Of a DNA stretch of 64,000 bases, positions 1-64,000 are shown piece by piece. The stretch is taken from sequence record OR413585.1; one strand, 5' to 3'. Position 1 is the stretch's first letter. Each line of letters begins with the position of its first letter. The notes under the pieces were generated by a model. It had not been told where the DNA came from, did not search any database, and saw nothing but the letters and a program-made list of their open reading frames with translations. Made by a program: the position numbers and the translations under genes.

Positions 1-1241
1 GTCAGGAAGTAAGTACGCCCAGTTACGTAATCGTTCGGCTTAGACAAGGTCAGGCCGTAATCCGATACCGTGGCTTCTAACTGCTTCTCTGTTACTGGCA
101 GTTTGCGAATCCCCACTGCATTGTTTACCACACGGTCACGCAACTCATCAAACGAAAGTTGTGTACGGCCCCCGGTGGCGTAACTGCCTTCTTCCGCAAC
201 CAGCATTTTGATGGAGAATGATTTTAACGGGTTGATGTATCCCGCATCGTATTCACCGTTCAAGTCGCGCAATGAGAAGGTGTACTCGTCCGCCGGGAAT
301 GCAGAAACGTCGAGGTCGAGTGGCCCGATGGTCGTATATACGTCCATGCGGATTTCACCACTTACCAGGTTCTTCGCCATGTAGATAGACGGTATCGTAC
401 AACGAATGGACTGGTTAACGACTTGAATCAGCGCCGTAGGCGTGTTTGGATCGTAAACGTCACGACTGTGCGTGTGGTGGATTTCTGTCCAGGTGTTTGA
501 ATTGGACGGTTTATTCCACACCCGTGCGTAGAAGAACTTGTTGGTGAACGTGCGCGTCATCACAAAAGTGTTCTGCCCCAACAACGTATCGTTCTCGTCC
601 TTTACACTGTACTGCATCACCGGAATACGGATAGCCAGTATCTGCGACGGTGTGCTAGGAACACTTGTCAGTTCCCAGTCCAACGCGTTAGTGGTTACGG
701 GCGATATCGGTGACTGGGTTTCGGTAATCCACAAGACCTGGAAGGCTGGATTATCAACGGTACCATACGGCAGCACTCGAATTTCGATAGGATACTGGAT
801 GGCAAAGTTGTAACCTGAAACAGTAAAGACGGTATCCCGCGGAATCACGACTTTACGAATACCGGCCACGTTTAACGGCATCGCCTTCGCTAATAGAGAG
901 TCGACATCTAGAAGCAGCAGTAAGGTCGCTTGTGATGGCTGGGCAAAAACATCGACGTAATCCACGTCAGACATGTGGCGGAACAGATCATCGTGAGTCT
1001 GTGCCATAGAAGGGAACATCTTCGGAATGGTGTCCCGATCGCCCTGGATAATAGTGTGACCCATCGTAATTCCGACCTCGGTCATGTAGACCACCGGGTC
1101 GGTCGGGTCACGTAGCAGGATTTGCCCGTCGGCGTCCTGCACGTCTTGGAGCTGGTTCAGCATTAATGACTGCATTGCTGACGGGTTATGTGCCATCAGC
1201 AGCAAGTCTTTCGATAATGCGTCGTACGTTTTCGTAGTCAT
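1..1241 (-). CDS. Virion structural protein, probable baseplate wedge-like (runs off window start; not in ORF track)
   Basis: Open minus frame from ATG at 1241 (TAATG overlap with the stop of the upstream gene): MTTKTYDALSKDLLLMAHNPSAMQ...PSMAQTHDDLFRHMSD...KVVIPRDTVFTVSGYNF. Resembles phiKZ-family baseplate proteins; SPN3US gp48 position by synteny. Confidence 0.75.
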   Translation of the reverse strand, partial: MTTKTYDALSKDLLLMAHNPSAMQSLMLNQLQDVQDADGQILLRDPTDPVVYMTEVGITMGHTIIQGDRDTIPKMFPSMAQTHDDLFRHMSDVDYVDVFAQPSQATLLLLLDVDSLLAKAMPLNVAGIRKVVIPRDTVFTVSGYNFAIQYPIEIRVLPYGTVDNPAFQVLWITETQSPISPVTTNALDWELTSVPSTPSQILAIRIPVMQYSVKDENDTLLGQNTFVMTRTFTNKFFYARVWNKPSNSNTWTEIHHTHSRDVYDPNTPTALIQVVNQSIRCTIPSIYMAKNLVSGEIRMDVYTTIGPLDLDVSAFPADEYTFSLRDLNGEYDAGYINPLKSFSIKMLVAEEGSYATGGRTQLSFDELRDRVVNNAVGIRKLPVTEKQLEATVSDYGLTLSKPNDYVTGRTYFL

Positions 1242-2503
1242 TACAGTAAGCCCGCTCGTTTAAGGATGAATTGGTAATCTGCCTGATAAACATACCAGGT
1301 CAGTTTACGACGCAGGGAGTCGATGTGCGGATAGCCGTAGTAGTTGAACAGCGGTAGTAGCTGTGGTGCAATCGGCACAAGCTGGTCTTCAGCAATCGGG
1401 ATAAAGTTACCCGCTGCAACACTCCCTGGTTGCGGCATCATATCCGGGTTAAACATAGACACCGTCAAGTTGAACATCTCCATGTACAATGGGTCATCGA
1501 AGCGCGCCCCGATACATTGCCAGTTGAGGTTAATTGTGGTGTCGTCATTTAATTGAGGCTTGGTGTTATCGACGTTCGCCATTTGACCGGCGTTATCGTT
1601 CATTGGCCAACAAACACACGCTGTCCAGAAACGAGTGATGTTTCCGAGCGCGTCGTATTTAAACCCGTACATCCTCGACTGGTAGTCAATGCGGCGTTGG
1701 ATGGAGTTACGCATCTTCGGTTTGAACTTACCCATCTTAATGCCGGACATATACTCCAGCCACACGCCCATCATTCGCATGATAGGGTTGCCGTATGGGT
1801 TGTTCAGCGACATCGACATACTGTACTGGTTATTGATTTCATGTGTGGAGTCAACCATACCCCACTGTTCGCGCATTAAACCTTCTTCAGACATCCAGTT
1901 ATCGACAGACTGGTCAGGCATCCCCGAGAGGCTCAGCATCTGCGTACTCAGCAATGGTATGAATGCCTGAAGATTGTCAAACATAATGTCCTTCATGAAT
2001 GGCGTGCCCAAACGGTTCTTTCTTCGCCCATCTTCCATCGGTGAATCAGAGAACCCCAATTCAAAATCTGGGTCTAACGCTGCCAGAATGGAATAGTCGA
2101 GTGACGATTTCGGCTGAGAAGCCATGTTCGACATCTTGCGCGAGTTGGCAATGTTGTCAAAGCACAAGTTGAAGTCAGGGCGGGTAATGAAGGTTAGGCC
2201 ACCGTACTCACGGTTAACAGGCGTCGGGTTCGACGCCATCATATGGTTGAACCCCATGTAGGGGTTGGTCACACGCTGCGCAGCCAGACCCAAACCTAAC
2301 GTAAGACGGATACGGTCATTCCAACCCGATAACTCATCATTAACGTTGTACGCCGTGGTGGGTTTCGCATCGGACAGTCGACGGTCAAAGTAGTCGGCGA
2401 CCGATGGTACTGCATCGATATTATTCGGGTTTTGATACGAATTGTCGTAGTCGGTATTCGGGTCATACCCCGGATCGTTCTTATCGGTCTCGTTACTCAT
2501 CAT
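1241..2503 (-). CDS. Conserved phiKZ-family virion (tail tube/baseplate-like) protein
   Basis: 420-aa ORF coupled to the downstream gene. SD spacing favours the second ATG (2500). Function from synteny. Confidence 0.65.
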   Translation of the reverse strand: MMSNETDKNDPGYDPNTDYDNSYQNPNNIDAVPSVADYFDRRLSDAKPTTAYNVNDELSGWNDRIRLTLGLGLAAQRVTNPYMGFNHMMASNPTPVNREYGGLTFITRPDFNLCFDNIANSRKMSNMASQPKSSLDYSILAALDPDFELGFSDSPMEDGRRKNRLGTPFMKDIMFDNLQAFIPLLSTQMLSLSGMPDQSVDNWMSEEGLMREQWGMVDSTHEINNQYSMSMSLNNPYGNPIMRMMGVWLEYMSGIKMGKFKPKMRNSIQRRIDYQSRMYGFKYDALGNITRFWTACVCWPMNDNAGQMANVDNTKPQLNDDTTINLNWQCIGARFDDPLYMEMFNLTVSMFNPDMMPQPGSVAAGNFIPIAEDQLVPIAPQLLPLFNYYGYPHIDSLRRKLTWYVYQADYQFILKRAGLL

Positions 2504-2525
2504 TAACTCCGGAGTTTAGTTAAAA

Positions 2526-3644
2526 ATGGCAGAAAAAACATTTGAGACATCGCTCGTCTCCTTTCTTTCTAAGTTTCCCATGCTGCTTCGCCAGCGGGCG
2601 GAATCGACGGAAGAATTCAACTCTGTGCTGTACAACGAGCACACCACGCTGGTTGAACAAAGTCTGTTGGGCTTAGATTACCTGCCAGGTATTCTGGAGA
2701 AAATCCAAATCCTGCTCGCGGGCAACCAACTTACCGCCATCTCAATTCTGGTAGGTGTTCCTGAGGTTGATATCCTTGGTACGCTTGACCAGGTTAGCAC
2801 CCGTCGTAATGCCCTCGATGCGGCTGCACGTTCGGGTTCTCGCTTAGCGTCTTTCGCAATCGGCGAGTCCTCCCGTCACACGCTGCCGTCATACGATAAA
2901 ATCGGGCTTGCGGTCGGTGAATCCCGTCGCCAGAAATCCGATAACAAAGTAGCGACTGAATCGTCCGCAGGTTCTGTGCTGCCGAACAACACGCTGAAGC
3001 TCCTGCATGATCAAGAAGGTCTGTCCAACGGTAAAGTGTTCTCTGTTACCTTCGAACGTGACGGTAATAAAGTCGAGCTGCCGATGCGTCTACGTCTTGA
3101 TGTGAAGTCTCTGCCGACCGACGAAATGAAAACGCTCATTGCGTTCAGCGATCAAACCAAAACCTTCTGGGAACGTGTGCTGCGTGCGAAGGTCGGTTCT
3201 CTCAGCTACGCGAAAGATATCGCGCTGTGTAATGACCTCATTGAAGAATACCGTAAGAACCGCTTCCGTGATAAGTCCGGTTATTACCGTAAGATGATGG
3301 AAAAGAAAAACGCCAACTGGCTGTCTGGCCTGCTGACGCTGAGCCCATCCATCAACAACGCGTCTTCGGTTATGGTGGTTTCTCAAGAAACTATCGACGA
3401 TCTGACTGCTCAGCTGGGCGGTGACTTCGATGATTACAATATCCGCCAGCGTGTGTTCAAAGACACCCTGACTGTTTACTACGTGGTTGTCGACCAGACC
3501 TGGAACCGTGTAACCATTTATACGCGTGGTCAGACCGGGTCTCAAGAACTCGACAAATCAGACTTTAGCAAGGCGAAGTCCGGTAGCGGCGATGTAAACA
3601 AAATCATCGATGCCTATCGCGTCGGCGCGAATCCGGTACTGTAA
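2526..3644 (+). CDS. Head (ejection/inner body) protein with protease-cleaved propeptide
   Basis: 372 aa, SD GGAG at 2511, clustered A/G-x-E sites (AIGE, AVGE, ATE) near aa 110-145; SPN3US gp50 position. Confidence 0.65.
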   Translation: MAEKTFETSLVSFLSKFPMLLRQRAESTEEFNSVLYNEHTTLVEQSLLGLDYLPGILEKIQILLAGNQLTAISILVGVPEVDILGTLDQVSTRRNALDAAARSGSRLASFAIGESSRHTLPSYDKIGLAVGESRRQKSDNKVATESSAGSVLPNNTLKLLHDQEGLSNGKVFSVTFERDGNKVELPMRLRLDVKSLPTDEMKTLIAFSDQTKTFWERVLRAKVGSLSYAKDIALCNDLIEEYRKNRFRDKSGYYRKMMEKKNANWLSGLLTLSPSINNASSVMVVSQETIDDLTAQLGGDFDDYNIRQRVFKDTLTVYYVVVDQTWNRVTIYTRGQTGSQELDKSDFSKAKSGSGDVNKIIDAYRVGANPVL

Positions 3645-3654
3645 GGGGAAAAGA

Positions 3655-4587
3655 ATGCCGATTCCGAATATGTTGGCGATGTTGCTGCCGAGCTTCGAAG
3701 CCACGAACTTAAAAAACCAACTGTCATCTAACTGCGACTCGATTGCTGCGTTAGAGCCACAGTTCCAGAACCTCCAGGAACTGGTGGGAAGTGTCCAGGG
3801 TAAGCCATTTAAAGCGAAGCCTGTTGCAGACCTTTCTACTGAAATCGTTAAGTACCTGCATAGCTCCGGTTTGGAAGTTAAAGGGTTACGTAACGCAAGT
3901 ATGCTGGAGTACGTCATCGCGTCTATGCAGAACGTACAGGCGCTGCGACCTTTCCTGGAGCAGTGTATCGACCGCGACATCGGGAAGACGTTGGTGACTT
4001 CATCTCTAACGTTCAACAAACAAACCGTGTTGCAGTTGCTGGATATGATCGAATTCTTCGTCGGTTACGCTAGCACCCTGATTAACTACATCACGGCCGA
4101 AGAGATTGCCGCTGTACAAGACTCGAACATTGCAGTGAAGGGAATCGGTCCGAAAGACCTTCAGTATCTGCAAACCCGTAAGACGTCTTTCTGTATTGCG
4201 GTGCGCGTCCTGGCAACCCCCATTACCAAACTGAAAGCAGACTACGCTGAGATACCTGAAGCGGTGTTTGACGAAGAGACATATAGCCAATTGGTTCAGC
4301 AGTTCGGTTCGAACACCACTGATCCACTGGGTATGTCCTCCGTTCCGTTCCCGCTGTCAATTGTCTACCGCGTGCGTCTGAATATTGCAGAATGGCAAAT
4401 GGATCGTTATGACGAGTGCGTGGAAGCCGCGAAAGCGACTGAGCTGCGTATTCTGTTGTACAAGAAACAACAGGCTGCCGGTGAAGGGGACGTGCACATT
4501 GAGAAACTCATCGAAGCACACGAAAAGCGCTTGATGGAACTCAAGTACAAACGTGAACGTCTGGAGAAAAAATACGGTCTGGTTTAA
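3655..4587 (+). CDS. Conserved head/virion protein
   Basis: ATG 3655 after AAGGGG SD (track start 3610 overlaps the upstream gene); 310 aa. Confidence 0.65.
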   Translation: MPIPNMLAMLLPSFEATNLKNQLSSNCDSIAALEPQFQNLQELVGSVQGKPFKAKPVADLSTEIVKYLHSSGLEVKGLRNASMLEYVIASMQNVQALRPFLEQCIDRDIGKTLVTSSLTFNKQTVLQLLDMIEFFVGYASTLINYITAEEIAAVQDSNIAVKGIGPKDLQYLQTRKTSFCIAVRVLATPITKLKADYAEIPEAVFDEETYSQLVQQFGSNTTDPLGMSSVPFPLSIVYRVRLNIAEWQMDRYDECVEAAKATELRILLYKKQQAAGEGDVHIEKLIEAHEKRLMELKYKRERLEKKYGLV

Positions 4588-4610
4588 GGCCGTATTATCA
4601 GGAGAGTCTC

Positions 4611-5168
4611 ATGTTTGACAATGACCAGAATTTTAACCTCGCCGAGAAGTTGATTAAAAACTACATGGCGAAACTGACCCAAAACCCCGTGCTGGTTCAT
4701 GACGACGAACTGATACATGAAACCCTGGAAGCTGCAGCCGTTGTGCTGCCGTATTTCCGCATGATGGGCGCTGACTCTGTCCAACAAGTATTATATGACG
4801 AATATCCGCAGGTCGGTTTTACGTTTAATACGTTTTATAACGAATCTGCATCGTTCATACTTGACGGTAAACGCCGTACAGTGTCAACAGGACAGTGGTC
4901 CGTTCTTCTGGTATCGTACATGAACGATATCCACTCTACTAAGCAAGTAGAGCGAACCGGTTCCCTGGGCTCACGACTTCTTGCTGCGGCTTACGGTCGT
5001 AGTGGGCAAGTTCGCCGTATGGGAACTGCGCATCAGACGTACACGCCTGACCGGCGTCTATTATCTTATGCAGACCACGAACTGCTGGCACGTTGGTTGA
5101 CACGTCCGAACGGGTTATCCGATATGATCTCGTCGTTAGCAGTGTTTTTAAAAATCGCACGTCCCTAA
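4611..5168 (+). CDS. Conserved head/virion protein
   Basis: 185 aa, AGGAG SD, inside the head-protein operon. Confidence 0.6.
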   Translation: MFDNDQNFNLAEKLIKNYMAKLTQNPVLVHDDELIHETLEAAAVVLPYFRMMGADSVQQVLYDEYPQVGFTFNTFYNESASFILDGKRRTVSTGQWSVLLVSYMNDIHSTKQVERTGSLGSRLLAAAYGRSGQVRRMGTAHQTYTPDRRLLSYADHELLARWLTRPNGLSDMISSLAVFLKIARP

Positions 5169-5224
5169 GGGGGCCCCTTATCTAGGGGCGTGTAATTGGG
5201 TTATAACCAAAGGAACCGAAACAA

Positions 5225-6502
5225 ATGGCAAACTTTGTAAAAAGTAAACTCGCCCGCGAGTCCGTTGAAGCTACCGGCGACGTAATCGACGGTCTGAGCA
5301 ACGTTGAACCGGCAGAAGAGAACATCGACGTTCAGCTGGCAGAAGTTGCGTCTATCGACGGTCAGCTGGAACAGCTCGATGGTGACCAGGAAACTCTGGC
5401 TGCTGATACCGAGCGTACCGAAGCTGCTATCGACGCTGCTGACGAAAAAATCGAAAACGGTGAAGAGATGCCTGAAGAAGCCATCGCTCACACCGAAGTG
5501 GCGCAGGAATCTATCCGTAAGCGTTGGGCTATCGATCGTACCAAACTGGCACGCGAATCTTATCGCCGTGGCCGTGGCATGACCAAAGCAGCTCAGGAAG
5601 GCTGGAAAGAAACCCTGAAAGATCTGTTCGAACGCTTCGTTGAACTGTGTAAAGCAGTTATCGCGAAAGCGAAAGAGCTGAAACTGAAGTACATCAACGT
5701 TGGTAAGTCCGCGCAGAAACGTGCGAAAGCTTACCAGGAGATGCTGCGTAAGCTCGGCAAACAGAAGAAAGAAAACATTTCTGGTGGCTTTATTAGCAAA
5801 CTGTCTATCGAAGGTGAATTCGATGTGGCCAACTCTATCGCTATCGCGAAAGAGCTGACCGGCGGTAAAGCGAAAGATGCTATCAACAAGCTGTCCTCTC
5901 AGGCGGCTGACTCTGCTGTAGCGATCGCCAAAACTTCAGACGGTACCGCAACCGCTGCTAAAGGCGCTGTTGACGTTGCCCTGTTTGGTACCGCTGCGAA
6001 GAAACTGCGCGCACTGCCGCAATTCGAAGACGGCGAAGGCGGTCAGAAAGTTCTGGCACTGCCAGGCAACGCCTATGTACAGACCGGCAGCAAAACTCTG
6101 GCAGGCGGTCAGGAATTCACCGCAGTGGCCTTCCTGTCGACGGGTGACGTTTCTGAAACGAAAGAAATCGCTACTCCGGCTATTTCTGCACTGGCATCTG
6201 CTGCGTCTGCCCTGGACGTTATCGGTAAAGGCTTCGAGAAAGTCCTGCAAGACTTCCGCAGCTACGACGCTGACGTTGAGAAACTGGAAGAGGCTGCTGC
6301 CAAAGCTGCTGCCGCTCTGAAAAAATCCAACGACGAAGGCGAGTGGGAAGCGCTGCGTAATGCACGCACTGCAGCTGACCAGGCTGTGCGTAACTACCAG
6401 ACTCTGAACCGTGCTGTGGCTCACGTTGGTAACACTGTTATCAGCGGCCTGAACGGCTACATCGGCGCTGGTATTGGCGCGTACGAAAAGTCTAAAGCTT
6501 AA
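5225..6502 (+). CDS. Abundant inner-head/ejection protein (phiKZ internal-head-protein family; SPN3US gp53-like)
   Basis: Acidic propeptide with ARE-12, AQE-95, ARE-111, AQE-125; paralog of the next gene; highly-expressed codon bias. Confidence 0.8.
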   Translation: MANFVKSKLARESVEATGDVIDGLSNVEPAEENIDVQLAEVASIDGQLEQLDGDQETLAADTERTEAAIDAADEKIENGEEMPEEAIAHTEVAQESIRKRWAIDRTKLARESYRRGRGMTKAAQEGWKETLKDLFERFVELCKAVIAKAKELKLKYINVGKSAQKRAKAYQEMLRKLGKQKKENISGGFISKLSIEGEFDVANSIAIAKELTGGKAKDAINKLSSQAADSAVAIAKTSDGTATAAKGAVDVALFGTAAKKLRALPQFEDGEGGQKVLALPGNAYVQTGSKTLAGGQEFTAVAFLSTGDVSETKEIATPAISALASAASALDVIGKGFEKVLQDFRSYDADVEKLEEAAAKAAAALKKSNDEGEWEALRNARTAADQAVRNYQTLNRAVAHVGNTVISGLNGYIGAGIGAYEKSKA

Positions 6503-6579
6503 TCCGCTTTACGTACTGAACGTCAGTTGACAAATCATTAATGGCGGTACACGGCGTACCGCCTAGAGGATAGAAAAAG

Positions 6580-7839
6580 ATGGCTAACTTTGTAAAAAGT
6601 AAACTCGCTCGTGAATCTGTCGAAGGCGCAGGCACTGTCGTTCCAGATGGTATCGAGCTGCCGGCTGAGTCCGTGGAAGGTACCCTGGCCGACATCGAGC
6701 ATGACACCAAACCGATCGACCAGCTGGACGCAGAAGCAGACGTGCTGGCAGAAGACGGTGACGAAACTGATGCACAGCTGGATGCAGTTGATGCTGCTGA
6801 AGCCGCCGCTGATGGCGAAGGCGAAGATGGCGAAGAGCCAATGGAAGTGGAAGAAGATATGCCTGACGAAGCTGCTGAGCAGCTGGACGTTGCGCAGGAA
6901 TCTATCCGTAAACGTTGGGCATTCGATCACCGCGTAAGCGTTGCGCAGGAATCTTACGGCGCACGTAAACGCCGTCAGGTTGCTCGTGAATCACTGTGGG
7001 ACGACATCAAAGCGTTCCTGCAGCGTATCTTCGACTGGCTGAAAGAACAAGGCCGTAAAATCAAAGATCGCTGGCTCAAGTTCAGCAACCAGGGTAAATC
7101 CATTCAGGCGCGCGCTAAGAAATATGACGCGGCTCTGCGTGGCCTGGGCAAGCAGAAGAAAGACACCGTTAGCGGTGGGTTCATTAAGAACCTGACCACC
7201 GGTGGTAAGTTTGTTGGTGACGACATCAACGTCCTGAAAGGTGTTCTGTCTACTATCGGCAGCATCTACGGCGAGCAGGAAGCAGTGGTCAAAGATGCAA
7301 CCCGCATGGTCAGCTCAGTTGAAGGCGGCAAACTGAACAGCGGCTTCGCAGCAGCGGTTAACAAAGCCACTGCAGGCAAAGCGGGCGAAGTTCAACTGCT
7401 GGGTAACCAGATCGGTAAAGCTGACGTGAAAGTGAACGGGGATGACCTGGAAGCTTCCTTCACCGTTATCGATGCTGAAGGCAGCGTAGAAAAATCTGTT
7501 TCTACTCCGTCTGCTCAGACGCTGTCTTCTCTGGTTGCGTTCTTCAACCAGCTGGGTAAAGCAGTCGAAGAGAACGTGAAAGCGTACCACAAAAATAACC
7601 AGGCTCAAGAATCGTACGAGCGGGCTATTGAGGCGCTGCTGAAACGTATCGACGGCGTGAAGATCGACGACAACGCTGAACTGACTTCCAACGTCCGTGT
7701 TGCACGTCGTGCAATCACCGTTGCGAACCAGTACATCTCCTGGACCGAACGTTGCGTTGCAACTGGCCAGAAAAACCTGATCGCCGGCGTTAACGGCTAC
7801 ATCAGCGCTGGTATCGGTGCGTATGAAAAGTCTAAGTAA
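6580..7839 (+). CDS. Abundant inner-head/ejection protein (SPN3US gp54-like), paralog of 5225
   Basis: Identical N-terminus MANFVKSKLARESVE; shared C-terminus NGYIxAGIGAYEKSK; AQE-107, AQE-124, ARE-137. Confidence 0.8.
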   Translation: MANFVKSKLARESVEGAGTVVPDGIELPAESVEGTLADIEHDTKPIDQLDAEADVLAEDGDETDAQLDAVDAAEAAADGEGEDGEEPMEVEEDMPDEAAEQLDVAQESIRKRWAFDHRVSVAQESYGARKRRQVARESLWDDIKAFLQRIFDWLKEQGRKIKDRWLKFSNQGKSIQARAKKYDAALRGLGKQKKDTVSGGFIKNLTTGGKFVGDDINVLKGVLSTIGSIYGEQEAVVKDATRMVSSVEGGKLNSGFAAAVNKATAGKAGEVQLLGNQIGKADVKVNGDDLEASFTVIDAEGSVEKSVSTPSAQTLSSLVAFFNQLGKAVEENVKAYHKNNQAQESYERAIEALLKRIDGVKIDDNAELTSNVRVARRAITVANQYISWTERCVATGQKNLIAGVNGYISAGIGAYEKSK

Positions 7840-7850
7840 TTAGACTGGCG

Positions 7851-7890
7851 AATCCCCCACTTCGGTGGGGGATTTACCTTTTCTTTTTTT
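7851..7890 (+). terminator. Intrinsic terminator
   Basis: aatcccccac-TTCG-gtgggggatt followed by a T-tract. Confidence 0.85.
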
Positions 7891-7908
7891 GTCTCAGATT
7901 AGAAAAGA

Positions 7909-7933
7909 TTTCAGATATATATTACCTAGGTGA
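7909..7933 (+). promoter_or_regulatory. Early (virion RNAP) promoter, class A
   Basis: tttcagatatatattacctaggtga, identical at 16412; contains the phiKZ early consensus TATATTAC. Confidence 0.75.
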
Positions 7934-7975
7934 GATTGCATTGGTAATCTTTTAACCGACCATCACTTAAGGAAT

Positions 7976-8737
7976 ATGAAAATGAAAACTATCAATCTGC
8001 TTACTCTGGCTAATGGCTCTATCGAACGTAGCGAAGACGACGGTGCTATCCTGCAAGCAACCAACGGCTTTAAAATTAGACTGTCCCCAATTCAATTCAC
8101 CGGCTTACAAGTCTGGCTGCGCGAAATCAACAAACGCAAACTGCCGCGCCGTATGGCGGTTGGTGACCTGCTCTTTACACTGGATAACGTTGACGGTGTT
8201 AAACCGGAACTGTACGAAGTTCAGTACAAAGCCGCAGTCGATACACTGCGACTGAAGAAAGGGGAAGAAATCAAATTCATTCCGGTGACCTATAATGGCA
8301 ACAATTACCTGCAGATGGAAGACACCCCGTTCGCTGCGCACGTCACTGACACCGCCGTTGAATTGGTCATTGCCTTTGGTCTGGTTGCGACTCCGGCGGT
8401 ACTGGAAATCAGCGAAGACCCACTGCAAGATTTCGGTACGCTGTTCGATACCATGCTGGGTGGCATGAAGCTCGGGAATATCACCAAGGTCATCCGCCGT
8501 ATTCCGATTCTGAATGCGCAGCCGAAAGTGATGACCCTGGCAGAAAGCATGATGGAACACCCGGAGCTGACTGCTGAAGAAATTCAGGCGCAAGAAGACG
8601 CAATTGAAGAAGAACGTCAGAACGCCCAGCGTGAAGCCATGAAGCCGTTCCGTGGTTTCCTGGATGCTATCTTCGACTGTGCGAACTCGCTGATGAAACC
8701 AGTTGAAGTGAAAACCGCTGAAGAACCAGCAGCGTAA
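7976..8737 (+). CDS. Hypothetical early protein
   Basis: 253 aa, AAGGA SD, directly downstream of the early promoter. Confidence 0.8.
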   Translation: MKMKTINLLTLANGSIERSEDDGAILQATNGFKIRLSPIQFTGLQVWLREINKRKLPRRMAVGDLLFTLDNVDGVKPELYEVQYKAAVDTLRLKKGEEIKFIPVTYNGNNYLQMEDTPFAAHVTDTAVELVIAFGLVATPAVLEISEDPLQDFGTLFDTMLGGMKLGNITKVIRRIPILNAQPKVMTLAESMMEHPELTAEEIQAQEDAIEEERQNAQREAMKPFRGFLDAIFDCANSLMKPVEVKTAEEPAA

Positions 8738-8740
8738 ATA

Positions 8741-8763
8741 TTACGTTAGCCTGAAACCGTATG
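8741..8763 (+). promoter_or_regulatory. Bipartite TTAC-N15-TATG promoter (non-virion RNAP, middle-type)
   Basis: TTAC 8741-44, 15-nt spacer, TATG 8760-63; same geometry at about 11 other intergenic sites. Confidence 0.6.
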
Positions 8764-8795
8764 TAATCGACCATTAATCTTAAGGAGTATTTATA

Positions 8796-9341
8796 ATGAA
8801 ACGTGTCAATCTTAAAGATATTATTAGCGTAAGTAACGATAAATCATCGCCCCTTTGGGATGAGGTTACTACGCTGCAATTTAGTACCAGTGTCATGACA
8901 ATCCCACGTCCAGTTATGATTGGTCTGGGCGTATTCATTTTAGAATGCGACCGTCGTTCAGCAGGCACGCACATCCTAACGTACGGTGGGTACGAGTTTG
9001 TCGTCGAAAGCGAACTTAACAAACATTGCTCAGAGGGCATCATCGGTCTTTGGAAATACTTAATCGATGCGGGATTGTCCGACATGTCTAAAGTCTGTAG
9101 TCACGATTACGGTAAGTTGGAACATTTTGTTCGTCGTAACGGTGAGCGTGTTCCGGTGACGATTGATGGTTACCAGACCAAAATGGTCACCGCGCCTTAC
9201 AGCGCTGAGGGGATACGTGCAACGCTTTACATTCGCCAGACGCTCGTACGTGATGACCTGTTAGACGAAGCAGAGCAAACTCTACATGGTCGTGTTGTGA
9301 ACCTCGCACCGTCTTACGACGCGCAGCGTATGGTTCAATGA
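8796..9341 (+). CDS. Hypothetical protein
   Basis: 181 aa, AAGGAG SD. Confidence 0.75.
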   Translation: MKRVNLKDIISVSNDKSSPLWDEVTTLQFSTSVMTIPRPVMIGLGVFILECDRRSAGTHILTYGGYEFVVESELNKHCSEGIIGLWKYLIDAGLSDMSKVCSHDYGKLEHFVRRNGERVPVTIDGYQTKMVTAPYSAEGIRATLYIRQTLVRDDLLDEAEQTLHGRVVNLAPSYDAQRMVQ

Positions 9342-9347
9342 TTTAAT

Positions 9348-9377
9348 AAGGTGGCCTAACAAGCCACCTTCTTTTTT
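9348..9377 (+). terminator. Intrinsic terminator
   Basis: aaggtggc...gccacctt plus T-tract. Confidence 0.7.
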
Positions 9378-9385
9378 GGGATTGT

Positions 9386-9760
9386 GTGATGACCGATAAA
9401 TTTAAATTTGAGATGACGCCAGAAACCGCAAACGTAGAACCGCAGATTCGCCTCCGTGTACGAGATGACGAATACTGTCTAGCGATAGTTGAAGAAGACC
9501 TGGCAGAGGCCTTGTTGCTGCTCGGCGACAGAGAATGGCTTGGTACGCTAACTATTAGGCTTAAGAGGCCGTTGGTTGGTAGTGGGATGTTTGCAGGTTG
9601 CTGTACGAACAGTCTGTTGGTCGATGTGGATGCCAGAACGGTATCACTGTCGGTGATTCTGGACTATCCGGTGACATTCTCGTATAGCCGTCTTGAATTT
9701 AGTCGCCATTTACGCCACGCAATGAAAGAATTATCTAAAGCCCGTAGGAGCAAACCGTGA
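9386..9760 (+). CDS. Hypothetical protein
   Basis: 124 aa; GTGA overlap with the DHFR start. Confidence 0.65.
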   Translation: MMTDKFKFEMTPETANVEPQIRLRVRDDEYCLAIVEEDLAEALLLLGDREWLGTLTIRLKRPLVGSGMFAGCCTNSLLVDVDARTVSLSVILDYPVTFSYSRLEFSRHLRHAMKELSKARRSKP

Positions 9761-10308
9761 AACTCTCTATTATCGTCGCGATGGACCGCAACAACGCCAT
9801 CGGTAAAAACAATGAACTGCCGTGGCGTCTGCCTGCCGACCTGGCTAACTTTAAGGCAATTACCACAGGGAAGAACGTTATCATGGGTAGTAAGACCTGG
9901 GAATCGTTAGGTTGTCGTCCTTTGCCTAACCGCGGTAACTTAATTGTTACTCGTAACCCAGAAGGGTACATCAATGGCCGGGAAGAACACACCGACATGC
10001 GTTTGGTGACGTTTCACACGAGTATTGATTTAGCCATCAAAGCTCTGGAACGTATCGAGAAAGATACCGGAAAAGAGCAAGAGGTGATGATTATTGGCGG
10101 CGCATCAGTTTATCAACAAACCCTCGCTCGTGCGGATCGTATTTATCTATCGCGTATTGACATTGCTGTTGAAGGTGCAGATGCATTCTTCCCAGAAATC
10201 GACAGAGATGTTTTTCAAGTCGACTACACCATGACCCATTTACCCGACGGCCAGAAACACACGCACCGTTGGACGTATCAAATTTTAAATCGTATCGCTG
10301 GAGATTAA
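9757..10308 (+). CDS. folA: Dihydrofolate reductase
   Basis: IIVAMDRNNAIGKNNELPWRLPADLANFKAITTGK...MGSKTWES...PLPNRGN...IIGGASVY...DAFFP: canonical DHFR motifs. Confidence 0.97.
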   Translation: MKLSIIVAMDRNNAIGKNNELPWRLPADLANFKAITTGKNVIMGSKTWESLGCRPLPNRGNLIVTRNPEGYINGREEHTDMRLVTFHTSIDLAIKALERIEKDTGKEQEVMIIGGASVYQQTLARADRIYLSRIDIAVEGADAFFPEIDRDVFQVDYTMTHLPDGQKHTHRWTYQILNRIAGD

Positions 10309-10309
10309 A

Positions 10310-10639
10310 GTGGAAAAGAAATCTGTTAAAGGTTACGTGATGGAAGTAACCCCAAATGCGGCTGAACTGGCGAGAGAGTATACCGGGTGTATCGTGCCAC
10401 TGACCTCAATCGTGGCGTGCGAGGGTTCCTTCTATCTTATCTTCGGCAGTAATGAGCCGGTCTATGCGTACATCGATGACCCTGATCAATTTACGGCCCT
10501 CTCTATCGCGATGGGTAAAATGCTATCAGACAAGATGATTGAATTCGTTGTCGGGCAAACGATGGACATTATCCGCAATCCGGTTGGACACAGCGGAATA
10601 AAATGTAAGAAGTGGCAGCTGGCTTGGCTGGCCCACTAA
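10310..10639 (+). CDS. Hypothetical protein
   Basis: 109 aa, GGAG SD, GTG start, followed by a terminator. Confidence 0.65.
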   Translation: MEKKSVKGYVMEVTPNAAELAREYTGCIVPLTSIVACEGSFYLIFGSNEPVYAYIDDPDQFTALSIAMGKMLSDKMIEFVVGQTMDIIRNPVGHSGIKCKKWQLAWLAH

Positions 10640-10645
10640 AACACG

Positions 10646-10675
10646 AAGGGAGTTTCGGCTCCCTTTCTTTTTTTT
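10646..10675 (+). terminator. Intrinsic terminator
   Basis: aagggag-tttcgg-ctccctt plus T-tract. Confidence 0.8.
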
Positions 10676-10716
10676 GCGTTTTAGGCCAGTGATATGACTA
10701 CAACGAGGGACAGCTA

Positions 10717-12219
10717 ATGCAACAGTATTTTGAAATTCCATCGTTGGACAAGACCATGCGCAAAGCTGTGGTCGACGGCGTCGTAGAACGTGTGCTAAAC
10801 GAATCTGGTATTGAACGTGCCAGTGTTGTTTTTACGGATAGCTTCAACACCGCCCATCAGCCAGGCTCTACGCTCGGCGATGAGACACCGGTGGACTATT
10901 CAGCACCGAACCGTGTCTACGTCGAAGTGGAAGAAGAACGTGATGAACGTGCACGCATTAACCGTCAAGTTGGGTTAGCGGCAGAGATTCCATTCTTCCA
11001 TAACCCCGAAGACCAAGTACGCGCTGCTCCTGTCCGCGTAATGTATAACGTGACCATCACGCTCCGGCGTGTCGGCCCATCGCGCGACGAATTGTTACGT
11101 TGGGCGAACCGCCTGGATTCACTTATCGACATGGGTCGCTATTCGACCATGACGGAATCCGAAGCGTATTACTTGATTCCAAAACCTGCGCTTAAGCTAT
11201 TGAACGAATGCTATATTGCCGCAGGGACCCGTGTGCCGAAATACGATGACTTTAAAGCCTATCTAAAGGCACATTTCACACCCGACGTTTTCACCACAGG
11301 CAATGTCGCCGGTGGCCAGAATGTCTTAGCGGTGCGTTATGCACCAACCCGTATCGAGACGGTTTACGATGTTATCTCTCCTACCTGGGATAACGACGAA
11401 AACCATTACGAGACCAGCTTCGTTATACGCTTCTCGTATCAGCGACCCGAAGAGGTGGTGATTACCTACCCGTACATCATCAACCAGACACCGTTGCCTG
11501 ATGAATGGTGGCCTGAGATAGACCCACCGTTTGTGAGTAATGAAGAGGGTGTGCAACGTCACCAACAGCAAAAGAACCTCGACGGCACTTGGTGGATTAA
11601 TGAATCTCGCCAGTTCTTACGCCTACCGTATCTGCTGTCACCGACAGAACAGTTCGAACGTACACACTCGCCGCTAAAAGCAAAGCTTCTGCATGTGTTC
11701 GGCACCGATGTAGCCTTCGGTGAAGAAAACATGATCGACCCTGAGGTTTGTAGTATCGATGATTTACCGTATGTCTGGAATGCCGACGTGGTTCCTTATA
11801 TCGAGCACTGTCGCACGATAGACCCGACAGGTCAGACGGGCATTATCCGTATGGAATTGTTCGAGAATGGTCAAATCATTGAACCACGTTTCTACCATTG
11901 GGAAAACGGCGTCTTCTCGCTACGTAACCGTGAAGTTCATGTCGAGAAAGCGTACTACTTAACAGAGTCGGCAATACACGACTGGCGTAATATGGACTTA
12001 TGGCCACTGCATCTTTATCCAAAAGCGGCAAAAGTGCTTATTGAGTGGTTATTCCCAGATTGGGATTGCCCGGATTGGTGGTGGGATAAACCTGTGTTAC
12101 CACCAAGTGTGATTGATGAAATCACGAAGTTCTATCGCCGTGTCCTGTTGACGCAATTTAATACCACGATTATAGCCATCAGAGGAGCCGATAATGCTCA
12201 AGGCGAACAAGAGGGGTGA
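10717..12219 (+). CDS. Conserved phiKZ-family virion (neck/tail) protein
   Basis: 500 aa, GAGGG SD, TATG element at 10693; SPN3US gp61 position. Confidence 0.65.
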   Translation: MQQYFEIPSLDKTMRKAVVDGVVERVLNESGIERASVVFTDSFNTAHQPGSTLGDETPVDYSAPNRVYVEVEEERDERARINRQVGLAAEIPFFHNPEDQVRAAPVRVMYNVTITLRRVGPSRDELLRWANRLDSLIDMGRYSTMTESEAYYLIPKPALKLLNECYIAAGTRVPKYDDFKAYLKAHFTPDVFTTGNVAGGQNVLAVRYAPTRIETVYDVISPTWDNDENHYETSFVIRFSYQRPEEVVITYPYIINQTPLPDEWWPEIDPPFVSNEEGVQRHQQQKNLDGTWWINESRQFLRLPYLLSPTEQFERTHSPLKAKLLHVFGTDVAFGEENMIDPEVCSIDDLPYVWNADVVPYIEHCRTIDPTGQTGIIRMELFENGQIIEPRFYHWENGVFSLRNREVHVEKAYYLTESAIHDWRNMDLWPLHLYPKAAKVLIEWLFPDWDCPDWWWDKPVLPPSVIDEITKFYRRVLLTQFNTTIIAIRGADNAQGEQEG

Positions 12220-13549
12220 TACTAAATTCGTTCCTGTTGAACCTGAGATTCCGATTATCAATAAACCGCAGGACGGGGTAAAAGAAGCCAGCAACTTGGT
12301 AACGATTCCAACCCGCACCACGGTAACGGACTTCGACAGGATTCCGAAACAGTATCTCCTGCAATACAACGAAGGTTCTGAATGGCCGGTTGATTTTTAT
12401 CACGCGTTGTCGGGTCGCAACGATCCGAAGACGATGTTCGATACTCAGAATGACAGCCCTACGCAACAGCTGCTTAAGATTGTTAATCTGTCATTACGTG
12501 TTAACGCACCGCTCGACCGTACGCAGGACGAACAACGTAAGACTTTCGAACTGACCGGGACGTCGACCCTGGTAGCATCGATTACACCGAACGAGGGTGA
12601 CTTCTTTGTTGCGCCGATAGGCGACCATCGCCACGGTCTGTTTAACATCACTGCCGTTACCCGAATGTCGAACAACAAAATTGCAACGTACCAGATACGT
12701 TACACGATGTTGTACGAGATTACACCGCAGATTGCAGAGACGATTCGTCTGTGCACTGTGAGAACGCTCCATTACGTCCGTGAGCGCGCGTGGACCGGTG
12801 GTGATACCTTACTGACCCCCAACGAGTATCGTACGTTCCTGGAGCTGGGAGACCGCATTAAGGACATTGAGACGACGTTTGTTCGCCGTTTCTACGATAC
12901 CAGTTTAGAAACCCTTGCTTATCCACGCGACTGGAAACTCGACGGGTTAAAGGCAGGTGGCTACTACGACGTCTTCTTGGCGATGTTTGTGAAGGCTATC
13001 GGCCTTCGAACCGTTGGTAAAGATATCCGTATTTACCCACACCCGCCGAAACCTGTGCAAGATATCGAAACGCTGTTCACGGTGTTGTTAAATCAACAGC
13101 CAGGACTACTACCGTACGTCGAGAAAGAATGCAGCGCAGTTAACCCGCGCACTTTCAGAACGATGCAGACCCGCAACACCATCGCGTGGTCACAGTTCAG
13201 TTCAACGCGCTTCTTTACATCACAGATTCGTCAGTTGGCAACGTACGATGGGGAGTGGCCAGAGTTCGAAGCATTCGAACCGGTTATGTTCCCTGAGTAT
13301 CAGGGCAACGCAGGCGAGGATATGGTGGCTTTTCTGCCGTTGACGTATAAACCCTACCTGTTAAGCGAAACGTTCTATAGCGGCTCGTACAGCTCGGTTC
13401 TGGAGCATTGTTTGTACCTGTATCTGAACAAACAACCGGTACCTAGTGAAGTGGCTGCGCGTTTAGCAGAATTGGTGCTGGCTTTACCGAAGGACAGTCA
13501 GTTCTATTACGTCCCGATGGTCTACGTGATTTTGAAATACGCGAGGTAG
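12194..13549 (+). CDS. Conserved phiKZ-family virion (neck/tail) protein
   Basis: 451 aa; PNEGDFFVA motif reminiscent of head-closure/neck proteins; synteny. Confidence 0.65.
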   Translation: MLKANKRGDTKFVPVEPEIPIINKPQDGVKEASNLVTIPTRTTVTDFDRIPKQYLLQYNEGSEWPVDFYHALSGRNDPKTMFDTQNDSPTQQLLKIVNLSLRVNAPLDRTQDEQRKTFELTGTSTLVASITPNEGDFFVAPIGDHRHGLFNITAVTRMSNNKIATYQIRYTMLYEITPQIAETIRLCTVRTLHYVRERAWTGGDTLLTPNEYRTFLELGDRIKDIETTFVRRFYDTSLETLAYPRDWKLDGLKAGGYYDVFLAMFVKAIGLRTVGKDIRIYPHPPKPVQDIETLFTVLLNQQPGLLPYVEKECSAVNPRTFRTMQTRNTIAWSQFSSTRFFTSQIRQLATYDGEWPEFEAFEPVMFPEYQGNAGEDMVAFLPLTYKPYLLSETFYSGSYSSVLEHCLYLYLNKQPVPSEVAARLAELVLALPKDSQFYYVPMVYVILKYAR

Positions 13550-13551
13550 TA

Positions 13552-14091
13552 ATGTCGGAGAAGAAGCACAGTGCAGCATTTATGCTGTTTAAAGCGTGGG
13601 TGTTCTTCCGGGTACCGGAATACGCAACCATCACAACCTACGCCAGTCAGGAACACGGATTGTTCTTGCCAGAAGACCCGAAGAAACGACAAGCGTTGTT
13701 ACTGAACATGAAGCCTATCTATCTGCACCCCTCAGAAGCTGCTGAGTATTTAGCGACCGGTGGTGCGTTAGATGTACACGACCCGCATGACGGGATTAAA
13801 GTGTACGGGTGGATTATGGAACACCTTGCGGACTGGCTGAACTATCTGGAGAACCCGACGCTGATTTACCGGGAAGTCCCTATCGAAGGGTTGCGTCAGT
13901 TCAATGTGCTGGCTTCGAAACTGTTTCCTGTGGCTAACCGCTACGGGTATTTCAAGAAACCCACGGCAACGATGGCGGACTGTGTTCAGTCGTTATTTGG
14001 GCAGGTCCGCCTGGAGTCTAAACTCCACCGTTTTAATGATACGATTATGAAACGTATTGAGTACGCTTATAGAGCCCGAGGAGGTCGCTAA
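13552..14091 (+). CDS. Conserved hypothetical protein (phiKZ-family core)
   Basis: 179 aa, TAATG-coupled to the next gene. Confidence 0.7.
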   Translation: MSEKKHSAAFMLFKAWVFFRVPEYATITTYASQEHGLFLPEDPKKRQALLLNMKPIYLHPSEAAEYLATGGALDVHDPHDGIKVYGWIMEHLADWLNYLENPTLIYREVPIEGLRQFNVLASKLFPVANRYGYFKKPTATMADCVQSLFGQVRLESKLHRFNDTIMKRIEYAYRARGGR

Positions 14092-15404
14092 TGTCGTTTG
14101 GTCGGTTACAACAGATGGCGAACGGTCACATCGCTAATGCTCGGGGGTTACCGGCTATCGACTACGGGATATTCCTCACGGTACACGGTGCCCCAGTGAC
14201 GGTGTTGAAGATGCTGTCTATCATTCACACCGGTCACTTTACGCGTGATATCTGTTTATTGACACATCTCACCTTGGCTATACCCTACAGCCACATGCGA
14301 ATGATCACGTCGTCCGCAGAAGGGGATTTGAAGGTAAAGCTGTTATTGCGTCGTGGACAGAAAATCGCGGGGGTCTTTAACTACCGCGGCATCGTGATAA
14401 ATAACCGCGACCACAACGCGGAAACACCGACGATGTTCTTGAGTCAGTCTGATGAGAAATCTATCGCTTTGGTAACATTGGAGCTGATGGATGAGTCGAT
14501 GTGGTTCCTGCGTAATCGTCAAGTGGGCGGCATCTACCACGAAACAGATGGGTTAACAGTGGCACGCTCGATACTGGCGGATACGTTGCCGGAAGGGGTG
14601 GCTGCAGAGGGGCAGTTGAAAGGGATTGAATACGACGAGGAAGAACAGCAGGCATATCGGGACATTGTCATACCCGACTCCGAAGACTTCTTAAGCGTGT
14701 TTGATTATCTGCAGAACCATTACGGTGTTTACAGCAAAGGTATTGGGGTCTTCCAATACCTACAACGTTGGTATCTGTATCGACCTTGGGACTCGTTGAA
14801 GTTTAATAACACAACTAAGCCTAAACTGGTCATCTATAATCTGCCTCGTGAACAGGCTGCTCACATTGACCGCACCACCGATATTGCGGGTAATGTTATC
14901 TATCTGATTTGTGGCGGCGACACCAGTAGTTTGGAATACCGTGACCAGGCCGCGCTTAACCAGGGTACGGGTTACCGGGTAGGGTCTGTACGTGTGTTGG
15001 ATGGGCGTAGTAGTTCATTTACGCCTGGCGACATCAGTATGACCACACCTGATAAATTTGTGGCACAGGCTGACCCTGCTGCGTATCCAGGTGGTGTGGT
15101 TAACGCACCAATCGATCCTGATAAGCACTTTAGCGATACCGATAAACCACAGCGGTCTAAACTGGAGATGAGTCTGGGTACGATTGTGCAAACAACCTGG
15201 AACCGTTCAACGCACGGCATCCTATATCCCGGTATGCCGGTAAAATACGTTTTTGCCAACGAGTATGGGGTCTATACCCGCTACGGCACGTTGGTGGGTG
15301 AAGTGTTCCAGTCTGCTGTCGACGGTCAAACGATGGCATCAGGACGCTATAACACCCAATCACAACTGAGTCTTTGGCTCAAAGATGAAAAATTTACAGC
15401 TTAG
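14091..15404 (+). CDS. Virion tail-associated protein (baseplate hub/neck-like)
   Basis: 437 aa; phiKZ-family synteny (SPN3US gp64 position). Confidence 0.6.
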   Translation: MSFGRLQQMANGHIANARGLPAIDYGIFLTVHGAPVTVLKMLSIIHTGHFTRDICLLTHLTLAIPYSHMRMITSSAEGDLKVKLLLRRGQKIAGVFNYRGIVINNRDHNAETPTMFLSQSDEKSIALVTLELMDESMWFLRNRQVGGIYHETDGLTVARSILADTLPEGVAAEGQLKGIEYDEEEQQAYRDIVIPDSEDFLSVFDYLQNHYGVYSKGIGVFQYLQRWYLYRPWDSLKFNNTTKPKLVIYNLPREQAAHIDRTTDIAGNVIYLICGGDTSSLEYRDQAALNQGTGYRVGSVRVLDGRSSSFTPGDISMTTPDKFVAQADPAAYPGGVVNAPIDPDKHFSDTDKPQRSKLEMSLGTIVQTTWNRSTHGILYPGMPVKYVFANEYGVYTRYGTLVGEVFQSAVDGQTMASGRYNTQSQLSLWLKDEKFTA

Positions 15405-15447
15405 TCATCTAGTATGACCCGTAAGTAACCTTAAGGAAAATATTGCA

Positions 15448-16245
15448 ATGAAAGCGATTCACACCTTTCGCATGACCGGCCAAACTGTTCTCGACATTGA
15501 TGCGTACGAAGCCGCTAACTTCACCAAACCGACCAAGCTCTGGGATCGCCTGGTTAAGGTACTGCCGCAAAGCGGTGAGGTGCAGTTGGATTTTGTCATG
15601 GCATCGACGTTGGATAAGACAGTGGCAGTTATTTATACTGCTGACGGTGTGCAGAGTAAGAAGGACCTGGCAATCGAAGATAAAGGCGGGCTGGGTTATC
15701 ACTTGTTCCTGCACTGCGTAACCACTGCACCGATTTCAGCTGCGCTGGCGGGACAGTACGGTTTCGCGAATGCGTATTTCCTGGCACAGAAACTCGCCGT
15801 GAATGTTATTCCGGGTGACGTGACCACTTACCCTGAATACGTACAGCGTATCCTGCCAGAGCACTTCGCTGCAGACGACTACGATTTCAACGTGTTCCGT
15901 TTCGCATTGATCGGCGAATCGCGCGATCCAGAATACACCGTTGGCTTGCGTGCCTGTCTGCGTCACTCCGTTATCTCTTCGGATGAAGGGATGTCGAATA
16001 ACGTGAACGAAGTGTTCCCGATGATGCAAGTCGGTCCGTATATCACTTTCAACTCGTACATTCCGTTCCCGGCACAGATTCTGCCGCCGCAGAACGATAA
16101 CAGTGTACTGCCAATCGCCGACAAGTATTCACTGCGTGCGAGCGAAGCAGTTGAAGTGATTAACGATCGTCGCTTTACATTGTCAGTGACCAGCGGCATC
16201 AGTGAACCGGAAGTTGCGGTCTCTCAGAGCCTGGATTTGATGTAA
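15448..16245 (+). CDS. Conserved hypothetical protein
   Basis: 265 aa, AAGGA SD, TTAC-N15-TATG at 15394-15416, followed by a terminator. Confidence 0.75.
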   Translation: MKAIHTFRMTGQTVLDIDAYEAANFTKPTKLWDRLVKVLPQSGEVQLDFVMASTLDKTVAVIYTADGVQSKKDLAIEDKGGLGYHLFLHCVTTAPISAALAGQYGFANAYFLAQKLAVNVIPGDVTTYPEYVQRILPEHFAADDYDFNVFRFALIGESRDPEYTVGLRACLRHSVISSDEGMSNNVNEVFPMMQVGPYITFNSYIPFPAQILPPQNDNSVLPIADKYSLRASEAVEVINDRRFTLSVTSGISEPEVAVSQSLDLM

Positions 16246-16252
16246 AAGTGTG

Positions 16253-16287
16253 CCTGGTCTCCTTGTGAGACCAGGTCTCTTTATTTT
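16253..16287 (+). terminator. Intrinsic terminator
   Basis: cctggtctc-cttgt-gagaccagg plus a T-rich tail. Confidence 0.7.
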
Positions 16288-16289
16288 AG

Positions 16290-16391
16290 CCCTCTAAACG
16301 CACTCACAACCTTCTAAAGCCTCTCTAACAGTAGAACGACCCTCTAAAGTGATAAAAGCTCTCAAAACGCGTTTGAGAGCGTTATAGAGGG
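16290..16391. repeat. CTCTAAA-rich direct/inverted repeat element (structured RNA or cruciform)
   Basis: ccctctaaa at 16290 and 16340; gctctca-aaacgcgttt-gagagc near-palindrome 16358-16380; tagaggg at 16385 complementary to both ccctcta copies. Confidence 0.5.
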
Positions 16392-16411
16392 TGTACTCTG
16401 AATAAAAATAA

Positions 16412-16436
16412 TTTCAGATATATATTACCTAGGTGA
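16412..16436 (+). promoter_or_regulatory. Early promoter, class A
   Basis: tttcagatatatattacctaggtga, identical to 7909. Confidence 0.75.
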
Positions 16437-16487
16437 TAGAAGACAATCTATCAACTCAATCGACTATTAATCTAAAGGAGTATTACC

Positions 16488-16631
16488 ATGTTAACTCGTA
16501 ACCATAAACGTGCCATCTTCGCCATCGTTGCTGTTGTTGCTTTCGCGGTACTGTCTATCACTGTAACTCAAGATTACAACAAGTGCATCGATAACGGTAA
16601 CTCTGTTGCCATGTGTACAGGTCGCGGCTAA
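16488..16631 (+). CDS. 47-aa early membrane-anchored peptide (not in ORF track)
   Basis: AAGGAG SD; MLTRNHKRAIFAIVAVVAFAVLSITVTQDYNKCIDNGNSVAMCTGRG; TAATG-coupled to the next ORF. Confidence 0.8.
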   Translation: MLTRNHKRAIFAIVAVVAFAVLSITVTQDYNKCIDNGNSVAMCTGRG

Positions 16632-16813
16632 TGGACTTTTCTGATACGCAGTTTGCCGAGTTCTTATCTCACCCGCGTGTTAAACGTGAGTGGGATAATC
16701 TCACTAACGGTGTTCGTCATCAGGACGAAGAAGAAATTGTTCACGTTACCGCGCAAGTCTTACTCGTCTCACCGACAGGTAATGTGTTTCCAATGCAGCA
16801 GGAGATTTACTAA
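16631..16813 (+). CDS. Small early hypothetical protein (60 aa)
   Basis: Start ATG 16631 from the TAATG overlap (track start 16613); TAATG-coupled to the next gene. Confidence 0.7.
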   Translation: MDFSDTQFAEFLSHPRVKREWDNLTNGVRHQDEEEIVHVTAQVLLVSPTGNVFPMQQEIY

Positions 16814-17001
16814 TGGGCGTTTTAGTTAATTACGATGGTAAAAACGGAATCGTGCTTCGCGAAGTGGAAGATAACGAAACAGTAGAGGTGAATCCGCAAA
16901 CCTCAGAACGTACGTTTATCGTGGGGCCGAAAAGCGCACTACCGAAGCCGGACTGGAAAGAAGAGCTGGCGAAGTTCCGTGGGGAACTCGGGAAGAAGTA
17001 G
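16813..17001 (+). CDS. Small early hypothetical protein (62 aa)
   Basis: GGAG SD, TAATG coupling, terminator downstream. Confidence 0.7.
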   Translation: MGVLVNYDGKNGIVLREVEDNETVEVNPQTSERTFIVGPKSALPKPDWKEELAKFRGELGKK

Positions 17002-17013
17002 TATAGATAATTT

Positions 17014-17042
17014 AATACCACCTACGGGTGGTATTATTTTTT
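17014..17042 (+). terminator. Intrinsic terminator
   Basis: aataccacc-tacg-ggtggtatt plus T-tract. Confidence 0.75.
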
Positions 17043-17053
17043 GCCTAAGGAAC

Positions 17054-17476
17054 ATGAAAATGATTAATGAGAAGCTCCAAAAGTATTTAAAGAATGACAC
17101 TGACTGGATGGTTCTTGACCAGTACGGACGATTTGTTCCGCTATCCAAGGATTCCCCTATACCCCGTGACAAGGCGATTTATATTCCTGACGGTAAGGGT
17201 GGCTATCGTTTCTGGGAAGGTCAGGAAGTAAAAGAGGAAATGTTCTACATGGAACCGAAGTTCCGTGCAGCGTTCCCATCGAAAAATATTAACGGCTATG
17301 TTTACAACGCAATTCCGCCAATTACGCATCCTAACTTTGAGGTTGTGAACTACCCCGCAACTGTTCTGGATTGGCAACGTGCCATTAGTGAACACTACAC
17401 GATTCCGCTTGAAGGTGTTTACTTCCCATTCCGTGATATTAGTTTGGACGACTTTATTAACTCTCTTAAGGACTAA
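17054..17476 (+). CDS. Hypothetical protein
   Basis: ATG 17054 with AAGGA SD (track start 16979 crosses the terminator). Confidence 0.7.
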   Translation: MKMINEKLQKYLKNDTDWMVLDQYGRFVPLSKDSPIPRDKAIYIPDGKGGYRFWEGQEVKEEMFYMEPKFRAAFPSKNINGYVYNAIPPITHPNFEVVNYPATVLDWQRAISEHYTIPLEGVYFPFRDISLDDFINSLKD

Positions 17477-17479
17477 AAA

Positions 17480-18340
17480 ATGTACAGCATTACTGATTTT
17501 ATCAAAAGTTCGGATTTCCCCCTACCTCCCAACCACGAAGTATTGGCTAGCGATCCGTTAACCGATGCGGCCATTGTCCAGCTGGACCGCGACAAACGTC
17601 GTACTTATGTCGTGTTGGTCGAAGGGCAGAGCTACGGCCTGTCTTCTTACGACCTGGAGCAGCAAGAGCGTTTCCTCGATGAAAACCGCAAAACGTCAAT
17701 GTATAGCGCTATCTCGCGCGCGTTGTGCAAGGTAATGGCAACGATCACAGACAGCAAAAAGCGCATTGCCGTGCTACAGGGTATCAATGCGCTAACGACC
17801 AAAATCCAACAACTTGAAGGTTTCCATTGCCCACGATTGGAAGCCGCACAGAAGGATGCTAAGGGCGATGAGGCCATGGCACTGTTTGAAGGCAATACTG
17901 TCTTTGCAACAGCTGAAGCTTGTTATCTCACCTATCCAACTTTTAACTATACGCCAATCAGCGACACCGTAGACGGGATTAAAGTAGAGAACGTCGTGCA
18001 ATGGGGTCGCGCAAATCTCAAGTTTGTGATGTCCCATGAAGAAGAAAATCAAGACGGACTTGGGCAGAAGATTCAACGTTGGTTCACGGCGCGTTTGGAC
18101 GCCGACTGGGAAGCGCATGTTAACGCAGAGCTTCGTAAATTTCACGCGGTAGTCGCATTGTTAAAAGAAGATACTCCCGCCCAGAAACAATCGAAGGCAC
18201 CAGTGGTTGGCTGGACGTGTTCCGGCTGTAACCGCAACCATGTCGCTACAGTACCGAGAACCCATCGCTACACTTCGCAGACAATGAACATTGCTTGTCC
18301 GGCTTGCGGTAAGATCAACGAAGTTGATTATAAACCGTAG
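17480..18340 (+). CDS. Hypothetical protein with C-terminal zinc ribbon
   Basis: 286 aa; WTCSGCNR...IACPACGKIN. Confidence 0.7.
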   Translation: MYSITDFIKSSDFPLPPNHEVLASDPLTDAAIVQLDRDKRRTYVVLVEGQSYGLSSYDLEQQERFLDENRKTSMYSAISRALCKVMATITDSKKRIAVLQGINALTTKIQQLEGFHCPRLEAAQKDAKGDEAMALFEGNTVFATAEACYLTYPTFNYTPISDTVDGIKVENVVQWGRANLKFVMSHEEENQDGLGQKIQRWFTARLDADWEAHVNAELRKFHAVVALLKEDTPAQKQSKAPVVGWTCSGCNRNHVATVPRTHRYTSQTMNIACPACGKINEVDYKP

Positions 18341-18345
18341 TAGTA

Positions 18346-18385
18346 CCCCTCTTACCTTCGGGTAAGAGGGCTTTATATTTATTTT
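18346..18385 (+). terminator. Intrinsic terminator (28-nt copy identical to 45743)
   Basis: ccctcttacc-TTCG-ggtaagaggg plus a T-rich tail. Confidence 0.85.
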
Positions 18386-18387
18386 CC

Positions 18388-18427
18388 GAAAAGAAAATAA
18401 AAGGCGCTCTCTCCCGAAGGAGAGAGC
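18388..18427 (-). terminator. Minus-strand intrinsic terminator
   Basis: Minus strand reads gctctctcc-TTCG-ggagagagc then gccttttattttctttt. Confidence 0.75.
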
Positions 18428-18453
18428 TTATTCACATCCACTTAGAGGTTAAC

Positions 18454-18600
18454 ATGAATACCTTTATGCAACAATTGCGCCAGCAACAGCTGAAACAAGT
18501 CGCTTTTCAACAACGTCTGCAAGAGGTTAGCCGCCAACCGCAGACTTCCACCCGTGCCATTAAAGGACTAGGAGGTGACATCATCTTCAATAAGAAGTAA
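18454..18600 (+). CDS. 48-aa micro-protein A (paralog of 18713; not in ORF track)
   Basis: GAGG SD; MNTFMQQLRQQQLKQVAFQQRLQEVSRQPQTSTRAIKGLGGDIIFNKK; ungapped match to B with synonymous codon differences. Confidence 0.75.
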   Translation: MNTFMQQLRQQQLKQVAFQQRLQEVSRQPQTSTRAIKGLGGDIIFNKK

Positions 18601-18712
18601 CACTAACCAGGGGTGTTCGAGCACCCCTTTTAACTCCCGTGACAGTATATCAGTGCATTGTGTACCACCACAATGCAGCGATATGTTAACAGCCTGCCTA
18701 AGGAGGCACTAC

Positions 18713-18859
18713 ATGGAACAACTACGTTCACATATACTTAACCATTACGTTAAGCAAACCCAATTCAACCAACGTGTACAACAGTTGACTGCCCCCAAGC
18801 AGAACACTGTTCGTCGTATCAAGGGTTTAGGAGGTGAGATAATACTCAACAAAAGATAA
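18713..18859 (+). CDS. 48-aa micro-protein B
   Basis: AAGGAGG SD; MEQLRSHILNHYVKQTQFNQRVQQLTAPKQNTVRRIKGLGGEIILNKR. Confidence 0.8.
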   Translation: MEQLRSHILNHYVKQTQFNQRVQQLTAPKQNTVRRIKGLGGEIILNKR

Positions 18860-18993
18860 CATGAAATAACTCTCACCCGAGTGTTCACAGCACTCGGGTT
18901 ATTCCATGCATATAAATACTTCGTCGTATTTTTTTTTGATCTTGGCAGGACGCATAAACTGCCCGTAGGGGAGCCTAAGCTCCCCAGTGTTCG

Positions 18994-20556
18994 TTAGAAC
19001 AAATCATCACCCATTCCACCGGTGAAGAAGTTGATAGACGACGCTGTTACGGTTTCTTCTTTATCACAATCCCAAGGCAGGATGCCAACATCCTGGAAAG
19101 GTATCACTGTGTAGTGATAAGATTCTTTAGTATCGATAATGGTGCGGTGTTTACCGCGTTGAACTTCTAAGAAGCTATGGCCGTTGACCACACGCTTGTT
19201 AAAATACATTTCACCATCGGCCTCGTTATCAAGGCTCGAACAACTATCGTAAAGACCACGACCAGGTAAGTTCTTACAGAAGCCTACCGGGTCTAACGCT
19301 TTTAAGCGTTTACCTTCTGGGGAAATCTGGTGTGGGGCAATTAAGAACCCACGGTTGCGTACCACTTGAATGTTACGAGCAATACGATAAATTTCTTTGA
19401 TATCACTCCCGGCAATGCCGTTGCCGTGTCCTGCTTTGCTGATTGTGCCTAAGTAGTCTGCGCGAATGCCAACAACATGATAACCGCGACGACGTAAGTC
19501 GAGAATAAGGTCGTTGATGTAGTGCACTTTAAAATCGGAGTTGGTGTGCTTTTGGAAAACGTAGTCCCAACCGTTTGCGCGAATCTTACCACAGAGGTAA
19601 TCAGACATTGCTGTTGTGTGTGCTAACTTCTCTTCAGCGGTTGCATCCTGTGCAATGGTCATCTGTGGAACTTGTCCTTCAAAATGACCGTACAGTGCTT
19701 GATAGCCGTAAGCTAAGTTAACGTCGAGTTCGTTTTCTAAACTCAAGTCAAGAATAATTGGTTGCAGTGTGCCCTTCACATCCGCCATTACTTTCTCAGG
19801 CGTGTTGAAGATAGGAATCGATAAGCTCAGTAAGAGACTGAACAAAGACTTACAGTTAAAAGGTAACGCCGGCATAAGCCACAGTTCTTCGGTAATCCCT
19901 TTGTTACAACCGAGCATTTGGTTAATGGCTTTCCAGCCCGTCTGCAAACCATTACCTGCTGCTTTCTTGTTAATCGAGTCGAACACTTTAACAAACGGAG
20001 CCCGATTATCTGTAACCAGCTCACCGACCAGTGATGGAATCTTATTATGAGAGCGTTCACCGAACGTAGATAGCGCCTCTTTGAGTTCGAGCACTGCGGT
20101 GTTCAGATCAACACGTGTCTCAGTTCCATTCAATGCTCCGAACGCGCGACCCATTTTTGTTTTGAGTTCGACGCTCTGTAAACATTGACGTAATTGGAAA
20201 TAATATTGAGACAGTTGTCGATTAAGATGCTCGGTACGTTTGTCTTCTTCCTCGGGCAAATCGTCTTCGAGGAATTTGGTAATCGTATCGTATAGAGGAC
20301 GTACTTGAGTGGTGGCCAGCTTCAAGCGCTTCATAACGCTCGCGTGGTCGTATTCCATGCCGCCGTCTATGATAGATGTGATAATGTCCTTGATCTCGAT
20401 GAGTGCAAAGCGCTCTTCGCCATCTTCCGCATATTCCGGAAGCTTGATCTGCATCAGAACTTTTCTTATGACATCATGATCCTTGCTAGGGTCCGTCAGC
20501 ATAGATTCTGTATACAGTGCGGCTAAGGCGGTTATCAACATCATTTTACTATTCAT
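18994..20556 (-). CDS. dnaB: DnaB-like (SF4) replicative helicase, phiKZ type
   Basis: GLQTGWKAINQMLG, phiKZ-type Walker A ALPFNCKS, ADYLG Walker B, APHQIS, VQRGKHR; sits next to the capsid gene as in phiKZ-like phages. Confidence 0.85.
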   Translation of the reverse strand: MNSKMMLITALAALYTESMLTDPSKDHDVIRKVLMQIKLPEYAEDGEERFALIEIKDIITSIIDGGMEYDHASVMKRLKLATTQVRPLYDTITKFLEDDLPEEEDKRTEHLNRQLSQYYFQLRQCLQSVELKTKMGRAFGALNGTETRVDLNTAVLELKEALSTFGERSHNKIPSLVGELVTDNRAPFVKVFDSINKKAAGNGLQTGWKAINQMLGCNKGITEELWLMPALPFNCKSLFSLLLSLSIPIFNTPEKVMADVKGTLQPIILDLSLENELDVNLAYGYQALYGHFEGQVPQMTIAQDATAEEKLAHTTAMSDYLCGKIRANGWDYVFQKHTNSDFKVHYINDLILDLRRRGYHVVGIRADYLGTISKAGHGNGIAGSDIKEIYRIARNIQVVRNRGFLIAPHQISPEGKRLKALDPVGFCKNLPGRGLYDSCSSLDNEADGEMYFNKRVVNGHSFLEVQRGKHRTIIDTKESYHYTVIPFQDVGILPWDCDKEETVTASSINFFTGGMGDDLF

Positions 20557-20570
20557 GGAGCATCCTTAAA

Positions 20571-21095
20571 ATGCAAATTCGTTTTAGTCCACCGTGGGAA
20601 GTTCAATCTAACATAGATAAAGGGGCTGGCGTTAAAAAGTTGGAGGAACTCCAAGCAAGCTTCTTTAACTGGTTATATGACTGCTCGTCGGGCTTTAGTT
20701 CCATCATACTGCCAGTGAGTGACCCTATTTCGATTTATAAATCGATTATGGCACCACCTGCACTTCCGACTCTTTATTATGACCAGGTCTTAAACCTGGT
20801 TGAGAAAGGTACGAATGAAACCCTTGCTGATTTATATGGGGAATCATTCGACGGTCGTTTACGTTGGGTGTTCTCACAACGTGGCGATGTTGTTGTGGCG
20901 TCTTTTGCAGAAGCTAAATCCGGACCGGGTTTTTCTTTAAGTGAAGACCACGCTGCGAAAAAGATGTTCTGCGCAGAACTTTTTAAATATATGCGTCCCA
21001 AGACTCGTGTCGTGGATGATACGTTCAGTACGTCGACGCAGTTTGCTGCGCACGAAGTGCTGACGCAGTTGTACGCATGTCATTTATCTAAATAA
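20571..21095 (+). CDS. Head-associated protein upstream of the major capsid gene
   Basis: ATG 20571 with GGAG at 20557 (track start 20517 overlaps the helicase). Confidence 0.65.
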   Translation: MQIRFSPPWEVQSNIDKGAGVKKLEELQASFFNWLYDCSSGFSSIILPVSDPISIYKSIMAPPALPTLYYDQVLNLVEKGTNETLADLYGESFDGRLRWVFSQRGDVVVASFAEAKSGPGFSLSEDHAAKKMFCAELFKYMRPKTRVVDDTFSTSTQFAAHEVLTQLYACHLSK

Positions 21096-21107
21096 GGTAA
21101 ACTTGAA

Positions 21108-23405
21108 ATGAAAGATACCCGTATCGCTAGTCTGGACCAGCTGGTTCAGCAGGGCAATGCTCTGGTCGCTGCTGCCAAGGCAGGCTCTTCCGCTAATGAC
21201 GTATGGCAAACCGTAGCCGTTGGCGAATCTGTACGTAAAAATGCTGCCGGCTTCACCAACCTGCGTGACACTGCTCAGCAGCACTACGAAGCTGTAAACC
21301 CTGGCAAAACCATGAGCCACGCTGCTCAGGTTGCTTCTGCGATGATTCTGGCTGCTGCCGGTCACGAAGATGACTTCATGACCCGTGTTGCTGCTGAGAG
21401 CGCGAAGCCGGAATATGCCAGCTACATGCCGATCGCTATTTCCGGTGCAGCATCTCTGGCTGCTGACTACGGTAAAACTCCGCTGGTCGCAACCGAATAC
21501 TACACCAACAAAGACCTGGACAAAAACCTGGGTCTGACCTGGACGCTGAACGTGCGTGCTCTGGAAACTCAATCCAAGTTTGCAGAAACCCTGTTCCCGA
21601 CCATCACTGTGGACACCAACGACGTCGGCATCACCGTTCGTACCAAAGTTACTACTGTAACTCGTGGTATCCTGAACGCCCTGCTGACCAAAGACGTGGT
21701 TGAAGACAACCGTCAGCCGCTGCATAACGCGCTGTCTAACCACAAAGTCCTGCAGGACGATGCTATCCGTATCGTTCCTTACGTGATGGAAACCGGCGAG
21801 AACGCGAAGTTCTTCGTATCCGAAGACATCATCGAAAACGAAAACGTTCAGCTGGGTCGTGTGCCGGCGTATCCGACCAACTACCTGAGCTTCTCTGAAC
21901 GTCGTCTGAACCTGTTCCAGCTGTCTGCCCATCCGGGTATCGTGCAGGAAGGTTACGATGAAACCGACGAAATCGCACCGGGTGCGGCGCTGGGTAGCCT
22001 GCTGCTGTCTGTGCGTAAGCCGACCGAAGAAGCGAAAGATGGTGCGCTGATCAAACTGAACGTACGCGACATGCAGTTCGCTACTTTCCAGCGTCCTCCT
22101 GAAGGTGATGGCCGTGAGCTGGTCCTGCAGTTCCGTCGCACCGTGTTCTCCCTGAACGCCAAGTCTCTGGACTGGAAAGGTGCTGAAATCCCGGCACTGG
22201 CCGCTCTGGCACAGAACGATTACACCATTCGTTATTCCATGAACATCAGCATGTCTCTGTTCACCAACGGTCAGTTCTCTGGTCGTGTTGACGTGACTGC
22301 ACCGTCTCTGGAAATCGAAGGTCTGTACGACGCAACTGGTACTGCTGTTGATATCGAAAGCGGCACCGGCAAAGTGATCATCGACAACCTGAAACTGGAG
22401 CTGCTGGGCTGGCGCTTCGACGGTACTCGTACCAACGAGAACCGGAGAACCCAGGGCCTTCTGCTCGACCCGATTTGGGAACAAGAGAACTACAAACTGC
22501 AGTACGGTTCTCCGATCATGACCAAATCTCCGGTTGGCGTTGAATACGACGACACCGAACGTCTGGACGACCTCGTTTCTGCGGTTAACATCCGTAACGA
22601 AATGCTGGCTATCACTCAGACTCTGTCTTACACCGAAGCGGTTAAGAACGCAGCTGCGTCCATGATCACTCCGTGGGACAAACCTGCTATCCGCGGCCTG
22701 GGCCGTCACTGGGTTGCTCCGTGGTACAGCGAAAGCGACTACGAAGTGGACAAAGTGATCCAGTCTCTGGATACCAAAGATGCGCTCATCAACGCCCGTC
22801 AGGGTCTGGTACAGCGTATCGGTGACCAGGTAACTCGCGCTATTCAGGACTCTCGCTTCATGCCGGCTCTGCGCCTGCTGACTGCGGACCCGAACGCACT
22901 GCCGAAAGTTGTTATCGCAACTGACGAACCGACTGCTGCAATGCTGCTGCTGGTTCAGGGTGACCAGCGTCTGCTGGGCGATCGCTACGAGTACGAAGTT
23001 ATCACCACCAACGATGACCGCTGGCGTGTGAAGAACGAAGCTGACGGCAGCTGGACTCGCCGCCTGCAGTGGGTTCTGAAAGTTCCAACCGCTGATGATG
23101 GTTCTTACTGTGTTCTGAACTGGGGTAACCACTTCTGGTCTCCGATCATGGTAACCAACATCAACATCCAGCGTAACGGCGCTACCAGCAAAGAGCTGGC
23201 AGTACAGCCTCGTAACGCGCACATCTGCCACTGCCCGATCACTGGTCTGATCTGGATTAAAGGTATCACCAAGTTCGTGGAAGAGAAACTGGCGTTCAAC
23301 GTCACTACTACTTCCAACGGTACCGGCGGTACTGACGGTGGTAATGCTGGTGATGTTGGCGGCGGTACCCAGCCAGGTACTGGCGGTGAAGGCGCTGGCG
23401 GCTAA
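21108..23405 (+). CDS. Major capsid protein (phiKZ gp120/SPN3US gp75-like)
   Basis: 765 aa, strong codon bias, propeptide ending PLVATE-130, Gly-rich C-tail, strong terminator downstream. Confidence 0.9.
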   Translation: MKDTRIASLDQLVQQGNALVAAAKAGSSANDVWQTVAVGESVRKNAAGFTNLRDTAQQHYEAVNPGKTMSHAAQVASAMILAAAGHEDDFMTRVAAESAKPEYASYMPIAISGAASLAADYGKTPLVATEYYTNKDLDKNLGLTWTLNVRALETQSKFAETLFPTITVDTNDVGITVRTKVTTVTRGILNALLTKDVVEDNRQPLHNALSNHKVLQDDAIRIVPYVMETGENAKFFVSEDIIENENVQLGRVPAYPTNYLSFSERRLNLFQLSAHPGIVQEGYDETDEIAPGAALGSLLLSVRKPTEEAKDGALIKLNVRDMQFATFQRPPEGDGRELVLQFRRTVFSLNAKSLDWKGAEIPALAALAQNDYTIRYSMNISMSLFTNGQFSGRVDVTAPSLEIEGLYDATGTAVDIESGTGKVIIDNLKLELLGWRFDGTRTNENRRTQGLLLDPIWEQENYKLQYGSPIMTKSPVGVEYDDTERLDDLVSAVNIRNEMLAITQTLSYTEAVKNAAASMITPWDKPAIRGLGRHWVAPWYSESDYEVDKVIQSLDTKDALINARQGLVQRIGDQVTRAIQDSRFMPALRLLTADPNALPKVVIATDEPTAAMLLLVQGDQRLLGDRYEYEVITTNDDRWRVKNEADGSWTRRLQWVLKVPTADDGSYCVLNWGNHFWSPIMVTNINIQRNGATSKELAVQPRNAHICHCPITGLIWIKGITKFVEEKLAFNVTTTSNGTGGTDGGNAGDVGGGTQPGTGGEGAGG

Positions 23406-23435
23406 TAATCCGTAAGGATTACGTTGCCTAAGATT

Positions 23436-23475
23436 AGCTTACTCCCTTCGGGGAGTAAGCTTTTTCTTTTTTTCT
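23436..23475 (+). terminator. Intrinsic terminator after the capsid gene
   Basis: agcttactcc-cttcg-ggagtaagct plus T-tract. Confidence 0.85.
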
Positions 23476-23480
23476 AAAAA

Positions 23481-23506
23481 TTTATAGATAGATATTATCT
23501 TAGGGA
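23481..23506 (+). promoter_or_regulatory. Early promoter, class B
   Basis: tttatagatagatattatcttaggga matches the repeated motif. Confidence 0.6.
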
Positions 23507-23540
23507 GAGAGTCATTCGGTTTTAACTTAAGGAGACAGTA

Positions 23541-24239
23541 ATGGTAATCAATTTAGAAAAATCAAGATTAGTTGCGCCTATGTTCGACGGCAGAGGATTT
23601 ATGGCAGCCGGCTTTTTTGTATCGGAATGTTCTGTTCCCTTCCGTGAAAATTCTGAAGAACCTACTAATTTTTATCTCAGTCACGATGCGGTAAGTGCGA
23701 TATTGCAGTGGGTGAGGATGTGGGAACTTCATTTACAAGGTGATAACAGTCTGCGGATGGATTATCCGCAGTTAAATATAAACGGTGTTGTGTTCACTCT
23801 ATATTCCATCGCCGACTACGACTACAATGAGCTGAAAAATATACACCCTAGCCAGGCAACGCAAATATTCGACACCATACGTCAGAACTTCGCGACTGGG
23901 TTTACTGAACGGAAAGATTTGTGGGAAAAAGCCAATCACCCATTTGGTAGTTATTCTGCGGAGTCGTTTAACGTTCTCGGCAGAAGGATGGAGTTTGACT
24001 ACGATAACGCCGCAGTGCGTTATAATTACCAAATCGTGAATCAGCCGATCCCCGCCCCGTATGCGTCTCTCGAGTTAACGATGGTAAAGATAGCCGATGC
24101 ACTCCTCTCAGTAGCAAACACGAACACGTATCCGCAAGCTGGATACGAGCTGGGTCTGAAGTTGGGCTTCGGCGACCAGAAGTTGGCTGATTTAACCCGC
24201 GACCAACTCCGCGAAATAGCCCAACGCCTAATACCCTAA
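23541..24239 (+). CDS. Hypothetical (early) protein
   Basis: 232 aa, AAGGAG SD. Confidence 0.75.
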   Translation: MVINLEKSRLVAPMFDGRGFMAAGFFVSECSVPFRENSEEPTNFYLSHDAVSAILQWVRMWELHLQGDNSLRMDYPQLNINGVVFTLYSIADYDYNELKNIHPSQATQIFDTIRQNFATGFTERKDLWEKANHPFGSYSAESFNVLGRRMEFDYDNAAVRYNYQIVNQPIPAPYASLELTMVKIADALLSVANTNTYPQAGYELGLKLGFGDQKLADLTRDQLREIAQRLIP

Positions 24240-24245
24240 AGTTTT

Positions 24246-24311
24246 TTACGTTACGGGCACTGGGTATGAACCCGTGCCCAAAGTAATCTGAGATAGATAT
24301 TATCTACGTGA
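24246..24311 (+). promoter_or_regulatory. Tandem promoters: TTAC-N15-TATG (24246-68) and class B early motif (24287-311)
   Basis: Both repeated motifs are present upstream of 24345. Confidence 0.55.
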
Positions 24312-24344
24312 ATAATTCTTTTGGTATTATTACTGGGATGCTCA

Positions 24345-25349
24345 ATGAACCGTTATGATTTAGACGTTCAGCCAACGCTAACCCAGCGGCCCATGCACCG
24401 TGGTGCCGTGTCGAAGACTATCACGTACGAAAATAATACCGGGTTTCCCATTTACGTCACTGAACTCAGTGGCGGGCATTTTGTTTTAGCCCCGTCGTCC
24501 ACCACAGCGGCGGAATTTGGGATTGTGATTTACGTGACCTATACGGTGTTTGCGAACGGTGCTAACCTATCTGGTTTGCGCGACGCACATTCGCCAAAGC
24601 AGTATGCGCAGATATGTAAGGAATTAACTACGAACGGCGAAACAACGCTGATGTATGTAGTTGATGATATCGGTGCGTTAATGCGAGGCGACTTGGTGGT
24701 GTTGAAAAAGCTAGGAATGGCTTTCTCTACCCAACCAGTAAAACTCGATTCTGAGGTTATTGGTAAGCCAGGAGGGGATCGTAAAGAATTTGCCTTGGGC
24801 GTGGTAGTTGTACAGAAGTACGAAGACCCAGCACCTTTAAAGTGGCTGAGGTTCTATACAACGATGTTGGAAGTCGAACCGATTCGATCGAAGTATTACG
24901 ACGAGGGTATATACATGGTAATCGGTGGTGCGGAGTGCGTCGAAGGGGGTAAGATGATAATGTACTCTTTCGATGACCCGATGTCCCCGTTCCGGGCGTT
25001 TGCATCTGAAGATGAAGCGAGGCGTTATCGGTGGCTCGATAACATTCCAGAGTTGCGAGATGTTCGTGCGAAGCTGGAAGCCACGTATCAGGCCAAGTTG
25101 CAAGATCTCGATGAGAAAAAGAATCGGCAAGACCTCGATTATCGTACACAACTTAATAATCTGGCGCTAGAGAAGGAGAGGATTAACACCCTTAACACAA
25201 TCCAGACGAATGAGCTTAAGTTGCGTTCCGATGTTCGTAAAGACCAATACGAGTCCCGAGCTTATCAGCGAAAAGATAGCTCGGAGTTCTTGAAATCCAT
25301 TCCCGCGTATTTGGCTGCAGGGGTAGCACTCGTTGGGATGATTCTCTGA
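24345..25349 (+). CDS. Conserved protein with C-terminal coiled coil and hydrophobic tail
   Basis: ATG 24345 (track TTG 24321); ends IPAYLAAGVALVGMIL. Confidence 0.7.
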   Translation: MNRYDLDVQPTLTQRPMHRGAVSKTITYENNTGFPIYVTELSGGHFVLAPSSTTAAEFGIVIYVTYTVFANGANLSGLRDAHSPKQYAQICKELTTNGETTLMYVVDDIGALMRGDLVVLKKLGMAFSTQPVKLDSEVIGKPGGDRKEFALGVVVVQKYEDPAPLKWLRFYTTMLEVEPIRSKYYDEGIYMVIGGAECVEGGKMIMYSFDDPMSPFRAFASEDEARRYRWLDNIPELRDVRAKLEATYQAKLQDLDEKKNRQDLDYRTQLNNLALEKERINTLNTIQTNELKLRSDVRKDQYESRAYQRKDSSEFLKSIPAYLAAGVALVGMIL

Positions 25350-25360
25350 GGGAGGCCGGT

Positions 25361-27139
25361 GTGTTTAAAGATGCGATTAGGAAGATTAAAGAGGCAGGCG
25401 AAATAGTGCCTTTTAATCGTGCAATTGCAGAAGGAGTTGGGTACACACAAGCTAAAGATGGGATACATGATCGTGTGGCAACCATTCTACGTCGTGAGTT
25501 GACGTATGATGAAATCGATAACCCGAAATTACCAGAAGGGTTAACGGTATTAGGTTGTCGCCAAATGTCGCCGTTTGAAGCTTTTATCTTTAAGTTATCG
25601 AAGTCGGATAACAATTCACGAAATAATCGTGGCCGGTCAATTATTAACATCTCATCCACTGACACGTATATGGTAATGGCCTCGTTCCGAGTTCCAGGCG
25701 ATCCTCGCCCGGTGCAACGACCAATGAGCCTGCCGTTTATTCGTCGTGGCGGCTTAATGAACTACTACGGTACAACGTACCACGTAGCACCTGTAATCCA
25801 TCAACCTGGTATATGTCGTGAGCATGGTGGTATCTTTATTAACTTTGACTTCACCCGCAAGGTGTCTATCAAGTTCTGTAAGAAACCAACGAAGATTCTG
25901 GTGAATGGTCGCCCTGAGCAGCTGTTCTTGCCAGGCACGTCGAATCTGTTTGTCTCAACTGGACAGATTGGACACGACACCGATGAGAAGCCACTGATGT
26001 ATTGGCTCTTTGGGCGTTATGGCTTTAAACAAGCCGTGAAGCGTTATGCGGGCGTTGATGTGACGATTTGGCCAGCGATTAAAGTACGTGATGTGGACTT
26101 AACGAAGTATGTGGTGATTCAATCTGGTGAGCCACAACTCGCGAAGACTATCCAGTACGTGCTGTTGGTTAAACGTGAAGATATGCCTAACACCGATGCA
26201 GGGCGTTGGGATCAAAACGAACATCTGTTGCTGGTAGCGACTGCCGCATTCTTCAAAGCGGCGCACTATTACGCAGGTAAACAGAACAGTAAGAACGGTC
26301 GTGCACCAACACTGCCGGGGCTGTTTACACAGATTAATGAAATGGCAATGGACGAAGATATTGCAAACCTCAACTCTGCAGCGTCTTGGCGTGAAGTGTT
26401 GGGCCGCAGTATTCGCGGACTGAAGCCTTCGGATATCGAACTGAGTCGCAGTATGGACAGCCACTTCCAGGAATGCGAACGCTATGTCAACAGCACCTTC
26501 CGTGGTGAGCTGATGGCAAACGATCCGTCCATCCCTGATGATTTGGATATGTTTGATTTCCTCTGGTACACCACGCAGCTGATGGTACGCACTCGACTTA
26601 CCAAGCAAGATGATATTCCGTCTATGTACGGAAAACGTCTCACGGTAACCGATTACTTACTGTTGGGCCAACGTGGCTTTACCACAACGATCTCGAAAAT
26701 ACGTTGGAAGCTGGGGCAGTTGGAACATCGGACTCCAGAGACAGCGGCGAAGTCTATTCGAGACGCACTGAACAAACAGATCGTGCTCAATCTGGTGATG
26801 CGCACCATTACGAGCAACGGCGGTATCAGTTTCTTCAATGCCTCTACAGAATCAATGGTATTGGCAGTGTCTACGCACGCCATCGGTCAAACCGAAACCG
26901 ATGCTAAGCGTTCGAAGAAAGGAGGCAAGACCGTTAACTTGAACGACCGTACTAAGCACGCATCCGCGTCGCATCTGGAATGTGGTAACGTCTATTATAT
27001 TCCTAAGTCGGCACCGTTTAAGGCGAACATCCTCAACCCGTACATGAAGACCAACCCAAGTTTGGTAATGATGCGGAATCCTAAACTGGACCCGTACATC
27101 AGACCGACCGAAGAAGACATTGCTAAAATCGGCCGCTAA
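25361..27139 (+). CDS. Non-virion RNA polymerase beta-like subunit (phiKZ gp123-like)
   Basis: 592 aa; MSLPFIRRGGLMNYYGTTYHVAPVI resembles RpoB region A; conserved position downstream of the capsid gene; GGAGG SD. Confidence 0.75.
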   Translation: MFKDAIRKIKEAGEIVPFNRAIAEGVGYTQAKDGIHDRVATILRRELTYDEIDNPKLPEGLTVLGCRQMSPFEAFIFKLSKSDNNSRNNRGRSIINISSTDTYMVMASFRVPGDPRPVQRPMSLPFIRRGGLMNYYGTTYHVAPVIHQPGICREHGGIFINFDFTRKVSIKFCKKPTKILVNGRPEQLFLPGTSNLFVSTGQIGHDTDEKPLMYWLFGRYGFKQAVKRYAGVDVTIWPAIKVRDVDLTKYVVIQSGEPQLAKTIQYVLLVKREDMPNTDAGRWDQNEHLLLVATAAFFKAAHYYAGKQNSKNGRAPTLPGLFTQINEMAMDEDIANLNSAASWREVLGRSIRGLKPSDIELSRSMDSHFQECERYVNSTFRGELMANDPSIPDDLDMFDFLWYTTQLMVRTRLTKQDDIPSMYGKRLTVTDYLLLGQRGFTTTISKIRWKLGQLEHRTPETAAKSIRDALNKQIVLNLVMRTITSNGGISFFNASTESMVLAVSTHAIGQTETDAKRSKKGGKTVNLNDRTKHASASHLECGNVYYIPKSAPFKANILNPYMKTNPSLVMMRNPKLDPYIRPTEEDIAKIGR

Positions 27140-27170
27140 TTATTACATCTCTTAAGGAGTATTATTTACA

Positions 27171-28841
27171 ATGAGCATTACTGTTGAACAAATCAAAAAC
27201 GTCATCGTTAAACACCTCGATCAGGACGCGGTACTGTCGCAGTTGAATAACGTGATGCGTAGTCGTAGCATTCCGCCAGATCAGGCGTTAAAGATTGCGA
27301 CGTATGTTGCGGCATGGGCAGCATCCAAAGGGGGTAGTGAAGCACAGGTTATCGCATATGCAGTCGATGCGTATAAAGCAGCTGCCTATCAGCAGGTGCA
27401 TAACGCAGGCGACGCGTATAACGACGATCGCCACACCAAACTGGTTAATGCTTGGGAACAAGTCGGTAAGATTCTTGCCGAAATTCGTTCTCAGCAGTCT
27501 GGCGGTTTGGGTGGCAGTGGTGGTTTAGGTGGTGGTAGCAACGCAGGTGGGTTACTGGGCGGTAACAGTTCTGGCGGTGTGCGTGTTACTGATGGCTTGA
27601 CCATGTCTTCTGCGCCATCCGGTGGTGTTAAGATTGGTAACACGGATGCGGCACTAACCGTGATTGCTGGCGGCGCAGGTCTTAACCTGGTCAGTGATCC
27701 TATTCTGAACCCACAGCCAGCGCAAGTAGCCCCAGCACAACAGCCCCAGCCTGAACCAGCACCGGTGCCTGTACAACCAATGCCGGTGTCTAATGCTACA
27801 GTTAATAACCCAGTGCTTTCCCCACTCGGCGCAACAGAAGAAACCGAGAAGGACACTACCAATGGCCCAATTAACAACATTCTGCAGGAGATTGATTTGA
27901 TGGAAGACTACGCACTTCACGAGCTGAAAACCCCCGAGCTTAAAATGTCGATTCCAGCGAAGGAAGCTAACAGTCGCATTAAGCAATCTGTTTACGCGGA
28001 AACGCGTGATTGGGCTACACCGTTGCAAGATATCTTTAACGGTAATGAAGAGGTTGTTTTCTACGACGGGGCTGACCTGATTGTGCGTGCACGGGATAGT
28101 TATCGCGCGTATCTGGTTGGTGTTAACACTGATATGTGCGAACGCATGAAGCAATTTGTTGCTAAGCACGACGCACTGAAATCCGATCTCGACAGCCTGG
28201 CGTTGGTAGAAGATGTTGAAACTATCATGGCTAAGGTGAAACGTACGATCGATGAGCTGCGTAAGAACACGAAAGAACTGCACGATTATGCGATTGCGAA
28301 CAGCAGCGAAGCAGAAGTGGTTATCAGTGAAATTTCTCGCTTTGCTAATGCGTACCTGGCGAATATCACTTTCCTGGTACACAACGCGCTGTCGCTGGGC
28401 ACTAAGCGTGGTAAAGATGTGCCGAAGTTCAAAGCTATCGATTTCGAACGCAAAATCAGCGATATTGATTTCTTCGTAAAAGATCTGTTCACTGCAACCG
28501 CTGGCGACAACGGCGTAAGTGAATATGAAGACTGGTTCCGTGACCTGTTCCTGATGGTGGCGAACTCTCTGCGCAAACTGACTATCAAGCTGAGCGATTC
28601 TGGCAAGGTGGTTAATCTGATTCAGAGCCAGTTCACCATCGTGATTCCGGGCATGTACCATTCTGTTGATAAACACGACGTAGTTACGGTAGCGTCTCTG
28701 GGCAATACCGCAGACCCGGTTGTGTCTATCTACGAAGCAGTACAGGAAAACGTGCCACATGCAATTGTATTGATGCAGCTGCCGCAGCACACTTACTTGC
28801 TTCTGAGCAATGGTGAGAAAACTGCACCAGTGTTGTACTAA
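27171..28841 (+). CDS. Conserved hypothetical protein with Gly-rich and Pro/Gln-rich linker
   Basis: 556 aa, AAGGAG SD, low-complexity aa 108-205. Confidence 0.75.
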   Translation: MSITVEQIKNVIVKHLDQDAVLSQLNNVMRSRSIPPDQALKIATYVAAWAASKGGSEAQVIAYAVDAYKAAAYQQVHNAGDAYNDDRHTKLVNAWEQVGKILAEIRSQQSGGLGGSGGLGGGSNAGGLLGGNSSGGVRVTDGLTMSSAPSGGVKIGNTDAALTVIAGGAGLNLVSDPILNPQPAQVAPAQQPQPEPAPVPVQPMPVSNATVNNPVLSPLGATEETEKDTTNGPINNILQEIDLMEDYALHELKTPELKMSIPAKEANSRIKQSVYAETRDWATPLQDIFNGNEEVVFYDGADLIVRARDSYRAYLVGVNTDMCERMKQFVAKHDALKSDLDSLALVEDVETIMAKVKRTIDELRKNTKELHDYAIANSSEAEVVISEISRFANAYLANITFLVHNALSLGTKRGKDVPKFKAIDFERKISDIDFFVKDLFTATAGDNGVSEYEDWFRDLFLMVANSLRKLTIKLSDSGKVVNLIQSQFTIVIPGMYHSVDKHDVVTVASLGNTADPVVSIYEAVQENVPHAIVLMQLPQHTYLLLSNGEKTAPVLY

Positions 28842-28848
28842 GTAATAC

Positions 28849-28882
28849 GGAGACCTTCGGGTCTCCTATTATTATTTTTTAT
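28849..28882 (+). terminator. Intrinsic terminator
   Basis: ggagacc-TTCG-ggtctcc plus a T-rich tail. Confidence 0.75.
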
Positions 28883-28906
28883 TCTATCGTGAAAAGGAGT
28901 ATTAAA

Positions 28907-29173
28907 ATGTCTAGTGTTGAAGCAGTAATCTATTTTGAAAACGATGGGGTCGCGGGGTGCGGCTTCCCGAAGACAGCTGGGGTTAAATCTCTGTTGGCAA
29001 AGTATAAAGAAGAGCTTAAGAAAACGGCAGGGCAGAACCCTGGCGTGCCACTGCGTAGTGTTTTTCCTGAGATGGAGAAGGCTGCAAAAGTTGATCCGGT
29101 GTTGGGTATGTTCTGCGGGATGATCAAAGAGCGATTCCCTGACATTGATAAGTACCACATTACGCTGGTGTAA
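28907..29173 (+). CDS. Small hypothetical protein
   Basis: ATG 28907 with AAGGAG SD. Confidence 0.7.
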   Translation: MSSVEAVIYFENDGVAGCGFPKTAGVKSLLAKYKEELKKTAGQNPGVPLRSVFPEMEKAAKVDPVLGMFCGMIKERFPDIDKYHITLV

Positions 29174-29207
29174 TTATTATAGAGTAGCTCTATAATGAGG
29201 TTCGAGC

Positions 29208-29510
29208 ATGGTAAAGTTCATTGTTGTCAATATGGATTTTGAGCGTAGTGTGCGTTTTCGCTTTGAGTTACCTGAAAACAAAGCGACTGAAGCTTTCTTA
29301 GCCGACTTCCACAAAGCCAAAACCGCGATCAGTCATGGACGTCGCTGGCAAATCTTCTATAACGCCCGTAAAGGCCTCCTGAAGGCGTTAAAAGCAGCAA
29401 AGGATACAAAGGTATTGGAAAAGCTAGAACCTTTCCAGAACGACCCTCTGGCGATTGGTATCATGCTCGACGAACTGGTTAATAAACCCAAAGCTGCTGC
29501 AGAAGATTAA
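29208..29510 (+). CDS. Small hypothetical protein
   Basis: 100 aa, GAGG SD, ends at a bidirectional terminator. Confidence 0.7.
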   Translation: MVKFIVVNMDFERSVRFRFELPENKATEAFLADFHKAKTAISHGRRWQIFYNARKGLLKALKAAKDTKVLEKLEPFQNDPLAIGIMLDELVNKPKAAAED

Positions 29511-29569
29511 AAAAGAAAAGGTACCTCTCCCCGAAGGGAGAGGTAAACCTTATTTCTTTTTCTTTTTTT
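29508..29569. terminator. Bidirectional terminator between convergent genes
   Basis: A-tract, tacctctccc-cgaa-gggagaggta, T-tract. Confidence 0.8.
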
Positions 29570-29571
29570 GT

Positions 29572-32316
29572 TTAGAGGACGTTGTCTGGGTTGTCGTCGG
29601 TAGTTCCTTCACCACCTTCTGTGCCTTCCGTTCCCTCGGTAGTTGTTTCCGTGGTTTCGGTCGACTCAGTAGTTTCCTCCGTACTATCACCACCGGTGCC
29701 GTTATCCGTATCGAGATCGAGGTCTAAATCATCGTCACCCCCACCGCCGAGATCCCCATCGCCACCATCGGTGTCACCGCCCGCATCAAAACCACCACCG
29801 AATCCGCCGGAAGCATCGTTAGGATCAAGGTCGGCATTCTTCGCTAACGTTTCCAGTCGCCCGGTGAAACGTTTCGCCAATTGAATCAGCGTTTTCGAAG
29901 CAGCCATCGCTTCATCAGTCATCATGGTGATGTTGTCCTGACGAGAATCATCGTCGTAAACCAGATCGAAGAAGTCGGTTTCAATACCTTGTTTACGCAG
30001 CCAGTTGCGCGTATAGAAGGACTTGATCATCGTCTTCAGATCGTTCGGGTCCATCGAGATGCCTTCTTGCTGGAGTTGCGCAGCAATGTCATCCGTTACA
30101 ACCAGATCAGCCAGCTTCTCAAAGAACTCCGTACGTTTATCGAACAGCTCCATCTGCGAAGCTGCTGCCGATGTGTCGGGTGGTGGTAAGGTTACTTTCA
30201 TACCGTTGATAAACGCAGCCAGATACTCAGAGACCTTTTTCGTAATCTGGTCAGTAGTCATCCCATTGCCGTTAGCATTGATGTACTCTGCAATGATTTT
30301 AATCATCGCTGATTGCAACGACGGAGAGGCCAACATCCCATTAACTACGTAACGTGTCAGTGGCTTAGAGAGAATCTCTTGCTTCTTAACAACCTGCTGG
30401 GTGACCAGTAACGATTTAGAGAAGATCTGTGAAGCAAACTCGATGTTCTCGGGGGTCATTACCAGGTCAGGGTCAACACCTGCGATGTGACATGTACGAC
30501 GTAACAGACCTTCGTCGAAATCCTTATCCGGGTATTTATAATCCGGCGTAGTATCCGACACAGACACTTTGGTACTACCGTAGTAGTCGTTACCAATAAC
30601 GTTAAACGCAATACCTGCGTTTGTCGTCATTGCCCAGGTGTCGTTCATGTCCCCCCACATCGGTTGACGACGGTTATAGGAGTTCATGATGTCTGTTTTC
30701 AGCTGGTCAATTGTTTTCTGACCGTTCATGTCATCTGGTGCCAACTCAATGTCGTACTGCATGTGACGTGCAGAGTTCAACACCGCAGAGTTCATGGTAG
30801 CGAACAACAGCGCCATACGGACAGTAGAGATAACGAACGAGCGTTCGGTAATAGATACACCGATACCATCTTCATCAAAGTCCGTGGCAAAATAGCAAAG
30901 GTTTTCCGCAGGAATATAAATAACCTGCGTATGACGTTTTGCCAGATGGCGCGCCAGCATGATACGGCTGAACGTTTCGGTTACTGTCATGCTAATCTCA
31001 GCACCACCCAACGCCTCACCCAACGCTTTTGTCAGCTGGTCTTCAGCAATCTCACCATAACGCGCTGTTAAGCGGTTAGCAATGTCTGGTGTGATTCGGG
31101 TTGTGTTGCCCATCCCCAGATTCGCGCGGTTGATTGTCGAATCTACCATACCGTCGTTGTTCAGGTAGTTCATGAAGTTCGCATCCCCGTAAAGTGTGGA
31201 ACGCGAGTTAATGAAGTTACCCATTTCGTCAACGATGGCCAGATAACCTATGGGGTTACGAACATCGTCACCGATAACGAGTGGGAGTGTGGACTCTGCT
31301 GGCAGTAATCGTTCCGTGTATTCGATTTTGTTGGCATCGGAGAAACTCATCTTCGGTACTTCGCCGTAAAGCTTTTGCTCAGGCGTTTTCTGGTACGCTT
31401 CGTTGAGGTCGCCGATGTTGATTAAACCGAGTTTTGCCTTCTCTTGTTCGCTGTCTGTGAACTGGTCAGCGTTATACTCTGACGCACCTGTCGGCGTAGA
31501 AGGTTGTTCATATGCGTACTGCTCTAACTGACCGAACAGGCCGGTGCGAGCATTCTCCTGTGCCACACGGCGATAAGCCTCTGGTAGCAGGGTAATACGC
31601 GGGTTGTCGGTGATAACGATATCCAGGGAAGCTAACATACCGTCTGCTTTAAACGGACTGTTAGGGGCTGCTGCAAAGTTAAGTTTAATGGTTTGTGGCT
31701 TGGTGGGCTTGTCAGCGCCACGTGCACGACCCAGAATACTTTCTACACCAACCTTCGGTTTGTTTTCACCGCCAATCTTGCCCAGGATACCCAACTGACG
31801 TTCAAAGAAGTCAGATTGGCTACGGCGCAACGATTCGGTTGCAACAGACGGCTTTAAGCCGAAGAGTTCATCGAATCCGGTATCTGAAATCAGCAACACC
31901 GGGCTCGCGCCTTTGGATTTCAGTGCATCGTAAATCCACTGATACAGTTTGTTGGGTAACTGGCGCGTGTGGTCATGGAATTCACGCACGGGTTCTAACA
32001 ACTGTTGACGCAGGTCGATCGGGATATCAGCCACGTTGTCGTAAATCAGCGTGGTGTTAATCAAATCTTTTGTGGACAGGAGCGAGGAGGTCGCGATGGT
32101 AACAATGACCTCTAACTCAGGGAGCGCATCAAAGATACGTTCGGCATTTTTAACGGTGCGAATGCGGCTACTCGCAATGCCCGTGAGTTCTGTACGGGTT
32201 GGTGTAACGCCGCCATCTTCACGCTTACCGCGTTGCTGCTGAGCCGACGGGCTCGTGGACTTACGCAGTATGGCAGCTACCGCGGGGTCGCCCGTTAATT
32301 TACTAATATCTTCCAT
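29572..32316 (-). CDS. Portal protein (phiKZ gp129/SPN3US gp81-like)
   Basis: 914 aa; ATE-161 and AQE-254 processing motifs; long acidic G/D/T/E tail; synteny. Confidence 0.8.
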   Translation of the reverse strand: MEDISKLTGDPAVAAILRKSTSPSAQQQRGKREDGGVTPTRTELTGIASSRIRTVKNAERIFDALPELEVIVTIATSSLLSTKDLINTTLIYDNVADIPIDLRQQLLEPVREFHDHTRQLPNKLYQWIYDALKSKGASPVLLISDTGFDELFGLKPSVATESLRRSQSDFFERQLGILGKIGGENKPKVGVESILGRARGADKPTKPQTIKLNFAAAPNSPFKADGMLASLDIVITDNPRITLLPEAYRRVAQENARTGLFGQLEQYAYEQPSTPTGASEYNADQFTDSEQEKAKLGLINIGDLNEAYQKTPEQKLYGEVPKMSFSDANKIEYTERLLPAESTLPLVIGDDVRNPIGYLAIVDEMGNFINSRSTLYGDANFMNYLNNDGMVDSTINRANLGMGNTTRITPDIANRLTARYGEIAEDQLTKALGEALGGAEISMTVTETFSRIMLARHLAKRHTQVIYIPAENLCYFATDFDEDGIGVSITERSFVISTVRMALLFATMNSAVLNSARHMQYDIELAPDDMNGQKTIDQLKTDIMNSYNRRQPMWGDMNDTWAMTTNAGIAFNVIGNDYYGSTKVSVSDTTPDYKYPDKDFDEGLLRRTCHIAGVDPDLVMTPENIEFASQIFSKSLLVTQQVVKKQEILSKPLTRYVVNGMLASPSLQSAMIKIIAEYINANGNGMTTDQITKKVSEYLAAFINGMKVTLPPPDTSAAASQMELFDKRTEFFEKLADLVVTDDIAAQLQQEGISMDPNDLKTMIKSFYTRNWLRKQGIETDFFDLVYDDDSRQDNITMMTDEAMAASKTLIQLAKRFTGRLETLAKNADLDPNDASGGFGGGFDAGGDTDGGDGDLGGGGDDDLDLDLDTDNGTGGDSTEETTESTETTETTTEGTEGTEGGEGTTDDNPDNVL

Positions 32317-32327
32317 TGGGGTCTCCG

Positions 32328-34511
32328 ATGCAGAGATTTAACATTTTTCGTGACCAGGCTATCCAGTTAGCGAAATCCCTGATTGTCAAATCAGAGAGCA
32401 TCGCACAACAGATGAACCTGGCAATAACCAAAAACGGCGGTTTCGTTTCCGAGAACCGTGAGACGTGGCGGTATTACCTACACTTAGCAGGTAAACGACA
32501 TGCAATCGACAAGCCGATATACATTACGTCACTCGACACGCAAGAGCAGATAGAGTTAACGACGCAGAACCTCTCCCGTCATAAAAAGACCTCAAACGTA
32601 TATCGTTCTAACCCGGAGTATATCGACGACTTAATCGCCGAGTATCCGGACTACGCAGTATACATTCGCGGCACTTTCAATCCGATTGATATTGCATACG
32701 CGATACGTGTCGATGACTGCTCAATTTTGTATTACGATCCTGCTTTAGTTGAACCGCAGGAGACGTCGTTAATTACACATATTGAGAACTTTATTCGTGC
32801 AGCACATGTGCGTTTCATGGCCGATGGCTGGAAAGTTCACAACGACTGTTTCGTACTGGCCTTTTACATGCAACAGTACCCGGTGTGGCCGGGGCTTATC
32901 ATGTACATCCGCAAACGGTTACAGTTTACGACCGAAACGCACTCCTACTACGTGACCGAGTTCTTGGCTTCACACCAAGAACTGCACGAGTTCATGCCGT
33001 ACCTGACCCTCAAGCAGAAATTCACACTGTATCGCAATATCCGTTACTGGGAACGTAACTCTGGTAAGGAAGAAATCTTTACCTGGATGATTGACACCCT
33101 GCTGACGGGTTGGGGTATGCCTGCTGTTGGATATAAGGTCGCCCAGCAGATTCACGACCCGACGACGGGCAGTGACGATGACCTGACACCACTCCCGATC
33201 GGCTACCAGTCATCGCTTAACTATACTGAACGTGACTCGGGCCGTGACCTGGACATTGTTAGCACAACTGACATCATCCAGAAAGAAATCAATCTGGCGT
33301 ACAATAACCCAGTGCACGAACCTGACTATCAGGAAGACCTCGATCGGCGTTTGAGCTTGACGCAGTATCCGAACCTGCCAACGAAGTTAGTTGAGGTAAC
33401 GGCGATTGACCCAGAGGCCATCGAACGTTGGGAATTTATGCATGGCTTGTTCAACGAGTGGATGCATATCGTGGCACGTGGACAGTACAACATTTACCAC
33501 GAAATTCTTAACCCAACGAACGGGGATACGCTAAAGCTCACTTCAAAAGAGCTGCTGGCACTGTTCTTGTATGCGAGCTTCAAAGGTTATTCGGGTGTAG
33601 CACTGGATAAAATCCCGGTGTGGAACGTGTTTGGTGTGCTAATCAAACGCTGGGTTGGTTTTGATGAGATGGAGCAGCATCTGCCAAGCTCATGGCCCGG
33701 CCGTTTTAATGCGTTGATTAACTATTACACGGACACGCATCATGAAGTTATCGGTAATTTGATGTCTGCAGATGAGTTGTACGATGAAATTAGCGAAATC
33801 ATGGTGCAGAAGCGTCGTCGTTACCGTTACTCGTATAATCGACACAAGCTAGCCGACCGTGCTGCCGGCACAATGCTGTTTACCTACCACTACCGTGACT
33901 ATAAGTGCGATCTTGACTTACCTTACCGCGATTACGACGAGTTCTTCAAAACGTTTGGTTTTGATTACGAGTTAGTCTCCGCGGAAACCTGGCAGGACAT
34001 CGCCACTGACGCTCTAAACGTGGCCACTAATCTGGAAACACGTGCGTCTGTCTCACAAGCTGAAATACAACGCGCGATGGTGCGGTTAATGACGAAACTC
34101 TCGTCGTATACTGTCCATTTTGCCGCACGTATGGGTTCTGACACCTACGATGTCACCGACCCAGTCATCCCGATTCTGGATGATATTCTCACAGAGGCTG
34201 CCGATACAACAAATATCATTTACCCTCTGACAGACGTGCAGCGTGTGAGCCGTAGTTCATTCATGACGACGGATAAACCCATCCCTGTCGCTCCCGTGAT
34301 AAAGGAAATGGCAATCCCGCAACGTATTAAGTTGCGGATGAATGTCTACCCTGGTATCCGTGTGAAGGTCGAGCAGGATGTTGTGGTCGATATGGTACAG
34401 CCGTCTATCGACGTTGTCCGTGTGCGTACGTCATTTGAGGAGTGGACGCTTGCCGAGCGCGTAGCCGACCGTGACATGGATGGCTTCCGGCTAGACCAAT
34501 TACCAAAGTGA
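32328..34511 (+). CDS. Conserved virion (baseplate-region) protein
   Basis: ATG 32328 (track TTG 32316); about 727 aa; SPN3US gp82 position. Confidence 0.7.
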   Translation: MQRFNIFRDQAIQLAKSLIVKSESIAQQMNLAITKNGGFVSENRETWRYYLHLAGKRHAIDKPIYITSLDTQEQIELTTQNLSRHKKTSNVYRSNPEYIDDLIAEYPDYAVYIRGTFNPIDIAYAIRVDDCSILYYDPALVEPQETSLITHIENFIRAAHVRFMADGWKVHNDCFVLAFYMQQYPVWPGLIMYIRKRLQFTTETHSYYVTEFLASHQELHEFMPYLTLKQKFTLYRNIRYWERNSGKEEIFTWMIDTLLTGWGMPAVGYKVAQQIHDPTTGSDDDLTPLPIGYQSSLNYTERDSGRDLDIVSTTDIIQKEINLAYNNPVHEPDYQEDLDRRLSLTQYPNLPTKLVEVTAIDPEAIERWEFMHGLFNEWMHIVARGQYNIYHEILNPTNGDTLKLTSKELLALFLYASFKGYSGVALDKIPVWNVFGVLIKRWVGFDEMEQHLPSSWPGRFNALINYYTDTHHEVIGNLMSADELYDEISEIMVQKRRRYRYSYNRHKLADRAAGTMLFTYHYRDYKCDLDLPYRDYDEFFKTFGFDYELVSAETWQDIATDALNVATNLETRASVSQAEIQRAMVRLMTKLSSYTVHFAARMGSDTYDVTDPVIPILDDILTEAADTTNIIYPLTDVQRVSRSSFMTTDKPIPVAPVIKEMAIPQRIKLRMNVYPGIRVKVEQDVVVDMVQPSIDVVRVRTSFEEWTLAERVADRDMDGFRLDQLPK

Positions 34512-34518
34512 GAGACTT

Positions 34519-35046
34519 ATGGGATACCGTATAGATTTATCAAAAACCCCGAAACAGATTCTGGTTGAGAGAATCAATTACGTTTTTAAGTTATCGTATA
34601 GTGAAAATAACTACGAGTTTAACCCACGTGGGGTGTGGCCGTTGACCCAAGCAGAGCGACGCGCTAAAGGTGTGGAGTCTAAAGTTGCGGCGCGCTTTGT
34701 AAATGGGGTACACGGCACTCAAGAGTTTTACCTGACTCGCGCGGACTTAAACAAGTTACTTAAAGACGTAACGGTTGAAGTCCCGAAGGGTGCGGCGGAA
34801 TGGAGCCATGAATTAGTTCCGTATATTGTCGATGAGCTGGGTCTCCAGCTTGACACCTACGACATCATGGTTGAACCGATTACCCCAGAAATGGAATCGT
34901 ATGAGGCGCGCTTAATCCCGCACCATCTATCTTTCAAAGGCACGATTGCGATTACTTTTGTTGACCCAACTCCCCGTAAGCTGGCGCAGCTGGTAACTAA
35001 ACGGGCACTCGACGGGTTTCGCCCAGGAGAATTTTTAAATGGCTAA
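34519..35046 (+). CDS. Virion protein with the phiKZ-family tail/baseplate repeat domain
   Basis: LVERIN...YLTRADL...LGLQL pattern shared with 39346 and 57071. Confidence 0.6.
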   Translation: MGYRIDLSKTPKQILVERINYVFKLSYSENNYEFNPRGVWPLTQAERRAKGVESKVAARFVNGVHGTQEFYLTRADLNKLLKDVTVEVPKGAAEWSHELVPYIVDELGLQLDTYDIMVEPITPEMESYEARLIPHHLSFKGTIAITFVDPTPRKLAQLVTKRALDGFRPGEFLNG

Positions 35047-35926
35047 CACCAAAGTTTACGATGGTAAACTGTCAACAGTGACTCTTAACGCGATGCGACT
35101 TACGACCGCGTTATTGACAGGTGCTGACGTGCAGTACCCGCAGAAATCTACGATGAACGAGTTTTATAAACTCATGACCGCGAAGGTTCCCGATGGCGCT
35201 ACACGTCCGCATTTAGGATACATGTGCGTAGGTAATCGCGGACACATCGTTGATCAATCTGATGTTGTGGCAGACGTTGTTCCTGTCGCGAAATCCCCGA
35301 TTACATCAGGGATGTTCTCGCGTGTTCCATTGGTACTGCGTACATTGGATAATGACTTATCTGATGAACAACGTAAACAGTACGCTTTCCGTACTCGTGA
35401 AACTATCGGCGCGCGGGATTACTGGGCGTATTATCTGAAACGTATCGACATGCGCGCAGTGAAGACCACTGACCTGGACATCACTCGCGAAAACGGCATC
35501 GAAACCGTCAAAGATTTCGTCTATACCGATGCGGAACTGAACCCGGTACCGAAAGAACTCCCAGACTACGATTACGACGATGACGGCACTGTAGAGATCC
35601 CCGACGGTCGTTATGTTGAATCGGGCGCAGACCTGGTGATTCCATGGACTGAGTTTGATGTTCAGGAATACATGAACGTGACGGCGATTCTACGTGGCAC
35701 GCCGCGCAGTTCGATTATCTCTGAAATTGCGTTGTGCTCTGGCGTTGATACCCCTGAAACGGGTGAGTCGGCTACCGGTTCACAGTTCAGCTACGACGAA
35801 GCTATCGGTGTGCAAGCGTTGTACTACATCTCTCTGTTCACTAACCTGGCACAGACCAACGATCGTCTGTCACTGACCATCCGTATCGGCCAGCCAGCAC
35901 CGTGGTTCTTAGGGACAGCTAACTGA
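35039..35926 (+). CDS. Conserved virion structural protein
   Basis: 295 aa, coupled within the structural operon. Confidence 0.65.
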   Translation: MANTKVYDGKLSTVTLNAMRLTTALLTGADVQYPQKSTMNEFYKLMTAKVPDGATRPHLGYMCVGNRGHIVDQSDVVADVVPVAKSPITSGMFSRVPLVLRTLDNDLSDEQRKQYAFRTRETIGARDYWAYYLKRIDMRAVKTTDLDITRENGIETVKDFVYTDAELNPVPKELPDYDYDDDGTVEIPDGRYVESGADLVIPWTEFDVQEYMNVTAILRGTPRSSIISEIALCSGVDTPETGESATGSQFSYDEAIGVQALYYISLFTNLAQTNDRLSLTIRIGQPAPWFLGTAN

Positions 35927-36576
35927 TGCTGATTCCTGAGCCGAGGTTACCCGACAGTATGGTGAGGATTGCGGCTGTTGACCCCGGTACCGCCCATCTT
36001 GGGATGGCGGTTATCGACTGGGAATTTGGCCAACCTCAAGGTGAAGTTGTCTGGGCGGGAACGGCTCATGTTGCGGACCCTACGCACAATAGCGCCTTTG
36101 GCGAGTGCGTAGGGAAACGTGATGCGCGTTTGGTGGAATTAGAAGAACGCTTTCGCGAGTTTTTAAAACTGGCAAGGCCGACTTTTGTCGCTACCGAAAC
36201 TCCATTCATGCGAAGAGCTAAGCTCTCAGCGTACGAGTCTGGGGTGGAGTTGCAACTGATGTTGCGGCGAACGCTTTGGGACGTGTTTCCCGAAAAATAT
36301 CTCCATGGGTTTAATCCTATTATTGTGAAGTCGTACGTTGGTGTGGAAGCAAAGGGTACAGATAAATCGCATATGCAGCAAGCGGTTACCAAGCTCTACG
36401 CTAACCATACCCGGTGCGACTTATCGGTATTGGATGAACACAGTATCGATGCCGTGGCGGTGGGTAATATCTTCGTCAGGGTCAACTTATTAAACCTAAA
36501 TAGTCTCCTTCCGCCCAAGGTTAAAGTTCCTAAAGCTAAGGCCGGTAAGCAGAAAGGAAGACGCCGGAGGAAATAG
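35926..36576 (+). CDS. ruvC: RuvC-like Holliday junction resolvase
   Basis: IAAVDPGTAHLG (catalytic D), ATETPF (E), HSIDAVAVG (D). Confidence 0.85.
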   Translation: MLIPEPRLPDSMVRIAAVDPGTAHLGMAVIDWEFGQPQGEVVWAGTAHVADPTHNSAFGECVGKRDARLVELEERFREFLKLARPTFVATETPFMRRAKLSAYESGVELQLMLRRTLWDVFPEKYLHGFNPIIVKSYVGVEAKGTDKSHMQQAVTKLYANHTRCDLSVLDEHSIDAVAVGNIFVRVNLLNLNSLLPPKVKVPKAKAGKQKGRRRRK

Positions 36577-36578
36577 CG

Positions 36579-37151
36579 ATGTCGCAGTCTTTGCAAGAAG
36601 CCTCGACGGATGTGTTGGATGTTCTTATCCAGGCGGGCACCAATAAATTAAGCCTGGAAGAGAGTAACCGACTAAAAACAGCCGCCCAGACCGCTTTGGG
36701 AAGTGATGTTGAAATTGATGTCACTAAACCTGCTAACGTGATTCTTACTTCTTTACGCCCCCTCATTCTTGAGCAGGTGGGGAACATGGCGAAAACGTTT
36801 GAATCGCAAGCAAAAGCCGCCGTAGAAAGCATGGATGAAAAGCTCGCCAAAGAAACGTTATTGACCCTGTGGCCAAATTTGAAAGGTCCGCAGAAAGTCC
36901 TTATCGTTTTGTTGGTGCTGACCACTGTGGTGATTACTGGCGCGATGGCCTGGGACACGCACCTGCATTATCCACAGGAGTTAACGGATGTGCTGATTGT
37001 GGCGCTCTTACCTTTGTTTGCTCAGGCCGTGTTCTTTACATGGCCGATTAAGACGCTTGCTTACAATTCGATGGCCATTGGTGCCAAAGTTGTTGAATAC
37101 AAGCTGAATAAGAGCAACGCGAAGCAACAGACTACCGCACCTAAAGTGTAA
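36579..37151 (+). CDS. Membrane protein with two predicted TM helices
   Basis: VLIVLLVLTTVVITGAMAW and VLIVALLPLFAQAVFFTW; GGAGG SD. Confidence 0.7.
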   Translation: MSQSLQEASTDVLDVLIQAGTNKLSLEESNRLKTAAQTALGSDVEIDVTKPANVILTSLRPLILEQVGNMAKTFESQAKAAVESMDEKLAKETLLTLWPNLKGPQKVLIVLLVLTTVVITGAMAWDTHLHYPQELTDVLIVALLPLFAQAVFFTWPIKTLAYNSMAIGAKVVEYKLNKSNAKQQTTAPKV

Positions 37152-37157
37152 TTAAGC

Positions 37158-37200
37158 CCTCTTCTCCTCCGGGAGAAGAGGCTTCTTATTTTTTTTTATT
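37158..37200 (+). terminator. Intrinsic terminator
   Basis: cctcttctcc-tccg-ggagaagagg plus T-tract, overlapping TTAC-N15-TGTG (37199-37221). Confidence 0.8.
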
Positions 37201-37247
37201 ACGTCTACGTAAATTACTGTGTAAGCACGACCCAAAAGGAATATAAA

Positions 37248-37886
37248 ATGCAATTACAATTTCGTCAACGGTCTGTACTACTACCGTTTAGCGCTATATT
37301 AGGTTCGTTTACCAAAATGCTGTCTGTGGATTTTACTGCAGCTGAGAAAGAAGCGCTGTTATTGGCGGCAGTCGAAGAAGTATTGTGGGAGGTGTTTTAC
37401 GTAGTGCCGTTTCGTAGCTGCTTAAACGCCCCGTATGTTGAAGGGCAGTTTGTCAGCGCGCTTTCCGCTGCAATTACCAAACGTAAACTAAATGCCATGG
37501 CACACGTCAAAGAGATCACCGCGCAACGAGGACGGATATTCGCTACCGTCAGAAATGTGTTAATTAAAGAAGGGTTTCTTGCAGATGCGTTAGGTCCCGA
37601 AGTTCCTTGGGAACCGGGTCATCCGCCGCGTCAGTTTGACCACGGGTACAAGTTAAGTATAATTATGCCACGCGGTAAGCGTGACGTCTCATTGGGGAAA
37701 TGGTTACAGATAAGTTGGGTTCGTCCTACTATCGATTGGCAAGAAATGTCGGTCAATCGCTATCTGGAACACCTGGCAAAAACACCGGCACAGTTTCACC
37801 GTTCAACAATCCTGCCGCTGCACTTGCTGTTAAAACCGTCCCTGTCATTGGCAGAAGCCAGATACCTGCTTAGTGGAGAGAAGTGA
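37248..37886 (+). CDS. Hypothetical protein
   Basis: 212 aa, AAGGA SD. Confidence 0.75.
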   Translation: MQLQFRQRSVLLPFSAILGSFTKMLSVDFTAAEKEALLLAAVEEVLWEVFYVVPFRSCLNAPYVEGQFVSALSAAITKRKLNAMAHVKEITAQRGRIFATVRNVLIKEGFLADALGPEVPWEPGHPPRQFDHGYKLSIIMPRGKRDVSLGKWLQISWVRPTIDWQEMSVNRYLEHLAKTPAQFHRSTILPLHLLLKPSLSLAEARYLLSGEK

Positions 37887-38368
37887 TGCTTGTTATTAAT
37901 GTGGTCGAGGATAAGATTCCCGCGAATGTTTATCCTGAACTGGTTGAATGGGTGCGCGACTTAAACAGTATCCGCGAGGAGCCTATTAAACTCACGATGT
38001 TTGTTGAGGATGATATCGTGCGGGGAATCATGGCATGGGAACCTGGCCATTTGGTCTATATGGTTGTGCCCGAGGAATCGCGACGCGGCGGCGTCGGCAG
38101 ATTTATGCTTAAGTATCTTCAGCAGAACTCCGATCGTAAACACATCAGCTGTCGTGTTCACCCGACCAACATTCCCGCGCTAGGATTCTTTCACCAACAA
38201 GGCTTCCAGATTGACCGATGGTATATTGCTGCTGACGGCCAACGGTATTTTCGTATGACGAACTACAATGTTATTTCGTCACACACGCCGCCGGAGGAAA
38301 AGCTTTTAACTCATTACGCTGAAAGCGTTCCCATTTTTCTTTCGATGGCAGAAGGTCATTTCGTCTAA
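37883..38368 (+). CDS. GNAT-family N-acetyltransferase
   Basis: MVVPEESRRGGVGRFML (AcCoA motif A), RVHPTNIPALGFFHQQGF (motif B). Confidence 0.85.
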   Translation: MMLVINVVEDKIPANVYPELVEWVRDLNSIREEPIKLTMFVEDDIVRGIMAWEPGHLVYMVVPEESRRGGVGRFMLKYLQQNSDRKHISCRVHPTNIPALGFFHQQGFQIDRWYIAADGQRYFRMTNYNVISSHTPPEEKLLTHYAESVPIFLSMAEGHFV

Positions 38369-38385
38369 ACGAGCGAGAGTGTATA

Positions 38386-38862
38386 ATGATACGTGTTGCT
38401 TACGAAACACGAGATACGGATGGAACCCGTATAAACGTCATCCGCCGTGTGGAGCTTGTTCCTCAGCATGAACTGAATATTGCAGACAGTTCGCTTAGGG
38501 GCACTCCTGTTAAGATTCTGAATCTTACGAGATGTTCTTTTCATCACAGTAAGACATCACCAGCAATACGGTCCAGTAAAAGAAAAAGTTATGCCGATTT
38601 AAAACGTCGGTTGTCCCGGCATTTTCGTCGGAGTGCCTGGAAGGCTTTAGTTGAGGTTTTGGTCGACGAGCACCTTATCCAGAGGTTGGAGTGGGAAGAA
38701 GTTCTCAAGGAAGCGGGCTATCCAACAAAACCTTTCTCTTATCACTGGCATCACTTCAAAAAACAGTTCCATGATGCCTTACAGGTATCGCCAAACACCC
38801 GCAACATGATTCACCGTTTGGAGAAAATGGACTGGCTTCTACCCTATCTGGAAGAGGACTAG
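38386..38862 (+). CDS. Hypothetical basic protein
   Basis: 158 aa, in operon. Confidence 0.65.
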   Translation: MIRVAYETRDTDGTRINVIRRVELVPQHELNIADSSLRGTPVKILNLTRCSFHHSKTSPAIRSSKRKSYADLKRRLSRHFRRSAWKALVEVLVDEHLIQRLEWEEVLKEAGYPTKPFSYHWHHFKKQFHDALQVSPNTRNMIHRLEKMDWLLPYLEED

Positions 38863-38864
38863 AT

Positions 38865-39254
38865 ATGATGCGTGCTGTATTAGCTGTGTTTATAGTCTGC
38901 GTTACTGCGCCAGTAAACGCCTTTACCATTCAGGACTTCCCGCAGTATAAACCGATGTGGGAAACCGACGCACCTGTAAAATTTAGCGACAAAGATGAAC
39001 CAGTCGTGACAGTGGTGAAGGGTGAGTTTGCCGTGGTCAACTACGGGCGTTCTGAACTGTGTCCGGGCGGTGGCTTTTATCTCGTTAACACAAAGCGCAA
39101 GACGTACCAGCCAATAGATGCCGGTACGTGTTCGCCGAAAGTTAAAGCGACAATTGTCCCGTCAGTACGAACACACCGCAGCGTTAATACCCACCAGTTA
39201 ACTTTTTGGGTAGGTAAAGAAATTTCCGCGCGGTATCCTTTGTACGATTATTAA
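38865..39254 (+). CDS. Secreted/periplasmic protein
   Basis: Signal peptide MMRAVLAVFIVCVTAPVNA|F; two Cys in the mature part; GAGG SD. Confidence 0.7.
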   Translation: MMRAVLAVFIVCVTAPVNAFTIQDFPQYKPMWETDAPVKFSDKDEPVVTVVKGEFAVVNYGRSELCPGGGFYLVNTKRKTYQPIDAGTCSPKVKATIVPSVRTHRSVNTHQLTFWVGKEISARYPLYDY

Positions 39255-39262
39255 ACACAGCG

Positions 39263-39298
39263 TATAGGGGCTTCGGCCCCTATACTGTTTATTATTTT
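39263..39298 (+). terminator. Intrinsic terminator
   Basis: tataggggc-TTCG-gcccctata plus a T-rich tail. Confidence 0.75.
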
Positions 39299-39345
39299 CC
39301 TGTGAAGTATTATGACCCCCCTTAATCAAATACCAGGAGCGAGGC

Positions 39346-39963
39346 ATGTCTTTTGTTATTGACTTTAACCACCATCATAGTCAAACCTTGCTCGATTTAG
39401 TCAATGCTTTTAATGCTGAAACCGTTTATACGCCCCTGACCACAGAACGTATCCGTGTGGAGAGTTATGGTCCACCGGAACCGGACGGTCGTGTAAGTGC
39501 TTTGCTGACTAATAAGAGTAAGCCAGATGACTATGTGGTTGTGCGTTACCGCAAATTGAGCTTAAATGATATAATCACATTGGGACCTGATCATCTCACG
39601 TGGTTTGATTTGTCGAAAGGTAAACCGGCCGATTTGCGCGTATGGTCTGAACCTGCAATGGCCAGTTTTGAATCGGCGTGTGCAGAACGTGGCATCGTTG
39701 TAAGTAAGGCGTGGGAAAACCCCGCGCAATGCCACGTGGAGTATGACATCCCGACCGATCGATACGTCCTCGTCTATGAATGCGAATCATTTGTTTACGA
39801 ATCACGCACACGCATTACGCTACCGTACCATATCGGCCAAGACTTAACCAAGACAACGCTGCCTGGTCTGGAATACGACCTGGCTGGTTTCTGGGGGCGT
39901 AAGCTGTTAGAAGAAGTGACTATCTCGAAGCTTAACGGTTTTCGTTATCGTGAGTTTGTTTAA
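39346..39963 (+). CDS. Virion protein with tail/baseplate repeat domain
   Basis: LLDLVNAFN...VRYRKLSL, C-terminal TKTTLPGL/ISKLNGF repeats; TATGACCC at 39311. Confidence 0.55.
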   Translation: MSFVIDFNHHHSQTLLDLVNAFNAETVYTPLTTERIRVESYGPPEPDGRVSALLTNKSKPDDYVVVRYRKLSLNDIITLGPDHLTWFDLSKGKPADLRVWSEPAMASFESACAERGIVVSKAWENPAQCHVEYDIPTDRYVLVYECESFVYESRTRITLPYHIGQDLTKTTLPGLEYDLAGFWGRKLLEEVTISKLNGFRYREFV

Positions 39964-39967
39964 GACA

Positions 39968-40008
39968 CTACCCTCGCCCGTTAGCGAGGGTAGGTATTTA
40001 TTTTTTCT
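39968..40008 (+). terminator. Intrinsic terminator
   Basis: ctaccctcgc-ccgtta-gcgagggtag plus T-tract. Confidence 0.7.
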
Positions 40009-40042
40009 TACGAATCGTCCACTCCGTATAGGAGGTAAGTCC

Positions 40043-40642
40043 ATGAAAAAGATTTATAAAATTGCGGTAATCGGTTCTCGGAAGACTGATGAAGATACCA
40101 TGTCTGAAATGTACATGCGATTGTTACGTGGGTTTAATGCGCTGCACGCCAAAGGCTACACGATTCATTTTTCTTCTGGCGGCTGCTGGTGTGGCCCAGA
40201 CCAATTGCAATTCCGATTTGCCCGACAGTGGGCGAATACAATAGACCAGAACACTGGCAAGAAAGTGGTGTGGGATGACGAGTTCATCTGCTATTTACCC
40301 GATGAGAAAAAGCTCTGGCTCAAGAAACAGAATCCCAACGTAGAGTTCCGTGTAATCCCTCAGGATGACCGCTATCGTGAGATAGTAGGTAAGCTTCATC
40401 CCGCGCCAGAAAAGCTCCAGGAGTTCGCCTGGGCGCTTCATGGCCGTAATCTGAATATAATTATGGGCGATGATTTAGCAACGCCTGTAGACGCAGTTTA
40501 TTACTCTGCGCCTTTAGATAAACAAGGTAATCCGACCGGCGGTACTGCCATGGGCGTGAAATACGCTAAGCAGTGTGGTATTCCTTGTTACCACCATGCG
40601 CTTGAAGGACATCTGTGGCTTGAGAGCTTGTGCTTATTATGA
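40043..40642 (+). CDS. SLOG (Smf/DprA-LOG/YpsA-like) nucleotide-binding protein
   Basis: ATG 40043 with GGAGGT SD; IAVIGSRK, SSGGCWCGPD, HGRNLNIIMG, GGTAMGVKYAKQCGIP. Confidence 0.7.
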   Translation: MKKIYKIAVIGSRKTDEDTMSEMYMRLLRGFNALHAKGYTIHFSSGGCWCGPDQLQFRFARQWANTIDQNTGKKVVWDDEFICYLPDEKKLWLKKQNPNVEFRVIPQDDRYREIVGKLHPAPEKLQEFAWALHGRNLNIIMGDDLATPVDAVYYSAPLDKQGNPTGGTAMGVKYAKQCGIPCYHHALEGHLWLESLCLL

Positions 40643-40672
40643 CCACGTTGCCTTTAATCAGAGGTCGCTATT

Positions 40673-40945
40673 ATGCAAACAACCGGTTTAGCTCGTCGTT
40701 TGTGGGAAGCCTTCTTCCCCACGCCATCAAAACCCATTAAGAAGGTGACTAGCCTTCGCTTGTTCCCAGGCACCGAGGATGAGTTCTTCGATTACCTGGA
40801 ACGGCATGGTTTTGATTCGAAAGTTGCACCGCAGGAAAATGACCCAATTCAGACGGTCTACACTACACCGGATACGGGTGAAATATTTGCTTTGTGTGTT
40901 CGCTGGCCACATCGTAATTATTACTACACTTTGACGCAGATATAA
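40673..40945 (+). CDS. Small hypothetical protein
   Basis: 90 aa, GAGGT SD. Confidence 0.7.
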   Translation: MQTTGLARRLWEAFFPTPSKPIKKVTSLRLFPGTEDEFFDYLERHGFDSKVAPQENDPIQTVYTTPDTGEIFALCVRWPHRNYYYTLTQI

Positions 40946-40955
40946 GGAGCAGGGG

Positions 40956-42089
40956 ATGTCGACGCTCGATTTAGATTTAGAAGTCCTGACTGACGACTAC
41001 GATCGCCTGGTCGCACTCGAAGGTCTGGGAGTTAAGCCCGACTTCCCTGCGGTTTGCGCGATTCGTCAGCGTTGGTGCTTAACCGACGACGGTGAAGATA
41101 TGTTGGTTGCTCGTGAATCGCGTGAAGCGATGGAGCGTGCTCAGTTTATGACTGATACCGACCCGCGGGCTGGCATCCATCGCGCAGCAGGGCGCATTAC
41201 TGCGAAAGCTGTTAAAGGCGCTGGAAAGCTAGTGGGTGCTGGACTAGGTGCAACCGCAAAGGGCGCGGGTAAACTTTCGAAAAAGCTCGCATTACGCTTT
41301 TACGATTTCGCGGAAGCGCTAGCGAAAGAACAAGCCGACCGTTTGAAAGAAATAACTTCGAAAGCTGCTTTCATGGAACGTAAGCTCAATAAGCTTAAAA
41401 CGCGAATGTCGCTGCTAGATGACCACAAAACACTCGCTGCAGTTGACGTTCACACGAGCAGCTGGACGTCTAAAATTTGTTTTGAAGATCGACCCGATTT
41501 TGAAGCGTGTGTTCAGTTTTCTAAACAAACAAATGCGTACGAAGGCGTCGTGCAAAAGTACACGGTTTACACACGCACTGCTCTGAAGAAAAGCAAAGCA
41601 TTCGAAGGGCCGGGCTTAAAACAAATCAGCAAGTCCACAAACTGGGCAGTTAAGCGTGCCGCTGGACTGCTTGGCATCATCGATCCCTTTAAAAAGGTGG
41701 AAGCTTTTCCTGTTCCTGGAAATATCGTTGTGGTTGAGCACCATAGTGGTAAGATCAGTTGGGCAATTGCGCGTGACGGCGATTATGGTGAAACCATTAA
41801 ATCGCTGGATATGCATCAGTGTGGTAAAGCAATAGAGGCTGTGGAAGCACTTATCAAATCTATTGCTGCGCGCGGAACAAAGAACCGTGTTGTAGGCTAC
41901 ACCGGTATCTACGAAGAAGTGGAAGCGATGAAGTCCGAGCTTAAGAACCTGGAAGGGGATGAGCTGAAAGAAGCCACTTTGCGCTACCGCAATGCAATGG
42001 CGATGGAAGACGCTTTTACCACGGCATTGGTACGTGTGGCGGAGGGTCTAATGGAATGGACGAAGCAATCGTTGGCTGAGGTGAAATGA
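40956..42089 (+). CDS. Probable head (ejection) protein with cleavable propeptide
   Basis: Acidic N-terminus with IRQRW...LVARE-54 motif like the 5225/6580 proteins. Confidence 0.6.
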   Translation: MSTLDLDLEVLTDDYDRLVALEGLGVKPDFPAVCAIRQRWCLTDDGEDMLVARESREAMERAQFMTDTDPRAGIHRAAGRITAKAVKGAGKLVGAGLGATAKGAGKLSKKLALRFYDFAEALAKEQADRLKEITSKAAFMERKLNKLKTRMSLLDDHKTLAAVDVHTSSWTSKICFEDRPDFEACVQFSKQTNAYEGVVQKYTVYTRTALKKSKAFEGPGLKQISKSTNWAVKRAAGLLGIIDPFKKVEAFPVPGNIVVVEHHSGKISWAIARDGDYGETIKSLDMHQCGKAIEAVEALIKSIAARGTKNRVVGYTGIYEEVEAMKSELKNLEGDELKEATLRYRNAMAMEDAFTTALVRVAEGLMEWTKQSLAEVK

Positions 42090-42553
42090 TGAAAATTGTT
42101 TTTGTCACCAAGCCCAACTCTCCGTATGGTAAGAAATACTACGCGGACTTGTTAGGACTACACAACAAGTTATACGACGATCAGAAAATAAAACTTGCCG
42201 ACTTAAACGGTCGTGAAGGGTTTAATCAAATCTCAAAACTGGAGGAGGTTTGGGGTGAAGGTACGCTGTGCGCTTGCGCCGTTGATGACCGTGGTGTGGC
42301 TGTTGGCTTCATCACCTTCGGCTACACCAAAAAGGGACAACGTTTCCTCTGGGTATATAACTTTTTTGTAGATGAATCAGTTCGTTCACAAGGCGTTGGC
42401 CATGAACTGATCGAAGCCGTAGAAAACTACGGCAAATCAAAAGGCTGCGCATGGATGCAGCTTAACGTGCTCGGTAATAACGACCGTGCTATTGCGTTTT
42501 ATGAACGTTTCGGATTCCGAACTGAATACCAGGATATGGTAAAGGAGCTTTAA
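42086..42553 (+). CDS. GNAT-family N-acetyltransferase
   Basis: FFVDESVRSQGVGHELI, LNVLGNNDRAIAFYERFGF. Confidence 0.92.
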   Translation: MMKIVFVTKPNSPYGKKYYADLLGLHNKLYDDQKIKLADLNGREGFNQISKLEEVWGEGTLCACAVDDRGVAVGFITFGYTKKGQRFLWVYNFFVDESVRSQGVGHELIEAVENYGKSKGCAWMQLNVLGNNDRAIAFYERFGFRTEYQDMVKEL

Positions 42554-42554
42554 C

Positions 42555-43163
42555 ATGGTGGCTGTCCGCAGCGTGCCACATCAGACTGGCTCGCGATATA
42601 CTTTTTGTGTAAAGCGTTTCGGGGCAAGAAATCGCCCTGGTTGGAAGGTGGTACGTGCGATGGGACAGTTCTGGCAATTACCACCTGGCACGTTAAAATA
42701 TTTTTCAGTAGACAGAATAACCCGGTTCTTAAACGCGGCTGACCCAAGTCAACGCTCCAGTTTTATGGCAGGGATCGTTTGTCGTCCCGATGGGAAAACA
42801 CGCGATGCAACCACTCGTGGAATCTACTGGACAGGACAGAACGCGTTTCAGGTTGGCTTACCTTGCCTGAAGTGTGAAGTGACGCCGTTTAATGGCCCCT
42901 ATGCCGATGCGTACTTCACCGGTATCTTTGTGTCGTTCCCAGACGACCCGTCTTTAAACTACTTTCTATCGGTAGACAAAGACGTCAGTATTGATACCTT
43001 CTACAAATACTTGTTGTTTTACAGCCGGTATATCCGCGTGACTCCTGTGCATGAAGATTGGTATTATAAAAATCCCTTGAACTATGGGAGGGACAGGAGA
43101 CTAGAAGGATGTTCTATCGAGAGCTTCAACTCTGTACCGCAGCGCTCCATGGCGCTAATGTGA
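42555..43163 (+). CDS. Hypothetical protein
   Basis: 202 aa, AAGGAG SD. Confidence 0.7.
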   Translation: MVAVRSVPHQTGSRYTFCVKRFGARNRPGWKVVRAMGQFWQLPPGTLKYFSVDRITRFLNAADPSQRSSFMAGIVCRPDGKTRDATTRGIYWTGQNAFQVGLPCLKCEVTPFNGPYADAYFTGIFVSFPDDPSLNYFLSVDKDVSIDTFYKYLLFYSRYIRVTPVHEDWYYKNPLNYGRDRRLEGCSIESFNSVPQRSMALM

Positions 43164-43480
43164 GCAAGAACGGGGACCTGGAAGACGTCGCGCAAGCCTT
43201 ACGGGCTGTGTCGGAGGTTGACCAGGTCGACATCGACGCTAAGTATTTAGGCGGCGGTGTAAAGCGTATTCAGTTGACCGTGCGAGCCAAACATGGCAGC
43301 TGCTCGTTACATTTTCGAGTCAGTGCGGATTATTTCCTGGTACTGCGCTCCACATTCAGTCACGATGGTCGGACTCACCGGGTTCGGTGGATGCACGACA
43401 TTACTAAATTTGGCTACCCGCTTGCAGAACAACGTAAAGTCGTGCATGACTTTATGGCTGCAGTCGTTGCGGGGTTTTAA
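43109..43480 (+). CDS. Small hypothetical (possibly virion) protein
   Basis: Real start may be GTG 43160 (GTGA overlap with the upstream stop). Confidence 0.65.
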   Translation: MFYRELQLCTAALHGANVSKNGDLEDVAQALRAVSEVDQVDIDAKYLGGGVKRIQLTVRAKHGSCSLHFRVSADYFLVLRSTFSHDGRTHRVRWMHDITKFGYPLAEQRKVVHDFMAAVVAGF

Positions 43481-43489
43481 GGGGAGACT

Positions 43490-44089
43490 GTGATGTCTGA
43501 GATGATTCTCGATTCGCTGTTTTTGATTACGGTTGCAAACATCAATAAAAACGGCAATCTTCCAGAATACGTAGACATAAGTCGTCATGGCTTTAAGCGT
43601 CGTTATCAAATCGGTAAGGTACTAGAGATTGCCTGTTTAGTAACGAACATGCGTAGACCGGTGGAAGGCTGTAGCGTTAAACATGCACAGATGATACTCG
43701 GGCGTGCTATTTCAGAAGTACGTCGTAAGCGTCGTCGTGCACCGTATCGCTTTTATCCTAACTCCACCAAACAGGTGGTGGGTGAAGGTGAAGGCGTGGT
43801 TGATTTGCGTGAGGCCAGTTGTAATGTAGGTGGTATTGCGCGTGACTGGTTAATGAGCATTATCAGTAAGCATCCACGCACACCTACGCCGCAAGAAGGA
43901 CAGGCGGTACTCGCACTTATGCGTAAGACCCATTTGGTGATCACCGATACACCGAATCAGGCAGCACGAATGCAGCACTATTTGGCGTGTCGTGGCTTTA
44001 CCACACTCGCAGTGCCATCAGAATACGCAACTGATATTAAACTTCCGACAGTTCCCGAGTGGTCTGAACCGAAAGTTGATCATCAGTGA
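43490..44089 (+). CDS. Hypothetical basic (possibly virion) protein
   Basis: 199 aa, GGGGAG SD, terminator downstream. Confidence 0.7.
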   Translation: MMSEMILDSLFLITVANINKNGNLPEYVDISRHGFKRRYQIGKVLEIACLVTNMRRPVEGCSVKHAQMILGRAISEVRRKRRRAPYRFYPNSTKQVVGEGEGVVDLREASCNVGGIARDWLMSIISKHPRTPTPQEGQAVLALMRKTHLVITDTPNQAARMQHYLACRGFTTLAVPSEYATDIKLPTVPEWSEPKVDHQ

Positions 44090-44094
44090 GTTAT

Positions 44095-44131
44095 ACCCAC
44101 TCCTTCGGGAGTGGGTCGACTCTATTGTTTT
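44095..44131 (+). terminator. Intrinsic terminator
   Basis: acccactcc-TTCG-ggagtgggt. Confidence 0.65.
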
Positions 44132-44189
44132 TCGGATAGATATTATTTTAGGGAGACGTACAAAATTTACGTTTCATCCTTAGCATATG
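44130..44189 (+). promoter_or_regulatory. Tandem class B early motif (44130-54) and TTAC-N15-TATG (44167-89)
   Basis: Both repeated motifs are present. Confidence 0.6.
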
Positions 44190-44246
44190 CTAGAAGCCGT
44201 TGTGAGTCGGTTAAAACTCACCAACTTAAACTAAGAGAGAAATACC

Positions 44247-45005
44247 ATGACTGTTAATACTACGAAGAAAGAGTTCCTGTCCGTCCCCACTGCCTGTGGC
44301 GAATATCGTTATGTATTTTTGTATAACGAAGAGATGATCGGTAAGGGCGGGATGCCGATTATGATAGAGCATAAGCTCATCAGCGCTAAAACAGGCGGTA
44401 CCGTTGTACATGGCACGACTGAGTTCTTCGCAACTAACGCAACGCGGGAAGATGTTATTCGCGGGTTGCTGAAAGCACTGCGTGAAGTCTCAGCCAGGAT
44501 GTTCTTTAAACACATCGCCCGTAAGCCTGAACTCATCCCCGCGTGGAAAGAGTTCGACTTAGAAGCACTGCGTGAAGCTGCACCACGCTATGTCTTCATT
44601 GAAGAATGCATCAATGCGTATTTTAAAGACGTGATGCAAACCGAGCGATTGGTAAATAAAGCATCCGAAACAGGAAATCGTTTCTTCCGCAGTGTCAAAT
44701 TTAAAGAAGACCTCCGGGCTAACTTCAACGATATTGAACTGCGTGTTACCCGCCGCATGACACTGCTGCGTCCTGAATCAGATACACCGCAGGCCATGTT
44801 GTCTTATTCCTTGGCCCCTTCTGCGTTGTTTAACAAACGCGAAGGCTTCAGTATAATGTCGCTCAATTTCACTAACAAGTACGCGTTAGGGGAATGGCCG
44901 TCATTAAATGCATTCTTCAAAAGTCCGGGCATCAAGCCGGTCATCGAAGCATGGATTGAGCACACCTGGACACCAGAAATGAAGAACCGCAAGGCTATCG
45001 AGTAA
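44247..45005 (+). CDS. Hypothetical protein
   Basis: 252 aa downstream of dual promoters. Confidence 0.75.
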   Translation: MTVNTTKKEFLSVPTACGEYRYVFLYNEEMIGKGGMPIMIEHKLISAKTGGTVVHGTTEFFATNATREDVIRGLLKALREVSARMFFKHIARKPELIPAWKEFDLEALREAAPRYVFIEECINAYFKDVMQTERLVNKASETGNRFFRSVKFKEDLRANFNDIELRVTRRMTLLRPESDTPQAMLSYSLAPSALFNKREGFSIMSLNFTNKYALGEWPSLNAFFKSPGIKPVIEAWIEHTWTPEMKNRKAIE

Positions 45006-45018
45006 TAACATCTAATGT

Positions 45019-45056
45019 CAGGCATCCTTCGGGGTGCCTGTTTTATTTTTTTCTTT
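45019..45056 (+). terminator. Intrinsic terminator
   Basis: caggcatcc-TTCG-gggtgcctg plus T-tract, overlapping TTAC-N15-TGTG (45055-77). Confidence 0.8.
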
Positions 45057-45116
45057 ACGTTTGGTCGCTATATTGTGACACCACTACAATTAATTAAACT
45101 TTTGGGGAAGAATAAA

Positions 45117-45740
45117 ATGTTAAACTCAGTGGCGCTGGATGGTCCGGACTTTTCTGGCAAATCAACACTCGCGAAAATGATTCAAGCGATGTTGCGCTCC
45201 GCTGGCGTTAATGTCATCATCGTCAATCACCCGACGAATACCACTGAAGCCGGTATTAGTGCACGTTCTCTGGTTATCCAGCACGCTTCTAATGAACGTA
45301 TTGCTAAAGCGATGTGTCTGGATTTCCAATACACGATGGATTTCGTTGTACCAGAGCACGATGTCGTTATTTTTGACCGTTTTTGTCAATCGACTATTGT
45401 CTACCAGGGCGTAGATGGTAAAGGGGAAGTTTTCCGTTCGCGGGTATTAGACCACATTAACGCACCGAAACTTTACGTGGCAACCGATGTATCCTACGAA
45501 ACCGCCACAGAACGCTTTAAGAAGCGCGCAGAGGCCCAGGGCAAGAACTGGGATGATGTGGTACTGACAGCGAAGTATCTGCGCTCACAGACTGATTGGG
45601 ACGCGTTACGCGACCACTACCGTTTTGCTTTCCACATCACCACAGATGGCGGCGATAAGTTCCCGCTGATGCGTGTTACGGCTGACGACGATATAGCGTT
45701 ACAAGCCGCGCGTATCGTTGAACGTATTCTGGCAGGTTAG
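45117..45740 (+). CDS. tmk: Thymidylate (dNMP) kinase
   Basis: ATG 45117; ALDGPDFSGKST P-loop, VVIFDRFCQSTIVYQG (DRY/F motif), DVSYETATER lid. Confidence 0.88.
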   Translation: MLNSVALDGPDFSGKSTLAKMIQAMLRSAGVNVIIVNHPTNTTEAGISARSLVIQHASNERIAKAMCLDFQYTMDFVVPEHDVVIFDRFCQSTIVYQGVDGKGEVFRSRVLDHINAPKLYVATDVSYETATERFKKRAEAQGKNWDDVVLTAKYLRSQTDWDALRDHYRFAFHITTDGGDKFPLMRVTADDDIALQAARIVERILAG

Positions 45741-45745
45741 TTGTA

Positions 45746-45783
45746 CCCCTCTTACCTTCGGGTAAGAGGGTATTGTCTTTTTT
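45746..45783 (+). terminator. Intrinsic terminator (identical to 18346)
   Basis: ccctcttacc-TTCG-ggtaagaggg. Confidence 0.8.
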
Positions 45784-45852
45784 ACAGATCGGAACAGTCT
45801 TATGCTTTTTGCTTCCAGTCCACTAAATTTCAGATATATATTACTTAGGTGA
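45782..45852 (+). promoter_or_regulatory. Tandem TTAC-N15-TATG (45782-804) and class A early promoter (45828-52)
   Basis: tttcagatatatattacttaggtga, one mismatch to the 7909/16412 copies. Confidence 0.7.
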
Positions 45853-45902
45853 GAGTTACTACTAAACTCTCTAATCGACTATTAAGCTAAAGGAGTATTC
45901 TA

Positions 45903-46268
45903 ATGCGTTTTAAACATCAAACCGTTGTGTTGGCAAAGAAAGCGTTTTTGGTTCGTCTTTCTTACATTATTACTCGTGTCACTGCGAAGGACGTTACGCA
46001 GAAAGACATTGCGTTATTAGTAGGCTGCTCACCGTCACAAATATCTGCGATTAAAAATGAACGTGAGAAGGCCGTGACTATCGAAACATTGATGCGGGTT
46101 GCTGATACACTGCGCCTGAATTACGAAATCGTCTACCGTTCTATCAACGGTAAATGTCGTCATAGCTTTAAAATTGAATCATGCATCGATTACATGAACA
46201 ACTGTCCTATCCGGGTACGAGAAACAGGACTTAAAGTCATGGCACGTAAACCTTCTGCAGTAATGTAG
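45903..46268 (+). CDS. XRE/Cro-C1-family helix-turn-helix DNA-binding protein
   Basis: VTQKDIALLVGCSPSQISAIKNEREKAVTIETLMRVADTL; AAGGAG SD. Confidence 0.85.
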   Translation: MRFKHQTVVLAKKAFLVRLSYIITRVTAKDVTQKDIALLVGCSPSQISAIKNEREKAVTIETLMRVADTLRLNYEIVYRSINGKCRHSFKIESCIDYMNNCPIRVRETGLKVMARKPSAVM

Positions 46269-46279
46269 GGAGCAAACGT

Positions 46280-46666
46280 ATGAATTGGTTTGTAAATGGT
46301 ATCACCCGTCGCGTGATGACGGAAGAGGATGATCGATGTAAACATCTTAAAGTGGGCTCTATAGCCCCGCGCTATACGGCAGAGTGCGACCCATGGGGCC
46401 GCGAAACGTATTACATGTGCGAAGACTGCTGGGAAAAACTGCAGGCTGCAATTGCGGCGGAAGAAGTGGTCTGCGACGACTGCAAAGGTACCTTCCCGAA
46501 ACGAGATACCGTTGAATGGAAATGGTACGACTTTGACCCCAGACAAGGGGATAAAGAACTTTGTATCTGTAATAACTGCGTGTCTTTACCGACACATTTA
46601 AACCGTGTAGAGAATGACCGTCGGGCATTTGAACACGACTTTCCAGAAGCAACTTTCTGGGATTAA
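46280..46666 (+). CDS. Cys-rich zinc-binding protein
   Basis: CKH, CEDC, CDDC, CICNNC motifs. Confidence 0.7.
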   Translation: MNWFVNGITRRVMTEEDDRCKHLKVGSIAPRYTAECDPWGRETYYMCEDCWEKLQAAIAAEEVVCDDCKGTFPKRDTVEWKWYDFDPRQGDKELCICNNCVSLPTHLNRVENDRRAFEHDFPEATFWD

Positions 46667-46692
46667 CTAGTGTAAACCTTAAGGAGTATATC

Positions 46693-47349
46693 ATGGCGAA
46701 GGCCCCTAAAACTGTAGCAAAAGATTCAATGGCAAGCAACGCGATTAAAGCCACAAAAACGCGTACTACCGAATCTCCACGCACACCTACCATTCCTAAA
46801 CCGGATGTAATTGTACCAATCAGTGAACGTCTGAAAACAATTCACATCGAGCGCGAATATCCGATTGACCTTGGTCAGGAAATCGTTGCGGTTAACCTTG
46901 GTAGCGACGTACGCTTTACCATCTATAAAGGCGCGCATCTGAACAACATGGTGCTAACCCGTGGTGATGAAGTTATCGGTCTGTCTCGTTACGACACGCA
47001 AATCGAAAACATCTATCCGGTGTTTGCAGTAGCGATGTTGCGTTTGTTCATGCAGGATAAAGCCGACCTTTGTGGTCAGCTTGCGGGTATGGCGGATCGT
47101 GTTGGTCATATTCTGCCGACGCTGGTGAAACTGTACCCAGTTACGATTGACGTGGCGTTTACTACTGTAGACAACAACCACGGTTATATCGTGCTGACCA
47201 AAGACGGTAAAGTTATCGCTGGTAATCTGACTGATAACGAAGTGCAGAAGCATATGGACAAATTTGCGTTCATGGTGAATCGCTTGGCGCACGTCAGTGT
47301 CAAACATTCTGAAACTTGGACGACGCTTGTCTCCAAACCTGAACTGTAA
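46693..47349 (+). CDS. Hypothetical protein
   Basis: 218 aa, AAGGAG SD. Confidence 0.75.
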   Translation: MAKAPKTVAKDSMASNAIKATKTRTTESPRTPTIPKPDVIVPISERLKTIHIEREYPIDLGQEIVAVNLGSDVRFTIYKGAHLNNMVLTRGDEVIGLSRYDTQIENIYPVFAVAMLRLFMQDKADLCGQLAGMADRVGHILPTLVKLYPVTIDVAFTTVDNNHGYIVLTKDGKVIAGNLTDNEVQKHMDKFAFMVNRLAHVSVKHSETWTTLVSKPEL

Positions 47350-47352
47350 TCA

Positions 47353-47391
47353 TTAAGGGGTCTTCGGACCCCTTAATTTTTTGTCTTTTTA
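47353..47391 (+). terminator. Intrinsic terminator
   Basis: ttaaggggtc-TTCG-gaccccttaa plus T-tract, overlapping TTAC-N15-TGTG (47389-411). Confidence 0.8.
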
Positions 47392-47438
47392 CGCATTATC
47401 CTCATGTTGTGACAGCAATACCTTTTGAGGGCATTACA

Positions 47439-48440
47439 ATGAAAACTGTGGCTAAATTGTTTCGCACCAGCATCCGCACTGCCGAGTTCCGAAATAACAT
47501 CGGCAGCGATACTGTACGAGCACGCCGCCTAAAAGAGTTTCTAAAGGACGAGACTTATTCTGTTTACGTGGTGAAGAATAAAGAAACCTGGGAGGGTTAT
47601 TTAGTGGCCACCTATCGACACGGTGACCCTACACTAACCTGTCACTATTTTGAGGAGTTTGTACCTGGGGCATTCGATAAAGTTGGTTTGGCCCTTGTGC
47701 TCGACCATACCGGATTCGAATATATGTCGTGCCCAGCACCTACTGACGATGTTGAACAAAAACTGGTCGAAAAAGGGTTTGTTCTTTCAGATATCGTTTG
47801 GGCATGTCATTCTAAACTGTTTGACAAAGTAATCACCGCATCAGAAATCAAGATTATTTCTGGTGATGCATACGCAGAACTTACCAAGGAAGATAAAGAC
47901 GTTATCCTGAATTTGATTAGCGGTGCAATTTGCGAAGAGTTAGAGTACGATGTGCGCGGCTACTATACACACATTGGTCCGTTAGCAGAAACAGTAATAG
48001 CAAGAATTCAGCACGCTAATGTGGAGACTGCAATTTGGCGAGACGGTCATGATATCGTCGGTATTGCCCAGATGCGCTTGGTTACACCAGGCGTCGTTGA
48101 ACTTTCTGGTTTAACCGTTGCACCTACGCACCGTAAACGTGGCATTGGTCGCCGGCTAATGGGCGCGCTATTCGATTTCGCACAACGTCATTCCGACCAA
48201 GTCTATATTGAAACAGCTGCTGATAATAATCCAGCAAATCACCTGTACGGCAACATCTTACGTTGCAAGCAGGTACTGCGTACACTAACGTTGAAACGCG
48301 ATCCTGAACTTATTAGCTGGAAACGGGTGAATGGGAACCGCGCCGATCGAGTGCTGAAAGAAGAACCTAGCATTCCGGTGGAGACTACAACCAGGCTGAC
48401 TATCAGTGATATGTTTCAATCTGGCATGAGAGGATGTTAA
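47439..48440 (+). CDS. Tandem (two-domain) GNAT acetyltransferase
   Basis: ATG 47439 with GAGG SD; C-domain LSGLTVAPTHRKRGIGRRLM...ETAADNNPANHLY; N-domain degenerate (KLVEKGF). Confidence 0.8.
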   Translation: MKTVAKLFRTSIRTAEFRNNIGSDTVRARRLKEFLKDETYSVYVVKNKETWEGYLVATYRHGDPTLTCHYFEEFVPGAFDKVGLALVLDHTGFEYMSCPAPTDDVEQKLVEKGFVLSDIVWACHSKLFDKVITASEIKIISGDAYAELTKEDKDVILNLISGAICEELEYDVRGYYTHIGPLAETVIARIQHANVETAIWRDGHDIVGIAQMRLVTPGVVELSGLTVAPTHRKRGIGRRLMGALFDFAQRHSDQVYIETAADNNPANHLYGNILRCKQVLRTLTLKRDPELISWKRVNGNRADRVLKEEPSIPVETTTRLTISDMFQSGMRGC

Positions 48441-48443
48441 CGG

Positions 48444-49262
48444 GTGATAAAACCAATTTTAAAATGGATGGGTGGTAAGAGTCGTGTACTGCCCGAGCTG
48501 CTACAGGTGTTTCCGGATGCTGAGTATTTCGTTGAACCTTTTGTGGGCGCAGGGTCAGTGTTTTTAAACACTAAATACCCGAACTATATTCTCGGCGACA
48601 CGAACCCGGACTTAATCGAGTTACTGACCATGGCGCGCGATCGTCCGGAAGCGCTGATTCTGGAAGCAAAGGCGCTCTTTGCAAATGGGACGGACCGCGG
48701 TCTCTACATGGAACGGCGCGAGGGATTTAACAGCGAAGCAACCACGGGGAAACCTAATCTCCAGCGCGCCGCGATGTTCCTGTATCTTACACGTCATGGT
48801 TACAATGGTTTGTGCAGATACAATCAGTCGGGTGGGTTTAACGTGCCCTATGGTCAACACCCGAACGGTGTCTATTTCCCTGAAGAGGAAATTCTGGCGT
48901 GGGCAAAACGTTGTTCGGAAACCAACGTCGAGCTGCTCTGCGCGGACTTCCGCGACATCCTAAATAAGTGCCCATCTAACGCTGTGATATACGCCGACCC
49001 GCCCTACATCCCACTTTCGGATACGGCTAAACATGCGCAGTATCACAGCAAAGAATTTTCACAAGCTGACCACCGCGAGTTAGCGAAACTTTTAAAACAA
49101 CAAGCTGCCGATGGCAATAAGGTCGTTCTGTCAAACGCAGATACGTTACTCACACGTGACATCTACTACGGTTTTACCTGGCGTGAAGTTCAGGTGGGCC
49201 GATATATGTCCGCCGATGCGAATAAACGTAAAGCGGTGACAGAGCTAATCGGCACCTTATAA
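48444..49262 (+). CDS. dam: DNA adenine methyltransferase (Dam/D12 class)
   Basis: LKWMGGK, EPFVGAGSVF, GYNGLCRYNQSGGFNVPYG, IYADPPY. Confidence 0.95.
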   Translation: MIKPILKWMGGKSRVLPELLQVFPDAEYFVEPFVGAGSVFLNTKYPNYILGDTNPDLIELLTMARDRPEALILEAKALFANGTDRGLYMERREGFNSEATTGKPNLQRAAMFLYLTRHGYNGLCRYNQSGGFNVPYGQHPNGVYFPEEEILAWAKRCSETNVELLCADFRDILNKCPSNAVIYADPPYIPLSDTAKHAQYHSKEFSQADHRELAKLLKQQAADGNKVVLSNADTLLTRDIYYGFTWREVQVGRYMSADANKRKAVTELIGTL

Positions 49263-49271
49263 GGTACCAAC

Positions 49272-50075
49272 ATGCAACTATTTAATCTATACGGTATGGA
49301 CAAAAATGACCTGACCGTAGAGTTTAGTGGTCGATTGACCACCTTGGGGCAACTCCGTGAACGGATTCAAGATTTGCGACCCGTCGCAGACCAAGAAGAC
49401 GATCATTGGTTAGTGTTGAGCAATAGCGGTCGTGCGCAAATGTATTTTCGTGGATGTCGTTCAGGTATTGTTTACTACATCTACGAGTTGCACGTGCTTT
49501 CCGAGCCCCTGTTCCACGAGTGGAAGCGTTTAACGCGACTCCTGGAAGTGCAGATGCTTGATATCACCTGTTTTCCGCATGACACCGAACATGCGGCATT
49601 GTACCAACGTCTGGGGTTCGAAGCTGTAACGAAGCGTGTGGAGATTACTGTCAGTCCGAAATACGGTTTTACGTCAGACCCATCGGTTGTCCCGTTGGAG
49701 ACATTGTCATTAGAACAAACCCAAGATGTTTGCTATCTAATGCGACCTACGCTAAAAGACGCAGGAACGCGTGAGATGTTGGGTGAATTAGCAAATGGTT
49801 TTGTCTCTGCGTTCGTGGGGCTGCACGGCCAGAAACCGTTTTCATTAATGCTTTATAAGGAGTTCCCGAAGAGCATCATTACTGAGCAATTCTGCTGCCA
49901 AACTTTTGACCCGGTTGCTTACTCGGTAGAGTTTCTAAAACACTACCACGCCATTTTGCATTTGGCGGGACAGAAAGGTAAGAAGGTCAACATGGGCGTT
50001 GCGATAGAGCACGAGTTTCCTTCTATCGAAGGGTTAGAGTATCGTGTAATCACGCATCACTACACCCTTGCGTAA
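49272..50075 (+). CDS. Degenerate tandem GNAT-like protein
   Basis: YYIYELHV and DTEHAALYQRLGFE match the GNAT beta4 and motif B pattern; no RxxGxG loop. Confidence 0.5.
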   Translation: MQLFNLYGMDKNDLTVEFSGRLTTLGQLRERIQDLRPVADQEDDHWLVLSNSGRAQMYFRGCRSGIVYYIYELHVLSEPLFHEWKRLTRLLEVQMLDITCFPHDTEHAALYQRLGFEAVTKRVEITVSPKYGFTSDPSVVPLETLSLEQTQDVCYLMRPTLKDAGTREMLGELANGFVSAFVGLHGQKPFSLMLYKEFPKSIITEQFCCQTFDPVAYSVEFLKHYHAILHLAGQKGKKVNMGVAIEHEFPSIEGLEYRVITHHYTLA

Positions 50076-50084
50076 GGAGAGAAT

Positions 50085-50897
50085 ATGCTGAGAGTTATCG
50101 AACGCACGGAGAGGATTCTGGACCGAACGTGGTTGGAAGACCGTAAAGCGTTATCGTTGTTAAATGATATCGATCCTTCCACGTTACAAGATGAACGTCG
50201 TCTTTACTACCGAATCTTTGAAGTTTTCAGTCGGGACACAGTTGCGCCCGACGCGATCGTGCTCTGTCTGGACCACGGATACATGTTAGAAGTTATCAAT
50301 ATGGTTCGTGCTTTAGACGCCCAGTTAACCTCGCTTGCGGATGCTTTACTCCGCTCAGCGGGGTGTAACTACGCGATGCATTTTACTCGTTCTGAAGGGG
50401 ACGAATATGCTCGCATGGGCTTTTGTTGCGAAACGATAAACTACCGCAAAATTAATACATTGGTGCCTAGCCACGATGAGGATTTCTGTGGGGATGTCAG
50501 TTCGTTGTTCGATAGTAAGAAAGCGTTCTTGGATTGGGTTAGAATGCTTTACGGTAAAAGCTCTATCTACTCAACGCTCGTTACGGGCGGGAGGATGATG
50601 TCGTGGCGGAACAGCGATAGTTACAAACTGACAGTGCTCACACATCGTGGACAACGCTGGGTTATTGGTGGGTGGTTTACCGCAGAAGGGGTGGTTACTC
50701 TAACTCGAGAGGAGTTCGGACTGTTGATGCACTGTATCCAGTCTGAATTACCGGTGGGGGATGAATTAGTTTACACTTACCACCAATATACTGGGGGACC
50801 AGCCGCAATGTGGTTATTAGAAAATGGTTGGCTACCCGAAAGTTATGTGTACGGACGTGCCCTGAAAACTACTAATGGAGAAAATAATGCAAATTAA
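50085..50897 (+). CDS. Degenerate tandem GNAT-like protein
   Basis: EYARMGF (about aa 107-113) and WLLENGW (about aa 244-250) end two similarly sized halves; AAGGAG SD. Confidence 0.4.
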   Translation: MLRVIERTERILDRTWLEDRKALSLLNDIDPSTLQDERRLYYRIFEVFSRDTVAPDAIVLCLDHGYMLEVINMVRALDAQLTSLADALLRSAGCNYAMHFTRSEGDEYARMGFCCETINYRKINTLVPSHDEDFCGDVSSLFDSKKAFLDWVRMLYGKSSIYSTLVTGGRMMSWRNSDSYKLTVLTHRGQRWVIGGWFTAEGVVTLTREEFGLLMHCIQSELPVGDELVYTYHQYTGGPAAMWLLENGWLPESYVYGRALKTTNGENNAN

Positions 50898-51165
50898 TCG
50901 TACAGTGTCGAAGTCTAAAGAAGTCGTTTACAACGTTGAGGACGGCGACGTAATGCAGTTCCGTGCCGTTATTGACGAACAGCACGTACTCCAAGTCGTT
51001 TATTCGAAAGAAGAAATGACTCGCGCACATAGCCGCGTGTTGGAAAAGCTCGTCGCGAAAGCCAAACAACGCGACGGCATTAAATCCTACAACGTTATGT
51101 ACGGTTATCAGTTACGTGAGGTGGAAGGGGAGCTGTTAATCACCCCTGTTCCGGTAACGGCGTAA
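50887..51165 (+). CDS. Small hypothetical protein
   Basis: ATG 50887 with GGAG SD (track start 50875). Confidence 0.7.
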   Translation: MQINRTVSKSKEVVYNVEDGDVMQFRAVIDEQHVLQVVYSKEEMTRAHSRVLEKLVAKAKQRDGIKSYNVMYGYQLREVEGELLITPVPVTA

Positions 51166-51205
51166 TTCGCCATTGTATGACCCTTAAACACCGTTGAGGT
51201 TAACT

Positions 51206-51688
51206 ATGGATATGATCGAATTAGGTCAGCTCCCTCAGCACGATTTCGATTTAGGCGTGCGTCATGAGGAAGGGGCCGACGCGAACACACTAATGGCCCG
51301 CTACTACGAGCTACTGACCGGTCAACCGTTGGACGATGAACACATCAACCGTTTTGAAAAACTGTTGGCACAACTCATCACCTCTAACGCAGAACGCATT
51401 GGCATGTTGAACGAAATGAACTTTGCCGATGTAGAGCCGTCTGACGCTCAGAAGATCCTTATCGATGGTCCTGTGCCAAGCGATGAAGTACAAGACCTTC
51501 TGGCAGGTATCCGTGCAGGCTTCGATGAAGCTGCTGAGAAATACGCGGAAGAGCTGGCAGATGTCGATTTGGCTGCGCCGGTTGACCCGAATCCGTCTGC
51601 AGAGGAGACGGCGGCTGCGAAATTGAAACTCGCGCGCTTTATCTGCGCAGCCGTCCTGACAGACGACCGCGAAGAAAACCAACTGTAA
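51206..51688 (+). CDS. Acidic hypothetical (possibly virion) protein
   Basis: ATG 51206 with GAGGT SD; TATGACCC at 51176. Confidence 0.7.
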   Translation: MDMIELGQLPQHDFDLGVRHEEGADANTLMARYYELLTGQPLDDEHINRFEKLLAQLITSNAERIGMLNEMNFADVEPSDAQKILIDGPVPSDEVQDLLAGIRAGFDEAAEKYAEELADVDLAAPVDPNPSAEETAAAKLKLARFICAAVLTDDREENQL

Positions 51689-51784
51689 GGTTTGCCTCCT
51701 TGCCCACGGGTAAGGGGGTCCCTTTTTATTTACATCAGTCCACTAACTTATGTGAAACAACCCACGTAAAGAGGAATTAAGAGA

Positions 51785-52102
51785 ATGTGGTTAAGTGCTA
51801 TTCATCGTGACCTGCCAAAACGTGAAGTGACCCTTTCTGTCGATGCGGAACCGATTACTGTCGGCGTCGCTAACTTCGACCGCATGGAAGAAGGGCAGTA
51901 TGTCGTGGTGGACAACGATGAAAACGAATTCATGTTATTCCATCCCGAAGTTGATGCGTCTGAAATCCGCGAGGGTTCTATCTTGTTTTCTTGGCAAGAC
52001 AAAGAAACTAAACAGTGGATGTGGTGCGTTGCTAACACAACCAATGAAAAAGGTACCGCGTATGCCCCAGGACAGCTTCATGTCGAACCTAAACCCCATT
52101 GA
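51785..52102 (+). CDS. Hypothetical protein
   Basis: 105 aa, GAGGA SD; TTAC-N15-TATG at 51730-52. Confidence 0.7.
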   Translation: MWLSAIHRDLPKREVTLSVDAEPITVGVANFDRMEEGQYVVVDNDENEFMLFHPEVDASEIREGSILFSWQDKETKQWMWCVANTTNEKGTAYAPGQLHVEPKPH

Positions 52103-52394
52103 GCCCACACTGACGCACCAGGAACTGCACGTCCGTTTTATTCGGGCGTTCACACCCCCGTTAGGTGGTGAGGTACACGATCGTTCCGTGGTTGCAGAAG
52201 TTAAAGGTATCGGCGAAGAACTAATGACACTGTCTAATATTGTGACGGGTGTTGAGTTCACGTTACCGTTAAACGTATTTCGGTTTATTCCGCGCGTAAA
52301 CGAAACGCTGCTCATCGACCGTGTGCATCATCGGATTAGGGCGCAGGTACATCCTAGCCGTAAGGAGTATGTGCGCTTAGAGATGATGGTTTAA
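52080..52394 (+). CDS. Hypothetical protein
   Basis: Likely ATG 52080 (AGGA SD); track start 51843 overlaps the upstream gene extensively. Confidence 0.6.
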   Translation: MSNLNPIEPTLTHQELHVRFIRAFTPPLGGEVHDRSVVAEVKGIGEELMTLSNIVTGVEFTLPLNVFRFIPRVNETLLIDRVHHRIRAQVHPSRKEYVRLEMMV

Positions 52395-52403
52395 CGCACG
52401 ACT

Positions 52404-52428
52404 TTTCAGATAGATGTTATTTTACTGA
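52404..52428 (+). promoter_or_regulatory. Early promoter, class B
   Basis: tttcagatagatgttattttactga. Confidence 0.6.
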
Positions 52429-52456
52429 ACCTAACTGTAAAGAAAGGAAAAAGTAG

Positions 52457-52762
52457 ATGGCTAAACAATACACAATTGTTAAACGTGCAGGTACGACTCT
52501 GCTGTACGTGGAGAAAGGTTGTGAGAACACTGCAACCGCCAAGAAACTGAACCTGCAAGGGTTTCTGTATCAAGGTCTCCGCGCGGGTTTGACCATCACT
52601 TTCAAAGGCTTACCACAGGCGAAGAATCTGCGCGTCGTACGTGCAGACGGTGTAGAGCGTGCCTTGGTAGCCGACACCCCGGTTGATACTATCCCTGCCA
52701 GTAAGAAGGCAGCGAAAGCAACCAAGAAAGTCGTCGATAAACGCAAACGCGCTGTCGCTTAA
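52457..52762 (+). CDS. Small basic early protein with Lys/Ala-rich tail
   Basis: 101 aa; ends ASKKAAKATKKVVDKRKRAVA. Confidence 0.75.
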   Translation: MAKQYTIVKRAGTTLLYVEKGCENTATAKKLNLQGFLYQGLRAGLTITFKGLPQAKNLRVVRADGVERALVADTPVDTIPASKKAAKATKKVVDKRKRAVA

Positions 52763-52768
52763 GTAGTC

Positions 52769-52808
52769 CCCTACCTAACTTCGGTTAGGTAGGGCTCTTT
52801 TTATTTTT
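52769..52808 (+). terminator. Intrinsic terminator
   Basis: ccctacctaac-TTCG-gttaggtaggg plus T-tract. Confidence 0.85.
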
Positions 52809-52828
52809 AACCCTCTGGGGGATATACC

Positions 52829-53281
52829 ATGTTTCAATGTTCAGTCGTCAATGATGCGGAATTGGCCGTGTACAAGCAGCGCACAATCCGGGCGCTGGAT
52901 GCTGAAAAACCAGTCGATGTTAAAACGCGTGCAATCATTAGGGCATTTAGCGTATGGCCGAATATCGCAACCGTTTGGGCATTCACGGGAGAAGTTCGCA
53001 AAGACGGAGACAAGCTTCGTACACGCAGACACCACAGCTTAACATTTGTGGCAACCGAGGCGGGTCTTAAAGACATTAATCATTTATTAGAAGGATGGCA
53101 GCCGCACGAATACGGGAAACGTTTTCAGTTAAACTTTACTTGGCTGCGTCAAGAAGGCAACGCGAATCTCTGTTATCCAAGCTGGACGTTTAGACTCAAC
53201 TATCGACCTGACCCAGATGTGATGGAAAGAGTGATGGAGCACTGGCTCGCACTCGCAATTTTTACAGAACATAACCATTAA
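52829..53281 (+). CDS. Hypothetical protein
   Basis: 150 aa, GGGG SD. Confidence 0.7.
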   Translation: MFQCSVVNDAELAVYKQRTIRALDAEKPVDVKTRAIIRAFSVWPNIATVWAFTGEVRKDGDKLRTRRHHSLTFVATEAGLKDINHLLEGWQPHEYGKRFQLNFTWLRQEGNANLCYPSWTFRLNYRPDPDVMERVMEHWLALAIFTEHNH

Positions 53282-53309
53282 ATGAAGACACCCTTAAGGA
53301 GAATTAAAG

Positions 53310-53780
53310 ATGCCAGTTTTATACGGTGGCGTGGATCTGAAAGTTTTGGATCGGTTTAAACTACGGGCATCCGAAGCGCTCGTAAACGGTTGGGTCGAGC
53401 GTGGGGTACGGGATGCGTGTGAAGTTATTTGCCGTTACCCCGGCGCGACGACAATGTGGTCATGTCATGGACACGGACCATATTCTAAAAAGAACTCGCC
53501 AGGGGAGTTCCATGTAGTGTTTGTTCTTGGTGTTGGCTTTGAGCACAAAGCGCATGAGCTAGTTGCTGAGTTAATGAAAGCGGATATTCCACCATTGTGG
53601 GATTTATCCATGGCGAGACTCATGTACCCTGATGATGATTTCGTTTATGACCTCAGCGAAATCACCCTGAAAAACACGTATAACGCGTGGAAGATAACGT
53701 ATCGTTATCTGCACACCGAACAATCCCTTCGTGAAATTCGTAAAGTATTCCACACAGTTTGCAAAAAGGTTTTTAACTAA
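53310..53780 (+). CDS. TYW3/Taw3-like fold protein (putative SAM-dependent methyltransferase-like)
   Basis: ALVNGWVERGVRDACEVICRYPGATTMWSCHGH resembles the Taw3 pattern G.VD..I..L...IN......TTSSCSGR; AAGGAG SD. Confidence 0.45.
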   Translation: MPVLYGGVDLKVLDRFKLRASEALVNGWVERGVRDACEVICRYPGATTMWSCHGHGPYSKKNSPGEFHVVFVLGVGFEHKAHELVAELMKADIPPLWDLSMARLMYPDDDFVYDLSEITLKNTYNAWKITYRYLHTEQSLREIRKVFHTVCKKVFN

Positions 53781-54478
53781 TGGCTAAGCAAAAGAAACCC
53801 CGTAACAAAAAGTATAACCCGAAAGTTGCCACAGAACGTACGGCACACACCGTCGCTGAAAACGCTCTGAATCGTATCACGTTTATCGGCAGTTCGATTC
53901 GTCGCCTCGGGCCGTACGCGGGCCGTGGTTTTCACTTTACGGCAAGTCCTCGTATTCGTGCCATCGCCACAGATATGTTAGTCGGTGGGCTGTTCGACCA
54001 ACCGCGACCATGGCATCTTTGGGTGATGCACCTCACTGAACTCGACACCGGTGAAATTGTAACAGAAACCGCAGTTGCCACACTTGACGATTATACTTTG
54101 GCGGACTTCTGCGAACACGCTGAGGAGTTAGTTAAATCGTTACGCCCTGAACAGGAAGAGGGGAAGTATTTCGGTTATGCATTTGTGGCTGCACCGAACG
54201 AGCGGTACGACTTCAAAGCGGAAGAAGACCAGCTCATTGAAAACTTCATGCATTCTGGACTACTTGATACGTCGTTACATCTGTCGGAAGAACAACAGTT
54301 CGTTAGTCGTGCAGATATGGCAAAGTTACTTGTTGGTTATACTCGGAAGTTTGACGTGACCGTTGAACATGTCAAAGAAGTACCAGAGATTGTGAGCAAG
54401 AAAGACGAGGTGGTACTTCCGGTTGACGAGGTCGTCGGTAAAGTAGCGACTGCGATAGGGGCAACAGGGGATTACTGA
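53780..54478 (+). CDS. Hypothetical protein with basic N-terminal KKPRNKKYNP motif
   Basis: 232 aa, TAATG coupling. Confidence 0.7.
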   Translation: MAKQKKPRNKKYNPKVATERTAHTVAENALNRITFIGSSIRRLGPYAGRGFHFTASPRIRAIATDMLVGGLFDQPRPWHLWVMHLTELDTGEIVTETAVATLDDYTLADFCEHAEELVKSLRPEQEEGKYFGYAFVAAPNERYDFKAEEDQLIENFMHSGLLDTSLHLSEEQQFVSRADMAKLLVGYTRKFDVTVEHVKEVPEIVSKKDEVVLPVDEVVGKVATAIGATGDY

Positions 54479-54687
54479 TGAATCTACGTTGGCCGATCGC
54501 AGCTGCTGTGTTGTTCTGTATTTATATCGCCGTCAGTACCAGTACCCGCACTGCAGAACGTCGAGAGACCGCAACCAGCACGTTCAGAATGTGTATTGAT
54601 CGAGTAGACCCGAACAATAGCACTTATCCTGACGCTGTGAACGCGTGTCGCAAAGCGGTTGCTGAGATATTGAAAGAGGAAAAATAA
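54478..54687 (+). CDS. Small bitopic membrane protein with Cys pair
   Basis: WPIAAAVLFCIYIAVS TM; MCIDR...NACRK. Confidence 0.65.
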   Translation: MNLRWPIAAAVLFCIYIAVSTSTRTAERRETATSTFRMCIDRVDPNNSTYPDAVNACRKAVAEILKEEK

Positions 54688-54773
54688 TGGAAAACCTCAC
54701 GCCGATTGAGATAGTGGCGCTATTAACCCTAGGTTACATGGATTTGATTTTAACCCCATTAATTATCGAGTGA
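54687..54773 (+). CDS. 28-aa hydrophobic peptide (not in ORF track)
   Basis: GAGG SD plus TAATG coupling; MENLTPIEIVALLTLGYMDLILTPLIIE. Confidence 0.45.
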   Translation: MENLTPIEIVALLTLGYMDLILTPLIIE

Positions 54774-54777
54774 ATAA

Positions 54778-55263
54778 ATGAAACTACAAACCGAGGTTAA
54801 GGAAATACCCGCACAAACCGTGGCATCCGCGAGTGGACTGATACTGTCTATACCGTGCGACGAATTTAAAGACTCGGCCCGTCCCGACGAAACGATATCG
54901 TTAGCATTACGTCGCGGACACGTTTTCTGTGAATTCGACGCGCCTGTGATTAAACCGTGTCAATCGTTCGGGGAAGTAAAGGCCGCCATTGATCGGATAC
55001 GTTGTATTGAACTCGTACGCGTTTGCGGTTATGTATCGAACGTCTGCTATGGCGTTGTCGATGGTTACTTTCAACTCCGCGGTGAATTCACACCACACGG
55101 CCCACTCAAAGCGTTAGCGATTGAAGTGATGCGTGCAGGCACCATCACGATTTCTCCACGTATAGAACTCGATGGATATGGGAAGATTGTTTGCATCCCA
55201 TCTTTCGATGTTGTGGCAGAAGAAACCCCACGTTATCAATTTCTACATACGGTGAAACAATGA
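54778..55263 (+). CDS. Truncated, probably inactive paralog of the phiKZ/T4-type prohead protease
   Basis: CEFDAP (for GElgHP)...RIRCIELVRVC...GEFTPHGP...ISPR pattern; catalytic His absent. Confidence 0.55.
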   Translation: MKLQTEVKEIPAQTVASASGLILSIPCDEFKDSARPDETISLALRRGHVFCEFDAPVIKPCQSFGEVKAAIDRIRCIELVRVCGYVSNVCYGVVDGYFQLRGEFTPHGPLKALAIEVMRAGTITISPRIELDGYGKIVCIPSFDVVAEETPRYQFLHTVKQ

Positions 55264-56267
55264 CAAAGCTTGTTTCGTTTTCAGCAGGGTTGGATTCCAC
55301 CTGGATAATGTATCAGCTGTTGTGCAAAGCACCGGCCAATGAAGCGCGACATGTCCGTCCTGCATATTTCTCCATGTGGAATGGAGGTAACGCGAACTTC
55401 ATGGAAATTCTTTGTAGTGTGGCCATTGTTGAACGGTTAATGGACAGATACCACGCACAAACCGATCGTGTTACATGGGCGGTGCTCGGGGAAGAGAACT
55501 TTCCGCCTGTCGTTAGCGCCGGCTACGCTAACGGCTGGTCGCCTCTGGTTCAGCAAGGCAATGTTGTTAACGGCCTCGCTAAACTGATGTGCGACATTAC
55601 ACGCAAACAGCACCACGCCTATGCAGTTGTTGGCTGGAATAAGCTAGATGCGTTGGAGAATAGTCTAGAGCTGGGAGATTGGACATTAGACGAGTACGCT
55701 CGCTTAAAGAACCTTTATAGCGAACTGATGTATTTCCAAGATCATGCCGGCCGCGTTCCACCGCTTCTAACACCTGCGTGGGATAAAGAGAAACTGGAAA
55801 TGTGGCAGGAGTTGCCGGAAGACATTCGTAGATTGGTGCAGGTCAGTAACTACAACAACTACGAATTCGCGATAGACCGTGAGAATAACATGCTCATCGT
55901 TTATGCCCATCCGTCGGCAAAGTCGCAGAATTATCGTAGTCTTGGTATTACACCGTCGGTGGGATGGGAGATTAAAATCAACGATGCTTACAGACGGGTA
56001 TGGTGCTCTGCTCTTGGTGGTGCTATTTCTGCTATGGGTTTGGACGTACCGACTTTTGCTAACTTTAAGGACCCGAAAAGAAATCACACAACCTTTACGG
56101 TAACTGAAGATACCGAAAGACTGTTTATCACGTCATTTACAGCAGAAGAGTGGTGCGAATATGCACCGCATTTTAAAGCGCTTCAGGAGAAAGAAAAAGA
56201 GAGAGCGAATAATGCCAAAGCAAGTAAAGCTGTGGACGCTCCAACTGGCGAAGTGGCGGATAGCTGA
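55260..56267 (+). CDS. QueC-like PP-loop ATP pyrophosphatase
   Basis: ATG 55260 (ATGA overlap); LVSFSAGLDSTW, VVGWNKLD, LLTPAWDKEKLEMW; lacks the QueC Zn-Cys cluster. Confidence 0.65.
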   Translation: MTKLVSFSAGLDSTWIMYQLLCKAPANEARHVRPAYFSMWNGGNANFMEILCSVAIVERLMDRYHAQTDRVTWAVLGEENFPPVVSAGYANGWSPLVQQGNVVNGLAKLMCDITRKQHHAYAVVGWNKLDALENSLELGDWTLDEYARLKNLYSELMYFQDHAGRVPPLLTPAWDKEKLEMWQELPEDIRRLVQVSNYNNYEFAIDRENNMLIVYAHPSAKSQNYRSLGITPSVGWEIKINDAYRRVWCSALGGAISAMGLDVPTFANFKDPKRNHTTFTVTEDTERLFITSFTAEEWCEYAPHFKALQEKEKERANNAKASKAVDAPTGEVADS

Positions 56268-56595
56268 AAAACGGAATTTGCCAAAGCTGGATATAACGGT
56301 TAAGTCGGGGCTGAAATATTTGGCACCCGACTGGGACTTTCTGATGGACTACAAGAAGTCTGACAAAGGCCCCGACGCAGAAGCTGCGTATACCAAACGC
56401 TACCTGCAGAAACTTAGTCGGTTGTTTGATGAAGACACTGATAAGTTGATAGAGATTCTCCGCCAGGGCGAGGTCGTACTAATGTGCTATTGCCCACCGG
56501 GGAAATTCTGTCATCGCCACTTGCTAGTTTCTTACCTTATTGAAATCGGTGAGTGGTTCGGTTATGAAGTAATTTACATGGGCGAGTTATCGTAA
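56212..56595 (+). CDS. DUF488-like protein
   Basis: LAPDWDFLMDYK...YTKRY...VVLMCYCPPGKFCHRHLL; probable start 56212. Confidence 0.75.
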   Translation: MPKQVKLWTLQLAKWRIAEKRNLPKLDITVKSGLKYLAPDWDFLMDYKKSDKGPDAEAAYTKRYLQKLSRLFDEDTDKLIEILRQGEVVLMCYCPPGKFCHRHLLVSYLIEIGEWFGYEVIYMGELS

Positions 56596-56606
56596 GGAGA
56601 GTCATC

Positions 56607-57002
56607 GTGAAATTGATTATGCCTAAAACCGTTCCCAATCAGGATATGGTTACGACTACACTGTTTTCTGAATCATTACGTAACTCTGTACGTCAGACCG
56701 CTTCACGTCTAGACGTGGCAGTTGAAGAACTCGACCCAGAAGTCTTCATGAAGTATGCGTTTATTGCAGAAGGTTACGCGATCGCCCTGAGTTATGCGCG
56801 GTATGTCGATGACGTGACAGAAGCTAAACGTTATTTAGAAGGCTGTTGTCAAGTTTTCCGTGAAGAAATCACCGAGATGGAGATGGTTGACCGTGGCTTA
56901 CCTGAATTTGTAAAGGTGGGTTACGATAAGCTGTTGCAATCCATCGCGGATGAGATCAAACGTCGCGGGTTAACTGTGGTGCACAGCGCTACACTACACT
57001 AA
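56607..57002 (+). CDS. Hypothetical protein
   Basis: 131 aa, AAGGAG SD, GTG start. Confidence 0.7.
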   Translation: MKLIMPKTVPNQDMVTTTLFSESLRNSVRQTASRLDVAVEELDPEVFMKYAFIAEGYAIALSYARYVDDVTEAKRYLEGCCQVFREEITEMEMVDRGLPEFVKVGYDKLLQSIADEIKRRGLTVVHSATLH

Positions 57003-57016
57003 CGGCGTACGAGTAG

Positions 57017-57054
57017 GCTACCACACGATCATATGTGTGGTAGCTTATTTTTTT
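57017..57054 (+). terminator. Intrinsic terminator
   Basis: gctaccacac-gatcatat-gtgtggtagc plus T-tract. Confidence 0.8.
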
Positions 57055-57070
57055 GTTTCTGGAGGCGTTA

Positions 57071-57604
57071 ATGGCAGACCGCTATCAGCCCGACCTAACA
57101 CTCTCGTCGAAAGCGCTTGTCGTGGCGTTAATTAATCACGATAACGGCTTGTCATTATCGCCTGACGAGATTGTGATAAGCGGAGTAGGGCCAATCGACT
57201 TAGGTGTTGAAAGTGCCCGTACCTCGCAAGCGTACATTGCGAAAGCACGTAAACCTAACGGCAAGAAAGTTACCGTCTATTACGACCGTCTAGTCGCTAA
57301 TAAGATTATCGACCCGCAAGGACCGATACTGGTTACTGTAGCTCCCGGCGACACCTATGCTGATTTAGCGACAGTTGTAAACCAGTTATGCGGTTTAAAC
57401 CTGTCACGTGAAGACATCTCGACAGGGGTTATTACACCAACAAACGAGCCGTTGATTGCAGCGATGAGTGACGATTCACCGGCTTGGACGGCTACCTTTA
57501 CATTCACGGCGTTTAATGAAAAAGAAGCTGTGGCAAGTCTGGATGAAGAAACTGTTTTATGCATCGGTGATGATGCAGTGTTAACCTACGGAGACGATGC
57601 ATAA
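57071..57604 (+). CDS. Virion protein with tail/baseplate repeat domain
   Basis: ATG 57071 with GGAGG SD; LVVALINHDNGLSLS...VYYDRL...LCGLNLSREDI. Confidence 0.65.
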   Translation: MADRYQPDLTLSSKALVVALINHDNGLSLSPDEIVISGVGPIDLGVESARTSQAYIAKARKPNGKKVTVYYDRLVANKIIDPQGPILVTVAPGDTYADLATVVNQLCGLNLSREDISTGVITPTNEPLIAAMSDDSPAWTATFTFTAFNEKEAVASLDEETVLCIGDDAVLTYGDDA

Positions 57605-58074
57605 TGGCAACTGTAGTCAAAAAGAAACGTTTGCATGAACTCGATTCTTACAACGGTGATAAGTCGAGCGCGGTAGCGCTTATCAGCGTTGATGAAAAGG
57701 AGTACAAACTTCCTCTCAGTGAAATCGGCGGCGGGGCAGATGCAAACCCTATCCAAAACTTATCCGGTGCTGACGGTATCGTTGAAATAGATCCCAATAT
57801 TGCGGACGACTTCATTATCCGTTTAGGTGACCCCACCACTGCGCTTTCTATCACACCTATTACCGACCCGGTTCCGGGTACGCGATATGAATTATTACTG
57901 ACGCTACGTCAGGGTACCGGTGCAAACAAAATCACCTGGCCGGCTTCGGTTAAATGGCCTAACGGTGCAGAACCTCCGTTATCGTACACGCTAGACGCCG
58001 AGGATGTGTTGTCTTTGTCATCTACGGATGGCGGTACAACCTGGAAAGGGGCCATTTGCGGAACAGGATACTAA
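57604..58074 (+). CDS. Tail fibre-associated protein
   Basis: ITWPASVKWPNGAEPPLS...DVLSLSSTDGGTTW, a common phage fibre module. Confidence 0.7.
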   Translation: MATVVKKKRLHELDSYNGDKSSAVALISVDEKEYKLPLSEIGGGADANPIQNLSGADGIVEIDPNIADDFIIRLGDPTTALSITPITDPVPGTRYELLLTLRQGTGANKITWPASVKWPNGAEPPLSYTLDAEDVLSLSSTDGGTTWKGAICGTGY

Positions 58075-58077
58075 GCC

Positions 58078-61000
58078 ATGCGCAAATTTAAAATCTCTGC
58101 TAAACGACATGCGTTGAACTATGCGATGTCGCTGGCTTACGGACATCAGGACTTTGTTCGCCGCAATACCGGTCTCACAAACGACGCCCACAATGACCAT
58201 TATCTGATTAACCCAGAAGGGGTGCTATCTAATAACCGGCATTTCATTGCTGACTCCATGGCTGTGTATCAACCTAATGGTGACGCCACCACAGAAGGTC
58301 AATCGTTGCTGATTATTGGCTACTGTCACATGTACATTGCTACCAAAAACCAGATGTGGTTAGATGCGGCGATTCGTGCATGGGAAGCGTACGCTACCTA
58401 CTATTACGCAGGTCAGGCCATTCCTGAGTCACCGCAACGTTGGATTTGTAACTGGCTAGTTAACGGTAAAGAACCGGTGCTGTCAGACTATCCGGTGCAT
58501 CCGACCGAGCCAACCCACGGTGGTTACAAGTGTGTACCGGTAACGTTTACGAACGGGCGTTGTCAGATACCCCAAGGCGCACCGTTCTTTGGTGAATATC
58601 TGAACAATTTCTTTTCTGCACATCGTGGCCATCCTACCTGGGGAGCGGTTAATGCTGACGTACAGAAAATTAAGGAATCGGAAGACGGGTTAATTGACTG
58701 GTCTAAAGTCCCTGATTACTTAATCACCAATCCAGAGAAACCTTACGATGTAAAAGCGTGGGTGGACTGGAACAGGATGTTAAACGACCCAACCGGATAT
58801 ACCCCAATATGGGGTGGTTCTACCTCGAAAGGTCCGCGGTACGAACCTGACTGGTTTGTTGTGTGGACGGGTGAGAAGGTTCAAGACGGCGAAGTCATCG
58901 AATCCGGTTTACCTGATGCCCAGAAAGGAACCGTACAATTAAAGGACACCAGTATTAACGGTGTATATTTGATTAACTACGCTTCCCAGGTACCTGTAGA
59001 GCACGGCGGATATTTGTTTGACCGCAATGAGCCGTGGCACAACCGTCCGGTTCATACCCCGTTAAAAGGGTCTGTTAACCAGATGGGTAACGCGGCAGAT
59101 GCGGAAGTGTGGTTTATTGATGCCTGTTATCTCCTCTGGCGTATCACAGGTGAACCGCGCTATAAAGCCGCACTAGACTCGGTGTTCTATACAGCACACG
59201 AATACACGTATATCGATGCGAAGGACAAGTTTTTCCGACGTTCTAAGCTAGCCGAAACGCCATTTACAGATGGTATCTCGTACGACTATAAATACCCCAG
59301 CACCGTTGAGGTCGCTTACAGTCGTGATGAAAATGGTGATATTGTGTTCCGTTCTGAGAAAGCTGTGCAGAACTTTATGGAACAGCAAGCCGTGCGTTTC
59401 AGGATAAACAGTCAATCGAAGTTACGTGTGACGTATGGCGGTGTTTGCGACAACGGTGATGCGCTTGCGTGTAAAGTGATGGTGGATATCAACCCCGTTA
59501 AAGCGGATACTGAAGAAGTAAACTGGTACGGCTGTACGCTTCCAGGATCAACATCGATGGAAGTAAAACAGCATGACATCAGTTTAGGGCATCTGGCCAG
59601 AATGACTAATCCGGTCAACGGTGAAGATTACATCATTGCCGATGCGCGAGCATGTTCAGATTACGGTGGGTGTACGTGGCAGGAGAAGTTTGAGAGTAAC
59701 ATCTACGATGGTCGTTCAGGCACAATCGTAGAAGCGTTATTCCCGAACGACGATGCGGGCTTCATTATCGGTTTCTGGTTAACCGATGCTGGAGTTGCGC
59801 CCCCACAGTCAATTGTCTATCGTGCTGATGCCGATTTCAACTTCCGTTTCGAAGATACCAACAAGTGGCGTTGGTGGTGGATGTTGCCCGCGACTAACGG
59901 GGAATGGAAACAGGTTATTATTCGCCCTGAAGACGCAACACTCTCGGGCTATCAACCTGACCACGATACCGATGTCGAAACAAAACCGTCTGCGCCAAAC
60001 TACACAACTATCGATCAGGTAACCATACTGCCCGATTCGGCTGTGGAGAATGCGCACTTTAGCTGGTATTGCGTAAACGATGTTCCGCCACTGTTTAATG
60101 CAGATGATGGCTGGACATTAACGTTTCGCATCGCAATTCGGGGAGGTTCTGCATTTACGGGTAAAGTGGGCGATTGTACGATAAAAGATTACCGTCTTGA
60201 CTCGCTCGCGTATTGTCCAGGAACGATACCGTTCTCGAACATTTATTCGGAAGGAACGTATCAGCTAGGTGCATGGCACGGGATGCCGTATCCCGGCTAT
60301 CAGTATCCGTTTATGTACACCATACACACCGATGATCGCTACAAAGACTGGCTCTTAAATCAGATTCGGTTTATGCACGATTCACAAACCAACTACCAAA
60401 CGCAGATAGGTGAGTTAGGTCCAGGTTGTGCGGCGTATATTTGGAACCGTTGGGATAACTACTCTTACGGCCCGGCAGATACATGGACAACGTTCCATTG
60501 GGGCGATGGACATCCGTGGGCAGGTTATCAGCCGCGTGCGTATAACGCCGCTGCGCGTTGTTGGTACGAATTAGTTGTGCGTGGTAAAGAGGTTCCACCT
60601 GAGCTAGTAGTGTACGTTGAAAATTGGGCTAAGTGGCTCGTAGGGTTCTTAGACCGCTTTGACAACCACACCCCGAATGAATTCCCTACGGCACCAAATA
60701 AACCGGTATGGGTAGAGAATGATTTCACAGCACATATGTGTGCGCTCTGGATAGCAGGCAGTGCTTATGCGGCAATGGCTGGCTGTACAGTGGAAGGGTT
60801 GAGCCGTATTATGGATATGGGGATGAAGGAGATGGGTGACAACTTCACCGTCACCGACATTCCAGGAAAAGCCATTAACGGTGCCTGGTCTCCGTGGGCA
60901 AATCCTACCACGGATAACGGTCAGGCTTTTGGGTTTTATACTGGAGAAGCGATGCGTGCAATCGGGTTGTATCTCCTCTATAAAGAACACGGCCCAGGAC

Positions 61001-61095
61001 ATGATATTTATCGTGACTTGGCAATACCCGACCACACAACAGCTTCACTCGATATAACGTTTACTATCCCAGACGATCCGCTCGAAACTAATTAA
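58078..61095 (+). CDS. Large tail fibre/spike-like protein with GH8-like glycosidase motifs
   Basis: 1005 aa; ATTEGQSLL (E73) and NAADAEVWF...EPRY (D341) match GH8 motifs; Trp-rich beta inserts. Confidence 0.6.
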   Translation: MRKFKISAKRHALNYAMSLAYGHQDFVRRNTGLTNDAHNDHYLINPEGVLSNNRHFIADSMAVYQPNGDATTEGQSLLIIGYCHMYIATKNQMWLDAAIRAWEAYATYYYAGQAIPESPQRWICNWLVNGKEPVLSDYPVHPTEPTHGGYKCVPVTFTNGRCQIPQGAPFFGEYLNNFFSAHRGHPTWGAVNADVQKIKESEDGLIDWSKVPDYLITNPEKPYDVKAWVDWNRMLNDPTGYTPIWGGSTSKGPRYEPDWFVVWTGEKVQDGEVIESGLPDAQKGTVQLKDTSINGVYLINYASQVPVEHGGYLFDRNEPWHNRPVHTPLKGSVNQMGNAADAEVWFIDACYLLWRITGEPRYKAALDSVFYTAHEYTYIDAKDKFFRRSKLAETPFTDGISYDYKYPSTVEVAYSRDENGDIVFRSEKAVQNFMEQQAVRFRINSQSKLRVTYGGVCDNGDALACKVMVDINPVKADTEEVNWYGCTLPGSTSMEVKQHDISLGHLARMTNPVNGEDYIIADARACSDYGGCTWQEKFESNIYDGRSGTIVEALFPNDDAGFIIGFWLTDAGVAPPQSIVYRADADFNFRFEDTNKWRWWWMLPATNGEWKQVIIRPEDATLSGYQPDHDTDVETKPSAPNYTTIDQVTILPDSAVENAHFSWYCVNDVPPLFNADDGWTLTFRIAIRGGSAFTGKVGDCTIKDYRLDSLAYCPGTIPFSNIYSEGTYQLGAWHGMPYPGYQYPFMYTIHTDDRYKDWLLNQIRFMHDSQTNYQTQIGELGPGCAAYIWNRWDNYSYGPADTWTTFHWGDGHPWAGYQPRAYNAAARCWYELVVRGKEVPPELVVYVENWAKWLVGFLDRFDNHTPNEFPTAPNKPVWVENDFTAHMCALWIAGSAYAAMAGCTVEGLSRIMDMGMKEMGDNFTVTDIPGKAINGAWSPWANPTTDNGQAFGFYTGEAMRAIGLYLLYKEHGPGHDIYRDLAIPDHTTASLDITFTIPDDPLETN

Positions 61096-61100
61096 GTGTA

Positions 61101-61143
61101 TACCAGCTATCCTTCGGGGTGGCTGGTACGCTTTATTTTATTT
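61101..61143 (+). terminator. Intrinsic terminator
   Basis: taccagctatcc-TTCG-gggtggctggta plus a T-rich tail. Confidence 0.8.
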
Positions 61144-61199
61144 CAGATAGATGTTATCTCAGTGAACCTCTGAAATTTACGTTTCAATCAGAGCTTATG
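61141..61199 (+). promoter_or_regulatory. Tandem class B early motif (61141-65) and TTAC-N15-TATG (61177-99)
   Basis: Both repeated motifs are present. Confidence 0.65.
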
Positions 61200-61222
61200 T
61201 CATGTATTAAGGAGCAATTAAA

Positions 61223-61555
61223 ATGTCCAAAGTCTATCACATAGCGGTATTGCGTCAGGCAACTGACCTTGAAGGTGACGGTGAACTTCGAATGCAGGAA
61301 GCCATTCTGAGCACTGTTAAAGAACTTAACCAAGCAAACAATTTCGATGCACGCTTCGAGGCGCTGCCTGTAAGCCGTAATGCTTTCTACGGCAGTCAAA
61401 TCCTGGCAACCCAGTATGCGATGGCTTTAAGTGACTTGCGTAATAACCCTAGTCCTGAAACCGCGGCGAAGATGAACAAACTGTCGTTATGGATGAATAA
61501 CCTGGATGCTCCCGCAACATCCATTGTAAACGGTTTGGGGGTGGTTAATGGGTAG
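61223..61555 (+). CDS. Hypothetical early protein
   Basis: 110 aa, AAGGAG SD. Confidence 0.75.
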   Translation: MSKVYHIAVLRQATDLEGDGELRMQEAILSTVKELNQANNFDARFEALPVSRNAFYGSQILATQYAMALSDLRNNPSPETAAKMNKLSLWMNNLDAPATSIVNGLGVVNG

Positions 61556-61883
61556 AGTAATCCGTGTTGCCAGACCAATGCGTCTCAATAGGACGCCAAT
61601 GATAAATCGTGATATCAGTGAAGCTGTAAAACAGTTGTCGAATATCGACGGTTACACCTTTAAAGTGATAACACTGTACGACTACCCAGAAGGCAAAGTT
61701 CCGCAAGAGGCGCTGGATGAATTCGTTAATGTGTTAGACGATTGCCTTAAGAGCCCAACGGACGTAAATCTTATCAAACTTAACACCATGTCCCTTGAGC
61801 TGTACCGGCTGCGTAAAATGGGCATTCATGCTCGCATCGGTAAAGGTGACCAAACGTTGGCCGAATACTGGGCTAAACAATAA
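61548..61883 (+). CDS. Hypothetical protein
   Basis: 111 aa, GGGGGT SD. Confidence 0.7.
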   Translation: MGRVIRVARPMRLNRTPMINRDISEAVKQLSNIDGYTFKVITLYDYPEGKVPQEALDEFVNVLDDCLKSPTDVNLIKLNTMSLELYRLRKMGIHARIGKGDQTLAEYWAKQ

Positions 61884-61910
61884 GCTATTTTAAATCCTAA
61901 GGAGCATTAA

Positions 61911-62429
61911 GTGAATATTACCATGAACCTGTACACCAAACGGGAACGTAACGTTTTAGAATCTGGCGTTGCACCGGAAGTATTGGCTGCGGGGGATATT
62001 AGTATCGACCCACTGAAAGTGAAAGTCGCGGAACTGTTCCCTCGTGATGAATGGGACATCTGGTATTTCCGTTGTTCGTCGGTATTGAATGCAATCAAAC
62101 AACTGTCTGATTATCAGCCTGGCCCGTACATCGGTACCTGGCACTGGTACGTCCCACGCACCCCAAACTTCCTCTACTTACACGATGACGATAAACGCAC
62201 TCATATTCGCACTGTAGCGACGCCTGAGCGTTTGGAGCGTTATCTGGGGTTAATCCACGACCGTCCTCGTAACGAGCTGCAAAGCATCGTAGAAGTGCTC
62301 AGACAGGTACCTTTAGATGGTATCCTGGAACTGGACATGAAAATTGCTGATCGGCCTCGCCACTACTGGGAATTTTCCTGGGTAGATGCGAAATACGAAA
62401 ACCATAACGTTATCTATCTGAAGCGTTAA
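61911..62429 (+). CDS. Hypothetical protein
   Basis: 172 aa, AAGGAG SD, GTG start. Confidence 0.75.
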   Translation: MNITMNLYTKRERNVLESGVAPEVLAAGDISIDPLKVKVAELFPRDEWDIWYFRCSSVLNAIKQLSDYQPGPYIGTWHWYVPRTPNFLYLHDDDKRTHIRTVATPERLERYLGLIHDRPRNELQSIVEVLRQVPLDGILELDMKIADRPRHYWEFSWVDAKYENHNVIYLKR

Positions 62430-62439
62430 GGGGGACAGG

Positions 62440-62760
62440 ATGTTGAACTGGTTACTTGCGCTGATTAACAAGCGACAAAAACAACTGTACGAAGAAAACC
62501 GAGAATTGGCTGCCGCTAACCGTCGTGTACAGGCCGATAACTTGCAGTTAAGACACGATCTCGCGAAACTGGGTGTTAACGCGAGTAGGCTTTGCACGCA
62601 CATTAGCCGGTGCCACGATATCATCGAACGTATTGGACACTACCATCTTACGTCCCCTGCGCGTCGCGTCTATGACGCGGCCGTCCAGGGATTGAAAGAT
62701 ACCAGGAATGCGTACGACGAGATGTTAGAAGAGTTTAGCAAACGTGAGGATAAATACTAA
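62440..62760 (+). CDS. Hypothetical coiled-coil protein
   Basis: 106 aa, GGGGG SD, TAATG-coupled to the next gene. Confidence 0.7.
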   Translation: MLNWLLALINKRQKQLYEENRELAAANRRVQADNLQLRHDLAKLGVNASRLCTHISRCHDIIERIGHYHLTSPARRVYDAAVQGLKDTRNAYDEMLEEFSKREDKY

Positions 62761-63143
62761 TGGAAATGCCAACGAACACCGACTTAGCACTGGCAATCGA
62801 ACACATGAAAAACCATCAGCTGACGTTACTGAATGCAAGCACAGAAGGGCAACGTCAAGGGTATGCGCTCGTTGCAAAAGCAGCGTTAGAACTTAACAAG
62901 ATTCTACTCGCTAAACTTTACGGGCTGGAAAACAGCGTGCTCCATGCGTCGCACCTGGGCGAAGCCAGCGAGTTAGTTACGAATGTGCGGCTGTATGCAA
63001 GTCGTGAAATGGAACGTTTAACCAACGAATGGAATGTCCAGTGTAACGGCGAGCGTGCTGATAACGATCCACGTAAAGTTGCACTGACGCCAGGTGTGTA
63101 TATCAAGGACGGTAGCATCAACGAATATACCGGATTTAACTGA
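62760..63143 (+). CDS. Hypothetical protein
   Basis: 127 aa, GAGG SD. Confidence 0.7.
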   Translation: MEMPTNTDLALAIEHMKNHQLTLLNASTEGQRQGYALVAKAALELNKILLAKLYGLENSVLHASHLGEASELVTNVRLYASREMERLTNEWNVQCNGERADNDPRKVALTPGVYIKDGSINEYTGFN

Positions 63144-63160
63144 TCGGTAGATAAGGGTAA

Positions 63161-63592
63161 TTGATAATGTTAACCATAGACGTAGCTATCTCTATCGAGC
63201 TTCAACGCATCGGTGTAGATACACTAAAACTTCGTTATCGTGATTTACCGCATTACAACAAGATGTTTGATGTTGGGGTGATAAAGTTTTATAACCGATA
63301 CGGGCCAAGAGAACTATGTCTATGGTTTGTCGAGTTAGCGATAACTTATGGCGAGTTTTATCATCCTAATGTACCGCATGTCGAACATGTGTCAAGAGGG
63401 CACCTGGAAACTTCCAGAGAATTCTATCAGCGATTGTATGGCGCGATGGAGGAGTCCGCACCCATCGACTACGACGTACCACCTGAACTGTTATTAATCG
63501 ACCATGAAGGAGAAGCCGGTGTCTATTTCATTACAGGGACTGACTATTCACGAGATTCAGAAATATTTACTCGAGGGCGGGAAACTGACTGA
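63161..63592 (+). CDS. Hypothetical protein
   Basis: About 141-143 aa, AAGGG SD. Confidence 0.6.
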   Translation: MIMLTIDVAISIELQRIGVDTLKLRYRDLPHYNKMFDVGVIKFYNRYGPRELCLWFVELAITYGEFYHPNVPHVEHVSRGHLETSREFYQRLYGAMEESAPIDYDVPPELLLIDHEGEAGVYFITGTDYSRDSEIFTRGRETD

Positions 63593-63824
63593 CGACTATC
63601 AAACCGCAGATATGTTGCTACAGTCATTTGTACCGTTACGTGCTGAGTATTACGAAATCGCGTTCCTGGGCGATGAATATTGTGTCCGCACGCAAGGGCG
63701 TGAATACGAAGCAGTTCGCGTACCGCGCACACTCGGCGGGGTGATGATACTTATCGCTAATATCGAAGCACTCAATGCGAAATGTGCGTTATACATCGCA
63801 CAGGGAGGTCGCAATGGATTTTAA
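63504..63824 (+). CDS. Hypothetical protein
   Basis: 106 aa; overlaps the upstream ORF by 89 nt, so the start is uncertain. Confidence 0.55.
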   Translation: MKEKPVSISLQGLTIHEIQKYLLEGGKLTDDYQTADMLLQSFVPLRAEYYEIAFLGDEYCVRTQGREYEAVRVPRTLGGVMILIANIEALNAKCALYIAQGGRNGF

Positions 63825-63972
63825 GTGGGAACCATTATCGTTAGCAGAAGTTCGTAACAGAATCGATAGAGCTATTGCAAGGAGAAAACATGTTCGGCCT
63901 GTTTCAGGAGAAAAAACAATTGCGTCGCCAATTAGAAATACTGGAATTGGAACTCAGCCTCTCAAAGACTGA
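63814..63972 (+). CDS. Small basic hypothetical protein
   Basis: ATG 63814 with GGAGG SD; 52 aa. Confidence 0.55.
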   Translation: MDFKWEPLSLAEVRNRIDRAIARRKHVRPVSGEKTIASPIRNTGIGTQPLKD

Positions 63973-64000
63973 GTTGGAAATTTCGAAAGAAGCGTGGAAG

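Follow-up and report, generated by a model that had tools for sequence, protein, structure and literature searches.

Results

Two small genes between converging transcription units

The window analysed here, a stretch of 64,000 nucleotides whose first base is base 62001 of record OR413585.1, comes from Salmonella phage SPLA5c, a Seoulvirus that belongs to the SPN3US-like jumbo phages and is related to phiKZ. A 3.2-kb stretch around two small plus-strand genes matches SPLA5c at 100% identity and SPN3US and its relatives at 97-98%. The two genes sit among terminators, at the point where the plus-strand gp66-gp70 operon and a minus-strand gene for a replicative helicase converge. The genes of this neighbourhood, with the sequence heading the upstream operon, are as follows.

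16416-16436, plus strand: early-promoter-like 21-mer heading the upstream operon
16488-18340, plus strand: genes of the upstream operon, the last of them at 17480-18340
18454-18600, plus strand: copy A, 48 aa (WNT48572.1), annotated CDS; ribosome-binding site GAGG at 18445-18448
18713-18859, plus strand: copy B, 48 aa (WNT48573.1), annotated CDS; ribosome-binding site AAGGAGG at 18700-18706
18994-20556, minus strand: divergent DnaB-like replicative helicase (Pfam divDNAB, E 1.2e-124; also annotated), converging on the cassette
21108-23405: phiKZ-type major capsid protein, from a domain search

Judging by gene order, the 286-aa gene immediately upstream is probably gp70, which the paper on SPN3US essential genes and virion proteins lists as an essential non-virion protein; gp71, gp72, gp73 and gp74 are not mentioned there. 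Each small gene forms a compact unit consisting of an upstream hairpin, a ribosome-binding site, 47-49 codons and a downstream hairpin, and we refer to these units together as the cassette. The order of elements from the plus-strand terminator of the operon to the helicase stop codon is kept in all cassette-bearing phages, which represent three genera.

Selection on the encoded proteins

Both 48-codon frames are present as the first-pass annotation had described them and align without gaps, sharing 19 of 48 residues (40%), with a BLASTP E value of 6e-13 for their paralogy. The two repeat units, each of 259 nt, can be aligned through the ORF and the core of the hairpin that follows it. At the DNA level copies A and B are 54% identical, their synonymous sites being saturated (pS 0.76) against a pN of 0.40 (Fisher p 0.001), which agrees with the earlier proposal that shared residues written in different synonymous codons betray selection on the protein. 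Comparison of orthologues points the same way: dN/dS ranges from 0.08 to 0.40, the value for copy A of SPLA5c against copy A of SPN3US being 0.40, and the synonymous excess is significant, with Fisher p down to 3e-8. Synonymous sites within the ORFs vary freely, with dS as high as 2.5.

Among 19 family members from 15 phages, the sense frame alone is free of stops in every case, and the five other frames contain stops in most or all members. The frame of 47-49 codons is held open across three genera at nucleotide identities of 52-86%, and ribosome-binding sites are kept in every cassette-bearing lineage. It had also been supposed that these genes would be invisible to standard gene callers. 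In fact both are annotated CDSs in SPLA5c, in SPN3US (YP_009153365.1 and YP_009153366.1, 94% identical to the SPLA5c proteins) and in about 30 other records, and both match the profile of PHROG 18219, for which no function is known, over their full length (residues 1-48 on positions 1-48; E 5.6e-26 for copy A and 1.4e-26 for copy B).

These comparisons support the view that selection acts on the protein and that the ORFs are real paralogous genes. One might argue instead that the ORFs are not genes, that RNA or terminator structure is what has been conserved and that the reading frames are incidental, since conserved hairpins are dense in the region. The hairpins lie outside the ORFs, however, and the persistence of one open frame in three genera while the other five accumulate stops, the significant excess of synonymous change and the conserved ribosome-binding sites all tell against this argument, to which we attach almost no credence. 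That both ORFs are functional, translated genes and old tandem paralogues forms part of an explanation that, as a whole, we consider the probable one, if with some reserve.

An accessory cassette of variable copy number

The family was found by tblastn in 42-43 phage records. When 1.84 billion representative proteins were searched exhaustively with an HMM, three true clusters emerged, corresponding to the Seoulvirus A/B, Machinavirus and Wellingtonvirus types; an additional match, to the P0025 repeat protein, was judged spurious. A search of IMG/VR returned two loci, both from known genomes, and E. coli genomes and plasmids gave no family match. A short Logan contig carries both ORFs. To judge from these searches, the family is confined to SPN3US-like jumbo phages of the genera Seoulvirus, Machinavirus and Wellingtonvirus.

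The slot is constant in every carrier, with the gp70-like gene (or its equivalents) on one side and the convergent helicase on the other. No cassette is present at this slot in Asesino (Erskinevirus), Caitlin (Machinavirus), Kwan (Wellingtonvirus), CR5, Phobos (Derbicusvirus) or a Vibrio phage, and the cassette-less spacers measure only 62-205 nt. Because it is missing from the slot in close relatives, we regard it as an accessory cassette that has been gained or lost within genera, and its protein as one that would confer a dispensable benefit and serve no core function.

Two copies occur in six phages (SPLA5c, SPLA3, SPLA1a, MET_P1_082_240, Proteus phage 7 and SPN3US), and one copy in most other Seoulviruses. 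The single genes of SEGD1 and phage 1252 are of the copy A type before, and of the copy B type after, a shared 10-nt stretch in the Leu-Gly-Gly codons, and we read these chimeras as the signature of unequal recombination that deleted one 259-nt unit. In the Lh1B record the expected place of copy B is filled by a run of N, leaving its copy number uncertain. The SPFM records, several of which fall into 40 BLAST pieces at the locus with scrambled products of 65-68 aa, were excluded.

Properties and predicted shape of the proteins

All 19 members are basic and hydrophilic, with a pI of 10.6-12, a net charge of +5 to +9 and a GRAVY of about -0.9; their best 19-residue Kyte-Doolittle means lie between -0.18 and -0.61, and none has a membrane segment. 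Two independent AlphaFold2 runs, with copies A and B as targets, agree on a helix from residue 2 or 3 to residue 26 (pLDDT about 83), followed by a flexible linker and a beta-hairpin (strands 34/35-38 and 41-44/45) with a Gly-Gly turn, the hairpin being predicted at a low pLDDT of about 55-63. The helix appears to be amphipathic, its hydrophobic residues having the 3-4 spacing seen in coiled coils. In an alignment of 11 members the invariant positions are a Gln-Arg pair in the helix and a Lys-Gly-Leu-x-Gly-x-Ile motif near the C-terminus, and 10 of the 11 retain the turn's second glycine (position 40). N-terminal halves diverge across the family, and the C-terminal motif is fixed.

Searches for function by homology gave nothing significant in Pfam, NCBIfam, PADLOC or the sequences of the PDB, and Foldseek found no matching fold in the PDB or BFVD. 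PADLOC, a set of anti-phage defence profiles, produced no match at E 10; NCBIfam produced one match far under its cut-off (14 bits against 163); Rfam returned only spurious miRNA-like matches, placed on the back-to-back terminators described below. Two resemblances were considered and set aside. The best PDB match was a uL29 chain (E 0.67, 13 bits), which neither Pfam nor the fold search confirmed, none of the 11 members matching the Pfam uL29 profile even at E 10. The likeness of the Gly-x-x-Gly turn to KH domains or helix-hairpin-helix motifs had no profile support, and a chain of 48 aa is too short for either.

The predicted product is thus a soluble, strongly basic peptide in which an amphipathic N-terminal helix is joined by a short linker to a C-terminal beta-hairpin that turns at Gly-Leu-Gly-Gly. 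Its charge and predicted shape suggest that it binds nucleic acid or an acidic partner protein, and it would probably form homo- or hetero-oligomers through the helix.

Hairpins and terminators around the genes

The stretch from 18341 to 18993 folds far better than its shuffled versions on both strands (z -9.2 and -7.7), and contains the following elements.

18347-18370, plus strand: intrinsic terminator of the upstream operon, with a 10-bp stem, UUCG loop and T-rich tail; -17.9 kcal/mol, z -4.5
18378-18401: AT-rich palindrome (inverted repeat I12), the source of the U-tail for both back-to-back terminators; nearly invariant in three genera
18427-18406, minus strand: intrinsic terminator with a 9-bp stem (six GC pairs), UUCG loop and U-rich tail; -17.9 kcal/mol, z -4.1
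18609-18628, plus strand: hairpin and UUUU after copy A, a terminator or attenuator homologous to the hairpin after copy B; -13.5 kcal/mol, z -3.4
18647-18684 (core 18654-18677): long imperfect hairpin between the copies (inverted repeat I2); -18 kcal/mol, z -3.9
18860-18908 (core 18875-18899), plus strand: hairpin after copy B; -20.3 kcal/mol, z -5.6 on both strands
18912-18909, minus strand: cassette-specific TATG box, a candidate core of a phage RNA-polymerase promoter that would point antisense into the ORFs
18929-18964: T9 run and stem-loop box with 5-bp arms (18944-18948 and 18960-18964), conserved in the alignment
18985-18968, minus strand: hairpin directly after the helicase stop, with no U tail

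Several of these show covariation. Among nine phages, the terminator at 18347-18370 has compensatory changes in 7 of its 10 pairs, and in the hairpin after copy B three pairs have changed on both sides in a compensatory way beneath an invariant GTG/CAC top. A hairpin stands at the position of the minus-strand terminator in 9/9 cassette-bearing phages, built from four different stem sequences, and we take from this pattern that the terminator at 18427-18406 is genuine and that three genera have conserved it through compensatory changes in the stem. A 28-mer at the plus-strand terminator has an identical copy at 45743-45770. The hairpin between the copies is 29 nt upstream of the copy B start, a position equivalent to that of the minus-strand terminator ahead of copy A, but neither of its strands carries a U tail. 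As the cassette-less phages Asesino and Caitlin have the T-run and stem-loop box of 18929-18964 too, arranged in that order, we assign both to the 3' region of the helicase gene, outside the cassette.

The hairpins on which the first-pass annotation had drawn, namely the pair after the ORFs, the one between the copies and the minus-strand UUCG hairpin, are therefore all present, each folding better than shuffles (z -3.4 to -5.6). Its wider description of a structured island does not distinguish the locus, since, of the 27 intergenic spacers of at least 45 nt listed in the window, about 19 contain a GC-rich hairpin with a T-run; these are ordinary terminator or attenuator hairpins, as in most spacers of the genome, and represent the local norm. 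Nor did the suggested sequestration of the Shine-Dalgarno sequence of copy B hold up: the 5-bp stem at 18695-18708 has a z of -0.95, was equalled by 38 of 200 shuffles and belongs to copy B only.

Transcription of the two strands

The nearest plausible source of plus-strand transcripts into the small ORFs is the 21-mer at the head of the upstream operon. It has exact copies at 7913, 16416 and 45832 and a copy with three mismatches at 24291, all on the plus strand, where none would be expected by chance, and its likeness to the AT-rich early class of phiKZ suggests an early promoter. Searches with this 21-mer, with a 'middle-type' pattern and with k-mers found no plus-strand promoter between 18371 and 18453, and the k-mers enriched upstream of genes were all ribosome-binding-site or early-promoter words. 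The plus-strand TATG that precedes copy B is not conserved in SPN3US, SPLA3 or MET_P1 and was rejected as a promoter. Elsewhere in the window, too, many genes come after a terminator and lack a recognisable promoter; the spacers before 9389, 17060 and 28907 are examples. Read-through of the upstream terminator would be the simplest means by which the small ORFs are expressed from the plus strand. It may be too weak, given that the terminator at 18347-18370 looks strong and that plus-strand RNA could be halted at the 18406-18427 hairpin as well; the ORFs may have a plus-strand promoter that escaped recognition.

On the minus strand, no U-tailed hairpin directly follows the helicase gene, as had been noted before, the hairpin at 18985-18968 being tail-less. 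Asesino and Caitlin retain the T-run, the stem-loop box and the tail-less hairpin, and their only U-tailed minus-strand terminator after the helicase is a shared bidirectional hairpin further downstream; helicase transcripts would therefore be expected to pass the first hairpin. In SPLA5c, we propose, they pass the tail-less hairpin, cross the cassette in antisense orientation and stop at 18427-18406, although they might stop at 18968-18985, depending on how phage RNA polymerases treat hairpins of this kind. With a genuine, conserved terminator at that point, RNA from the minus strand is likely to span the ORFs, most simply through helicase read-through. Such overlap would arise chiefly from the convergent arrangement of the genes; expression of the small proteins may be damped or timed by it, without its amounting to a toxin-antitoxin switch. 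Of the earlier claim that an RNA antisense to both ORFs is made, the plausible transcript and the conserved minus-strand terminator just upstream of copy A stand; of a discrete antisense promoter there is only a candidate.

The candidate for such a promoter is the minus-strand TATG at 18912-18909, and it is the basis for an alternative in which a dedicated antisense RNA of about 500 nt (about 240 nt in single-copy phages) starts there, ends at 18427-18406 and pairs with the mRNA of the small ORFs so as to control their translation or stability. The box lies just outside the hairpin that follows the ORFs, is invariant in all aligned cassette-bearing phages amid variable flanks and is absent from cassette-less spacers. 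In phiKZ, late promoters require a core TATG with the start at its G, but this tetranucleotide is frequent in the genome and does not suffice alone, needing further, undefined downstream context (PMC4666361); antisense RNAs of phiKZ do have defined starts (bioRxiv 10.1101/2023.10.13.562163). The box is also a near-match to a pattern (AT-run, T(W)ACG, spacer, T[AG]TG) that occurs at 8 plus-strand sites in the window, most of them in the spacer immediately ahead of a gene. The spacer within the pattern is 14 nt long at each of the eight but 12 nt at the minus-strand site, and the TACG of the latter and the distance to its A-run (16-23 nt) are not conserved in other genera; with the spacer and TACG both at variance, we rejected it as a 'middle-type' promoter. 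An A-run followed by TATG was likewise rejected as a recurrent promoter, the strict pattern occurring once in the window and the A-run being the T-tail of an old terminator, found also in cassette-less phages. The conservation of the minus-strand terminator also counts in favour of this alternative. Such an RNA would have no conserved sequence of its own, the synonymous sites of the ORFs being free to vary, and any antisense effect would therefore act by plain complementarity. We consider a dedicated antisense RNA unlikely, if worth keeping in mind.

Discussion

We lean towards a single account of this locus, in which a basic, oligomerising accessory protein binds nucleic acid or a partner protein and its expression is shaped by terminator read-through and by convergent transcription from the helicase gene. 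One competitor, put forward by the first-pass annotation, is a type I toxin-antitoxin-like module, in which a toxic peptide is held in check by antisense RNA. Systems of this type, such as hok/sok and tisB/istR, do resemble the cassette in having a small ORF beneath a minus-strand transcription path, with stable hairpins on each side. They differ from it in that the present peptides are hydrophilic and highly basic, with none of the hydropathy of a membrane helix in any of the 19 members; in that one antisense path would have to serve two tandem protein copies, whose number varies freely; and in context, addiction logic having no obvious use in a strictly lytic jumbo phage, sister phages of which do without the cassette. 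Neither PADLOC nor NCBIfam provides a match, any antisense promoter is at best a candidate, and together these points make the toxin-antitoxin reading very improbable.

A further possibility is a specific version of the account we prefer and compatible with it, namely that the protein is a counter-defence or host-takeover effector that blocks a host immune or housekeeping factor. Phage accessory effectors typically show what is seen in this family: a patchy accessory distribution, a varying copy number, and N-terminal halves that diverge while the C-terminal motif stays fixed. On the other side, the proteins resemble nothing catalogued, in profile libraries that contained no anti-defence set, and the family is basic, unlike many known small inhibitors, which are acidic; we regard this identity as doubtful. 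A combined scheme seems distinctly improbable, in which a self-contained two-strand unit, entering and leaving the helicase 3' region of SPN3US-like jumbo phages, would encode both a basic helix-plus-beta-hairpin protein of a new class, binding nucleic acid or a replication or host factor, and a dedicated antisense RNA that is made by the phage RNA polymerase from a TATG promoter and times production of the protein. The account of a basic accessory protein with expression set by read-through and convergence remains the one that we would favour.

Stem-loop-flanked mobile cassettes of a moron-like kind are known from T4-type phages. The SPLA5c-type cassette resembles them in being a compact, hairpin-bracketed ORF that is present or absent in sister genomes and whose copy number is changed by recombination; it differs in keeping a constant slot and in showing no sign that its hairpins mediate transfer. 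In phiKZ, the small ORFs PHIKZ117.1-117.4 have a similar neighbourhood, being of unknown function and placed after a DnaB-like helicase near the gp119/major-capsid pair, but they lie on the helicase strand and have no detectable sequence kinship with the cassette, protein and profile searches having given only SPN3US-like phages. Six regions between convergent phiKZ genes also terminate transcription in both directions (bioRxiv 10.1101/2023.10.13.562163). As in these, opposed terminators stand close together between convergent transcription units in SPLA5c, the plus-strand terminator at 18347-18370 and the minus-strand terminator at 18427-18406 being 36 nt apart and sharing the AT palindrome. 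Unlike them, the arrangement described here separates the minus-strand gene from its U-tailed terminator by a gene cassette (260-520 nt), so that the 3' region of the minus-strand transcription unit runs across plus-strand coding sequence. PHROG 18219 differs in nothing, as it is the family itself, and the libraries and papers searched record no function, structure or expression for it.

On the comparative evidence, then, this is a real, conserved and tandemly duplicated accessory gene for a small protein, from a family already catalogued yet uncharacterised. What we add is knowledge at the level of annotation, concerning paralogy, distribution, predicted shape and regulatory layout, and no new mechanism. 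Many small genes in jumbo phages of the phiKZ/SPN3US group are unexplained, and very few have been linked to an activity. This pair is well suited to follow-up: the genes are short and accessory, purifying selection on them is clear, their copy number varies and their C-terminal motif is sharply conserved. The locus is also a compact natural coding cassette inside a convergent 3' overlap, in a phage that uses its own RNA polymerases, and could help to define how these polymerases terminate and interfere with each other.

Records of the relatives and the gene upstream

Several public records bear on the micro-ORF cassette, the unit of tandem 48-aa micro-ORFs (copies A and B) that faces a convergent DnaB-like helicase gene. 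The record of Escherichia phage Lh1B carries five consecutive N just 3' of its single micro-ORF, precisely where copy B is expected to start. This points to a gap in the assembly or to a repeat that was collapsed, and the micro-ORF copy number in this record is unreliable. In the records of Salmonella phages SPFM1, 6-10, 12, 15 and 20, BLAST matches to the locus are fragmented, with as many as 40 pieces, and the products are scrambled, 65-68 aa long and with copy A fragments. The pattern appears to be noise from sequencing or assembly rather than a biological feature.

Upstream of the micro-ORFs lies a plus-strand gene (17480-18340, 286 aa) that appears, from gene order, to be orthologous to SPN3US gp70, reportedly an essential, non-virion protein (PMC5105663). 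The C-terminus of its product carries a zinc-ribbon-like CxxC...CxxC tail that weakly matches a PHROG annotated 'translational regulator' (E 0.002), and in Machinaviruses the gp70-like region comprises two separate genes. The 28-nt terminator sequence 3' of this gene (18343-18370, plus strand) recurs exactly at 45743-45770 on the same strand, 27 kb downstream, where the chance expectation is 0; the repeat is a possible recombination substrate.

Promoter-like motifs and candidate coding sequence

Two promoter-like motifs recur on the plus strand of SPLA5c:

7913, 16416, 24291 and 45832, plus strand: AT-rich 21-nt motif, three exact copies and one with three mismatches
8742, 15246, 24247, 37200, 44168, 45056, 47390 and 61178, plus strand: AT-run, then T(W)ACG and T[AG]TG separated by exactly 14 nt

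The 21-nt motif, with all four sites on the plus strand in spacers that precede gene blocks, is probably the early-promoter class of SPLA5c. The majority of the eight plus-strand sites of the second pattern fall in spacers immediately 5' of genes, and the pattern looks similar to the middle-promoter element of phiKZ joined to the TATG start motif.

The annotation of OR413585.1 leaves 499 nt free of features between a CDS end at 38368 and a CDS start at 38868; an ORF of 158 aa (38386-38862, plus strand) occupies most of this stretch and may be an unannotated gene. A GTG at 25361 lies in frame upstream of the 'polymerase' CDS (annotated 25565-27139, plus strand), and the 215-nt 'spacer' before that CDS (25350-25564, plus strand) resembles coding sequence; a start at this GTG would lengthen the CDS by 68 codons and eliminate the spacer.

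The helicase 3' region

One small element lies 3' of the helicase stop:

18944-18964: stem-loop box with 5-bp arms and a loop of 10-11 nt whose minus strand reads TTTATG

The box is kept in Seoulvirus, Machinavirus and Erskinevirus, with or without the micro-ORF cassette, the post-helicase spacers of Asesino and Caitlin included. In phiKZ (3369-4969 of the segment L025), four small ORFs, 117.1-117.4, follow the helicase immediately and on the same strand, 117.2 and 117.1 being 96 and 210 nt respectively. Across phiKZ/SPN3US-type phages, small accessory genes seem to use the helicase 3' region as a general landing zone.
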